DNA of 63,907 bases, counting the filler, from Octopus bimaculoides (taxonomy: Eukaryota): NCBI RefSeq assembly GCF_001194135.2. It is 4 parts of 4 records of this genome, joined end to end, with 100 filler letters (N's around TTAATTAATTAA, not from the genome) between each part and the next. Parts side by side here need not be neighbours in the genome. Positions count along the whole stretch, not along the records: positions 1 to 18,302 come from NC_069004.1; 3 more parts are not named here. The stretch is one strand, 5' to 3'. The position numbers were made by a program, and so were the translations under genes. How positions within the stretch are numbered: the stretch's first letter is position 1; each line of letters starts with the position of its first letter. Under the pieces are notes generated by a model. That model was not told the origin of the DNA, ran no database searches, and saw only the letters and a program-made list of their open reading frames with translations. Positions 1 through 63,907 of this stretch are shown here, piece by piece.

Positions 1-55
<55 letters not shown>

Positions 56-119
56 TATATACATATATATATGTATATATATATATATATATACATATAT
101 ATATGTATATATATATATA
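1..119. repeat. (TA)n microsatellite
   Basis: Near-pure TA dinucleotide run with occasional CA/TG. Many similar (TA)n, (CA)n, (CT)n, (TATG)n, (ATCT)n and (ATT)n tracts occur throughout the window, often at gap edges. Confidence 0.97.
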
Positions 120-454
120 CTCAACTATTGTTCTCTTATTTTATTGGTATGTCTTGATTGTTGATAGCCAAAATGTTGTAACAGTCTTAATGTCATTTCA
201 TCGCAAAATATTCTTTCATTGCAAATTGTGATATATTTATCTATTTTTTTACATATTTATTTATATATTCATTTATTTATTTATATGGTCTTTTATTTAT
301 TTATTTAATTATTTATTGTATTTATCAAAAATAATTTAAAATGAGACAATAACTATAGAACCTAAAATATATATATATATGAGAATCCCTTGACAAAAAT
401 TCTGCAGGAATTCACACAGAAATTTTCAAAGAAATTGGCCTATTTCCCTCTACT

Positions 455-785
455 ACTCCATCTATCATCCTTTTGCGGGGTCAAGAACATAAGTGAAACA
501 AGTTCCAGTTGAGCAGTGGTGGTGGTGGTTGTGGGGGGTGGGGTCAATGTAATCCCTGCAAATTTGAAGCCTTGTGCATTTAGTAGAATGAATTATTTAG
601 CAGCGTTTTGTCTGTCTTTACATTCTGTGTTCAAATTCTTCTGATGTAGAGTCTGCCCTTCATTCTTCCAGGGTCGATAAGATAAATACCAGTTGAATAC
701 TGGGTGCTCGAGGTAATTGACTTACCCTCCTCCCCAAGCTGCTGGCCTTGTGTCAAAATTAGAAACCATTATTATTATTATCAAA
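455..785 (+). mobile_element. Two degenerate copies of tRNA-derived SINE family A
   Basis: Match by eye to the family defined at 60944-61161 (gttcaaatt B-box, cttcattcttccagggtcgataag..ataccag core, ggccttgtg..tagaaa + (ATT)n tail). Boundaries approximate. Confidence 0.7.
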
Positions 786-863
786 TTCAAATTACGACAA
801 ACGTAAATAAACAAGCGAAGCTTGCTTTTAGAAGCGTTGAGATGTCTTTTTTATAGAAAGTTG

Positions 864-1068
864 AAGAAGTGATGTTTAAATTCTCAATCACAGAATAATG
901 CTAATAATATACCCTGAACAGGATAAACTATCCCTATTTCTGCAGAGAAAAGTGTAGGTGGCCACAGCTGGCCACCTACACTTTTCTCTGCAAAATAGGG
1001 ATAGTTTATCCTGTTCAGGCTATATTATTAGCATTATTCTGCGATTGAGAATTTAAACATCACTTCTT
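864..1068. repeat. Near-perfect palindrome, about 100-bp arms, 4-nt spacer
   Basis: 864-964 is the reverse complement of 969-1068 around the spacer CAGC, with three differences (two substitutions, one indel). Confidence 0.95.
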
Positions 1069-1094
1069 TAATTATTATTATTATTATTATCATC

Positions 1095-1270
1095 AATATT
1101 ATCTGACAGCAGAATTACAAACACGTGAAGCAAAATGCTTAGTGGTATTTCATCAGTCGACTTACATGCAGAGTTCAAATCTTTCCGAGGTTAGTTTCTT
1201 TACAATGAAGTACCAGCCAGGATCCCCATTGAAGTTGCTGGCCCTTTGCGAAAATTGGTCTTTTCATCCG
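1095..1270 (+). mobile_element. SINE family A, 3'-truncated
   Basis: gcagaatta..gcaaaatgcttagtggtatttc..gagttcaaatc..ccgaggttag head, interrupted before the core ends. Confidence 0.65.
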
Positions 1271-1425
1271 ACGTCACTTCGTCAACGGTCATTTCGTCCA
1301 TGTCCTTTGGTCCAACATCTTTTAGACTGATGATTTTTTTTTTGTCCAACGACAAATCCTATCCCTAAAATTCTCAATAATTATTTGATTTTGATGATTA
1401 TATATATATATATATNNNNNNNNNN

Positions 1426-1760
1426 AGACAAGAAAAGACTGAATGAGACCTCAATATTATGTAAATAGAGGAATTTATCTGTAAATATAATATGCGACAA
1501 TTATTCGGTTGCCATAATAAGACTCCGAGTTTCGGATGTTGGGCCGGAAAACTGCTCCGGCATCTCATCAGTTATCGAGGCAATCAAAAATTGTTACGAA
1601 AATGACCGTTAAACAAAGGGAACTTACTATGTAATTGACCGTTATTAAGACAAAAGAGCAATTAGAATGACCACTAAATAAGGGGGGAAAAAAACCAAAG
1701 GAGAGAAGGTAAACAAGGAAATAAAAAAACTCATAGAAATCGTGTAGGCACACATGTACA
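1426..1760 (-). mobile_element. Penelope-like pseudo-LTR / 3' region fragment
   Basis: Carries a hammerhead motif (1516-1576) and an AACGGTCATTT motif also present in the 3' region of the PLE at about 50580. No ORF is visible; a 10-N gap lies on the left. Confidence 0.55.
1516..1576 (-). ncRNA. Type I minimal hammerhead ribozyme with canonical core
   Basis: Minus strand reads GATAA-CTGATGA-GATG CCGGA gcagttt TCCGG cccaa CATC C-GAA-ACT cgg AGT-C|TTATT. It shows stem I (5 bp including one G.U), CUGAUGA, stem II, GAAA, a short stem III and a GUC cleavage triplet. Confidence 0.8.
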
Positions 1761-2825
1761 TGCATGCGATGCACGCATGCACACCCACGTACATGTGCTT
1801 ATATGCATATGCTCACTCACATGCATATATATATATGTATGTGTGTGTGTGTGTGTATGTATATATATTGTGGGTGTCTTTCTAGTAGTTTGTGTAAAGA
1901 AAACCAGATTTACAACACTAATTAAACAATACATTCCCCTCCATCCACATTAAAAAAAAAAAATTATCCATGTTAATTAAGAAAAATTATCAAAATTTAA
2001 TTTGGTTCATATTTCTCTGAAAATCTCTGAGAATTCCTGTGTGATGCAAAAAGAATGGAAAAGATTTTTTTACAACTCCCCCCTCAATGCCCACTCATGC
2101 TCCCTCATTCAACCTTCATCATCAGAAAATTAAAAGAAAAGAATATTAAATAAAAAAACCAAAAAAACATTCAAGCAATGAAAACAAATCTGTTGGGGGA
2201 TCTCTCTCTTTCTCTCTGTCTCTCTTTAGTATCTGTTACCCCCCCCCCCNNNNNNNNNNNACTTTTTTTCTTCTTCTGGTTCTTGTATGTTGGTGTATGT
2301 TATCACGATTTCTTATAACTAAATATTAAGCAAAGAATAAAATAAAATAAAATATATGATAAATACTACCACCACCACCACTACTATTATTATCACTGGT
2401 AACGCTACCACCACCACCACCACCAACTCCACTACCAGCATCACCATCATTTATTTACACCACCATTGACAATGCCATTTAACATCGATGATAGCAACCT
2501 TACCATTGCTGGCAGTTATAGTACCATCACTATTAACCGCGCTGTCGTTCACGTTGACAGCAACAAAAAAAATACCAATATTGCTGCTGCCACCTACAAC
2601 AATAACATTATCACTTCCACTATCACCCTCATCATCATTGTCAACAACAATACTGTCACCACCACCACCACCATAACCACAGCAGCAGTAGCCATGACTC
2701 CTACACTATCACTCCCTCTCACCACAACCATCACCATCAACAACAAGAAACAACTGAATCCCTATAACTATCTCCATCATCAACAATATTCTCTCTACCA
2801 CCCCTTCTACCATTGTAAGCCGTCA

Positions 2826-2975
2826 CACTATATTATACATATATCAGCTGTAGAAACTCTGCCAAATCAGATTGGAGCCTGGTGTAGCCATCTGGTTTCA
2901 CCAGTCCTCAGTCAAATCGTCCAACCCATGCTAGCATGGAAAGCGGACGTTAAACGACGACGACGACGACGATAT
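2826..2975 (+). mobile_element. 3' tail of an RTE-clade LINE or RTE-mobilised SINE
   Basis: cagctgtagaaactctgccaaa..ccaacccatgctagcatggaaagcggacgttaaacgacgacg is the same tail as the RTE fragment ending at 38232. Confidence 0.75.
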
Positions 2976-3304
2976 TTGATAAACCTACAAATTTGATAAA
3001 CTTACAAGACTAATTTCTCTCAAAATTTGATTAACCTACAAGACAAGGTGAAAGTGCTAATTTATAAAACATGTGACATATGAATAAAAATCTGTAGATA
3101 TACAACCATCCAAACATCTGAGTACCTGATTATTATTTTTTCTAATATATAATTCTTGTACATCGCCACAAAACCTTCCAATATATATATATATATGTCA
3201 AGCTAATGAGAAAGGCAATACATTATTATCTGACATGCAAGAGCTAACAGCCAAATACTACACACTTTAGCAAGTTAACTCCACCCTGATTGATATGGGC
3301 TATG

Positions 3305-3440
3305 CAGGATTGTTAGAACATCCAGCAAATACCTTGTAGCGTTCGTTTTGGCTCTGAGCATTTCTGAATTCAAATCTCACTACAGTCAGCTTAACTTTTC
3401 ATCCTTCCAAATGTCAGTAAAATGAAGGACATGCTCCCTT
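3305..3440 (+). mobile_element. SINE family A, degenerate
   Basis: gcaggattgttag..ctgaattcaaatctcac..aacttttcatccttccaaatgtcagtaaaatgaag. Confidence 0.55.
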
Positions 3441-4194
3441 TCTCTTTTGCTTTCTGAGAGTTGGTTGCATTGCATTGTGGGAAGGATGTTGGAGATATAA
3501 CTTTTACTCCAAGACATCTGTTCTATGTGGCTGTGTGAAAGCTCTGTGACAGCTATTATTTGAAGGGAAGACACATTGAGATAATCTGGTCTAGGATTCC
3601 CTGCAGGAAGGAAGAAAAAATTGGGATGGTCATGGTTGGAATGTTTTTGATCCTAGGTTTATTTGATCAGAACTGGCAAGAGACGAAAGAAGAACCCTAT
3701 ATTGCTACTACCATCGTGCTACCCCTACCACCAAGATGACTACTACTATGACACCACTACCACTAACACCAATGCTATCTCTACACCACTACTGCACTAC
3801 AACCACCACCACATCACTGTAATTACCACTACTATCAGCAGTACCACTTCCATGCTACTTCCTCCACTATGACTACTGCCAACACCTCATTTCTACCATC
3901 ACACACCACCACTACCACTTTCTACAATCACACATCACTACCACCACGACTACCAGAACTCATTTTCACCCAGGATATAGCAATTACAAAAGGGTGGGTC
4001 AGATATGTAAATTAGTAATTTAGATGGGAGTATGCAAATTCAATGACTTGTTGCATAAAATTTCTAACAAATTAAATTGGACATTCGTCTTCAACATCCC
4101 TCTCTCTCTCTCTCTACAATTACTCCAAAATCTCAAATTTGTATCAGAGATTAAAGCACACACACATCCACACAGAGAAACATATGCACATAGA

Positions 4195-4231
<37 letters not shown>

Positions 4232-4368
4232 AAGGCTATGCATATATGGATAACATAAATAAAATTGTCTCTTTGATATTAGTCAATGTTAAAAAAAGAA
4301 ACATTTACACATCCTCATCCTCATCATTATATACACCTTGTTCTTTCATACTGTCTTCACTCTGTCTG

Positions 4369-4436
<68 letters not shown>

Positions 4437-4874
4437 TACATACAACTCATTATATGACTACAAATGGTGGTGTTCTGATAATGTATATACTCTACCCNNN
4501 NNNNNNNNNNNNNNNNNNNNNNNNNNNNNNNNNNNNNNNNNNNNNNNNNNNNNNNNNNNNNNNNNNNNNNNNNNNNNNNNNNNNNNNNNNNNNNNNNNNN
4601 NNNNNNNNNNNNNNNNNNNNNNNNNNNNNNNNNNNNNNNNNNNNNNNNNNNNNNNNNNNNNNNNNNNNNNNNNNNNNNNNNNNNNNNNNNNNNNNNNNNN
4701 NNNNNNNNNNNNNNNNNNNNNNNNNNNNNNNNNNNNNNNNNNNNNNNNNNNNNNNNNNNNNNNNNNNNNNNNNNNNNNNNNNNNNNNNNNNNNNNNNNNN
4801 NNNNNNNNNNNNNNNNNNNNNNNNNNNNNNNNNNNNNNNNNNNNNNNNNNNNNNNNNNNCATGCTTGACTTAAT

Positions 4875-4881
4875 GCTATTG

Positions 4882-4912
<31 letters not shown>

Positions 4913-4940
4913 CATATTACTATTATCATTATTATAGTAC

Positions 4941-4982
<42 letters not shown>

Positions 4983-5087
4983 CTTCATCCTCATCATCAT
5001 TATTATCATCGCCATCCTCATCATTATTTATCATTATTATTATTATTATTATTATTACTATTACTATTATTATTATTATTATTATTT
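4875..5087. repeat. (ATT)n/(ATC)n microsatellite directly upstream of the RBFOX exon acceptor
   Basis: About 210 nt of tattat/tcatca repeats running up to the short pyrimidine tract ttttcctc. Confidence 0.95.
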
Positions 5088-5093
5088 TCCTCG

Positions 5094-5099
5094 TGCATG
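5094..5099 (+). promoter_or_regulatory. RBFOX-binding motif UGCAUG in the 3' splice-site region
   Basis: ttttcctcgTGCATGcag|GGA: the motif occupies positions -9 to -4 of the acceptor. Confidence 0.8.
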
Positions 5100-5102
5100 C
5101 AG

Positions 5103-5195
5103 GGATTTGGTTTTGTAACTTTCCAAAATAGCGCTGATGCCGACCGAGCACGTGAAAAACTGAACGGAACTGTTGTTGAGGGACGAAAAATTGAG
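5103..5195 (+). CDS. RBFOX: RBFOX family RNA-binding protein, 93-nt internal exon encoding the second half of the RRM
   Basis: cag|...|gtgcat, phase 0-0, 31 codons: [31 protein letters not shown]. Nearly identical to the recalled vertebrate RBFOX1/2 sequence [31 protein letters not shown]. No other RBFOX exons were recognised in the segment. Confidence 0.96.
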
Positions 5196-5196
5196 G

Positions 5197-5202
5197 TGCA
5201 TG
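5197..5202 (+). promoter_or_regulatory. RBFOX-binding motif UGCAUG overlapping the 5' splice site
   Basis: GAG|gTGCATGgtt: the motif covers donor positions +2 to +7, and the donor is non-consensus (GTGCAT rather than GTAAGT). Confidence 0.8.
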
Positions 5203-6024
5203 GTTAATTATCAGCTGTGGTACTTGCAACTACACTGAAAGCCATATTTTTTTTCATTCTCTATCTTCTTGTCTTTCCTCTTCTTCCTCTTCATAAAAAA
5301 TCTTCCTTTCTTTCTTTTTATTTTTTAAATGTTTCTATCTATCTACCTTTATCTATCTCTTTATCTATCTATCTATCCCTCTGTCTATCCTGCCCTACTT
5401 TCTTATATATATATATATATAGATATATATACACATGTGTGTGTACATATATATACACACACATATATACAAGTTAGTAATATGTGTATATGGTCACATT
5501 TTCACATATACACATAAATAATTTTGGCAAATATATTCATTGTTTATAGACATACATCTAAGTATCTGTACACATGCTTGTGTATATGTGTGTATATACA
5601 TACATGCAAGCATAAATATATAAATATGTATGTGTGTGTATACACATAGCAACCAAAGAAATTTTGATGTGTGCAGGTAGATATGATAATATACCTGGAA
5701 ATTAATCTCCATGTGTATTGTATATATGTATATATATATTTATTTATCTCCAAATCTTTTCTAATTATCACATAAAATTGTACCCTGTTAACATTAATCA
5801 AAGCTATTTTTTAATACCAGTTATATACTATAGGTGGGGTATCTCTCCTAAAAATTTAAGGCCTTGTGTTGTGAGAATAGGTGTGAATATATGGAATCCT
5901 ATGGGTCAGAAATTTTATATGCTGTCTTTCATTAACTGCCTCTGTTTCATGGAATCAAACCCTTGTTGATTCCCAAAAATGCATGAGTAAGGAAGAACAG
6001 TAGTCTGTGATTCTGCTCTAAATG

Positions 6025-6785
6025 ACTGCCAGAATCATTATTGTGTCATTCAGAACATTTGGCAGCATTTCTTCCAGTTCTCTACGGTGACGAGCTGGCA
6101 AAATTATTAGCATGCTGGGCAAACTGCTTAGCGATATTTTGTCTTTCACTACGTTCTGAGTTCAATTTCTGCTGAAGTCGACTTTGCCTTTCATCCTTTG
6201 GGAATCGATAAAATATAAGTACCAGGCAAGTGCTGGGGGTTGATGTAATCGACCTATCCCTTGCCCCACAATTTCAGGCCTGTGTACCTATAGTAGAAAG
6301 GTTCCTTATTCAGCTGGCAGAATCATTAGCAAACCAGATTAAATGCTTAGTTGCATTTTGTCTGTGATGTTTTGAGTTCAAATTCAGCCAAGGCCAATAT
6401 TTGCTTTTCATCCATTCAGGGACAATGAATAAAGTACCTGTAAAACAGGGGGGGGGGGTCGATGTAATTGAATAGTCCCCTCTCCTCCCAATATTTCAGG
6501 CCTTGTGCCTTTAGTAGAAAGGATTATTATTATCATTATTAAGTTTTTGAGTTGGCAGAATCGTTAGCACACCAGGTGAAATGCTTAGCAATATTTCATC
6601 TGCCACTACGTACTGAGTTCAAATCCCACTGAGGTTGGCTTGGCCTTTTATCCTTTCGGGGTTGATAAATTAAGTACCAGTGAAACACTGGGGTTGATCT
6701 AATTGACTAGTCCCACCCCCTCCAAATTTCAGGCCTTGTGCCTTTAGTAGAAAGGATTATTATTATTATTATTATTATTATTATA
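6025..6785 (+). mobile_element. Head-to-tail array of SINE family A (one partial + three near-complete copies)
   Basis: Copies start at about 6025, 6085, 6311 and 6549, with short or (ATT)n spacers. The copies are mutually diverged. Confidence 0.88.
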
Positions 6786-7029
6786 CAAAAGCTATTAAGT
6801 GCTAATTTAATTAGCAGAAATGTTATCCTATGGTTTGGTGATAACAAGTCTTCTCAATTATTTAAGAATTGTTCTGAGGGTTCCTATAGGATACAGGATT
6901 GCACCTTTCTGCAGACTGATATTATTGCAAGTCCCAATATCAATATCCTTCATCCTCTAAGATATCCATTTGGGTTTTGTGCCCACTGTGCCTGTTACCT
7001 CCGGACCAATTGTCTCCTTTTGTCCTGGG

Positions 7030-7175
7030 GTTGACTTTGCCTTTCATCCTTTTGAGGTTGATATAATAAGTACCAGCTGAACACTGGGGTCGATGTAATC
7101 GACTTACCCCCCCCCCCCCACTCACGAACTTGCTGGCCATGTGCCAAAATTTGAAACTATTATTATCATTTTTAT
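7030..7175 (+). mobile_element. SINE family A, 5'-truncated
   Basis: gttgactttgcctttcatcctttgaggttgatataataagtaccag..ggggtcgatgtaatcgacttacc..gaaactattattat. Confidence 0.8.
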
Positions 7176-8595
7176 TATCTTGGCGTACAAATATCTTGTT
7201 TTCATAAGTTTTGAATTAAAATCTTCCACAAACGTTAGTCACAATTTATGTTCCTAACACTAGCTTAATGATAACTAAGTTATTATACCAAATTCTTTGT
7301 TATATTTAAAATTAATTGAAAGAAACATAAAGCATCTCAAAATAAATCCGGCAACGAAAGGGTTAAGAATCATATGTAGTGTTTTATTTCTTACCTGGAA
7401 AATATAATATTTACTCGCAAACCCTGCAAGGCAGAATTGTCGGGGTATCCTTCTTCTTCAGAGTAAAAGACAAAAGGCTAAAAATATTAGCATTATTATT
7501 ATCACCATCATGTCTGAGAGTTGCATCGTGTATTCAAGATGGCATATTACTTGAATTATGATAGCTACATCTTGGAAGACTTGAATAAAATTGCACAAAC
7601 CCTATTTGTTGCTCCCTCATATTTACTGCTAGGGTGGGTCGATCAGTGACACTGTTTGAGTGTCACATACTGTGCCTTGCAGTATTTGTTCCAGCTCTTT
7701 ACATTCTGAGTTCAAACCTCACCAAAACCAGCTTATATGATTTTTCAATCTTCCAGAATTGTTATGGAACATTATCCCCTAAGGACCAGTGGGAAGGGGT
7801 CAGTTTTTAATTGAGTAACCTTTCGCTGCCGACCTGGCTGCCCCCTGGCCTTTTCACATTTATTTTATAGGGTACAATTTTATGTGTCTTTTATTTCCTT
7901 ATTTCCTTCTCTTTCTCTCTCTCTCTTTGTCTTTCTTTTTTGTCTCCTTTCCTCTCTCTCTCTCTCTCTCTCTTTGCTATTCATTTCTCTCTCTGTCGTC
8001 TTCTTCTGCTTTCTCTCACTTAAAAAAAAATAATGTCTTTTCTTACTTATTCTTGTTGTGCAGTCTTAAGACTTTGCCTATGATATATATAGTTAGTTTG
8101 TGTTGTTACTGTTGTTATGCATTGTTCTTTGACAGAATATATATATATAGACACAAGTTTAAGGGTATAAATTTAAAAAGAAAAAGACAAAACATTGTAT
8201 GCTTTTTTTTTTACTAAGTCTTTCCACTTAAATTTCCATAAATTATTTTGCTCTGTTCTAAATTGATATCAGAAGTAAAAGCCAAACAAACAACCGACCC
8301 ATCTTTAATTTAAACGAAGCCTATGTCGTTAAACCTAATTGTCATTAACAATGCAATGTTTTAAGTGTAATTAGAAGTAGATTTTGTAACACTCTCCCCC
8401 TTAAGACAAAACAATTTAAAATTGAAATTAGAAGTTATTCAGACTAAAGTAGAAATGCTGTTATTATTAGTATTGTAATGTATACGTTTCAAGTTAAATG
8501 TATGTATGTGTGTTTGTTTATGTAAGATATATACATATACACACACACACACACATAGATATATATTTACTTTTATGAGTGTACGTATGTATGTG

Positions 8596-8630
<35 letters not shown>

Positions 8631-10206
8631 ATACACACACACATATATGCATGTACACACATACATACGTATCTATTCATACACACTTGTATAGCTATCT
8701 CTCTCTCTCTCTATATATATAACTATATATATGTAAGTCAGTAAATAGTGGGGTTGTGTTAACCGCACGTGGAGAAATAATAGGAAAATGAAAAATAATA
8801 ATAAGGCAGAATGCTAAACTGGAAGCATATTTTAATAAAGATTTCTAACCGGCTTTCATTGTATAGCAAATTATCAAGAAGAGGGAGNNNNNNNNNNNNN
8901 NNNNNNNNNNNNNNNNNNNNNNNNNNNNNNNNNNNNNNNNNNNNNNNNNNNNNNNNNNNNNNNNNNNNNNNNNNNNNNNNNNNNNNNNNNNNNNNNNNNN
9001 NNNNNNNNNNNNNNNNNNNNNNNNNNNNNNNNNNNNNNNNNNNNNNNNNNNNNNNNNNNNNNNNNNNNNNNNNNNNNNNNNNNNNNNNNNNNNNNNNNNN
9101 NNNNNNNNNNNNNNNNNNNNNNNNNNNNNNNNNNNNNNNNNNNNNNNNNNNNNNNNNNNNNNNNNNNNNNNNNNNNNNNNNNNNNNNNNNNNNNNNNNNN
9201 NNNNNNNNNNNNNNNNNNNNNNNNNNNNNNNNNNNNNNNNNNNNNNNNNNNNNNNNNNNNNNNNNNNNNNNNNNNNNNNNNNNNNNNNNNNNNNNNNNNN
9301 NNNNNNNNNNNNNNNNNNNNNNNNNNNNNNNNNNNNNNNNNNNNNNNNNNNNNNNNNNNNNNNNNNNNNNNNNNNNNNNNNNNNNNNNNNNNNNNNNNNN
9401 NNNNNNNNNNNNNNNNNNNNNNNNNNNNNNNNNNNNNNNNNNNNNNNNNNNNNNNNNNNNNNNNNNNNNNNNNNNNNNNNNNNNNNNNNNNNNNNNNNNN
9501 NNNNNNNNNNNNNNNNNNNNNNNNNNNNNNNNNNNNNNNNNNNNNNNNNNNNNNNNNNNNNNNNNNNNNNNNNNNNNNNNNNNNNNNNNNNNTATATATA
9601 TATATATACACACATATACATACATATATATATATACACACATATATATATATATACACACATATATATATATATATGTAACCCTTACATGCATGCACAT
9701 ATTTACATATATCTGGTATACATATATGCGTGTGTGTGCTTGTCTGTATGTATGTGTACATGTATTTTCTTGCATACATTTAAAGCTACACATACAATAC
9801 TTACCCTTTCAAGGTGAAAGCATAGCCAAAAAAAAACCTAGAAACTTGCTCCCCAATGATTGGCTTCTAGTTATGGCACAACTATGTGGCATCATTAAAG
9901 AAACAGCTTGTATTGCAGCCTTGTAAGCTCGAATACCTTGTGAGTGATATTCATTCGAGAGAAAAAAAACTCTGTGAAGCTGTATTATTAGGGTTTTGAT
10001 CTATGATTTAAAGGGCTGTCTGTGGAATCCTTCATGATTTGTGAGCGACACTTGAAAGCCAGAAGCTGTGTGAACCTTGTTGCATGGTCTTGTTCTATAA
10101 TTTAGAGGGTCATCCATGGAATGCCTCTAGACTTGTAGGTGATGTTTGATAACTATGTGGAACAATGTTTTGTAGCCTGTGTTTATGTGAAGGTTCTATC
10201 ATACAT

Positions 10207-10260
<54 letters not shown>

Positions 10261-10319
10261 TTATTTTTATTTATGTGTTTCAGCCAAGTGGCTGCGGTCA
10301 TATATATATAGGCTTCATC

Positions 10320-10460
10320 CAGTTTCTATAGAGCAAACCTACTCACAAGGCTTTTGTCACTCCAGTACTATAAAAGAATACGTTTGTCCAGGGTGTCACA
10401 TAGTGTGACTGAGCCCAGAACCACATGGTATGATGAAATGAGCTTCCTGCCCATACTCTC
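10320..10460 (-). mobile_element. CORE-type SINE (family B), degenerate
   Basis: Reverse complement resembles 47706-47862 (actcacaaggc..tttgtccagggtgtcacatagtgtgactgagcccagaaccacatgg). Confidence 0.6.
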
Positions 10461-11321
10461 AAGCCTACGACATGATCGCATGGAATATGAGATCTCACAC
10501 TTAAAAAAAAAATAAAGGTAAAGTTTAGTGTCAGGAAAAGCATTCAGCTATAAAACAATGCTTCAAATAACGTACTCATCAGCACTCGTCCACATTGCTA
10601 TGTGTATGTGCAGGACATAATCTAATATTTATTCAGGATTTTCAGTCTCTGCTTTGCACTACACATATGCAATTCATCATAAGTGTTTATGCACGAGATG
10701 TGTGTGCATTACACATAGATGAGTGTGTGTCGAATGTGCATTTTAAAGCGTGCATGCGTGTATATGCAGACTCACACTTGGCTAGATTTGTGTATACAGA
10801 GGTATACATAAATATAGAGGTATACGTACATAGACACACACAAAGGCATATACTCAAAGAATATCTCAAAGCTTTTTGTGTGTCAGTATGTATATCATAT
10901 ATATATATATATATATAATTTTCCATTATTAGATAAGATGAAAATATATTTTTTTGAAATTCCAATAATGTCTCTTTGCATAAAATTGGAATCAATGTTA
11001 TTAGCATTGAAAATAAATCTTATAATAATTATAAAACTATATCATTATTACAGTTAATTTTTTAGTGACTAATTTTTTTCCCTTATATTAATAAAAAAAA
11101 TAATAATCAGGTTTTAAAACTTGCATCACATTCCCACTTAAGAAACAAAAATTTGCTTGTGTTAGTGGTATATGTGTGAGTGTGTGTTTGTGCATGCCTG
11201 TGTATATGCATACATATGTATACGTTTGTGTGTGTAGATATATATATGCCTGTATGTGTATTTATATACATATATGTATGAATACAAGTATATATTTATA
11301 TGTTTTAATATATGTACATGC

Positions 11322-11412
<91 letters not shown>

Positions 11413-11485
11413 AAGCATATACGTACATTATATAATTATGTATGCATATATGTATATTAACATATTTATATGTATGTATATTAAC

Positions 11486-11526
<41 letters not shown>

Positions 11527-12169
11527 CAGATGATATATATTTCAAATCACATCATACATCCTTGAAATGAATTAAGCAAGCAGTAAACCTTTAGCATTTG
11601 TAGACATGGCTTTGGTGATGCTGAGATATATAATATATATATTTCTCTATTTTTTTTTTTTTAATATGTATATAATTTCACTCAATTTGCAGTGTTTGCA
11701 CGTATACACTTTGATATGCACTATAAGATGGCATGGGCATTTTTCTTTTGAATTTTTGATTTTGGAAAGAAAATGAAAAAAAAAAACCCCAAAAAATCTC
11801 TCTAAAACCTCCCCTTCTAATTTTTTTTCATTAGTTATTTATTTGTGCGTGTACTGAGTTTTATATACTCTAATATAATATAGAATTACATAAAATGTAT
11901 AGTGATGTAAAGTATCTAATAGCGTATATTTAGAATATATAAGAAATATGTGTTTAGTAAATAAGATATAATAGATTATATAAATTATATATATATAAAC
12001 ACTAAAAGCTCCCCTTCTAACGTTTATATTAGTTTTTTTTATGTCTGTATATTGTTTACATTTTATATACAATATAGAGGTGTGTAAAATATATAGTAAT
12101 ATAAAATATCTGATAACATTTAAAATATAGAATTATGTGTTTATATAAGATATAGAATATATAAATAAT

Positions 12170-12201
<32 letters not shown>

Positions 12202-12719
12202 NNNNNNNNNNTGCTTTTAAAAAAATGTAAAAGAAATTTTACACGATTTTTCATTTAACAAAAATCATCTTTTAATTCGTAGTTGTTGTTATATCGAATG
12301 TAAACACGAAAAATAAGTAAATACATTTATCAAAATATCAAAATGTTGGAATCTCCTCTTCCATTCATACTTAATTTAGTATTTGCATATATTCTATATG
12401 TTTAAAATATATGTGTGCATAATATACATATTATGTGTGTGTGTATATATACATATATATATATATGTATATTATGTATAACCACGAAGTCTCAGAATTC
12501 AGATTTAAGTGCAGGAATAAACATCTTCCTTCAATAATGATTAATGGTATGGATTTGTTTGAATTAGTATGACTTGTTTATTATTTTTTTTTTTGTGTAA
12601 CTCTAACAAGGATAATAATATTATTAACATCATAGTCATATTATTAGCTGTAGTAATATTAGTGGTAGTAGTAATAGGAATGGTAAATAATAATATTATC
12701 TTTATTATTGGAATAAAAG

Positions 12720-13425
12720 GCAGCAGACTGGCAGAATTGTTAACATGATGGACAAAATTCTTAGCGGCATTTCGTGCATCCTTAAGTTCTGAATTCAAAT
12801 TTTGCTGAGGTTGACTTTGTCCATCATCCTTTCTTGGGTTGATGAAATAAGTACCAGTTACGCACTGGGGGTTGATAAAATCAACCACCCTTTTCTCGCC
12901 GAAATTTCAGGCCTTATGCCTATGGTAGAAAGGATGATTATTATTGTTAGTATTGAGCTGGCAGAATTGTTAGCACACCAGGCAAAATGCTTTGTGGTAT
13001 TTTGTCCACTTTTACATTCCGAGTTCAAATTCTGCCAGGGTTGACTTTGCCTTTCATCCTTTTGAAATCAATTAAATACGTTACATACTGGGGTTGTTGT
13101 AATTGACTTTCCCCCTCCCCGAAATTCCAGATCTTGTGCGTATAGTAGAAAGGATTATTATTATTATTATTATTATTATGATCAACTCTCAGCAGTTAAT
13201 AAAAGAAAGATTATTAACTATTATGATATGGTTAGGTGACAGTTTGGCAAAATCATTAGATCCTTTGGAAAATATGACCCCTAGATCTTGACATTTTGAG
13301 TTCAGATCTCATCCTTCTTCAGCTGATGAAATGAAGTGCCAGTCAAGAACTAAAGTTGGTTTAACTGACTCCCCTTCCTGTTAAAATATCAGTCCTTGTA
13401 CGTATGATAGAAACAGATATTATTA
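12720..13425 (+). mobile_element. Second head-to-tail array of three SINE family A copies
   Basis: Copies at about 12720, 12955 and 13230, each ending in gtagaaagg/atagaaac + (ATT)n. Confidence 0.85.
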
Positions 13426-13981
13426 CCTTTATACCATTGTAATTTGAATTTGTTCAATGGATCAGGTACTATCTGTACATGCTTTTGTCCACTTCTGAAG
13501 CTCAACTGACTCAGGAGAGTTCTGCCCCAAAGCCTCAACAGCACGCTACTTTCATTTTCAAATGGCTAGTGCCAGTGACAAGGCATTCTTGTGGTCAGGT
13601 AGATTTAGATTAATTTAAAGCAGGAAGTTTGTATTGTAAAACGAAGTAAAGGTAGTCTTAGGCAAGTTTATATCAAAAGAATTAAAGTTGATCTTTTAGC
13701 ATAAATATTTCTGAAAGGCTAGGACTATGAAATGGAAGAGTAAGGTCACTAGTTTGCTCAAGTCTTAATTGTGTATTCAAATTCTTCTGAAAAGAAATGC
13801 TCCATTTAATTGGATAATTTAAAGACGGAACAAAAAAGAAAAGAAAAATCCACATTGTTAATTAGTAATATTTTTATTAGTACTTTGAAAATTTTAATCA
13901 CTCTCAGGATTAAGTAAAAATAAAAGTTAATTACAGTGTTTAAAACAAATTGCAACTGAAACAACATTAAATCCCTTTATG

Positions 13982-14033
13982 ATTACATTTCTGATGAAGA
14001 GACTGATGTGTTAGAATTAATTATCAATGTAAT
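13982..14033 (+). ncRNA. Degenerate hammerhead-like motif (probably inactive)
   Basis: ATTACATT t CTGATGA agagactgatgtgtta GAA T TAATTA TC AATGTAAT. There is an 8-bp stem I and a palindromic stem III, but stem II is unpaired and GAAA has become GAAT. Confidence 0.4.
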
Positions 14034-15162
14034 TACTCAATAAACGATATTTCATCAGGAGTTTTATTCCGATATCTTCATATATTTTAGCTTCATATAA
14101 TCAGTGTGTATTATCTTATTTTGGTACAACTGAAATGTTATATTTATTCATGTTTAGAATAATAATTTGATTAATATTCGTTTAGATATCAGAAATTTAG
14201 CATGGCTAAGTCTTAAACAGGCTTCTATTAAAAGGGGTTAAATTTGGACATTTTTTTTTCCCCCACCACAAATTCTTGCCGTTAATATTCCAATGTTGTT
14301 TGTCACTATAAGAAGGAAATTGAAATTTCTTCAGAATAAGTTAGGTGGAAAAATATCAAAATATTTCATCTCAGAGTTTAGATTACATTATTTGTTTCAC
14401 AGTTTTTCAAAGCTCATCATCGTTAATGTAATTTTCTTTTTCTTAGATACCTAAATCCAAACTAAATAAAAATTTAGGTTCTCATATTTTTAAGGTCCAC
14501 AAACTTAAATTTATATATATTTTTCAATATTGGTGTTTGTATGCATATATGTATATATACACATACACACATATATATATTTACTTCTATGTATGTTTGT
14601 GTGTATGTATGATATATATATATATCTGCACAGTCATGTAGTTGTGTGTGTATGTATGTATATATATATAAATATATATATGTTACATATATGCATATAT
14701 ACGTATATGCCTTAGGAATGCATATTCTTATGAACACAGGGAAATAAAATATTTGGCAAATCCAAGTGGGCATAGCATTTAAAGTTAATATAACTAAATT
14801 AGTAACAAAAATTAAATAAAATAAAAATAAAAGGAATATTTAAATATATTGTATATGAAAGCATTGTATTCTTGAAAAATCTTGCACTAGTGTGGAAGTC
14901 CTTAAAATGGAAACTTTTGATTCCTCTTTTGACTTCTCTGTTGCATAACATGAATGTCTGTAGAGAAGCAGGCTTTGCATTAATGCAAAATTCTTCAGGA
15001 ATGTAACACTTTCATAGTATAAGCGATGTTTTTAATTACTTTACTCTAGCATAAGGAAAGGAATTTAGCATTTCTCATTCTTGATATATTTTAAAAAGAA
15101 ATGTTTTAGAAATATTCAATTTCACAATACCAATAATATATATATGGATATGCATTACATAC

Positions 15163-15204
<42 letters not shown>

Positions 15205-15216
15205 GTATATACACAC

Positions 15217-15257
<41 letters not shown>

Positions 15258-15354
15258 GTGTATATATATATGTGTACATATGTGCACATAAATATATATG
15301 TATATATGTGTATGTATATACATATATGTATATGCATGTATGTATATACATATA

Positions 15355-15392
<38 letters not shown>

Positions 15393-16589
15393 NNNNNNNN
15401 NNNNNNNNNNNNNNNNNNNNNNNNNNNNNNNNNNNNNNNNNNNNNNNNNNNNNNNNNNNNNNNNNNNNNNNNNNNNNNNNNNNNNNNNNNNNNNNNNNNN
15501 NNNNNNNNNNNNNNNNNNNNNNNNNNNNNNNNNNNNNNNNNNNNNNNNNNNNNNNNNNNNNNNNNNNNNNNNNNNNNNNNNNNNNNNNNNNNNNNNNNNN
15601 NNNNNNNNNNNNNNNNNNNNNNNNNNNNNNNNNNNNNNNNNNNNNNNNNNNNNNNNNNNNNNNNNNNNNNNNNNNNNNNNNNNNNNNNNNNNNNNNNNNN
15701 NNNNNNNNNNNTAAATGAATATTTAAAAAAAAAATAACCCCATTAATCCATGCAAACAAAAATTCAAAATATTAAACAAAGAGAAAACATCAAATTACAA
15801 AATGTAATGAATAAATTCGATGGTATTTAAATATTTTTATGTAATTTATTATTCAGGCTAAATTAGGGTTTTTTTTACTGTTCAAAATAGAGCTCGTTTA
15901 ATTTTTAGGTGTTCCCCGTATTTTTAAACATTTTATTAATTACTTATTCAAAATATACATAGATGTCTTGATTGTTATATATTACTATCACTCCTTTAAT
16001 GCTTCTAGAAGTTATAGCAAATTAATTTGTAGTGAATTCTTAAATCGTTGTTAAATGTCATTATTTCTTAGATAATACAAAATGATGAGGTGAAATTATT
16101 AATATCTATTCTCTTTTAAATTTTCAGTGCAGTCAAGGACTTATTGTGTATTGTGTGGGTGAATGTATGCATAAACTGAAATTAAAATACATGACTTTTT
16201 AATTAATTCATTAAGTGATTAAGTCAGATTAGATGTAGCACAGCATTTGGGGTTACAATTGTATTAATAATAATAATAATAGTAATTGTATTAATAATAA
16301 TAATAAGGAGAATGTTATGAAAGGATAACCAGTTACATTGCATTTCCATATGTGTTTGCTAACATGTGGAACGGTTTTAATCTTTGAGATCAGGATCGAA
16401 TGCAGTTATGATTATAGAAATCATCTGAACAATAGTGTTGAAGCAACAGTGAATAATTATATGACCCCAGGTTCAAATCCTAGTGCTGGTATTGTGATGT
16501 ATGTTGTTTAGTGAAAGGTTGTTTCGTCTTTTTAGGCTCAGGTTAGTATCTCTTATCTGGGACATTTGTAGCTATATTGGAAGAGAGTA

Positions 16590-16750
16590 CACACTATAAT
16601 GTGTTTGGCATTAGGAAGGGCATCTAACCATAAAAATCCTGCCAAAGTGGGTATTGGAGCACAAGGCATTCTTTGGGCCTGGGAGATTGTTTCAAACCAG
16701 CCAGCCCTTGCCAGTATGGAACATGAATGTTAAATGAGGAGGATGATGAT
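16590..16750 (+). mobile_element. RTE-type 3' tail
   Basis: tggcattaggaagggcatctaaccataaaaatcctgcc...gaacatgaatgttaaatgaggaggatgatgatg. Confidence 0.6.
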
Positions 16751-17139
16751 GATGAGGAAGAGGAGAATACCAGTTCAGACTTACAGTCAAAGATGACCAA
16801 AGTTATGATCAGTAGCACTGGAGCCTTTGGTTAAAGAACATACTTTTACAGCTGAACAAACTGGGGTAGTGTGAAATTAAATGTTTTACCCAAAGACACA
16901 CATGCACTACCTGGTTGAAGAATGGAACTCGTGGCCTTATGACTGTGTACCAAATGAAAATATTGAAAGGAGATGCATTAAAATATGTACTAAGCTCAAG
17001 TTAATTGACTATGGTGAGACAGCAGCATGGCAGGACTCCATTGAATGAGATAAAAAAAAAAAAGATATAAATGAAAGGAGACAATGCACCAAATGATAAC
17101 AAGAAGGCCAGTAGTATATTAAATGAAAATAACCATCAA

Positions 17140-17400
17140 GTCATCATCATCATCATCATTTTAATGTCTTTCATGCTTGCATGGGTCAGATGGACTTTGT
17201 TGAAGCTGGTATTTTTATGACTGGATACTCTTCCTGTTGCCAACCCTTACCCGTTCAAAAGCATGATAGTATTTGGCCAGACATCTTTCTCATTGAAGAC
17301 TGGAAATATGGGACAACACTCGTATGACAGTGACACTTGTCTGTAACTATTACGTGGTGTCCAGACTGGATGGTCACATCTGGAACATAATGTCAATAGA
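17140..17400 (-). mobile_element. RTE-type 3' tail / SINE
   Basis: (CAT)n followed by ttttaatgtctttcatgcttgcatgggtcagatgg..ggatactcttcctgttgccaacc, the reverse complement of the RTE tail. Confidence 0.55.
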
Positions 17401-17494
17401 TATAGTCCTTGATCTAACATGGCAGCCTTTGAGTAGTTGTTCAGCTTACTAGAGGAAGCTGAGAAACTTCACTCAGATTACATCCTACCGTCTT

Positions 17495-17720
17495 AGCTGA
17501 TGTGAAGGGGCATGTAAGATTGTGGTTTCAAATCCTGGACCAGGTGACGCAATGTGTTCTTGAGCAAAACACTTCATTTCATATAGCTCCAGTCCACTTA
17601 GCTGGCAAAAATGAGTAATCGTGCAACAGGCCGGTGTCCCATCCAGTGGGGAATATATATTTGCCATGGAAACCAAGGAAACCAGCCCTGTGAATCTCCA
17701 TGACTGCGAAAGGATTTAAG
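17495..17720 (+). mobile_element. tRNA-derived CORE-like SINE
   Basis: B-box ggtttcaaatcc, then ttgagcaaaacacttcatttca..ctccagtccacttagctggcaaaaatgagta. Confidence 0.6.
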
Positions 17721-18268
17721 CTGAATCCGCCACCAAGATAAAAACATGGCACATTGGACGATATACACCGAATGGAATACTTTTGAGCATAAGACTATGC
17801 AATCAGAGCAGATGCTGGGACCTGCTTTATAAGCTAATATCCCTGTTTGTGGATGCCATAAAATGCACCTAAATCTCATCCTGAAATTGCATGCCGTCCA
17901 AAAGACAAACAAAGAATTGATGGTTGCAGCTGGACTGTAGAGTCTTGAGTGGCCTTGGGCTGAACAATAAGATGACAAATGACCACAATAAGTCAATGTG
18001 AGACTGCACTGGATTTTGCCGTTAATCTTTCCGAATAATTGTTTTCTGAAAATAAAGCCTTCTTAAGTAGTGAATTACAGAATAGAAGACATTTATAGAA
18101 AATGAATTATAAAGAAATATATTTTAATACGTGTGTGTGTGTGTGTGCATACATGCATGTATGTATAAGTATAGACATTTGTGTGTGAGTGAGTGTATAG
18201 CGATATATATGTTTGTATGTGTATATACATACATATGTACATGTTCATATATGTATATATATGTGAGA

Positions 18269-18302
<34 letters not shown>

Positions 18303-18402
18303 NNNNNNNNNNNNNNNNNNNNNNNNNNNNNNNNNNNNNNNNNNNNTTAATTAATTAANNNNNNNNNNNNNNNNNNNNNNNNNNNNNNNNNNNNNNNNNN
18401 NN
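18303..18402. other. Artificial scaffold-joining spacer N44-TTAATTAATTAA-N44
   Basis: Exactly 100 nt; the 12-mer gives stops in all six frames. Identical spacers occur at 40659-40758 and 62778-62877. Confidence 0.95.
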
Positions 18403-19229
18403 GCCATAATTTTAAGGAGCGATAAGAATTTTTGAATAAAGGAAAATGGGTAGGGGTGGGTAGGTACCGTCAGCGAGTAGATAGGGCTCTTAATTGTAGA
18501 TTTTAAATATTTGAGAGACAACAATGCATAAATCGTAATTTTTAAAAGAGCAATGAATTCTAGGTGAATAGAATATAACGTAGCATGAATTTAGGAAGCT
18601 TAGAAAATGAATAAGTATGAATTTAAGACAACAACTGAATTCAATTGAATTTCATGGAGAGAAACAAGATAAATAATAGAGGGCAGACTAAAGCGCGAAG
18701 GTATGAGATGTTTGAGGCCGTAAATAAATAAAAATCTCTATCTTATCTGCATCTTGGAGACTTCGTCGTAGTATGTCAGCGGAGAAGAGATTGAGATAAT
18801 TTAGAATACAATCATATATATATACATATATCCATATATACATGTAAATATATGTATATACATAGATATACACACTTAATAAAATTTTCTGAACACATAT
18901 TTAGAAGAGTCTGTACAAGATAAAACACGTTTATGTCTGTTATTAAGCAATTTCTTCTTAGATGGTAAAATTTGAAACTCATCCACATATAAGTTACATC
19001 TTTCATCAGCAATTTTATATGATCTAGCATGACTATTTACCATTTAATGTTGTACAATTTCATACTATCCTTTAATTTCCATATAAACTTACTTAAACTG
19101 GTACTGTTCAACTTATCCCTATTCTTAAAAGTATACTCATGCTTTACAATTCATTTCTTAATAAAATTTTCAGTTGATTCAATGTAAAAGTAATTTTTCC
19201 CTTCAGATTCAACTCTACATCTATGTTAC

Positions 19230-20345
19230 ATTGGAAAATATGAGCAAAAGAAATAATATTCTTAAGATTATAAACCTGGGAAAGTACAGGACAAGTTATT
19301 ACACTTGGGAAATTTCAGGACAAGGTTTTACATCTGGTAAAATATTGCAGCTAACAATAAAATTTGAAATAAAATATTTAGATTTAGAAAATATTTGCTG
19401 TTATTAAAACTAAAAATTTGATTACAAGTTATTTCTTTTATTTGTTACTGCTTGTTACTTCTATTAAAAATTAAAAAATAACACAAATTATTTTTTGCAC
19501 TTAAAAAATATATTTTTAATTATTAATTAATAATCAAAAATTTGAAAATAGGTTATAAAAAATAATAGCAGTCTATAATTAGTATAATAAATAGAATAAT
19601 ACAAACATTNNNNNNNNNNNNNNNNNNNNNNNNNNNNNNNNNNNNNNNNNNNNNNNNNNNNNNNNNNNNNNNNNNNNNNNNNNNNNNNNNNNNNNNNNNN
19701 NNNNNNNNNNNNNNNNNNNNNNNNNNNNNNNNNNNNNNNNNNNNNNNNNNNNNNNNNNNNNNNNNNNNNNNNNNNNNNNNNNNNNNNNNNNNNNNNNNNN
19801 NNNNNNNNNNNNNNNNNNNNNNNNNNNNNNNNNNNNNNNNNNNNNNNNNNNNNNNNNNNNNNNNNNNNNNNNNNNNNNNNNNNNNNNNNNNNNNNNNNNN
19901 NNNNNNNNNNNNNNNNNNNNNNNNNNNNNNNNNNNNNNNNNNNNNNNNNNNNNNNNNNNNNNNNNNNNNNNNNNNNNNNNNNNNNNNNAACTTTTCCAAG
20001 TTTAATAACTTGTACTTATCCAGGTTTAACAATATTATTACAAAGTAATTATAATAATTAAAAAACATGCCATCATTTTGTTAAAATATTGACACACTAG
20101 AATACTTTAAAAATGAGAGCCAGAAGTACCAATATAGCTAAAGTTTTATGCAAAGTAGAATAGCATATATGGTAGGCAAATTCATTTTATCCTTAACTGC
20201 AATATTTTAAGTAGAAATTTTCTTGTTCTGTACTTTACCAAATGTAATAACTTGTCCTGAACTTTTCCAAGTTTAATAACTTGTACTTATCCAGGTTTAA
20301 CAATATTATTTCTCTTGCTCGCATTTTTCCATATAATCCATGTTT
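19230..20345. mobile_element. Foldback-like structure: diverged long inverted repeats built of about 27-bp subrepeats, spanning a gap
   Basis: About 19230-19370 is similar to the reverse complement of about 20190-20345, with subrepeat aaacytggraaagtwcaggacaagttatta. Confidence 0.55.
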
Positions 20346-21339
20346 CTTCCAGGCTATACTGTTATGCTAATTAATAATGTGTCAATAATTTAAGATTTTT
20401 ACCTTATTGAAAATGATCTCAATCTTGCCAGTGAATCGGGTGGGTTTTAAGCTAGCTCCTGTCGAGGACTCTTCATTAGGCTTTGGGCCCAACAATGACA
20501 CTTCATGCATTGAGTACATATTAAATTTTATTAAACTTGAACAATATTTTTTGAGCAATGAACAATTTTCATCAAAACAATGATATAATTTGTTGACTTG
20601 GTAACTTATTGCAAAGCTGCATGATAAACTTTTTTTGTCTCCTCATTTAAGAGTCAGTACAATTTTTTTTCTATCTAACCTCATTCTTTCTCTCTCTCTT
20701 TTTCTTTTGATTGTTTTCAGCCATCACCAGTACCTCCACCATCGCCACCACTTCTGCCATACACACACCATTCAAACTTCTGATGCCACCACCATCAATA
20801 CCTTTGACTTCACCACCTTCCTCTCCACCACCATGACCACTGTCTTTTACATCACTTACTCTCACCATCATCCCTGACCACCATCATCACCACCATCTCC
20901 ACCTCTATCACAACTACAGCTCATATTATTACTATCACCCCATTACCATCACAAAAAGGCTAAATGTGTTTTTTCAGTATGTTATTGAGCATGTTACTTC
21001 AGTGTTCAGTCCCTCTTTCTCTCACATACCCACTCTTTCTCTCTCTCTTATTATTACTCCCACTACCATCATCAACACTACTACTTTTAATAAAAACATC
21101 AACACTACTACTTTTAATAAAAACATCAACACTCCCTCAATTTCTTTGTCTCTCTTTCTTTTCCTCTCTTTTTTCTCTCTCTTTCTGTCTGTCTTCACCA
21201 CCACCCTCACTGTTTCTATGCCTACTATTACTCTCACCCCATCATGAGGAATAGTTGGAGTATCATTGAATAGTGAGAGAGTGGGGTCTAAGTGTGACAC
21301 ACTGACACACAGAAATTAGTTTTCACATTTATTATATTA

Positions 21340-21835
21340 GAAGTCCCTTTATAGAACTAATTCATAAAAAAATATAGAACTATGTTATCACCCTCAAATT
21401 TGAGAAACAAACATTCATAACTTTTTCTTTTAGAACTTTTTTTTCATCTCAGATATTATGGGACTGTGTTTATAATTGCATTAATTAATACATCATCATC
21501 ATCGGAAAGCGGACGTTAAACGATGATGAAGATGATGATGTATTAATTAATGCAATTATAAACACAGTCCCATAATATTTGAGATGAAAAAAAAGTTTTA
21601 AAAGAAAAAGTTATGAATGTTTGTTTCTCAAATTTTGAGGGTGATAACAGTTCTATATTTTTAAAAACTAATTGCAAATTAGTAGTATCATTGATAATTT
21701 TTTCCTTACCTCAATGATGCCAGTGACATATCTTAAAAGTCTCCTTAGAGAACTATATTTATAAAAAGTATAGAACTATATTATCACCCTCAAATTTGAG
21801 AAACAAACAGTCATAACTTTTTCTTTTAAAACTTC
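21340..21835. repeat. Palindrome (about 135-bp arms) plus a third direct copy: direct-inverted-direct triplication
   Basis: 21367-21503 is the reverse complement of about 21522-21662 (about four differences) around GGAAAGCGGACGTTAAAC. About 21340-21436 recurs directly at about 21738-21835. Confidence 0.92.
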
Positions 21836-22219
21836 ATTGCATGAAATTGATACCATTAAATTCCTCAAATTGAGCTCTATCATTTAAGCTTAATTAAAAT
21901 ATAGTTTTGTTTTTAAAATAAAAAATTTAATTATACTTAAATTCAATTTTTTGCCTTATATTTTTTCATATTTTATCTCATAACTTTTTTGATACAAATT
22001 TTCGTTGTATGGGAGCAAAACTGTGAAATTCCTCATGCTTTCTTCTATCATTGAAGCTAAGATAAATACATTTTGCGTTTAAAATAAAACACTTATTTAG
22101 ATCTAAACTTGATTGGAGGCGTTATTTACTCTCCTATAATGTTGCTACAAATTTTGTTGTAAACTTTTTTCTACTAGATCAAATCTCAATTTTTTTTATG
22201 CCAAAATGTAACTAAGGAC

Positions 22220-23400
22220 CAGTCCTCTTCAAGAATGTTAACAGTTTTCGATTTGGTTAAGAAGTGAATTAGCAACAAGGCTCTGAAGCTGTTGTGTGTG
22301 AGTAAATTATGGCCTGAAGAATATTATTCAACTACTACCGTAGTTGAATGATACAAGGTTATTGTGCATGCAAAAATTAGTGAAATAACACTTATCCTTA
22401 AATCTACAATCACAAGTTCTAGCGATATAATTATCAGTAATAGAATCATTATTTCTATTATTATAAAAACTGTCTAATTTTTTTATTATTAGTTGAAGAG
22501 ATAATTCTAAACAAATTTTTGGATACTGAAAAACCAATTCTGGTCCTTTTATTACTAATTATTTTATTATATTTCTTTTCTTTATTAAAATGCTTAGATA
22601 TAGATCTGTAAAAACGCTTAATTAGTTTCTATTTGCCTTGCATAAGGAATAATAAACGAAATATTATCATTTATAGAATTAATATCATTAAGTGTATCTA
22701 AACTGGCATACGAAGTATTGTTTTTAGTCTTAAATTGTCATAATACAGGTTTAGCTTATCTACATTATTTATATTGATTTTAGAACCTACATTTACACTA
22801 TATTTCATTATTTTCATACATTGGTTATCCTTAGATTCAGTAATGTCTAATTTATTAGTTACCTCATCAGCCTTATTAGTATTTTTATTATATTTTTATG
22901 AGATTTACTACTTTTAATTACTTTAGTCACATCTCCATTATTAGATCCACACATTCTGTTATCAACTGATTTACCATTAACATAATATTTTTTATAGTCT
23001 TCATTTTTATTACAATAAACAATCCTATGCATGTATCCTGCTTTTCTAAGGGCAACATTATAATATTTTTGCCTTATTGTTAAAAATTTCCTCATTAGAA
23101 GATAAATATGAAATGCCTCGAAATATTATCAGTTTAAGTTCATGTTATTGCTTTAGGATGATTACTGTTAATATTAATATATTTCAGATATCGTTAGGTT
23201 TATGATATGGGTTATATTGGCCAGTAACAAGGTGCAGATTAACATCTAAATAATTAACAGAATCGTGTTTATTTTCAATAAATAAACCAAATATTTTTTT
23301 TAAACTATGGAATTTTTCCATATACAAATCCAATTTCCTATTTGATAGACTATTAATAAAAAACAGCACATCATCTCTATAATATCTGGAAATTCGTTAC
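22220..23400 (-). mobile_element. Penelope/Poseidon-like retroelement remnant (RT C-terminus to linker/endonuclease)
   Basis: Minus-strand peptides YLDVNLHLVTGQYNPYHKPND, YNVALRKAGY and RTCDCRFKDKCY..CMHNNLV; many stops and frameshifts. Confidence 0.8.
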
Positions 23401-23429
23401 CCCTAATATCTGGAAATTCACTACATGTA

Positions 23430-23660
23430 TCTCTTATCTTTTACTTGTTTTAGTCATTTGTCTGTGGTCATACTGGAGCATCGCCTTGAAGTGTTTTTAT
23501 TTGTATAAATCAGCCCCAGGACTTTTTTTAACCTAGTATCTATTCTACTGGTCTCTTTTCCCGAACCACTAAGTTACTGGAATGTAAACATGCCAACGTT
23601 AATTGTCAAACAGTAGGGATGGAGGAGAAATGTAGAGACAAAGACACACACATACACACA
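23430..23660 (-). mobile_element. SINE 3' module (family C)
   Basis: Reverse complement of the 48010-48225 module (cttttacttgttttagtcattt..ctggagcatcgcc..ccgaaccactaagttac). Confidence 0.75.
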
Positions 23661-23820
23661 TAGGATGTATATATCTATTATGAATTTATTGTATTTATTT
23701 CATTATTAAGATTTATATAATGTATTTCCCATGTTTTACTGAAACATATAACACAGAATGAAAATGGTACTACATATTCCAGTCTTTGTTTTAACGCATG
23801 TGTGTGTATACATATATGCG

Positions 23821-23870
<50 letters not shown>

Positions 23871-24093
23871 TATATATTCACATATATTTGTATATATATA
23901 ATTATATATTCACATATGTAAATATATATAATTCATATATTTGCATATATGTCTGTGTGTTCACACACAGGCACACATGCACTTGTGCACACACGCACAC
24001 ACACACACACACACCTTATAGCATGTATTACCTTGCTTTTTCATTCATTGTTTAAATGAGTAGTTTGTTGATGCATATATTTTTTATTCTTAG

Positions 24094-24240
24094 CCTTTGA
24101 TGCAGCCTTTTTATGAAGAAAATATAGAACAAGTTGGAGACCTGTATCTAGATATAGCAGAAGCATATATGGAAAATGCTCTTTACTCAGAGGCTAAATC
24201 TCTGTTTTCAGTTCTTGTTCATTCAACTACATACAATGAG
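24094..24240 (+). CDS. GTF3C3: General transcription factor IIIC subunit 3 (TFIIIC102), TPR-region exon
   Basis: ttcttag|...|gtaagt, 147 nt, phase 0-0: PLMQPFYEENIEQVGDLYLDIAEAYMENALYSEAKSLFSVLVHSTTYNE. Matches recalled human PLLTTLVEQNPEDMGDLYLDVAEAFLDVGEYNSALPLLSALVCSERYNL. Confidence 0.92.
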
Positions 24241-24576
24241 GTAAGTCAGTTCTTTTGATAAGTTCAGTTACCATGTGAAGTATAAAGTAAGATGCTTTAG
24301 CATACTGTCTTCTGCAACTTTATTATTTTTTTTTTACAATCTAAACCTGCATGCAATCCACCACCACCATCTTTCCAAAATTTCCCTCTTTGCTTTTAAA
24401 ACAACAAAAACATGTTGTAACCTTGTCAAAAATTCCATTGTTCCTAGTTTCATCCCGCCTAATGTTCCTCATACTCTGAATTTGGTTGTACTCATCATTA
24501 CTATTCCAAACAAGTAGTTGTATAGAAGAAATAAATTAAATTAGAAATGCTCAAAGAATGTATGAGGATTAATTAA

Positions 24577-24610
<34 letters not shown>

Positions 24611-24920
24611 TCAGTAGTTTATAAAAAGAAGCACACTCTAAAGCATTAAAGCTGTAATATATTTTTTCAGGTAGTTAAAAGTTTTGGCTAGTCATAGAAT
24701 AGCCATTGGTTTTATACCTATAAAGTGTTTCATTCGTTTTGATACCCACTTTATTCTCTCTTGCTCATATTATGTCTGTATCCTTGCTTTTGCATGCTAT
24801 ATGTTAAATAGTGGCTTTCGCTTTGTCTGTTTGGATATTTTACATGGCCTTTATCTAGAGAATAGGGCAGCCATGATGTTTGGTCATTTGCGGTGTACCT
24901 GCCCAACCCACCCCAAATAT

Positions 24921-25370
24921 CTATACCAGGAAAGGTCGTTTTTCCTCAAACCTCTACCAGAAGTCTTTTCTCTTCGAACCTCTACTGGAAGTCTTTTCTC
25001 CTCGAATCTCTACCAGCAATCTTATCTCCTTGAAACCCTATTGGAAGTCTTTTATCTCCAACCTCTTACTGGAAGTCTTTTCTCCTTGAACCCCTAGCTG
25101 AAGTCTTTTCACCTCGAATCCTTACCAGAAGTCTTTTCTCCTCAAAACCCTACTGGAAGTCTTTTGTCCCCAACCCCCTACTGGAATTTATTTTCTCCTT
25201 TCCTTGAACTTCTACTGGACATCTTTTCTCCTCAAACCACTACCAGAAGTCTTTTCTCCTCAAACCCCTACCTGAAGTCTTTTCTCTTTGAACCCCTACT
25301 GGAAATCTTTTCTCCTCGAACTCCTACTGGAAGTCTTTTTGCCTTGAACCCCTACTGGAAGCTTTTTGTC
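24921..25370. repeat. 28-bp minisatellite, about 16 diverged units
   Basis: Consensus approximately cctactggaagtcttttctcctcgaacc; units are contiguous with no spacers; lies in the GTF3C3 intron. Confidence 0.92.
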
Positions 25371-25619
25371 AATGAATCCTTAATCTCATTCTTAAGGTGA
25401 ATTTTATTTGTCAAATGTAATCTTTGCTGCATCCATTGCATTTGATGGTATGTCTTAAATTTTTTAAAGAACAAATAAATTGGTTTCTCACAATAAAAAT
25501 CTGTCCGAATTTAAATTCATGCTGTATCTTCAATAAGATTGTCACAAATTCTACAATTAGAGTAGTCATACTTTTTAACTACTGGAGTTAAGTGCATAGT
25601 TGCTAGTTTTGCATTGGCA

Positions 25620-26871
25620 TTAGGTCATCTCATAAATAATGTAGTTTTTTCAGTTGCATGAACTAAAAGTTAGAGGGGGACAGGATAAACTATCTGCATC
25701 AACTTGCTATAAAATTTTACACTGTTCTTATTTATAGTGCAAGTTTTGAAGAATGCAATTCGATTTTAACAGTTATTTTATCAAAGCTATAATGGAAGTG
25801 ACAAAGGAACATATTTGGCATATTTTGCTTTATGAGTTCAATAAAAGCAACAATGCAAGGGTAATGTGAGGAATATTAATGCAGTATATGAGGATCAGGA
25901 GATCAGACAATAAGCATACGCTAGCGTCAAAGGTGGTTCCAGAAATTCTGAGCCAGAAACTACAGCCTAGAAGATAAGCCTTGATGAGAACATCCTGCAA
26001 ACCCTGGTGGAACAAAATCCCATAGTAACTGTTGAGGAACTAGCAGAGAAGCTTGGATTTGGTCATTCAACCATTCATTGACACCTGTGTGCTATTGGAA
26101 AAGTCATCAAATTGGGTTGATGGGTTCCTCACAAAATTTCTGAGTCTAGTCGCACAGAAAGAGTGAATGTGTGCTCTTCTTTGCTGTCATGTCTCATGAA
26201 TGAATCTTTTTATAACCGAATAGTGACTGGTGATAAGAAATAGGTTCTCTATAAAAATTTCAAGTGCCGATGACAGTGGGTAGGGAAAGGAGAAAAACCA
26301 GCACCCCAGGTTAAAGAAGGTCTTCACCCATGCAAGGTGTTGTTATCTGTTTGGTGGAATATGAAAAGTTTAGTCCACTTTAAACTTTTAAACCAAAACC
26401 AAATGATAACAAAGGAGATCTACTGTGAGCAACTTGAGCAGCTTAAGTCAGTGCTAGAAGAAAAACAACCATCTTTGGTTTCAAGACGAAAGGTGTTCTT
26501 CCATCAGGATAATGCTTGGCCACATACAGCGAGGATGACATTCCAAAGGTTGGGGCAGTTTGAATGGGAAACGATGCCCCACCTACCATATTCACCGGAC
26601 ATTGCCCCATCTGATTATCATTTATTCCGCAGTCTTCAAAATCATTTGGATAGAAAAAATATGGACTCTGCAGATGAGGTCAGAACAATACTGGTGGAGT
26701 ATTTTTTGTCACAGACAAGTGAATTTTGAAAGAGGGGCCTTGCAAGTCTGCCAGATAGATGGAAGAGCATTGTAGAAAATGAAGGAGAATATATTTTAGG
26801 TTAAAAATCTATATTTTAGATTGAAAAATGGAAGTTTTTTTTAAAAATGCATTATTTATGAGATGACCCAA
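25620..26871 (+). mobile_element. Full-length defective mariner (DD34D) transposon
   Basis: TIRs ttaggtcatctcataaataatg / cattatttatgagatgacccaa with a right TA (left flank CA), 1252 bp. Transposase motifs WVPH, IVTGD, FHQDNAWPH and PYSPDIAPSDYHLF; several stops. Confidence 0.93.
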
Positions 26872-26873
26872 TA

Positions 26874-27425
26874 GTTATTTTGGGATTTTGGTTGTTTTCT
26901 GCATTTGATTATTTTATATGATTCACATACATTTTCCAGTCTTGAGTCTGTTCTCAGTAATGCTATGCTCAGATAATGCTGAATGTCTCTGTGTTTCTTG
27001 AGTATTGTGTTGTAATTAAAGATAGTTTTGGGTACATCATTTTCGGCTTTTTGTAATTCTTCAGTGTCTATTGCTTTGGTGTGTTCTATTCCATTCATTA
27101 TTAGAGTAGATGGGTACTTTCTTTTAAGTAGTCCCTGTTTTAATTCTAAACTCTTTTATTCTGAATTTCTGTATTGGAGACAATTGTTTGGACTCTTGTA
27201 GCTAGGTAAAATGGAATATTTATTTTGGTATATTTTGGGTAGCATGAAGCAAATAATAAGTACTGTTTAGAGTCTGTTGATTTGTTGTGGATGTTGGTTT
27301 CTATGTTCATGTCATTCTTTATAATCAAAGTGCCTGAGAAGGGTAGTTTGTTTTGGTTATATTCAATAACCTGCCACTTCAAATGACTTGGCCTCTTCCT
27401 TGAATACTTCTTTATCTGCAGCATA
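26874..27425 (-). mobile_element. Penelope-like RT C-terminal remnant
   Basis: KLPFSGTLIIK..IETNIHNKSTDSKQYLLFASCYPKYTKINIPFYLATRVQTIVS. Confidence 0.8.
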
Positions 27426-28782
27426 TTCTAATAACATAGTGATATGGGTACGTGAAAGTTAGGGTACAAGAATTCATTTTCAATCTGGTAACCTCTGCCT
27501 CTTCCTTCTATATGAGTATCAACTGCTGATTTTAAGCTCCTTCCCAAGTTCATCCCCCCACTGTTTTCCTCACCTCTGATCCCTGCTTCAATAAGTTTTG
27601 TATCTTTGCCTGTATATTTGTTTATATGCCTGTATACCTGTTTATGGTTATGTCTGTATCATAGTATTTGTGTTGTTTTGCATGTTTGTCACTATAGATG
27701 TGTCTGTGTGTTTATTCTTGTTTGTGTTGATGCATTCACCACTACAGCTGTCTGCACGTTCATGATTATATTTCTTTGTATTTGCCTTTCCACTATTCTT
27801 CCTTCATCAGATTTCAGCTTTTTAGAATACTCTTGCCAATTTCCACTCCCTGTGCCCTCAACTTCTTTGTCTAATGAAGAGCAAGAGTACAAAACTCCTA
27901 AGTACTACTTCTCCCAGCATTTAAGCATATTCCTCATTCCACAAACTCTGCTTTTGATTAAGTGTTACCAGTTTCCTCAGAAAGTAAATCTTTATTCTTT
28001 CCTGAAAAGGAACTTGTGTCATGGCTGTAATATACCACACCTGGTAATGATAATTCTGTAACCAATAGTTAAGGTAAATGACTCATTTTGATGTAGCTTT
28101 TACTTACCTTGTGCACAAAATAATTGCAGAATATTATGGTATTTGAAGTGTTAGTTTATTACTTGTTTTATTTGAATTACTAACCCTCAAAAAAAACAAT
28201 ATTTCTGCACCCTCAATTCAAAAATATTGTAAATCATATCAATCCATGCTCTGTATTTAACTACAATGAAAAATACAGCTCTTGGTCAAAGTTGTAATCT
28301 CTTGAAATGTAAACCTCTTGGATCTTGCTATATATTAATGTAAAACATTTTTTCCCATAAGTTTGATTGAAAGCTTGTACCTTCGAGTAAGCTTTGATTT
28401 TGAATGTGTTCAACTAATAAACAATGAAACCAGTTTTGATGAAGTTGCATTGTTTGTAGGAGAGGTTGTTGTACAGATCTTTGAACAGCCCTTTCATTAC
28501 TATATTTCTAACCATAATACACTCCTTATGTGTTTAAATTAAATTCTAAAATAATTATGTATTTAGACTGATTTCATAAAACAACTCTGACTTTTTTTAT
28601 TTATCAACATGTTAACGTGATTTTTGAAACACAATTTAACAAAAGTTTCTTAACCAAATCTGTTTCATAATTTTCCTCAAAGTGAATCTATTACAGGTAA
28701 ATTTAATGAAATGCAACAGTATTTAAATTTTGTTTACACAGAATTCAAGAAAATGAGTTATTATTCAGTGTATAATATAAAA

Positions 28783-31700
28783 GGCATCCGTTGGTCTTGA
28801 GAGGCCATGGATCTGCACCCGAAGAAATCATGTCAGCTGCTGATGGTGGTGCATCTGTTGTGGCCGTACAGGCCCACATGGGAGTGGCAGTCACTCATAC
28901 AGCAGCTGCATTTAAAGAATCTCTCTGCCAGTGCTACTGGTTTTTCCTCCCATTGAATGCATTTTTCTTTAGTGGCAAGTTCCTGTTTTTTTTTCGCTCT
29001 CTTCATCCCCTTTTGCAGTATTTGTCTCTAGTGTAGGCAATCATTTGCAAATGTCCTTGAAACAAAGATGAGGTTGTCCTTGTGCTCTTGTGCCGGTAGC
29101 AAATTCCTCATACAGGAGGTCTTTTGGGATCCTTTCATCTGGCATGCGATGTACATGACCAAGCCAGCACAACAACACTGCTGGAGCAGGGTGAATATGC
29201 TGGATATCTTAGCTTGGTTGAGGACTTTGGTGTTGGTGATGAGGTTGATCCACTTGAAAGCCAAGATGTGTCTCAAATTATGAAGGGAAAAGACGTTGAA
29301 ACACCGCTCCTGTCTGGAGTAGAGGCTCCACATCTCACTGCCATAAAGTAGTGTACTAAGGATGCACACCTTATAATCAGCAATCAAGGAGAAGTCATCA
29401 GCGATGGTAGAACTGAGATAGGTGAATTGATGGATTACTTCCAGCTTGTAGTTGTTGATGGTGATGGTGGTAGGGTGCTTTGACACTTTGACCCAATACT
29501 TGCTTCTTCTTCAGACTGATAGTCAGACTGAATTCCTGACAGGCCTTTGAAAGTTTGTCCACGAGGTGCTGCATTTGCTCATCAGAATGTGCTGTCAGTG
29601 CTGCATTGTCTGCGAACAGCATTTCTATGACGAGTACCTAGATTTTGCTGTTTGATCTGGTGTGAAAGTAAACACCATCAGTTGATGTCCCAAATGCATG
29701 ACTGCAAAGAAGGTGCCAAACAGTGGGGCAAGCACACAGCCCTGCTTCATGCAGCTACACATGTTCAATGCCTCCAAAAAAGAGCCATCAAATTGAACAA
29801 TGCCTTTCAGGTCCACGTGAAATGATTGGGCAATCCTGAAGCGTCTTGGAGGACAACCAATCTTGGCAAGGATTTTGAACAGGCTGTCTCTACTGACTAG
29901 GTTGAAGGTGATAAAGGTGTGAGGCCGATGAAGTAATAAAGAGTGGTTGTCTTTGCTCTTGGCACTTCTCCTGTAGCTGTTGGAAAGAAATGATCATGTC
30001 GATAGTGGAGTGTTTTGAAATTCAGGATATACCCTCTCAATGAATTTTTTGTAGCCTGTTTTAGAGCCACGCAGGCAAAGACCTTCCAACGATGCTTAGC
30101 AGCGAGATGCCTTGGTAGTTATTGCTGTCGTTTTTTACCCTTTTTGTTCTTATATAGGGTGACAATGTTGCAGTCTCTCATGTCTTGCAGCACTGATCCC
30201 TCTTCCCAACACTGACACAGTAGCTTCAGCAAGTAGCTATGTAGAACTCTCCTTGCACATCTGATGTTCTCTGGTAGAATGCCATCCAAACCTGGTGCTT
30301 TTCCAGTAGGCAAGCCATCAATGGCTCTGCTCAGTTCTTTAGCAGTTGGCAGTGTGTCCAGCTCCTCCATGACAGGTAGGTGCTCTACTGTGTCTAGCTC
30401 ACTGCCCGAGATGTTTTCCTTGGCGTAGAGTTCAGAATAATGTTCCGCCCATCTCTCCAGCTGCTCTCTTTTGCCCTTGATATCTTTCCCTGTTCTGGAT
30501 TTGTGTGGAGCTATCTTGCTCTGGGTTGAGCTGATGGCTTTCTTGATACCCTCATACACTCCACGAATGTTCGATATCTGCACTTAGTTGTAACCAGTAG
30601 TCATTTGCACACCATCTCACTGACTTCTGCATGCTGTTCCTTGCTGATCACAATGCTTGCAGCATTGCCCTGGTGGGTTGGTGTTTGTATTTCAGCAGGG
30701 CAGCACAATTCTCCTCCACGAAGGTGCTGAGTTCTTTCACATTTGCCTCAAACCAGCCATGTGTCATTTTTCTCCTCCTCCCAAAGGCCCTCAGTGCAGT
30801 TCTATGGATGGCATTCCTGAGAGAGTCCCATGTCTGCTGAACATTGCTTTCTGGTGGGTCTGCAAGGAAGGTATCTTCCAGTGTTTTCAGGAATGCGTCT
30901 GTCAGCTTTTGGGTTGTGGTAGTATTGATGCACTGCTTGCCTGGAGGCTTAGCGCAGTGCATCATTTTTGGTTGGAGTTTGAGATTACAGCAAACCAGGG
31001 AGTGGTCTGTGTCACAGTCAGCGCTCTGAAAAGATCAAGTCAGGAGGACATTCCTCAGGTGGTTGTGTCTTGTGGTGATCAAATCTAGCTAGTGCCAGTG
31101 CCCCAAGCTAGAGTGATGCCAGGAGACCCTGTGTTGAGCTTTGGCTTGGAAGTAGGTGTTGGTGATACATAGTCCATAGAGCATGCAGAGCTCAAGCAGC
31201 CATTGCCCATTTTCATTCATGTTGGCAACCCTGTACCAACCCAGACACCCTGGCCAGTAGTTGTGATCAGCTCCCACTCTAGCATTGAAGTTGCCAAGTA
31301 GCACCAGTTGTTTTCCATTTGGGAATGCCTGTATTTTCCTAGAGAGCTGATCATAGAACATGTCTTGTGAGCAATGGAGCATAAGCACTGATAATGTTAA
31401 TAGGCCCATCAGAAGTGTGCAATCAAAGTGAAAGTATCCACTCTAAGTCATCACTGTTGAGTTCTACTGACTTCAACAAAGAGTTCTTCATGGCAAAGCC
31501 GACACTATGCTCTCTGACTTCATCTATGCCTTTCGCTTACCAGAGAAAGGTGTAGTCACTTTCTTGAAGGATCCTCAAATCCGGTAGCCTCATTTCCTGG
31601 AGTGCTGCACTGTCCACTCAAAGTCGTAGCAGTTCATTGTTGATCACTACTGTCTTGTGTCACTGATCTTTTGAAGGTTTTCTGACAGACCAGTTGTCAT

Positions 31701-32240
31701 GGTCCTTATGTTCCAACATCCGAGTCTGAATGCTGGTTTTTTGCATTGTTTGCTTGCTTGCTTGTTTGTTCATTTTTCTTGGTACAATTTTTACAGCCCG
31801 TGATTCAAGATGTTAGTTTTCCTAAGCTCCATGCACCCAGTGGAGCAGGTGGACTGTGACAGGACAGCACCTAGCTGAAATAAACCATGCTTAAAACCGG
31901 TAGACTGCTACTTTCCATGTTTTGCCATCATGGTGTGCAGGCCTAAGTAGTTTGTCTTGGGAGATCAACAGTTACCCATGTGACACATCTCTCTTCACCA
32001 TCACCAGTGTTATCCGAGGGAACGGCAGGGACCAATACGACTTTGCACCAGTGGAGCCACTGGAGTTGCCAGAAACAGGTTGTCTACAGCATCAAACTGC
32101 CTTAAGGACTCCAGCTCCTGATTTATCCTCAGGGTTTACTCCCAAAGCTTTTCCCTTAAGTGGGTATTGCCGCACACAGTGGAGTTGTTATTTATTGCTG
32201 CTGTCTTAAGCAAGTAAGAGCTTGATAAGCAGGATAACTA
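28783..32240 (-). mobile_element. Near full-length degenerate RTE-clade LINE
   Basis: APE endonuclease (LVLLGNFNARVG..ITNTYF), RT (GKAPGLDG, KQGCVLAP, MLFADNAAL), C-terminal region, 3' end ccatggcctctcaagaccaacggatgcc and an RTE-type 5' UTR at about 31900-32210. Multiple frameshifts; the 5' limit is uncertain. Confidence 0.92.
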
Positions 32241-34289
32241 ATAATGGGAGTTGCTTATTTAGATGGCTGTTGGCTCTTCAGAGTTCGTCTGCCCTTTGAC
32301 ATGTCTTATATTTAATCCTGCAGGGTGACCAAATAACAAGAAAAGCAAGCTCTGTGGGGTTGCCAGTTTAGTCGCTGACTTCCCAACATCTGGCACCTAT
32401 GAAGAAAGATAAAAACAAAAAAGAAAAGAAATAAATAAAGGGGGTGCAAGACAGAGGTACAGAGAAGAAAGAGGAAACACATCAATCAGATTTTTTAACA
32501 GTAATTTTAGTTGTAGATGAGAGACTGAAATAAACCAAAGGGCAACATGGTAGGGTTGTTATTTTATTTATTTTATTTTATTTTATTTTGGGCTGTTGCC
32601 TAAGGACAAAGCCTTGTGGCAAATGATTATTCTCAGGAGCTGTTTGGTTTAGTTGGTGGTAGGTGGAGGGGGGGGGGTTACAGGAAGAACAGGAGCAAGC
32701 TGAAAGTTATAGATATCTAGGGAGTGAATTAGAGAAAGTAAAAAAAAAACAGCATGGTTTCTTCGAAAGGAAGTCATCCCAAGCTAGCAAGAACCAGCTT
32801 TTGTAATTTATGCATATAATAATACATAACTATGTTAGAAACAGAATCAATCTAGTAGAGAAAAAAAAGATCCAAGCTTACTGTTGAAAGTTTGAAGTCC
32901 GTCAGAGGCAACAATGTATACAACAAAATTTCAATATAGAAGAATTGTGCAAATTATGGAATATCTATCAGTTGACCTGAATGCACATAAGACAGGTATA
33001 CTATAAAGGTAAAGCAAAATGAAATACTGGGATTTGTCTTTGAAGAAAACTAGGAAATGAAATACATGCCTTCAACTAAATGAAATAAACATCACATGCA
33101 TACATAAATACACAGAGACATAACCAAAATATGTTGCACATCTTATAGGTAAAATAAAATTACATGTAAATAAGAAATAAAAACGAAGTAAATTTGAAAA
33201 AAAATGTAGAATCAAATTCACGCACGCACGCACGCTTCCTAAAAGACATTCTGCAAAATGATTCATTTCTGCAATAATCACTCCATAGGCAAAAGTAGAA
33301 AAAATACTCTGATAGTTTTGTTTCTTTGGAAAGACTGTGGCTAGGTTTAATATCTTTCTAAAAATAACTACGGAAAACAGTTTTTAAATTCTTACAATAT
33401 TGGAACTGTTGTCAGAATTGTTTCACTTTTGGAAATAGAAATAACCAATTCATAATTACACATGTGGTTTTTATGTTTGTCATATATTTTGCTTAGACTA
33501 TGTTTTCTTTCAAAAATACTTTGAACTCAAATTGCTGCTTGGCAAAATGAAACTGTTGTCTAGTTTTTGTCAATAGTGAAACATTTTAGGAAATCAAAGT
33601 GAGAAAAAATGGAAAAAAAATCTCCAAAAGTTTGCAACACTCAGATATCATGTGAAACAATGCTAGACAGAGTAACTAAATTGTTTACATAGTGAAATCA
33701 TGTTTTCATGAATGTACTAATGAAATTTACCCTGAAGTTTTCATTTAAATATAACTTGATTATTTTGGTCATTTTTGACCGAAAATCTGTTTCTTCTGGT
33801 ATGAAAGAAAACTCAGCATTAGAGATTTGTGGAGGAGACATAAGTGCTGTAGGATGGCCTTAATTCTTCAGGACTTGATGATTGGTATCTTGTCTTACAC
33901 TGCAGCTATTTTGACGTCTATATGCATTTTGTAGTGCCAATGATAATCATTGTGTACCTACTGCTGACAGCAAATTAATAGCAGCAGGAAATATTAAATT
34001 ATTTATTTTCATTTTTACTTCTTATATTTTGTTATGACTTAGTTAATGGAAGAAGAGTAGTATCCACTACATTTTATAGGGCTTCTGAGATAGGTAGGGG
34101 AGAAAGTATTGAAACCTTGACTCATGTGTTACTCTTAAACTGGAGGCTTGTCCAAATTCTTGCAGTTGGGTGGACTCTACTAAAAGTGCCCATAGGCCAA
34201 GTGAAGGTGTAAAGATGAATGGTGTATGAAGTATACCATCCAGGGACTGGTACAGTCTATCTGATAGGTTTCTGTGCAATTTCTGTTTA

Positions 34290-34425
34290 CTCACTTCCCA
34301 CAAGTCTTGGGTGAAGCTGAAGCTATGGAGAAAGACTTGCCCAATGTACCATGCAGAAAAAATAAAACCAGAACCATGTGGTTATGAAATAAACTTAAAA
34401 ACCACATGGCAAATTCCTGTGCCTA
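34290..34425 (-). mobile_element. CORE-type SINE (family B), degenerate
   Basis: cacaagtcttggg..agacttgcccaatgtaccatgcag..accagaaccatgtggtt. Confidence 0.55.
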
Positions 34426-34504
34426 CTTGACACAAGACCACTTAAATTATCTTATTTACTCTATAACTATTCATTGTTTGTAAAAATAATTTAATTTTTT
34501 CTAG

Positions 34505-34688
34505 GCTGCTGTTTGGCTTAAATATGGTGAATGTCTTAACTGTTTGGGTGAACTTGAGAGTGCTGTGAATTCTTATCAAAGAGTGGTTGAGTTAGCACCA
34601 AGTCACACTGGTGCTCGTATATCATTATCTGCTCTGCAACAGCAACTTGGCCACTCTAGAGATGCAGTTGAAGCTCTCACCATACCAG
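34505..34688 (+). CDS. GTF3C3: GTF3C3 next exon (TPR motifs)
   Basis: tttttctag|...G|gtaagt, 184 nt: AAVWLKYGECLNCLGELESAVNSYQRVVELAPSHTGARISLSALQQQLGHSRDAVEALTIP. Matches recalled human AVVWLRHAECLKALGYMERAAESYGKVVDLAPLHLDARISLSTLQQQLGQPEKALEAL and continues in frame from the 24094-24240 exon (intron 24241-34504). Confidence 0.94.
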
Positions 34689-34914
34689 GTAAGTCTTTTG
34701 CAGTTTTCCAAGTACTTTTGTATTAGATTGTACTTTCAATTTGTAATAATGATATAGAACTTTAAAATTCTTTAGACAATTTATTTTCTAACTTAGGTAT
34801 AAGGTTAGGTTGATAAATGGAAGAAATGGAGAAGATATACTCCTCATCTATACTTCATACTTGTATTTATCTTATTGACCATGATATAATAACTTAGATT
34901 TTGGCCAGTATAGG

Positions 34915-36390
34915 CCCAGGCCATGACTAACTAAATATCATCACCTGGTGAAGTCTTTTCGATCATAATTCACACCTCAGTCATATATGGGACACCATGG
35001 CCCACTCTAGCAAAGAGTTATTATTGTTGGAGACATATCCGGGTGTAGGAGGTTGGTCTGGAATTATTTAGAGAAATTTTTCCAAAGAGCCTTTTGAATT
35101 TTATGGGATCTGTTTCCGTCTTGACGTATTTTGGCATAATATTAAAGAGAGCTGGACCAGTTGAGGTAAAGTAGTTGTGTCGTAATGTTATTATATGTCT
35201 TGAGTTCAATTTTTGCAGTGGACGGATAGCATGGGGGCCGAGTCTTGGGTGGATTTTAAAATTGATGCCAGCATCATTTGTGCAATATTGGTGGAATATT
35301 TTCCACATCACACAAATGATGTAGTGCTCATGGTAGCGTTGGAGAGAGTAGAGATTGAGTTTTTTTTAGTTGACCCCAGTAGTCAATGCCTTTCATGCCA
35401 TCTATTTTTCTTGTTATTGACCCCTGGAGTGCTTCCACATTCATAATGCTTTGCTTCATGTGGAGAGACCAGTGGGAAACAGTGTTCAAGGTGGGGGTCA
35501 GACAAAAGTAGAGTAGAGAAGGGTGATGGTGTGACCATCTCTAGACCAGAAAGTTCTCAGAATCCAGGAGCACATTTTGCTGTTTATGTGAGAACTCCAG
35601 CTTAGATTGTTATCAACAGTTACTCCAAGGTCTCTGTTGTTGGATGATACTAGGGAGCCACACGAGGGAAGGGCATATGATAGTTTCAGAGTATCCTCTT
35701 TTCCAAAGTGGATCAAATTAAACTTATCTTCATTTAGAAACATATTGTTCTTTTCCACCCATTGGACAACAGCAAACAGATCCAACTGAAAGTACGTTCC
35801 ATCTTCCATACCATTTATGGCCTTCAGGATCTTGGAATCATCTGGAAAGATTTTCATTGTACAGTGTTTGATGGCATCTACTGTGTCATTGATGCAGATA
35901 ATGAAGAGGAGTGGGCCCAACACAGTACCTTGTAGGACACTACTTCTGACTTTGACTGAGCTTGATCGAATTCCCTCAACCACAACATGTTGGGTTCTGT
36001 TCATCAGAAAATACTTTATCCACTGCAGCAGCTTTCCATGGCCTCCAATGTTGGATAGTTTCTTCAGCAGGATTTTGTGGTCCACTCTGTCAAATGCCTT
36101 GCTGAAATCAAGGTATATGACATCAGTGTTGGAGCCTTCTCCCAAAGCTTTTAAAATGTTATCAAAATGTTGCAGAAGCTGCAACAGGCAGTCCCTGCAA
36201 TTATAGAAACCATGCTGGTTGGGGTTCAGCAGATTGTTGTCTTTGAGGAAGTGGGTTATTTGGGATCTCACCACGCTCTCAAATGCTTTAATGATATTAG
36301 AGGTGAGTGAAATTGGATGGTAGGTCACTGCAAGAGATTTGTTTCCCTTTTTGAAAACTGGAAAGTCAGTTGCAGCAACAGTTGAACTCA
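34915..36390 (-). mobile_element. 5'-truncated CR1-clade LINE
   Basis: ORF 35498-36418: YHPISLTS, QHGF, YLDFSKAFDRVDH, LQGTVLGPLLF, FPDDSK; C-terminal GPALFNIMPK at 35021-35311. Confidence 0.92.
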
Positions 36391-36864
36391 GAATTGATAT
36401 GCAATGAAAAGTTGTCAATCTAGCTTTCTACCAACTGCACCCTAAAATAACCATACAGTAATATTAATGGCCTGCATGTAACAGTTTAAAATATGCTTCA
36501 CCTGATGAGAAAAAAACTTTTCTTGTGTAACTGTATCTCAACCCTGATTGACCAGACATATCATACATAAGTAGCTGGGTCCAATCCACAGATCTACAGC
36601 TTTAGATAGGCACATACTGACTAGTTGATGCAGCATTTCACATTCCAATATGCAGTGTTGACTGTATAAGGTGTAATGTGACACTTGAGAAATGGGAATT
36701 TTTTTCTCTTCCAGTTTGTTTCCGTATATTTGTACCTTCTTAACTCGCTATTACAGTAGAGACTGGTGTAGTGTAATGGCTGAAAGGAATGAAAACTTTG
36801 TCTATTTGTAGCTCTTCCATTGTGAAAATCTTCAGTTGGTAGTCCTTGTCTACCACTCTTTGAA

Positions 36865-38232
36865 ATCTAGGCCATGACAGAGGAATCCAAGACTGGCTAC
36901 CCCTGAGAGCTCCTGTACATTGATGACCTTGTTCATAAAGCTGAATCACTACTTGAACTAGAGAGGAAATTTCAGGTGTGAAAGCTAGGTTTTGAATCTA
37001 AGGGCCTTAGAGTTAATTTAGCAAAAACTGAAGTCCTAGTAAGTAGGAAAGCAGACAAATCACAAATCCATCTCACAGAAATGCCCCTGCTCAATATGTA
37101 AGAAGGGTGTTGCCAGAAACTCCATACAGTGTTCCCAGTGCAAACTTTGGACATGTAAAAGGTATAACAGTATCACAGGAAAATTTGCAGAGAAAATAGA
37201 TTTTGTGCATGGCAAACATGCAGATACAATTAACACTAAGAAGGTGCAGAGAGTAGACTTCCTAAAATGCTCGGAGGGGGTGGGGGAGTCATTAGAAGTA
37301 GTAGATAACTTCTGTTACCTAGGTGTCCAAGTTAGCAGTGGAGGAGAAAGTTCTGAAAGCATAATTGCTAGAATAAGAATGGGCCGTGTAAAGTTCAGAG
37401 AGCTAATACCTTCGTCAGTAACAAAGGGTCTCTCCTTCAGAGTGAAAGGCAGGTTGTATGATGCCTGCGTACCTACACTATGCTACATGGCAGTGAAACA
37501 AGAACTATGACTACAGAGGACATGTGAAGGCTTGACAGAAATGAAGTCACCATGCTCTGTTAGTGTGGACAGAGTGTAAATGACATAAGAGAAAAACTGG
37601 GTAAAAGAAGCATCAGATGTTGTGTGCAATAGAGAAGACTACGGTGGTATGGTCATGTGATGCATATGGATGAAGACAACTGCATAAAGAAGTCCTGATT
37701 TCTCATTGTGGAGGGAACCTGTAGGAGAAGTAGACCCAGGAAGACATGGGACAAAGTGGTGAGAAAAGATCTTCAGATGCTTGGGCCGAGACTTCTAGTG
37801 ATTTGCTGTACTTGAGAAGGCACGTTAAGCTAAGTAAAATTGTGGCTATCTTTACATACAGACATGTCCTTTATGGCCATACCCCAACTCCCTCTCCCAG
37901 CTGAGAGGTCTCTGTCTTGCAGGTGCCAGTTCCATGTAAAATGCACTCATGCTAGTTCTATGGAAATTACATTCATGTCAGTGCCATATAGCATGAACTT
38001 GGGGGCTGGTGCCGCATAAAATGCACTTGTATCGGTGCTATGTAATTGCACCCATTCCTGTTGCATCTATAAAAGCACCCAGCACACTGTAAAGTGGTTG
38101 GCATTAGGAAGGGCATCCAGCCATATGAACCATGCCAAATTAGACAGCTGGAGCCTGAACAGCTCTTTGACTGGCCAGCTATTGTCAAACCATCCAACCC
38201 ATGCCAGCATGGAAAACAAACATTAAACAATC
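36865..38232 (+). mobile_element. 5'-truncated RTE-clade LINE (second family) with 3' tail
   Basis: ELLYIDDL-like RT motif, ESKGLRVNLAKTEVL, CSICKKGV, LEVVDNFCYLG; ends in tggcattaggaagggcatccagcc..ccaacccatgccagcatggaaaac. Confidence 0.88.
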
Positions 38233-39389
38233 ACAATTAATAAAATAAATTTAAAAATAACAGGCTTGGTACTGACAAGCAAACCTTCCCAGGATTGCTA
38301 CACTGTAATTTATATCCCCATCCACACTTTCAGTTGGCCTGCAAAGGTCATACTTCTCTTTAAAGAAAAATAGCCCAGTAATTAGGAGAGTAAAAGGAGT
38401 CTGGAGTATGTATCCTTATAAAAATTAATTAGAAGAGTAACCAGCTCAGAAGCAAGCAGCTGCATAGTGACAGCTAGAATAGTAATTGATGTGGGTGCTT
38501 TGTTGCACTTTTAATGTGCTGTCTGGCAGTTTCAATGTTACAGGCAGGAGATTGGGTTGGATGATGATATTTCAAAATGGCATTTACTGGTGACCAGCTA
38601 CTTTTTGAAGCAGAAATTCAACTGTAGTTACCTACTAAACTTTCAGAATGAATACTAATGTGAGTACATGGCAGTTATTATAAGCTTCCATTGCTTGATG
38701 CAAAAGACAACTTGAACTTTAGAAAATACTAGTCATAGAACAGTCTACATTTAGAATTGTGATCCTTTATGGGGAGTGGAGCTAAAATGCAATGCTGAAA
38801 TTCTGAAGTGTAATTTCTTGGTGGTTGCATAGCAAGTTATATTTGCAAAAATATTGATTGACTGTGAGTTAATGGGGACTATGGTCAACTCAAAAAATGA
38901 GGACGGTATAAGGCAACAGACTTTTTAAGAAACTGTCCAATCACCTCATCACCTATCAATCTAGCAAATATGCATGTTGGATAGATCACATTTTCATCAG
39001 GAAACACCAGAAATGTTATTGTGAATACCTAAATGATGAAGAATGCACTACACATCATAAGTTTGTGGCTAGTGACAAGAAAAACAACATGGAGAGGGAA
39101 GGTTTAAAAATTAAAAGATCCAGCAATCAGGAATAGATTTAGAGAAATTCTGACACACATCACTGTAGGAAGAAGATTTAGATACCTTTAGCATAGACTA
39201 GCAGAGATACCTGGCATTGCGCGTGTTACATGCAATTGAAGGATGAGACTTTTCTCTTATATTTTCTGTAAGGAACTGGAATACATATGGTTGGAATTTC
39301 ATGAAAATTGCACATGAGGGTTCTTTCCCTCTTTACACACCCTAAAAAAAATTCTAATCATGAGACATGTATCCCATACTATTGATCTT

Positions 39390-40145
39390 TATGTGCATAT
39401 TCCAAAATTTCAGTCTTCTGGAACCTGTAAAAATGATTTTGCCCCTGAAAAATGGAGCTCATGGAGCTCTAAAATGTGGGAATGAAGGCCCCTATTGGGG
39501 GTGGGTGTGTTAATGTCAACCAGAGAAGTTGAATTGTTGGGAATGTTTTTCACTTGGGTCTTATAGTATGCCTGTATATATGTAAGAGTATAGTTTCACT
39601 TTAATAGTTTCAGTACGAAATTGAAAGTATTAAAGTGAAAGTATTTGAAATTACAGTAGTGACATGTTATTATTCCACTTTTGAGATGTAATACTGAAAT
39701 AGTGGAATAGTTTCAGTGTTAAAGTGAAAGTATCTGACATTACAGTAGAATTATGTTATTGTTTAACTTTTGACACGTAATACTGAAATAGTGGAGGAGA
39801 TATGATATTGCTGTGGGCTTGAACTATGCAAGAAGTTAAAAATTGTTTTGGCCTAAGACACTACATTGACCCTAAGGAAGGCATGTTAATTTGGAATGAT
39901 ATTGGTTGTGTAGTTCTCGAGTTTTTGGGATTCAAACAGACACACATTCTCATCTTTATATATCTGATATTTATGCGCATATTCAAAAATTCTAGTGTTA
40001 TGGACCCTGTAAAAAGGATTTTGCTCCTGAAAATGGGGCTTTTGGAGCTGAAAAATGTGGGACTTAAGGCCCCAATTGGGGGTGGGTGTGTTAATGTCAA
40101 CCAGAGAATTTGAATTGTTGGGAATCTTTTTAACTTGTATGTAAT
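39390..40145 (+). mobile_element. Helentron/DINE-1-like non-autonomous repeat cluster with about 170-bp direct repeats (about 39390-39560, 39975-40145)
   Basis: Internal subrepeats (aaagtgaaagtat..tactgaaatagtgga) and terminus ttggttgtgtagttctcgagt..cagacacacattctcatctttatatat. Classification is by resemblance only. Confidence 0.5.
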
Positions 40146-40658
40146 ATGTATTGTCTGAATTTCTTTGAAATAGGAAATATATGTATGTTCACTGGGTTTG
40201 TAAAACAGAGTAAAGCTACAGGAAACCAAAAGCTGAATGATCACGATAATCAGTCGGCTATCGTAGCATAGTCGTTACTACTCCCCAATGTAGGATTCCT
40301 CACCATACAGGTGACAGGCACAGCTGTAAAATGCATTACGGATCTATAGCAATTGGAAGGGCATGACCCAATTGAAATAACAACGTGTGACGTTTGGAGT
40401 GAAGGGAAATGAAAGTGTCGCATCTGGAGTTTGCAAATGACCATTATACCGATAGGTAACTGGGCAGAAAGAATTTACAATCAATAAATGTCTTAGAACA
40501 ACCAGTCACTCATCTGGGAAGGCCTTGAAATCAATGTTACCAACTGCGGACTATGTGTGACTCAGTGATAATAAAAAGACTCAAAGGAGGTCTGCAAGGA
40601 AATAATTTTACTCAACACTTTGCAAGTGAATCAGTGGAGGCAAAAATGCATCTCATTT

Positions 40659-40758
40659 NNNNNNNNNNNNNNNNNNNNNNNNNNNNNNNNNNNNNNNNNN
40701 NNTTAATTAATTAANNNNNNNNNNNNNNNNNNNNNNNNNNNNNNNNNNNNNNNNNNNN
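40659..40758. other. Artificial scaffold-joining spacer N44-TTAATTAATTAA-N44
   Basis: Same 100-nt construct as 18303-18402. Confidence 0.95.
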
Positions 40759-40772
40759 TCTCTCTCTCTCTT

Positions 40773-40805
<33 letters not shown>

Positions 40806-40809
40806 TTCT

Positions 40810-41135
40810 CTCTCTGTGAAAGTATCTGTCACTACAGTATCGAAATGTGATTGTTTCAGTTAGTGGAATAGTTTCATTTTTAAAGTGAAAGTATTTGACA
40901 TGAGTGTTTTTGTTTCACTTTTGACACGTAATACTTAAATAGTGGAGGAGATATGTTGCCGCGTGCTTGAACTCTGCAAGAAGTTAATTTTTTTGACTAA
41001 AACACAACTGGAACCCTAAGTAAGGCATGTGTAAAATTTGAATGAAATTGGTTGCGTAGTTCTCGAGTTTTAGGGATTCACACAGACAGACAGACACACA
41101 GACAGACACACATTCTCATTTTTATATATATAGAT
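40810..41135 (+). mobile_element. Helentron/DINE-1-like repeat, same family as about 39600-39970
   Basis: Ends gtagttctcgagttttagggattcacacagacagacagac..attctcatttttatatatatagat. Confidence 0.55.
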
Positions 41136-41636
41136 TGTCTATAGTTATAATTATTTACATATGTATGTGTATGTATATATACATATATCTACGTATATAC
41201 ATATGTGCAAAAACATAGATACCGAAGTATATTGCTCGTTTAAGTCACGCTGCATAAATTTTGCTGTCGGCAAAATGGCGTAGATAACAGGAAGACAGGT
41301 TTTCTAAGTTAGAGTAATCACAAGTAAACTGAAGTGCATTGCTTATAGATATTAGCTATTATATTTCCTGCAGGAGATAGGCTTTAAATTGAAACTGATG
41401 TGTAATGATAATTCCGATAAAAGTTTTTCCGCTATTTATGTTTTTTTGTGTGATCTTGAGAGCAATACCATTATAATTGAAGACAAATACGCGCGCGCAC
41501 GCACATATATAAACGCACACACACACATCCATATGCACACACGCATTCATATGAATCATACATCAAGGGCGTAATTATAAGTAGGCAAAAACACAATGTT
41601 GACATGTTCGACGTACATGTGCCACTTTCCCGGTCG

Positions 41637-41679
<43 letters not shown>

Positions 41680-41681
<2 letters not shown>

Positions 41682-42910
41682 AAGGAAAATAAAACATTAT
41701 CCGCGCTGTCACCAAAACTTTCTTTCAATGGTATTCAAATCTTGATCGCTCCAGTGTTATAGGGTAAACACTCTTGTGTTATAGGGCAAACATGGTCGCT
41801 CCGCTGGCAGTGTGCACCAAGGAAGAACAGAGATCCGTGATCCGTTTTATTTTGTCTGAAGGTATGCTGGAAATTGAAATTCATTGAAGGATTTCAATAC
41901 AATACGGTGACAGGGCTCTACCGCGTCGAAGTGTGTATGAGTGGATCGAGAAGTTTAAAATCGGCGGACAAACATGAAGCAGAACGCTCATCAACTTCTA
42001 CCACTAACTTGAAGATTCAACAAGCTGGAGCGATGGTTCTAGCGAATCGATGAGTGACCCTCGATGAGGTGGCATATACTCTGTAAACTAGTCATGGTTC
42101 TGCATACGAAATCATCTACGACAAGCTTCGCTTCCGTAAAGTCTGTGCGAGATTGGTGCCAAGAGAGCTTACCGAGGCGCATAAGCGCAATGGTGTGGAA
42201 ATCTATCAACGCTTACTCGACCGCTATAGCGATGAAAGTGAAGCTTTTGTGGAAAAATGGTCACAGATGGGACCTGAAGACATTACTTTGAGCCAGAATC
42301 TAAAAGGCAGAGTATGGAGTGGAAACACCCGGAATCGCCAGCAAAAAACTCAATCTTCTGCAGAAAAACTGATGCTAACTGCTTTTTTGGAATGCAAAAT
42401 GGCCTATACTGGAATATTATCTTGAAACGAAGTCTGCAGTCACCAGTGTAGACTACAGAGAAATGTTGACCAACAAACTGGAACGAAGAATTTGCACCAA
42501 ACGCCGAGAACTATTGTCAAATCAAGCGTTATTGCTGTACGTCATTGCAGGCCCATATACAGTCACTCAATCAGGTGAAACTATTGAAAAATTGGGTTTC
42601 ATGTTGTTGAAACATTTTGCATACAATCCAGATCTCTTCCCTTTCAATTATTACCTCTTTAGACGGCTCAAACATCCTTCACGATGTAGTCGATTTTCTA
42701 CGGACGAAGCACAGGAAGCGGTGCGTAAATAAGCTGTGCGATTAGCCGAAAACTTTCTCTGATGGAATAAGCAAGTTTGTAGACTACTGGAAGAAGTGTA
42801 TCGAAAAACGAGGAGACTATGTCGACAAACAATGTAATTGTTCGATCCATGTTTTTGTTTTAATAAGTTACAGAAAGAAAAAAAAGTGCGCGTAATTTTT
42901 GACTTCCACG
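41680..42910 (+). mobile_element. Degenerate mariner transposon (second subfamily)
   Basis: CTKEEQRSVIRF, SVYEWIEKFK, LVPRELT (WVPxxL motif), YNPDLFPFNYYLF (YSPDLAPSD motif). Loose TIRs attatccgcgct / agtgcgcgtaatttttgac; inserted in (TA)n. Confidence 0.85.
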
Positions 42911-43099
42911 CACACACACACACACACACAGATTGATAGACAGACAGACAGACAGATAGATAGATATAGCTATACAAAAGCACACGCGCGCGCACACACA
43001 ATGAAATTGTTATTTGCACCATGTAGAGTGAGATCTGGATAATGTTTGAATTATCCTTTACACGGCTGGGCAAGTTCAGACGCAAAATATGCTGGTCGC

Positions 43100-43410
43100 T
43101 TTAGTGTACACAATAGGGGAATAATTTCTCTGTTTATACGACTTGCATCGAATGTCCTTGTGCATCATAGTTCTGATAGTCTTCACTGACACCTGTAGGT
43201 TATTGATTTTCCGGGATCATCCTTGATAATATTTTGAATCGTCTGGGTGAATTGCAATGTTCTTTTAGTGTTCAAGTGTTTGCAATATTGTTTCTCTTTG
43301 ATACAGTTGAAACATTCCGGTCAAAGGCTTCCAGTTACATGTGATCTTCCAACATTTAAAAGCTGGCAATTTCTAATTCACCGTGTTCCACACATGTCGT
43401 AACAATGACT
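43100..43410 (-). mobile_element. Tc1/maT-like transposase N-terminal remnant
   Basis: RTLQFTQTIQNIIKDDPGKSI..LQVSVKTIRTMMHKDIRCKSYK (HTH region). Confidence 0.6.
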
Positions 43411-44245
43411 GCACATCTTTTCATTTCATGTGTTAGCATTTTATGTACTGTGAGGAATCTGAAAGAAATAAAAAAATTTTTTAATTGGTTTGAAGAGAGT
43501 AATATACTGATAATTAACCGTCCTCAAATACCCATTGAACCCTATATATGCATTCAGAATTTAAACCTACATATAAGATGTGCGTACATGCATGTATGCA
43601 TGCGTACACGCACTTATATGCACAATGTCTCATATTTATATTTGCATATACATGTACATTGATAACGTTCCTCTACACAGTGTGTATGTATGCACGCGTT
43701 TTTTCACCGTTTATATGTACTGTATTCCATTTCAGTGCTGTATGTATGCATATGCACGTATGTCTGCGCTTTGAGCATCTTCGCGTATCCTTGTGTGTTT
43801 CTGAGTATGCTTCCCCATGCATACTGTGTATACTCACCCTTGTATTATGTGCTTGTGAGACTATCCAATACATTCGTCTATCTGTGGGTTTGTATGTATG
43901 CCGATGAGTTTTTTTGTTTGCATGTGTGTATATTGTATGTGTGTATATTTTTCATCTGTTTGTAACTACCTCGACCCAAGTCTTACTCCATGCCTTACAT
44001 CACTACAAAAACACCATCACAATGTTTTAAGACACCACACCGCTCCCTATACATAAAAAAATATTTCACTCAATGACCATAATGACTTTAAAAAAGCTTT
44101 AGCCAAGACTTATTAAGCTGCACTTAATTCCATCTCTCATAATAGTTTTTTCTCATTCCTATTGAAAGCAAAATTACCATTTTTAGATAAAAAAAAAAAA
44201 TAGCCCTATTCATATATGATGAATAGGGTTACTTTTTTATCCAAA

Positions 44246-44287
<42 letters not shown>

Positions 44288-44599
44288 CGCACACAAAACA
44301 CAAAGTCTGTTAACAGACAAATGCTATGTGTGTGTGTGTGTGTATGAGCGCGCGCGTGTGTGTGCGTGCGTGTGTGCGTATGTATGTATTAACAAGATTT
44401 TGCATAAAAATTGATGCAATTACAATATTTAAAGAAAGATATTTTTTAAAAATAACTATTTAAAAAAATATCCAAAAAACAGAATATCAAAAACCTTTGA
44501 GAAAAAATTTTTTGTATTGTGTGTACTCTGTGTGTAAGTGCTTCTGTTGACCCACTTTTCAGACACACATGTTCTGGACTAATCCATATAGATGTTGTT

Positions 44600-45800
44600 T
44601 TTAGTAATTGATGTTTTTAGTAATTGTTTTTAGTTTCGGATTTAGAATTCTTTCAAACTATTCTTATGCCTTTTGTAGTTGATCATTTTCATCTTTTATT
44701 TTGTAAAGAGAGAATATTTTGAATTTTCCGTTCACACAAATTTTGAAAAGTTCGCTACATCGATATGAGTTGATACTTTAATTTGCTGTTTATGCACACA
44801 TACAATTGGATGTTTTGTTCCTATTTCTTCAAGATAATTCTCGTTGAATTGTGGGCATGTAATGCAGTAGATGAGATTTTTTTGCTTTACATTTCATACA
44901 TGTGTTCACTTTCAATTCCTTCCCATTCTTGAAAATTTTGTTTGCTCTTTGTTAAAATATTTCGCATGTCTAACGACGAGGGTCTCTAGAGTTTGTTATC
45001 TGCATTGTTTCTTTCTCCGACGTGAATATTGCCTTTGTTAAGAGTCTTTTGTGATTTGGTGGTTGTCTTCGACAGTTGGTAATTTGTAATTCTTGAATTC
45101 TTTGTTCGATGATTGATGTAGAGGTAAGAGGTGTCGTTTGGCAGGGTGTAGAATATTGTGGTTCCTAAGATTATCGGTGACAACAAATTGAATATTTATA
45201 TTTTTGTTCTTGTTTTCATTCTCAGTCTGAGTGTTTCTCTGTAAGGCAGAGACTGGGATTTCTTTTGCTTTTGTTATGGCATGATTTATTAGGTTTTTGG
45301 GTAATTCTGTTTTGAATGGACATATTTAGTTATACCAGTTGTTTCTCACATTTATTCCAGTCATTGTTAAAGTTTTTCATTCCTGCCAGTTCTTTTTCCT
45401 CGGATTCTTGATCTTAATGTGATCTGAAGCAGCTTCTTTTCTTCATGCTTTCCTCCATTCATTATAGTCCTCAGCTACTTTTCGCTAGGTTGGATGCTTG
45501 AACAAGAGCGGAATCTTCTTGATTGAGCCACAAAAGCGTTTCTTAGGTACACCTTTACTTATTTCTGTAAGTGCAGGTTCAGTTTCTATTTGGCATCCAT
45601 TTATCATGGAAAAGCTATTGGATGTGATGTTTTCCAACGACAGTTTGGATTCTCAACAATTTTTTTTTTAATTGCCAGTATACCGTTATTTGCGGCATTG
45701 TCATCATATTTTACAGTCAGTATCAGTTAGAGCATTTTGCTAGTCGACATATTTGATGATGTGCTGTCCATCTTCCATAGCCATAGAGCAACTTAATTAT
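44600..45800 (-). mobile_element. Internally deleted Penelope-like element (N-terminal region joined to GIY-YIG, no RT core)
   Basis: 44620-44960: FKNGKELKVNTCMKCKAKNLIYCITCPQF..FKIFSLYKI..ILNPKL. 44990-45760 resembles the N-terminal region at 48700-49500. Confidence 0.65.
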
Positions 45801-45835
45801 TTTTCACAACCTGAATATATACTCAAATTTGACGG

Positions 45836-45874
<39 letters not shown>

Positions 45875-47000
45875 NNNNNNNNNNNNNNNNNNNNNNNNNN
45901 NNNNNNNNNNNNNNNNNNNNNNNNNNNNNNNNNNNNNNNNNNNNNNNNNNNNNNNNNNNNNNNNNNNNNNNNNNNNNNNNNNNNNNNNNNNNNNNNNNNN
46001 NNNNNNNNNNNNNNNNNNNNNNNNNNNNNNNNNNNNNNNNNNNNNNNNNNNNNNNNNNNNNNNNNNNNNNNNNNNNNNNNNNNNNNNNNNNNNNNNNNNN
46101 NNNNNNNNNNNNNNNNNNNNNNNNNNNNNNNNNNNNNNNNNNNNNNNNNNNNNNNNNNNNNNNNNNNNNNNNNNNNNNNNNNNNNNNNNNNNNNNNNNNN
46201 NNNNNNNNNNNNNNNNNNNNNNNNNNNNNNNNNNNNNNNNNNNNNNNNNNNNNNNNNNNNNNNNNNNNNNNNNNNNNNNNNNNNNNNNNNNNNNNNNNNN
46301 NNNNNNNNNNNNNNNNNNNNNNNNNNNNNNNNNNNNNNNNNNNNNNNNNNNNNNNNNNNNNNNNNNNNNNNNNNNNNNNNNNNNTGATGTAGTCAATTTG
46401 TTGAAATATCATTACAAAGCATTGTTCTATTTTTCTCCTTTCTTTGTTTATTCTTTTTCCAATGTATACCTATCAAAATATTTGTAAATAAATATATTTT
46501 CTCAGAAAGGCTGGTTACCTTTCAAAGATGTCAATTTTAGGAAGTAGGAAAAATAAGAAAAGAGCGGACAGTGCGGTCATCACTGAAAAATAAAAAGAAT
46601 TCAAAGTTCAAAGTCCTATGAAAATGTATATTACTTTATACTTGTATAGTCAAGTCCTATATTCTGTGTAATTCCATGTTTTGCATGAACAAACATTAAA
46701 TATTAGTACAATATTCATTAATTAGGAAAAAAAAAAGTTGGAATATAAAAATATAATTTCGTACTATTTATAATTCAATCTATTCTCTATGTACATTTAA
46801 TCAAACATCAAAAATTAGCTTTGTATGTACATTGTATATATAGCTGGAAGCCACTCTGTAGGATATAAAATAAAGCAAGGCTTGCTTAAAAATAATTTTT
46901 TAAGTATCTTTCATCCTTTTCTAGGATTTCTTTTTCTTTTTCTTGCTTGCTTGGGTAGGATAATTCAAAAGAGATCTTTTTCACGAATTACTTTGCCAAG

Positions 47001-47387
47001 AGTGGAGGTGCAATGGCCCAATGGTTAGGGCAGCGGACTCGCGGTCATAGGATCGCGGTTTCAATTCCCAGACCGGGCGTTGTGAGTGTTTATTGAACGA
47101 AAACACCTAAAGCTCCACGAGGCTCCGGCAGGGAATGGTGGTGAACCCTGCTGTACTCTTTCACCACAACTTTCTCTCACTCCTACTTCCTGTTTCTATT
47201 GTGCCTGTAATTCAAAGGGCCAGCCTTATCACACTGTGTCACGCTGAATACCCCCGAGAACTACGATAAGGGTACACGTGTCTGTGAAACGCTCAACCAC
47301 TTGCACGTTAATTTCACGAGCAGGCTGTTCCGTTGATTGGATCAACTGGAACCCTCGACGTCGTAAGCGATGGAGTGCCAACAACAA
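47001..47387 (+). mobile_element. Full-length tRNA-derived SINE (family D) with target-site duplication
   Basis: A-box tggcccaatggttagg, B-box ggtttcaattcc, (AAC)n tail; flanked by ctttgccaag (46991-47000) and ctttgtcaag (47388-47397). Confidence 0.88.
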
Positions 47388-47705
47388 CTTTGTCAAGTAG
47401 CTACATTAGATATATTTTCTAATAAGTGGTAAATTGGTTCTAGTATTATTTCTCGGGTATTTGTAACTTCTATAAGAACAACGGTTATCAAAATCCCAAT
47501 GTTATATATTTATATATATATCTGATCATTTATAGAGATGAGTGTCAAATATTAAATTTCCCCACCCTTTATTATTTTTTCTCCTCTTTCTTGATTGTCC
47601 TGAAACCGCTCTCTCTGTCTATTCCCCTTCCCTTTGCTTTTCTTTCTCTCTCTTCCACTTCCCCCCACCCAAAAAACAAAAACAATATTCTCCTTTTCTA
47701 AACAA

Positions 47706-48225
47706 GGAGTGGCTGTGTGGTAAGTAGCTTGCTTACGAACCACATCGTTCCGGGTTCAGGCCCACTGTGTGGCCCCTTGGCAAGTGTCTTCTACTATAGC
47801 CACGGGCCGACCAAAGCCTTGTGAGTGGATTTGGTAGACGGAAACTGAAAGAAGCTCGTCGTATATATATATATATATATATNNNNNNNNNNNNNNNNNN
47901 NNNNNNNNNNNNNNNNNNNNNNNNNNNNNNNNNNNNNNNNNNNNNNNNNNNNNNNNNNNNNNNNNNNTATATGTATATATGTATGTATGTATGTGTGTGT
48001 ATATGTTTGTGTGTCTGTGTTTGTCCCCCCAACATCACTTGACAACCGATGCTGGTGTGTTTACGTCTCCGTAACTTAGCGGTTCGGCAAAAGAGACCGA
48101 TAGAATAAGTACTAGGCTTCCAAAGAATAATTCCTGGGGTCGATTTGCTCGACTAAAGGCGGTGCTCCAGCATGGCCACAGTCAAATGACTGAAACAAGT
48201 AAAAGAGTAAAAGAGAAAAGCAAAA
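47706..48225 (+). mobile_element. Composite CORE-type SINE (family B head + microsatellite + family C tail), spanning a gap
   Basis: tggctgtgtggtaag..ccgggttcaggccc..cttggcaagtgtcttc (CORE-like)..(TA)n/(TATG)n..ttgacaaccgatgctgg..gactgaaacaagtaaaagagtaaaagag. Confidence 0.8.
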
Positions 48226-48379
48226 GAGCATCCGATTCATATAAATGAGCAACAAAACATTCTGTTTTTAACATTTTGATTTTGATTTTGTCTTGAATTC
48301 GAAAAACGAACGAAAGCGTTAATAAAGTATTATCCAAAATTCAGACAGCCTTCTTTTTCTCAATATGCAACATCTGTAC

Positions 48380-50760
48380 ACCACTTCAAATACTCTATAC
48401 ATATTTATTTGGGTGTACAAGATGTCAGAAGGAATGGATCAGAATCAAACTCACAACCGAGAGATATCAAAAGCAAGGAAGAATTCCTTGCAGAAATATC
48501 TAGTAAGTTGAATCTACTTATCTCAAAACTTGACACAGTTTTCACCACTACAGATAAAACTGTGAATAATACTCTTACACAAAATACTCTAACAACATGA
48601 ACGAAAGACACAAACACTACTCATGAACCATGCCTATCTAAAAGTTATATTTACGAGAAAGAAGCAAGAATTGATATACAACAAAAAAATCTGTTGAAAC
48701 TACAACTCTGAAACATGCTTCTAGATCAACGTAAAAATGCATATTAGAAAAGCATTCGATGTGACAATATAGCCAACGCCTACCAAAATTGGCGAAGTAA
48801 AGAATACCCAATCCTTCCCAGAAAATTTCTTATTAAAGAAATAATAGGTGAATCACTGGAAGAAGCGACGATACATGCAAACTTAGCTTTATGCCGACTG
48901 GAAGCGGAAACTTCTCTTCTCCAATCGCGAAAAATGACACGAAGACAAAGTCAAAACAATTGATGCAGCTATGTTTGCTGAAATCGCCGATCGAAGTGAC
49001 AATCGAAGTCATGAAAAATTACAACTATGGAAAGAAGACACTAAACTGGAAGAAGAAAAATCCATAAAAAAGTGGGAAAAACAACAAGAGTGGTTCACTA
49101 ACTATAAAAAAAAAAAACTGTGGAGAAAAAAATCCATTATGAAAACGAAAGCACAACAACAAAGAATACAAGGAAATCAAAAACAAACATAGACACCGAC
49201 CTCAGAGGAACTAGATTAAGTTATCGAACCTCTAGTTATCCAAAAACATATGCGGAGATGACCTCCAGCTCACACCAAGTACAGACTAGAAACCCATATT
49301 CTGCAATACCAAAACATAATACTGCAACAAACAAACACATGGGATATAGGAGTCAACCACCAACCCATAATATCAAAGACCCCAGATAGATGAATACATG
49401 AAGAAAAGACAGGAAAGCAAGTAACATGCAGGCAACCACCAACACACAATACCAAGTACTCTAGATGGATGCATACATAAAAAGAAAGACAAGTAAAATA
49501 CGGACAGCACAGAAACCATAATATGAATAGTCATCATGGAAACTCAAGAAACACACGATTTACGACCAACAATTCCACATGTCCTGAATGGCCCAATAAA
49601 CTTAGAAGATAGGAAGAAAACAGAGCCTATAGACAATGAAATACGTACAAAGAACATGAACCATCCCATCACCAACGAGGGAACCAGAATCCTGGAAACA
49701 GCAAGAAATGGAAATACAATAATGCAATTCCTTTTTTAGGGATAAAATGCCACAATCACGCACCAGACCCGATGCAACAGAAAATTTTAATGGGTACACA
49801 GAACATATAGACCTGAGGATCATTAATTTGTCAAATAGAATCTATTTAAAGGTTTCAAATTTACCCAAACACCCACCCCTAATCTCATTGAAATAAAATT
49901 TGATATTGAGCATTTTAACCGCCACCTCTGATTTATAGAATTCTTCGACAATAAGGATATAAATGACGAATCAATTGTGAGAAATAAATCCCACTTCACC
50001 CCCTACAAGGAGAATGACAAACATTTAGATGCATATATTGATACAATTTCGAAATTTCCCTTAAGTACCACTGTATGCAAACAAAACCTTCGTGAAGAGA
50101 AAAGAAGCCTTACTAACACTGAAGAATGACAATTCAGTCATCCTAAAAGAAGCCAATAAGGGAGTGGGGATAGTAATCATGGACAAAGACTACTCTAAAG
50201 ATAAAATATTGGAAATTCTAACAAACTAAACCTGCTACAAGATAGTTTTGTACCTTGTATTACCATTTATTTAGGTTAATAACCGTATCTTAATATGATA
50301 CAATGCTATGGATGTTTAATTTATTATATTTACAATCTTCGCTTAGGTTTATCTCAGTATATTAATTTGTTTACATTAGGAGAAATAATAGTATATAATG
50401 AATTCATTGGATTCTCTCCCTCCCTCCTTCTCTCGTTTTTAGTTTGCCATTTTTTGAACTTTTGATTTTTGGATTTTACTGTTGTCCATTATGCCTTCCT
50501 CTAATTTAAACTTTTAGTATAGCGTTCATAGCCTATCTCCCTTAATAACACCCTGTAAACCAGCGTTCTTGTTTCTAACGGTCATTTACTTAGCTATATA
50601 ATGTTATAACTAGCACGTAACCTTAACATTTAGCATAAGTCTTGCTTTTGTATGTTGGTTCTCTGACGATGAATATATGTGCAATTCCAGCACCTCTTAC
50701 TTTTTTGGAGTAGAATGCACATATATTTTAAAACATATGTAAGAATTAAAGGAACTTATT
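48380..50760 (+). mobile_element. Penelope-like element remnant: long N-terminal region up to the DKG motif, then 3' region
   Basis: LRIINLS..KGFKFTQTP, DIEHFNRHL, KSHFTP, LKEANKGSGIVIMDKDY. The RT core is absent after about 50230; the 3' region has AACGGTCA and a hammerhead remnant. Confidence 0.75.
50657..50745 (+). ncRNA. Degenerate hammerhead motif at the PLE 3' end
   Basis: TTCT-CTGACGA-t-GAATATATGTGCA..TGCACATATATTT-taaa-ACATATGT-A-AGAA: 13-bp stem II and palindromic stem III, but GAAA is mutated. Confidence 0.55.
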
Positions 50761-51342
50761 GTTTATATGCGTTTTGCTCCATTTATTATTATTCTTCATA
50801 TCTACTCAAAATACATCACTTTAACATGGTATTTCTACCTATTAAACGGGTGTGATATCCCAGTTTTTGTGTGGTGTTTGCTACCCATAGTAACTATTAA
50901 CATATTTACATTATCGAAGTTTTTTCAACCGAGATAATATTAATATATACATAAATTATATATATCGTGCATTTACTTATTAATTTTTCTNNNNNNNNNN
51001 ATATATATGTACGCGTGTGTGTGTGTGTATCAAAGTTCAAGGAAGGAGACAGATTAGTTTATTATCCTCCTGGTTTGGGTCGTCAAATTGGGAATACAAT
51101 CAAATATATACATATATATTTTTTATTATAATCCCAAGGTTGGGCGATCACAATACATATACAGAAAATTACATCAAATAAAATAAATCAAATTAAAATC
51201 ACGAGTAGGTGACATGTTTAAAAGATTTACAATAGTCCTCGAATGAAGTAAATTTGAATATAGTAAGGCGATTTAAAATTGTCCTCGAATGAAATAAAAT
51301 GAAGCAGTTCACTAATGAAATAGAAATATAATGAAGTGAGAT

Positions 51343-51422
51343 ATCTTACGACCGTTTCAGAGAACAAGTAAAGCAAAGCTTATTCTTTCGACTTTGGTGA
51401 CCGCATTTCCTTCATCAACGAT
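51343..51422 (-). ncRNA. Degenerate hammerhead motif in a PLE-like 3' fragment
   Basis: Minus strand: atcg-TTGATGA-a-GGA..TCTct-GAA-ACG gt CGT-A-agat; C3 is mutated and stem II is weak. Confidence 0.5.
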
Positions 51423-51609
51423 GGAATTTTTTAAAGTTTAGTTTTTTAAAAAGTTTAAGTTTTTTAAAAAGTTTAAGTTTTTTTAAAAAGCGTTTTTCAC
51501 TAAACAACCTTGTAATCTTGGTAATAAATATAGAATAGGCGAAAGAGTTGTAAATGAGTATAAAGGAAAAAATAAAGATGATAATTTCAAGCAGTCCGGT
51601 GTGTATAAA

Positions 51610-53365
51610 ATGAATTTTCATGTGTTTTATTCTTAAAATTACCCACAAGGGGCTATTCAAAGAGGGACAACACAAGGACAGCAAAGGTTGGAGTGGGGAA
51701 CGAATGAAACAAGATGACATGAAGGAAGAATGGATGTATGAAATGACGGCCACTTGAACTCCACACTCCGAGGGACCTCATTGAGACTTTTTTAAAACAC
51801 CATTTTTACAGTCTGAACAAATTCTAACATCAAGGGATGTTCGAATTTATGATTTCCGGGTAGATAGTTCTGAAACTTACCGTATCAAGTAGTCCTTCAA
51901 TTTCAATTTCTCTTCTCATATCGGAGACGCTCCGCCCGAAGTTCTCCTTCAGTTTATAAAATGTCTCTTTTGGCACCAGTGCACATTTCACATGTGAAGG
52001 CACCTCCTCACAATTCGAAATGTCCACCCGCACCCGGAAGTTCAAACTTTCAATTTTCCTTCTCGCACTTTCAGTTCTGTTATCAAACATTATAATGAGG
52101 TACTTTTCTCGGGGTGGGGAGGGGGAATTTGCGGCTCCTGTGTGATTGTAAAACTGGTGGTCGTGTCTGGGGGTGTAGGGTGATGGCCGGCGTCTGTAGG
52201 GGAGGGTTGCACATGGTGGGGACGGGTTGGTGAGTGGGATGAGGGTTATCATCAACAGTTTGTGGCCTTCTCTTTCTTTTTTTCCTTCTTACCGTTTCCC
52301 ATCCATCCTTGGTTTTCTCCTCTGCTTTCTTTTCTTTTTCTTCCTCGATGCTGGGCTATCTCCCACTGGTAATCGCAGTAGGTGGAGGTGCAGTTTCATT
52401 TTCGTTTTCAGGTAACACCGGTGTCTTTACGGGCGGGAGAGGGCATTCCACTCTAATGTGACCTTTTTGGCCATACTCCACTCTAACCCTAAGTATCACT
52501 TTTTCGTTGACCGTTATAGTCTCTGCTATATTTTCTAGGTCCTCCGGGGCGGCCTGAATAACCATTTCCAGGCCCTGCCCTTACCAATTTTTATGCGCTG
52601 TTCTAGTGGCTTAGAGGACCAGAATCTTATCTTCGAGGCTTAGCAGCATTGCTACTACCAGCCAGGCCACATCCACCTCCAAGGGGATATCTTGCACCCT
52701 TACCCTAGAAGCACGTCTTCCAAGGTAAATAGGTAGAAGTACCACCTCGTCAGTCTTCAGGGAGGTTGCCGAATGCTGGCTGGCAATTGCCTCGGTCCGA
52801 AACCGCACCTCCACTGTCGCGAACTTCCTTCCTCTGGCAGGGAAAGTAATTCCCTGCTAGATGGGTTTCAAGGCTTTCTCCACTTAATGTGTTGTAGCCG
52901 TGTCAATCTTCCTCGTTTTCAAAATGTAGGTCCTGTACACTATCGACCTTTCTTTTGTCGTTCTTGTAATATCTTGGGGAGGAGTCACCTTAACATCGTG
53001 CCCCTCCCTACGTGACCTATCCTTGTATTTCTCAAGTTCCTCCTTTTCCACACTTATCTCTTCACTTTGGCCTCTGGCCACGGTCGCAGAATCCATCTTT
53101 TCTTCCGTCTCCTTGCGTTTCACAGTAATTTCTCTCAGCAATTCTTGTTTGGACGACGTAAATTCCGAAGAACTAAGATTTTCGTATTCCATTTTTATAC
53201 AAATTATACTGCGCTTCTCCCTTCAAGCAAGGAGGAAAACGTCAACAAAACTACCGCAAGGCAGCAAAGCAAAGTGTTTATAAAACACGAAACAGTTAAA
53301 TAAACGTAGCAACAATCAACAAAACGTGCAACTTACTGGCAATCTCAAGAAAAATTACGCTTTCT
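51610..53365 (-). mobile_element. ORF1-only non-LTR-like element (half-LINE / HAL1-like), degenerate
   Basis: About 170-nt 5' UTR and ATG at 53192. Fragmented ORF of about 450 codons: charged N-terminus, central domain, zinc-knuckle remnant GQKGHIRVECP, Pro-rich linker and C-terminal domain ending at 51830. Then about 220 nt of 3' UTR with AATAAA. No EN/RT. Confidence 0.6.
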
Positions 53366-53380
53366 AGTTCTAGACAATTT

Positions 53381-54240
53381 TTGGTTGTAAATTTTCATGT
53401 CTTTTATTCTTAAATTACCCATAAAGGGCCTACAAAGAGGGACAATACACGGACAAACACAAAAAAAGAAAAAAAAACAGTGAAAAAGATAAATTACAAA
53501 ATAAAAAATGAAAAACAAGGAATGAAGCCACTCGATCCCACAATCCGAGCGAATTCATTTAGACTTTTTAACACAAATGAAATAATTTTTTCTTAAAATC
53601 ATTAATAATAATCTCAATGGAATAACTTCAGAGTCTTTTCAAACTAACTTTAACACTTTGGTTTTATCCACGTTACCCTTTTTTTTCTTCGTAGGCAGTT
53701 CTTGGATATCAACTTCCCCTGTGAATCTGGTGAACTTGCTCCCGAATTTCGCCCTCAGCTTATCAGAATTCTCCTTCGACGTAACAGCACATTTTATATG
53801 CGAGTGTACCTCCTCACAGTCCGTAGTGTCCACTTCAACTACACTGTTCAGTTTATTTATTTATTTTTTTCACCGATTCACTTGCGCCACTGTAAAACAT
53901 CATAAGAAGCTTTTCTCGGGGTGGAGGTGGGGAACTTGTGGCACCTCTGTGTCTGCGGTATTGGCATTCATGTCGGGTGGTATGGAGTGAGGGCCGGTGT
54001 CTGTTGGGGGTGGGTAGGGGTAGGGNNNNNNNNNNNNNNNNNNNNNNNNNNNNNNNNNNNNNNNNNNNNNNNNNNNNNNNNNNNNNNNNNNNNNNNNNNN
54101 NNNNNNNNNNNNNNNNNNNNNNNNNNNNNNNNNNNNNNNNNNNNNNNNNNNNNNNNNNNNNNNNGGGACTGAGTTGCGGCTGGGTGGAGGTAGGGTGGGG
54201 GTCAACAATAACAGTTTGAGATTTTTTCCTTTCTCTTCTC
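53381..54240 (-). mobile_element. 3' portion of a second, diverged copy of the ORF1-only element
   Basis: Same Pro-rich linker, C-terminal domain (DCEEVHSHIKCAV..KLRAKFG vs NCEEVPSHVKCAL..KLKENFG) and 3' UTR (ccctctttg..gggtaattt..aagaataaaa.acatgaaaat). Confidence 0.65.
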
Positions 54241-54294
54241 CTATTCTCTCCTATTCTTGACCCTCCCTGTGTAGTATTTCCTTAAATATTTCTC

Positions 54295-54940
54295 GATCAC
54301 ACCAGAAGCTCCAATACGAGCATTTCAGAGTGTTTGAGTGTCAATCTAAGGACAGTGCAATCTAAGGACATGTACCGAGAGTGATAAAAATCAAACACCC
54401 AGTCAACATCATGGTGTTTGGAGTGATCACTAGTGATGGCGACGTTATGCCTCCATTCATCTTCCTACACACTCAACACGGGGGCCTACATCAAGTGCTT
54501 GGAGGAGGTAGTGCTGCCCTGGGTCAAGAGGGTGGCTGCAACAAAGCAACGTAAGCAAAAGAACCCAGTCATGGCTGTCAGATAATTTCTGCGACTACGT
54601 CACCCCTAACATCTGGCCACCTAATTCCTCAGACAGCAACCCCTCCATCATTTATGTGTTGGGTACTGTTGAGCGAGAGACCAATAAAACTCTTTGTAAC
54701 ACCAAAGATGAACTGAAGGCAAGGACTATGGCAGCATTCGCCAACTTAAACATGGAGATCGTCCAGAAGAGTTGCAGGAGATTACGAAGCCGTCTGGAGG
54801 CCGTGGCTGGAGCCAATGGCGATTTTATTGAATAAATTTATAATCTGATATTTCAAAATATTTTTATGTAATTTTGGAAAATATATCTGTTAAAATGAGA
54901 TGTCAATTTTATTTTCATTTTAGCGTAATTTAGACAATTT
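54295..54940 (+). mobile_element. Internally deleted Tc1/maT (DD37D-like) transposon
   Basis: KHPVNIMVFGVITSDGDVMPPFIF, LEEVVLPWVKRVA and WPPNSSDSNP motifs; the 3' end runs into a gap. Confidence 0.8.
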
Positions 54941-55733
54941 NNNNNNNNNNNNNNNNNNNNNNNNNNNNNNNNNNNNNNNNNNNNNNNNNNNNNNNNNNNN
55001 NNNNNNNNNNNNNNNNNNNNNNNNNNNNNNNNNNNNNNNNNNNNNNNNNNNNNNNNNNNNNNNNNNNNNNNNNNNNNNNNNNNNNNNNNNNNNNNNNNNN
55101 NNNNNNNNNNNNNNNNNNNNNNNNNNNNNNNNNNNNNNNNNNNNNNNNNNNNNNNNNNNNNNNNNNNNNNNNNNNNNNNNNNNNNNNNNNNNNNNNNNNN
55201 NNNNNNNNNNNNNNNNNNNNNNNNNNNNNNNNNNNNNNNNNNNNNNNNNNNNNNNNNNNNNNNNNNNNNNNNNNNNNNNNNNNNNNNNNNNNNNNNNNNN
55301 NNNNNNNNNNNNNNNNNNNNNNNNNNNNNNNNNNNNNNNNNNNNNNNNNNNNNNNNNNNNNNNNNNNNNNNNNNNNNNNNNNNNNNNNNNNNNNNNNNNN
55401 NNNNNNNNNNNNNNNNNNNNNNNNNNNNNNNNNNNNNNNNNNNNNNNNNNNNNNNNNNNNNNNNNNNNNNNNNNNNNNNNNNNNNNNNNNNNNNNNNNNN
55501 NNNNNNNNNNNNNNNNNNNNNNNNNNNNNNNNNNNNNNNNNNNNNNNNNNNNNNNNNNNNNNNNNNNNNNNNNNNNNNNNNNNNNNNNNNNNNNNNNNNN
55601 NNNNNNNNNNNNNNNNNNNNNNNNNNNNNNNNNNNNNNNNNNNNNNNNNNNNNNACAACTACCAGCATGTCCACCATATCATCATCAAGGCGGAAAAGAG
55701 AAAGAGAAGAGGGGAAGAGTTAAGGAGAAATAG

Positions 55734-55853
<120 letters not shown>

Positions 55854-56092
55854 TAATTTTCGGATAGAATTCGTGTGAGAGAATGTGCCAAAGCTTTAGA
55901 TTTGGGGTAAAGTTCACTTGACAGACTTCGAAGCAATTTTTGTCTACTATATTTCAGTCACATACCTAAAGTCAACCCGAGGACATGGTAACAGATTTGC
56001 CCAAGGTACTACGCAAAAGGATCGAATCCAAAGCCTTAGAGCCGTGAAGCAAACCTCTTAATCATTTAATCAAGCCTGCGTCCGTACATGCA

Positions 56093-56126
<34 letters not shown>

Positions 56127-56262
56127 CACGCATGCATGCATGCATGCATACATTCTTACATAAAAAGATACATACATACAAATAACCATATATGCATACA
56201 CACATACATACACACATACATACACACATACATACATACATACATACATACATACATACACA

Positions 56263-56477
56263 CGAGGGGAGTGCTGGAAAGTTCCTGGTTTCAAGGGTGT
56301 CGCGAAAGGCTAGGTTAGAGGTACAACCTTCCGAGTTCTTTTATTGGGCTTGGAAAACTGAAGGACCGCTGCAATAGGTGTGTAAAACTGAGAGGGGAAT
56401 GTTGAATAAAATCATAATTAACTTATCCTCCTGTATTTGCTTTTACCCAAAGCTGGAAACTTTTCAGCACCTTCTCG
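56263..56477 (+). mobile_element. Mariner-derived MITE inserted in a (CATA)n tract
   Basis: TIR-like ends cgaggggagtgctggaaagtt / aacttttcagcaccttctcg; internal remnant of a transposase 3' end (aataggtgtgtaaaactgagaggggaatgttgaataa). Confidence 0.7.
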
Positions 56478-56479
56478 TC

Positions 56480-56690
56480 TATATGCGTGTAAATGTCCAG
56501 GTACTTTTTGAAAGTTTCCACATTTACACCTCGCAAATCTATGAAGTTGTTTGGCAGGATGTTAAACAGTTGCAATCCCCTAAAATCTAAGCTTTTACAA
56601 TATTGGGTCCTTATCCGGAATGAAGAAGACGGGATCTTTAGTAATATGCAGTGCCGTCCAGTTCGGTGGTTGGTATAGCTTTTAATTCTA
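56480..56690 (-). mobile_element. CR1 3' coding remnant
   Basis: RIRTQYCKSLDFRGLQLFNILP..LRGVNVETFKKYLD. Confidence 0.65.
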
Positions 56691-56829
56691 TGTATATACA
56701 TGTATAAATATATATACATACATACATACATACATACATACATACATACATACATACATACATACATACATACATGCATACATGCATGCATACATGCATA
56801 CATAAATACATACATACATACATACATAA

Positions 56830-59800
56830 TTTTATAAAATATAACGTGTCTTGAATGGCACAACAATGCAGAGTGGACAACAACTGTTATAATTTAATTA
56901 TCTATAGTCTAATATAATACTAATTTTTTTGGAATACAAAATTTCTTTCTTCAGATATCGAGTCACTGCTATAATCCTTTCTTCTGATATCGAGTCACTG
57001 TTATAATCGGTTTTCTAACGGAATTTTTTTCCCCGGAAGCGTCTCTACAGTAGTCTCACGAAACTCCTTCCAGAATTCCTCATGAGAAATGCGTGAGGGC
57101 AGCCATGTCTCAAGCTCGTGTGTGTAGGCATATCCCCAGCGCTGCTTCTAAGTTATGTATTATACGTGCGGTTTCTTTTTGTTTTCATATAATACATAAA
57201 CATGTTATCAAAAATGAACTTACTTGCATCCAGATGTAGCTAAATAATATATTGATTGCCAACCTCCAGCCTGTTGTTAATTTGGAGCCCTAGTCTGTCT
57301 ATGAGGATAGCTTCTTTAATTCTTAGATTACCAAAATTTCTTTCATTGGACTCAGTTGTGACTCTTATGCTTTTGTCGGTGTTCCGGCATCTGTCTAGAT
57401 GTTTTCTGAAGGAGGAGGCTCTCGTGTTCAGATGTTCTTTGATGCGAATGCAAAACGGTCTTGTTGTGCTACCCACATAGAACTTGTTGCATTTGTTACA
57501 TTGCATTCTATACACAACATTTAACCGTTGTCATAAATCTGTGTCACAGATGAAGCAGTTAGCTAGTGTGCATTGATTGCTGTCCCTTGCTCGTTTCTTT
57601 GCTAGGTGTCTCCTTAGAGAGGGGCCGGAGCGGGCTAGTTGTATGTCTAGTCCTTATCTTCTTATGACTCTTCGGATGGCTGTTGTTATCCTCTTGCTAA
57701 AATGGGGTATTTTAAAGAAGCATGTGTTGCTGGGTTTTCTGTGTGTTCAGCGTATTTGTCGTCTTGGGTACTTAAACCGATTTACAATGGATCTAGGATA
57801 CCCGTTGGTTTTCAATATCTCTAGGAAGCGTGTGGTGCGGGTCACATTGTCCTCTGTCCTGCTACACTTGCTCTGGATGCGTGCAAGTTCATTTCTGGCG
57901 TATCCTATTTTAGCACCGAGTGAAAGGGCTGAACTGTACTGAACAAACATATCTCTAACGGCTACTTTCCTGTAGAACCCGGTGTGGATCTCTCCTTCTT
58001 CAGTTACTTTCAGTTGGAAGTCGCGTAGCGATAGGGATCTAGTATTGTCGGGATGTTCTCTAGTGAAACGTATGTTCATGCTCATGTTGTTGAACGTCGC
58101 GAATATTCTGTCTGCTTCTTCACGGGAGGATGTGAATATGAGGATGTCATCTACGTACCTGATGAAGAAGGCGCATGAGCGGCAGATGTTGAGTGCTCGA
58201 CGTTCCAGATAATTCATATAGGTGATGGCTAGTAGGCCAGAGAGACTGGATCCCACGGGGAGACCTGTTGTCTGTTTGTATATGTGATCATGGAAAGAGA
58301 AGTAGGTGTTGTCCAAGATGATGGACAATAGTTGATGTATATCGGCTGCGGCGAGTCCGAAGCAGTGGATGTCGGACGCTACTATGCAGTCAGTCAATAG
58401 GCTGACCGCCGAGTGTGCTGGTACCGTTGTGTACATTGAGACGACGTCAAGACTAAAGGCATATCTGTTTTGCTTGAGTTGGTTTAGGTGCAGTCGGCGC
58501 ATTCTTTTGATGACTTCGTCGGAGTTCTTCACGTGTCCAGTAAAGGTGGAGAATGAGTTTCAGGATGCGAGAAAGTAGCCAGGATATTTTATATAGAGGT
58601 CCTTCCACGCTGGAGACGATGGGTCTAATCTGGATTGTGTTGCTATCCTTGTGTGTTTTAATGAGGTGATAGAATATGTGTAATCTACTGTTCTTTGTGA
58701 TGAAGTTGTTCTTGTGTTTGCTATGTAGTTGTCTCTGTCTACAAATGTCAGTCCATGCGGTGTTAATTCGGTCTTCAATCCTGGTCGTGGTTGTATCTGT
58801 CACTTCAGAATATAGTCTGTCATTGCTTAAATGTTCTACTGCCAGTTTATCATAAATTTCACAAGAAGTCACGCAGATTTCTTTTCTTTTGTCTGCTGGT
58901 AAGTAGATAAGTTTTTTTGTTGTTTTTGTTTTTTAGTTTTGTCAATGTTTTAAGTCGCGCCTTGGTTAAGTTTGGTATTATTTTCGATTCCTTCCTTAAG
59001 ATGTTGGAGATAGACTGCTTCAGTCTGGATAGTTTGTGGTTGAGTTCTCGGTTAGTCGGGGGTGGGTGGAGTGGGTGATCTAGTTGGTACGTGGGAAATT
59101 TGCCGAGTGTATTGTTGTCGTTCTTCTTTATAACAACAGCCATTTGAGTTGGTAAGCTGTTCTACAAAAGTTGTTTTCCATGTTGAGTTAGATTTCTTCA
59201 TTCGGCTGTTGGCTCAAGATAAATTTAGGACCCAGACTGAGAAGTTCTAGTTCTTCATGGGAGAATGACCCACTCAAGTATGTGACTAGGGATTTCGTTG
59301 CTGATGGTGTGCTGGCGTCCTCGATGTTAGTATTATCTTGTTCGGTGGCCGTGCCCTGTTCATCTGTGTCGATGTAATAGGCCGAGTTGTGGCGATATCT
59401 GGTACAAAGCCACAGGAATTTAAGTTTGAGGCGTTTCTTCTCTTAGTCAACGCAGTGGTGGTAGCATCGGTCAATAGTTGCAGTTGTTCCTTGGTATGTA
59501 GGTTCAGTGGTTGACGTGATGCTGGATATCATTTCAGAGAATTTGTGTATGTGCTCATGGAGTTAGTGGTGTAGATAGTGTACGATTTTTCTGATGACGA
59601 ACGTATGTATGTATTTTAGTGATCGTCGAAGAGTAAGGCTGCAAAAGCACGTGAGAAGATGTATGTTCCTGATGGTGTTGAGAATTATGTTGTTTTATTT
59701 TAGTGTTTAAGAAAGTTTATTTGACATCCGATTTTAGCACTTTCTCCAATAGCTTGATTAACTCCCTAGCGGTTGCGAACTCAGCGTGGCCCAGGTGTAG

Positions 59801-60172
59801 AGATAGGAGAGTATTGTAGTTCGCTTGAAGCATTGTGCATTGTTTGTAAAATATAACGTGTCTTGAATGCCACAACAATGCAGAGTGGACTATAATAACT
59901 GTTATAATTTAATTATCCATAGTCTGATATAATAATATATTTCGGAATACAAAAATTCCTTCTTCAGATATCGCTAGGAATTGATCGAGTCCGGTTTTCC
60001 AACGGTTACTGAAATTTTTTTTTTCCGGAAGCATCTCGACAGTGGTTTCACGAAGCTCCTTCCGGAATTCCTCATGAGAAGTGCGTGTGGGCGACCATGT
60101 CTCAAGCTTGTGTGTGTTGGCACATCTGCAGCACTACTTCAAAGTTATGTATTATACATGCAGTTTCTTTTT
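56830..60172 (-). mobile_element. Full-length Penelope-like element (RT + Cys-rich linker + C-terminal GIY-YIG) with direct pseudo-LTRs
   Basis: Disrupted ORF about 59833 to 57240 (about 860 codons): LLSLGPKF, ADK, FYHLIKTHK..IRPIVS, SLDVVSMYT, YKQTTGLPVGSSLS, RYVDD, FYRK, CxxxxCxxC linker, VYRMQCNKCNKFYVGST..EHL..KHL..EAILI. Repeats at about 56830-57180 and about 59845-60172. The LIKTHK motif and linker suggest Nematis/Neptune-like (tentative). Confidence 0.93.
59926..59972 (-). ncRNA. Type I minimal hammerhead ribozyme in the 5' pseudo-LTR
   Basis: GATAT-CTGAAGA-A-GGAAT ttttgt ATTCC-GAA-ATA tat TAT-T|ATATC: 5-bp stem I, 5-bp stem II, 3-bp stem III, AUU triplet. The counterpart at about 56905-56960 has lost GAAA. 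Confidence 0.7.
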
Positions 60173-60535
60173 NNNNNNNNNNNNNNNNNNNNNNNNNNNN
60201 NNNNNNNNNNNNNNNNNNNNNNNNNNNNNNNNNNNNNNNNNNNNNNNNNNNNNNNNNNNNNNNNNNNNNNNNNNNNNNNNNNNNNNNNNNNNNNNNNNNN
60301 NNNNNNNNNNNNNNNNNNNNNNNNNNNNNNNNNNNNNNNNNNNNNNNNNNNNNNNNNNNNNNNNNNNNNNNNNNNNNNNNNNNNNNNNNNNNNNNNNNNN
60401 NNNNNNNNNNNNNNNNNNNNNNNNNNNNNNNNNNNNNNNNTATCTGTGTGTGTGTGTGTGTGTGTAATGTGTGTGGTGTATGTGTAATGTGTGTGGTGTG
60501 TGTGTAATGTGTGTGGTGTGTGTGTGTGCGTGCGA

Positions 60536-60567
<32 letters not shown>

Positions 60568-60659
60568 CTTTAGCGTTGTGTTTGTCTTCCACCACCGCTT
60601 AACAAACGGTGTTAGTGTGACTTAGCAGTTCGGCAAAAAATCCGATAAAATAAGTACTG

Positions 60660-60900
60660 TGGAAGATCTTCGAGCTCCTTCTTCGATTTCAGTCACCATC
60701 TCGGTGTTGCAGACACAGTTGTTGGTATCTTTCTCAACTGCACGTCACACACTAACCCATGGGATTGCAATCAGAGGAATCAGGAGACCAGAATTTGTGA
60801 CTGGTAAACTCAGAGAAATTTTAAGAAAGACACTTCTGACTTTCTGGAGTTATATGAAGGTCCCGAATCCTGCAGCCACACATATTTTTGTCTACAAAAT
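60660..60900 (-). mobile_element. Tc1/maT transposase C-terminal remnant
   Basis: YVWLQDSGPSYNSRKSQKCLS..FWSPDSSDCNPM..AVEKDTN. Confidence 0.75.
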
Positions 60901-61260
60901 CATTCACAAAGCTTTGGTCGACCGGAGGCTATAGCAGAAGACAATTAAGGCGGCGAGCTGGCAAAATCGTTAGCACGCCGGGCGAAATGCTTAGCGGCAT
61001 TTCGTGCGTCTTCACGTTCTGAGTTCAAATTCCGCCGAGGTTGACTTTGCCTTTCATCCTTTTGGGGTCGATTAAATAAGTACCAGTTATGCACTGGGAT
61101 CGATGTTATCGACTTAATCCCTTCCCCCAAATTTGAGGCCTTGTGCTTCAAGTAGAAACATTATAGTAGAAGACACTTGCCGAAGGTGCACGTAGTGAGG
61201 CTGAACCCGGGAACATGTGGTTGGGAAGCAAACTCCTTACCACACACCCGTGCCTGCGCC
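60900..61260 (-). mobile_element. CORE-type SINE (family B) split by a nested SINE A
   Basis: cacaaagctttggtcgaccggaggctatagcagaagaca [insert] tatagtagaagacacttgccgaagg..gaacccgggaacatgtggttggg. Confidence 0.8.
60944..61161 (+). mobile_element. Full-length SINE family A with 14-bp TSD; central gactttgcctttcatcctttyggggtcgat domain resembles the Meta/MESC SINE domain
   Basis: Flanked by tatagcagaagaca (60930-60943) and tatagtagaagaca (61162-61175); tRNA-like A and B boxes. The Meta-domain assignment is from memory. Confidence 0.9.
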
Positions 61261-61605
61261 TATAATGCATACTCACACATGCACACAGCTAGGTAGCTAT
61301 CTATCTCGATAGGTAGACACGAAGACAAATAGACACAAGCTGATAGGTAGAGAAACAAATAGTATGATGCCGAAGAAGTAGAGATAAATGGAAAGAAAAA
61401 GTTTGATAGAGAGATAAGAGAGAGGAAGAGGAAAGAGAAAGAGGGAGAGAGAGGGGCAGAAAAAGAGAGAAGGGAAGAGGGAGAAAGCAGAAATAGTAGG
61501 CGTGGTAGAAAACCTTAAATGTATTGAGGAATGAATATCATTAATTTTGATACCTTTTAACAATGATGCTGCTTGGGTGAGTGAATGGAGGAGGTAGAAT
61601 GAGAT

Positions 61606-61658
<53 letters not shown>

Positions 61659-61848
61659 GAAGGAGAAGGAGAGATGGAGAGGGAGAGTTGGCGAGAGATA
61701 GATGGATAGATGGAAAGAATAACCAAATCAGATGAAAGAAAATATAACATGGGATAGAAGAAAAAGAAAGTTAAAGAGAAAAACATGAAGAACAAAAAGG
61801 AGAATGAATTGTACGAACGAAATAAAAACTATTGGATTATGTATATAC

Positions 61849-61901
<53 letters not shown>

Positions 61902-62446
61902 ATGTACGTTTATATGTATATATAGGTATATATATAGGTATCTATCTATCTATCTATCTATATGTACGTTTATATGTATATATAGGTATATATTTGTGGT
62001 ATGTGTTAGTATGTGTATGTATGGGTGTGTGTGCGTGCGTGTGCATTTATATATATATGTATATATATATACATACATATATATATATACACATATGTAT
62101 ATATATATANNNNNNNNNNATATATATACACACTTAAAAGCATACACGTATAGGAGAACGCACGTATCAAACACAGAAATATGGAAATATTCATTTATAA
62201 ATTTAAATGCTTAAATGCATATGAATGTATAGACACATATGCCTATAGGTGCAAATGTGTATAAAGGCATGTATACACATACACACATAGAATACATTCA
62301 TAAATATTTGTCTATCAGTGAGTATATATACGTGTATGTGTATGTGTGTGTGTGTGTGTGCGAAAGCGTGCACATGTGTACTTGAATGCATGTACGCACG
62401 TATATATGACGTGCTCTCAGAAAGTAAGACAGAGAGAGGAGGGAGT

Positions 62447-62490
<44 letters not shown>

Positions 62491-62777
62491 CCGAAGCAGA
62501 GAGAGGAAGAGAGAGAGGTACACAGAGACAGAGAGAGAGAGAGAGAGAGAGAACACTGTTAATGGCTATGTTGCAACGCTGCTTTAGTAATCACCGTGAC
62601 AAGTTGAAGACACATGTTTGTAAGTCTAAAAATTACGAGGCTTGACTTGACTACAAACTCCAAGTACAAGGTTTCTGACAGCCGTCGTCATTAATTTGCC
62701 TGAACTATCTCTTGAGATTCGACATAAGTAAACAACAGCTGTAATAAGAAGGAAGACGTTAATATATATATATAAAT

Positions 62778-62877
62778 NNNNNNNNNNNNNNNNNNNNNNN
62801 NNNNNNNNNNNNNNNNNNNNNTTAATTAATTAANNNNNNNNNNNNNNNNNNNNNNNNNNNNNNNNNNNNNNNNNNNN
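62778..62877. other. Artificial scaffold-joining spacer N44-TTAATTAATTAA-N44
   Basis: Same 100-nt construct as the other two. Confidence 0.95.
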
Positions 62878-62917
<40 letters not shown>

Positions 62918-62918
<1 letters not shown>

Positions 62919-63669
62919 GCTTGCGATGGGTAAACTGTCGACGTTTAAATATTTAAATTTTTCCCATGTGCAGTGTTTGTTTTTCATTTCGTCAATGACA
63001 CAGTATAGCAGGGTCAGTTGGTTACCGCTTCTGACAAAAACAGCACAATGATGCCATTCGCTCAGCCAGAAATTTGGAAATGGCATGCTGTACTGCTTGG
63101 CATTCGCACTAGGAGCTCCAATACGGACATTTCTGAGTGCCTGGGTGTTAGCCCGAGGAGAGTGCAATCTGAGGACATGTACCGAGCGTGATAAATATCA
63201 AATATCCAGTCGACGTCATGGTGTTTGGAGTAACCTCTAGGGATGGCGACGTTATGCCTCCTTTCATTTTCTGACACGACCTCAGCCTCAACACGGAAGC
63301 CTATATCGAGTGCCTGCAGGAGGACGTGCTGCCCTGGGTTAAGAGGTTGTCTGGCAACACGACTCTACACCATGCCACCGAAACAGGAGAAGCCAGTCAT
63401 GGCTGTCGGAGAATTTATACGACCACAACACCCTAACATTTGGGCACCTAACTCCCCAGACTGCCTCCCTCTTGATTATTATGTGTGGGGCAAAGTTGAG
63501 CGAGAGGGGTTCCTCGTAACACCAAAGATGAACTAAAGGCAAGGATTACTGCAGTATTCGCCAAATCAACTTAAACATAGAGACTGTCCAGAAGAGCTGC
63601 AAGAGATTCCGGATCTGTTTGGAGGCCGTGGTTGAAGTCAATGGCGATTTTATCGAATGAATTTACTCG

Positions 63670-63670
<1 letters not shown>
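62918..63670 (+). mobile_element. Internally deleted Tc1/maT transposon, same family as 54295-54940
   Basis: 5' end in (TA)n, WAPNSPDCLPLDYYVWGKVE motif, and the same internal junction as the 54.3-kb copy. Confidence 0.8.
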
Positions 63671-63730
<60 letters not shown>

Positions 63731-63742
63731 CATCCATCTATC

Positions 63743-63907
63743 TACGCACCACCTTTAACAGGTAGGCCAGATTTCTTTCGACGTCTAGAAGTATTCCTAG
63801 GAACGTCTCGTCCTTTACTTTTAGTGGGGGATTGGAATGCTACCTTGGACACGCATCTAGACTATGTGGGCAGAGATAGGAATAGACGGGGATGCAAATG
63901 CCTCAAA
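63743..63907 (+). mobile_element. Tx1/L1-clade APE endonuclease fragment (continues past the window end)
   Basis: Open frame YAPPLTGRPDFFRRLEVFLGTSRPLLLVGDWNATLD with YAP and GDWN motifs. Confidence 0.75.

What the first reader, a model, noticed from the sequence alone, without database searches (positions are those of the whole stretch)
5088..5205. RBFOX RRM exon with its own binding motif at both splice sites: candidate autoregulatory switch conserved in a cephalopod
Seen: a 93-nt, phase 0-0 exon encoding RNP1 and the second half of the RRM. TGCATG lies at acceptor -9..-4 and at donor +2..+7, and the donor (GTGCAT) is weak. Established: vertebrate Rbfox1/2 repress their homologous 93-nt exon through flanking UGCAUG elements, producing an in-frame RRM-truncated isoform described as dominant-negative (Baraniak et al. 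2006; Damianov and Black 2010). Inference: the same feedback loop operates here, with RBFOX sterically blocking U2AF and U1. That would place the circuit before the protostome-deuterostome split. The exon sits among rapidly evolving microsatellites, so two perfectly placed motifs imply selection. The bases CATG at 4860-4863, right at a gap edge, could be the end of a third motif.
Basis: partly seen in the sequence, partly recalled or inferred. Interest (0 to 1): 0.72.

Follow-up and report, generated by a model that had tools for sequence, protein, structure and literature searches.

The report
RBFOX self-regulated RRM exon, cephalopod copy
This is the cephalopod copy of a known exon of the RBFOX splicing-factor gene whose two splice sites carry RBFOX's own binding motif; the same layout occurs in oyster, snail, worm, insect and bird, so it is ancient but not new.

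Summary
Window 5103-5195 (+) is a 93-nt, phase 0-0 exon encoding [31 protein letters not shown], which is RNP1 and the second half of the RBFOX RRM. TGCATG lies at 5094-5099 (acceptor -9..-4) and at 5197-5202 (donor +2..+7). The donor, GAG|GTGCAT, is weak.

The placement is not chance. I fetched the homologous exon from seven other animals. Cuttlefish, Pacific oyster and turkey RBFOX1 carry TGCATG at exactly -9 and +2. Capitella has -10/+2, the pond snail -9/+6, and the psyllid Diaphorina GCATG at -8 with TGCATG at +4. A leech has lost both motifs, and a mite has lost both introns.

Sixteen annotated gastropod and bivalve protein models join ...ERGSK directly to VNNATARV..., which is the in-frame skip of this exon. 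In the oyster that isoform maps to the same locus. No cephalopod record showed the skip.

The best reading is the orthologue of the vertebrate RBFOX delta-RRM autoregulatory cassette (Damianov and Black 2010). That work, as later papers cite it, already noted an equivalent alternatively spliced exon in Drosophila, so the pre-bilaterian-split inference is supported but not new. The "third motif" at the gap edge cannot be confirmed.

Verdict: new member of a known kind, modest interest.

The parts
5103..5195 (+). 93-nt, phase 0-0 cassette exon of an RBFOX gene. It encodes RNP1 (GFGFVTF) and the second half of the RRM (31 aa).
   Evidence: Translation. tblastn with human and Octopus RBFOX. The Octopus RRM, typed in from P0146, matches solved RBFOX1 RRM structures at E 7e-46. 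The same 93-nt exon is present in 7 other species.
5094..5099 (+). TGCATG (RBFOX site) at acceptor -9..-4. It interrupts the pyrimidine tract just before the CAG acceptor.
   Evidence: The position is the same (-9) in Sepia, Magallana, Lymnaea and turkey, -10 in Capitella, and GCATG at -8 in Diaphorina.
5100..5102 (+). CAG, the 3' splice site (acceptor).
   Evidence: This column is invariant in alignment A1.
5196..5202 (+). Weak 5' splice site GTGCATG. TGCATG (5197-5202) occupies donor +2..+7, the bases U1 snRNA must pair with.
   Evidence: GTGCATG is identical in Sepia, Magallana, Capitella and turkey. The motif is shifted to +6 in Lymnaea and +4 in Diaphorina.
5080..5093 (+). Short pyrimidine tract (tattattttcctcg) ahead of the acceptor motif.
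   Evidence: It is 71% pyrimidine over -20..-4 and aligns with ttattttcct in Sepia and oyster.
4884..5086 (+). (ATT)68 microsatellite. It sits between the proximal acceptor elements and the remnant of the upstream conserved block.
   Evidence: Tandem Repeats Finder. Sepia has only cATTATTtt at the corresponding place.
4860..4883 (+). Remnant of the upstream conserved block (catgcttgacttaatgctattgtc). It aligns with cuttlefish -46..-17, which there holds GCACG (-43) and TGCATG (-31). In the window these read GCTTG and GCTATTG.
   Evidence: Local alignment, score 28, 24 of 30 matches. Motif table.
5203..5245 (+). Downstream intron block conserved among molluscs (gttaattatcagctgtggtacttgcaactacactgaaag). 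Its role is unknown.
   Evidence: Local alignments with Sepia (score 54), oyster (38) and Lymnaea (28). Alignment A1.

Best explanation
What it is: the window holds the cephalopod orthologue of the RBFOX 'RRM exon', the 93-nt exon called exon 6 in mammalian RBFOX2.

Proposed mechanism:
1. The pre-mRNA carries the protein's own high-affinity site, UGCAUG, on both splice sites. One copy lies between the pyrimidine tract and the CAG acceptor. The other lies inside the 5' splice site, at +2..+7.
2. When nuclear RBFOX is abundant it binds these sites. It then competes with U2AF at the acceptor and with U1 snRNP at an already weak donor, and the exon is skipped.
3. The skip is in frame. It removes RNP1, helix 2 and strand 4 of the RRM. 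The product cannot bind RNA and, in mammals, counteracts the full-length protein.
4. The result is a negative feedback on RBFOX activity rather than on its abundance.

Shown here: the exon, the motifs and their exact placement; the weak donor; conservation of the layout across Bilateria; annotated skipped isoforms in other molluscs.

Inferred: binding by the cephalopod protein, skipping in cephalopods, the steric mechanism, and dominant-negative action.
For: Anatomy.

Orthologous layout (table):
- TGCATG at -9/+2 in Sepia pharaonis, Magallana gigas and turkey RBFOX1.
- -10/+2 in Capitella teleta.
- -9/+6 in Lymnaea stagnalis.
- GCATG at -8 with TGCATG at +4 in Diaphorina citri.

Chance: about 1e-5 to 1e-4 per species from each locus's own motif density.

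Selection:
- Only 4 of 31 third codon positions are invariant over 7 species.
- Octopod and turkey share 16 of 31 third positions, but 11 of 12 bases at acceptor -12..-1 and 8 of 9 at donor +1..+9.

Natural controls: the leech Helobdella keeps the 93-nt exon without either motif. The motif is therefore not forced by splice-site consensus.

Skipping in molluscs:
- 16 models from Pomacea, Babylonia, Littorina, Ostrea, Magallana, Crassostrea, Ruditapes, Mya, Mytilus, Potamilus and Pinctada have the junction ERGSK|VNNATARV.
- M. gigas isoform X5 equals X1 minus the exon at L003 20333-20425.
- The skipped isoform retains only positions 2-37 of the 70-position Pfam RRM_1 model.

Binding specificity:
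- The Octopus RRM (typed in from P0146) is close to identical to human RBFOX1 RRM chains across residues 2-85 (E 7e-46).
- The same search also lists 2ERR, which I recall as the complex with UGCAUGU.

Literature:
- Exon 6 encodes 31 of the 73 RRM residues, including RNP1 (PMC11380049).
- Rbfox3 represses Rbfox2 exon 6, and the equivalent exon exists in Drosophila (PMC3126832).
Against: - No cephalopod protein or transcript-derived record in the collection lacks the exon. All Octopus bimaculoides, O. vulgaris, Argonauta, Sepia and Logan/JGI cephalopod-like members that span the RRM contain it. This is absence of evidence: only annotated or assembled products were searched, not reads.
- In the window, the two extra upstream elements conserved in cuttlefish, oyster and snail (GCACG near -43, (T)GCATG near -30) are degenerate. 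They have also been moved about 230 nt away by an (ATT)68 array. The octopod switch may therefore be weaker or tuned differently.
- The general RBFOX position rule says that downstream sites enhance inclusion. Repression through the donor site is inferred only from its overlap with the U1 pairing region.
- Nothing here measures binding or splicing.
Confidence: 0.8

Rival explanations
1. In cephalopods the exon is constitutive. The two motifs are kept for another reason: basal splice-site function, another factor, or cross-regulation during development only. In that case no RBFOX feedback loop operates in this animal.
For: No delta-RRM isoform appears among cephalopod records, although the search was made with an Octopus delta-RRM query and the cluster members were inspected. 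The auxiliary upstream elements are eroded in the window.
Against: The acceptor and donor motifs and about 20 nt of flanking intron are nearly identical between the window and cuttlefish: 11 of 12 and 9 of 9 bases, against 23 of 31 third codon positions. This indicates continuing constraint inside cephalopods. Sister mollusc classes with the same cis layout do show the skipped isoform. Annotation pipelines often miss minor isoforms.
Confidence: 0.12
2. The motifs are bound by RBFOX but promote inclusion. This would be positive feedback that helps a weak exon, following the usual rule that sites downstream of an exon activate it.
For: The position-dependent RBFOX map is general knowledge. The donor is weak and would benefit from an enhancer.
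Against: The downstream site is not merely downstream. It occupies +2..+7 of the 5' splice site itself, where a bound RRM would exclude U1. The other site lies upstream of the exon, which is the repressing side. In mammals the orthologous exon is repressed by Rbfox proteins (PMC3126832; PMC11874969).
Confidence: 0.04
3. The two elements are conserved as RNA-RNA pairing partners. Upstream CAUGCA pairs with downstream UGCAUG and loops the exon out, independently of any protein.
For: TGCATGCA is self-complementary, and a 6-bp duplex between the two sites can be drawn from the sequence.
Against: - The minimum-free-energy fold of 5080-5245 does not pair the two sites and is no more stable than shuffled sequence (z = 0.04).
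- The consensus fold of seven species has a covariation term of -0.04 and no helix between the sites.
- Capitella (TGCATGGCAG), Lymnaea (+6) and Diaphorina (+4, GGCATG) change register or complementarity while keeping the GCAUG core. This is as expected for a protein site.
Confidence: 0.02
4. Chance: two hexamers that happen to fall near the splice sites in an AT-rich, repeat-rich intron.
For: TGCATG is somewhat over-represented in the window on both strands (25 against 14.4 expected).
Against: The joint placement probability is about 6e-5 in the window, and the same placement recurs in six further species from three superphyla.
Confidence: 0.01

Closest known systems
Mammalian RBFOX1/RBFOX2 'RRM exon' (RBFOX2 exon 6, 93 nt) autoregulatory cassette that produces the Fox-deltaRRM dominant-negative isoform (Damianov and Black 2010; Baraniak et al. 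2006)
   Same: - Same exon length (93 nt), phase and encoded peptide: 29 of 31 residues identical to human.
- Turkey RBFOX1 shows TGCATG at the same nucleotides, -9..-4 and +2..+7, with the same GTGCATG donor.
- The same in-frame skip is annotated in molluscs.
   Different: - In the cephalopod no skipping, RBFOX dependence or dominant-negative activity has been demonstrated.
- Turkey has further upstream TGCATG copies at -38 and -131. The window has none within 300 nt, and a 200-nt (ATT)n array lies there instead.
Drosophila Rbfox1 (A2bp1) equivalent RRM exon
   Same: It is a protostome copy of the same alternatively spliced exon (PMC3126832). From my recollection of the Damianov and Black abstract, which I could not open here, it also has flanking Fox sites. 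A hemipteran checked here has GCATG at -8 and TGCATG at +4.
   Different: It belongs to a different superphylum. The insect motif positions are shifted relative to the -9/+2 register shared by molluscs, Capitella and turkey.
Splicing-factor autoregulation by poison exons and NMD (PTBP1 exon 11, SR proteins, also RBFOX2 exons 5* and 6*)
   Same: A splicing regulator binds its own pre-mRNA to limit its own activity (PMC3126832).
   Different: Here the skip stays in frame and yields a stable, RNA-binding-defective protein rather than a transcript destroyed by NMD.

Membership tests
RBFOX (Fox-1) family gene | A single RRM with the RBFOX-type RNP1 (KGFGFVTF) and close similarity to RBFOX RRMs of known structure. 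| tested here: met
   The exon peptide is 29 of 31 identical to human RBFOX1. It is 31 of 31 identical to annotated Octopus, Argonauta and Sepia RBFOX proteins. The Octopus RRM hits RBFOX1 structures at E 7e-46. Only half of the RRM lies in the window.
RBFOX delta-RRM autoregulatory cassette | A 93-nt, phase 0-0 exon encoding the second half of the RRM, so that skipping stays in frame. | tested here: met
   The same exon boundaries occur in 7 other species.
RBFOX delta-RRM autoregulatory cassette | (U)GCAUG elements overlapping or abutting both splice sites of that exon. | tested here: met
   5094-5099 and 5197-5202. Conserved placement across species.
RBFOX delta-RRM autoregulatory cassette | The exon is actually skipped in vivo, giving an ERGSK|VNNATARV mRNA. 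| tested here: inconclusive
   The junction was found in 16 gastropod and bivalve models, and at the orthologous oyster locus. It was not found in any cephalopod record. Raw RNA-seq could not be searched.
RBFOX delta-RRM autoregulatory cassette | Skipping increases with RBFOX protein level and depends on the UGCAUG elements. | not testable with these tools
   This needs a minigene or knock-down experiment.
RBFOX delta-RRM autoregulatory cassette | The delta-RRM protein is stable and antagonises full-length RBFOX. | not testable with these tools
   The only result here is that the oyster skipped isoform keeps half of the Pfam RRM_1 model (positions 2-37 of 70).

The most novel reading that the evidence does not exclude
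Two readings go beyond what is already described.

1. The UGCAUG pair is fixed to the nucleotide (-9..-4 and +2..+7) from a bird to octopod, cuttlefish and oyster, and to within a base in an annelid. That would make it one of the oldest base-exact intronic regulatory elements known.

2. In the octopod lineage, an (ATT)n expansion has pushed away and degraded the auxiliary upstream GCACG and GCAUG elements that other molluscs keep next to the likely branch point. Octopods would then run a stripped-down, differently tuned version of the switch, or a nearly silent one. This would fit the absence of annotated skipped isoforms in cephalopods.
Probability: 0.25. Interest if true: 0.45.

Novelty: new member of a known kind. 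Interest (0 to 1): 0.3.

Why it matters
It shows that the self-limiting switch of a major neuronal and muscle splicing regulator is built the same way, almost base for base, in cephalopods, other molluscs, an annelid, an insect and a vertebrate. That supports a single origin in the bilaterian ancestor. It also gives cephalopod neurobiology a ready-made, testable handle on RBFOX activity.

It does not reveal a new mechanism. The circuit and its presence in a protostome were described in 2010. The lineage differences seen here are natural experiments on how much of the element is needed:
- motifs lost in a leech;
- introns lost in a mite;
- motif register shifted in a snail and a psyllid;
- auxiliary sites eroded in the octopod.

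Tried and rejected
1. The Damianov and Black 2010 paper could not be opened by DOI, PMC id or PubMed id, and neither could the Conboy 2017 review. I rely on how later papers describe them and mark my own recollection as such.

A 78-aa RRM query returned only short proteins and no molluscs.
- I therefore padded the RRM with random sequence to 335 aa to reach full-length proteins.
- The padding is a search device only.

3. Genomic DNA for octopods could not be obtained.
- O. bimaculoides isoform X5 is not indexed.
- The O. vulgaris and Argonauta genes exceed the 100-kb limit.
- So the 4498-4859 gap could not be filled, and the (ATT)68 array could not be checked in a second octopod.
- The Zootermopsis look-up also failed.

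4. RNA-structure explanation: rejected.

5. Window-wide TGCATG enrichment as evidence: rejected, because it is equal on both strands.

6. No other gene or long ORF of substance lies in the window. All long ORFs are microsatellite or N translations.

7. Literature searches for RBFOX autoregulation in cephalopods or invertebrates found nothing specific.

8. I did not run the metagenome scan, because its contigs would have carried no taxonomy.

Full report
**1. The observation**

Reading 4400-5700 shows ...ttattttcctcgTGCATGcag|GGATTTGGTTTTGTAACTTTC...AAAATTGAG|gTGCATGgttaa.
- The stretch 5103-5195 is 93 nt and open. It translates to [31 protein letters not shown].
- TGCATG occurs on the + strand at 5094-5099 and 5197-5202.
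- The neighbouring exons therefore lie more than 5 kb upstream and more than 13 kb downstream, or in the N runs (1416-1425, 2250-2260, 4498-4859, 8888-9592, 12202-12211, 15393-15711).
- The donor GAG|GTGCAT matches the consensus at 5 of 9 positions. Its predicted duplex with the 5' end of U1 is -5.4 kcal/mol, against -14.0 for a consensus donor.

**2. Chance**

- The piece carries 13 sense-strand TGCATG in 16,885 non-N bases. One motif start within 10 nt of each splice site has p about 0.008, and both have p about 6e-5.
- The overall excess of the hexamer (25 against 14.4) is shared equally by the two strands. I do not use it as evidence.

**3. Getting relatives**

- The protein search returned only proteins of roughly 0.6-1.8 times the query's length. 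A 78-aa RRM query gave only short fragments.
- Padding the RRM with random sequence to 335 aa brought in full-length RBFOX proteins. These came from Octopus bimaculoides, Argonauta hians, Acanthosepion (Sepia) pharaonis, many gastropods and bivalves, Lingula and vertebrates.
- All the cephalopod proteins contain the window's 31 residues exactly. The DNA differs from cuttlefish at 8 of 31 third positions, so it is a different cephalopod, plausibly an octopod.

**4. The homologous exon in other animals**

Positions of TGCATG starts are, and for Dinothrombium and Diaphorina. Upstream starts are counted from the first exon base (-1 is the last intron base); donor starts are counted from the first intron base.

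| Species | Locus and exon | Acceptor and upstream | Donor |
|---|---|---|---|
| Sepia pharaonis | L002 27002-27094 | -9, -31, -98; GCACG at -43 | +2 |
| Magallana gigas | L003 20333-20425 | -9, -118; GCATG at -30; GCACG at -43 | +2 |
| Lymnaea stagnalis | L006 14723-14815 | -9, -31; GCACG at -41 | +6 (gtgccTGCATG) |
| Capitella teleta | L001 4945-5037 | -10 (TGCATGgcag) | +2 |
| Turkey RBFOX1 | L004 6163-6255 | -9, -38, -131 | +2 |
| Diaphorina citri | L008 24112-24204 | GCATG at -8 (gGCATGcag); TGCATG near -57 | +4 |
| Helobdella robusta | L005 7270-7362 | none (ccccatccag) | none (gtaatgatg) |
| Dinothrombium (mite) | L007 | no intron on this side of the 93 nt | no intron on this side |

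The leech and the mite show that neither the motifs nor the cassette are unavoidable. The other six show that the layout is ancestral to Lophotrochozoa, Ecdysozoa and Deuterostomia.

**5. Selection**

- Across the seven species that keep the motifs, only 4 of 31 third codon positions are invariant.
- The window and turkey share 16 of 31 third positions, but 11 of 12 bases at acceptor -12..-1 and 8 of 9 at donor +1..+9.
- The window and cuttlefish share 23 of 31 third positions, 11 of 12 acceptor bases and 9 of 9 donor bases.
- The alignment (A1) shows the block ttattttcct(c/t)(g/a)TGCATGcag and GTGCATGgt shared by the three mollusc classes. A further alignable block reaches about +45 downstream.

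**6. Is the exon skipped?**

- I searched with an Octopus protein from which the 31 residues had been deleted.
- Sixteen returned models have the exact junction ...IFNERGSK|VNNATARV.... They are Pomacea X6 and X7, Babylonia X4, Littorina X7 and X9, Ostrea edulis X10, X14, X31 and X50, Magallana gigas X5, Crassostrea virginica X7, Ruditapes X9, Mya X10, Mytilus galloprovincialis X10, and independent GenBank models from Potamilus and Pinctada.
- M. gigas X5 maps to the same exons as X1 and lacks only L003 20333-20425.
- Its RRM_1 match shrinks to model positions 2-37 of 70.
- No cephalopod record lacks the exon. I checked the representatives and the cluster members of seven cephalopod or cephalopod-like clusters. 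Two members are N-terminal fragments that stop before the RRM.
- Skipping is therefore documented at annotation level for sister mollusc classes with the same cis layout. It is not documented for cephalopods.

**7. What is known**

- Later papers describe Damianov and Black 2010 as follows. All three mammalian RBFOX genes make a delta-RRM isoform. [quoted passage not shown] The product acts as a dominant negative (PMC11874969).
- Exon 6 encodes 31 of the 73 RRM residues, including RNP1 (PMC11380049).
- From my own memory, since the paper could not be opened: its abstract also says that the Fox sites overlap the splice sites in Fox-1 and Fox-2, and that the fly exon has flanking Fox sites.
- Baraniak et al. 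2006 reported Fox-2-induced skipping of its own exon 6. This too is from memory.
- Hence both the mechanism and its protostome-deuterostome depth are already in the literature. I found nothing on molluscs or cephalopods.

**8. Mechanism proposed**

- RBFOX binds UGCAUG at the end of the pyrimidine tract and inside the 5' splice site. It competes with U2AF and U1 at an intrinsically weak exon and causes in-frame skipping.
- The Octopus RRM is nearly identical to human RBFOX1 RRM chains of known structure, so the same specificity is expected.
- Binding, competition and dominant-negative action are inferences from the mammalian system.

**9. Rivals**

- An RNA duplex between the two sites is not supported. 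The fold of 5080-5245 has z = 0.04 and does not pair them. The seven-species consensus fold has no such helix and no covariation. Register shifts in Capitella, Lymnaea and Diaphorina keep GCAUG rather than complementarity.
- An enhancing role is unlikely, because the donor site overlaps the bases that pair with U1.
- A constitutive exon in cephalopods cannot be excluded, and I give it about 0.12.

**10. The third motif and the octopod peculiarity**

- The (ATT)68 array at 4884-5086 sits where cuttlefish has only cATTATTtt.
- The sequence just beyond it, 4861-4890, aligns best with cuttlefish -46..-17: ATGCTTGA-CTTAATGCTATTGTCATTATT against ATGCACGATTTTAATGC-ATGCTCATTATT.
- On that alignment the gap-edge CATG corresponds to the AATG in front of the conserved GCACG, not to a TGCATG.
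- On the same alignment, the octopod versions of the two auxiliary elements read GCTTG and GCTATTG. They lie about 230 nt from the acceptor.
- A looser alignment to the cuttlefish -98 TGCATG is also possible, so the third motif remains undecided.
- In cuttlefish, oyster and snail, the -30 GCAUG directly follows a tttaa(t/c) that looks like a branch site. This is my reading, not a test.

**11. Verdict**

- It is a new member of a known kind, the cephalopod orthologue of the RBFOX delta-RRM autoregulatory cassette.
- Interest is modest (0.3). It is a clean example of very deep, base-exact conservation of an intronic regulatory element, but neither the mechanism nor its antiquity is new, and function in cephalopods is still untested.

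Noticed in passing
window 4884-5086 and 4860-4883: An (ATT)68 microsatellite appears to have expanded from the cATTATTtt found in cuttlefish. It separates the acceptor from a remnant of the upstream conserved block, in which the GCACG and GCATG elements kept by cuttlefish, oyster and pond snail read GCTTG and GCTATTG.
   Followed up: partly
window 5203-5245; L002 27104-27140; L003 20435-20470; L006 14826-14860: A downstream intron block (…tatcagctgtggta…gcaactacactgaaag) is alignable among octopod, cuttlefish, oyster and snail. It has no obvious motif or predicted structure, and its function is unknown.
   Followed up: partly
L005 7270-7362 (Helobdella robusta): The leech keeps the 93-nt phase 0-0 exon but has no GCATG within 300 nt on either side. 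Its flanks are ATC/ATG-type microsatellites, so this is a natural loss of the motifs.
   Followed up: yes
L007 1181-1273 (Dinothrombium tinctorium): In this mite the 93 nt are embedded in a longer exon, with no intron at K|G or at E|V. The cassette does not exist there. Several unlabelled metagenome and Logan ORFs also run straight through one or both junctions.
   Followed up: partly
L006 14816-14826 (Lymnaea) and L008 24205-24213 (Diaphorina): The donor-side motif is kept but shifted: gtgccTGCATG at +6 and gttTGCATG at +4. It no longer overlaps the core of the 5' splice site in the same way, which could change how repression works.
   Followed up: no
window, whole piece: TGCATG is over-represented (25 against 14.4 expected), but equally on both strands (13 + and 12 -). 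Many copies lie within or beside AT/CA-type dinucleotide-repeat sequence (for example 1759-1781 and 9688-9697). This is not an RBFOX signal.
   Followed up: yes
window 1-18302: Apart from the one exon, the piece is intron. It holds AT, TA, TATT, ATT and CT-rich repeats and six N runs. Every ORF of 90 aa or more is a translation of repeats or of N.
   Followed up: yes
protein P0099 (Dinothrombium): A mite gene model joins ...DLRQLFG directly to GFGFVTF. It thus lacks the QFGPILDVEIIFNERGSK segment, which would be a different in-frame RRM deletion. It may be an annotation artefact.
   Followed up: no
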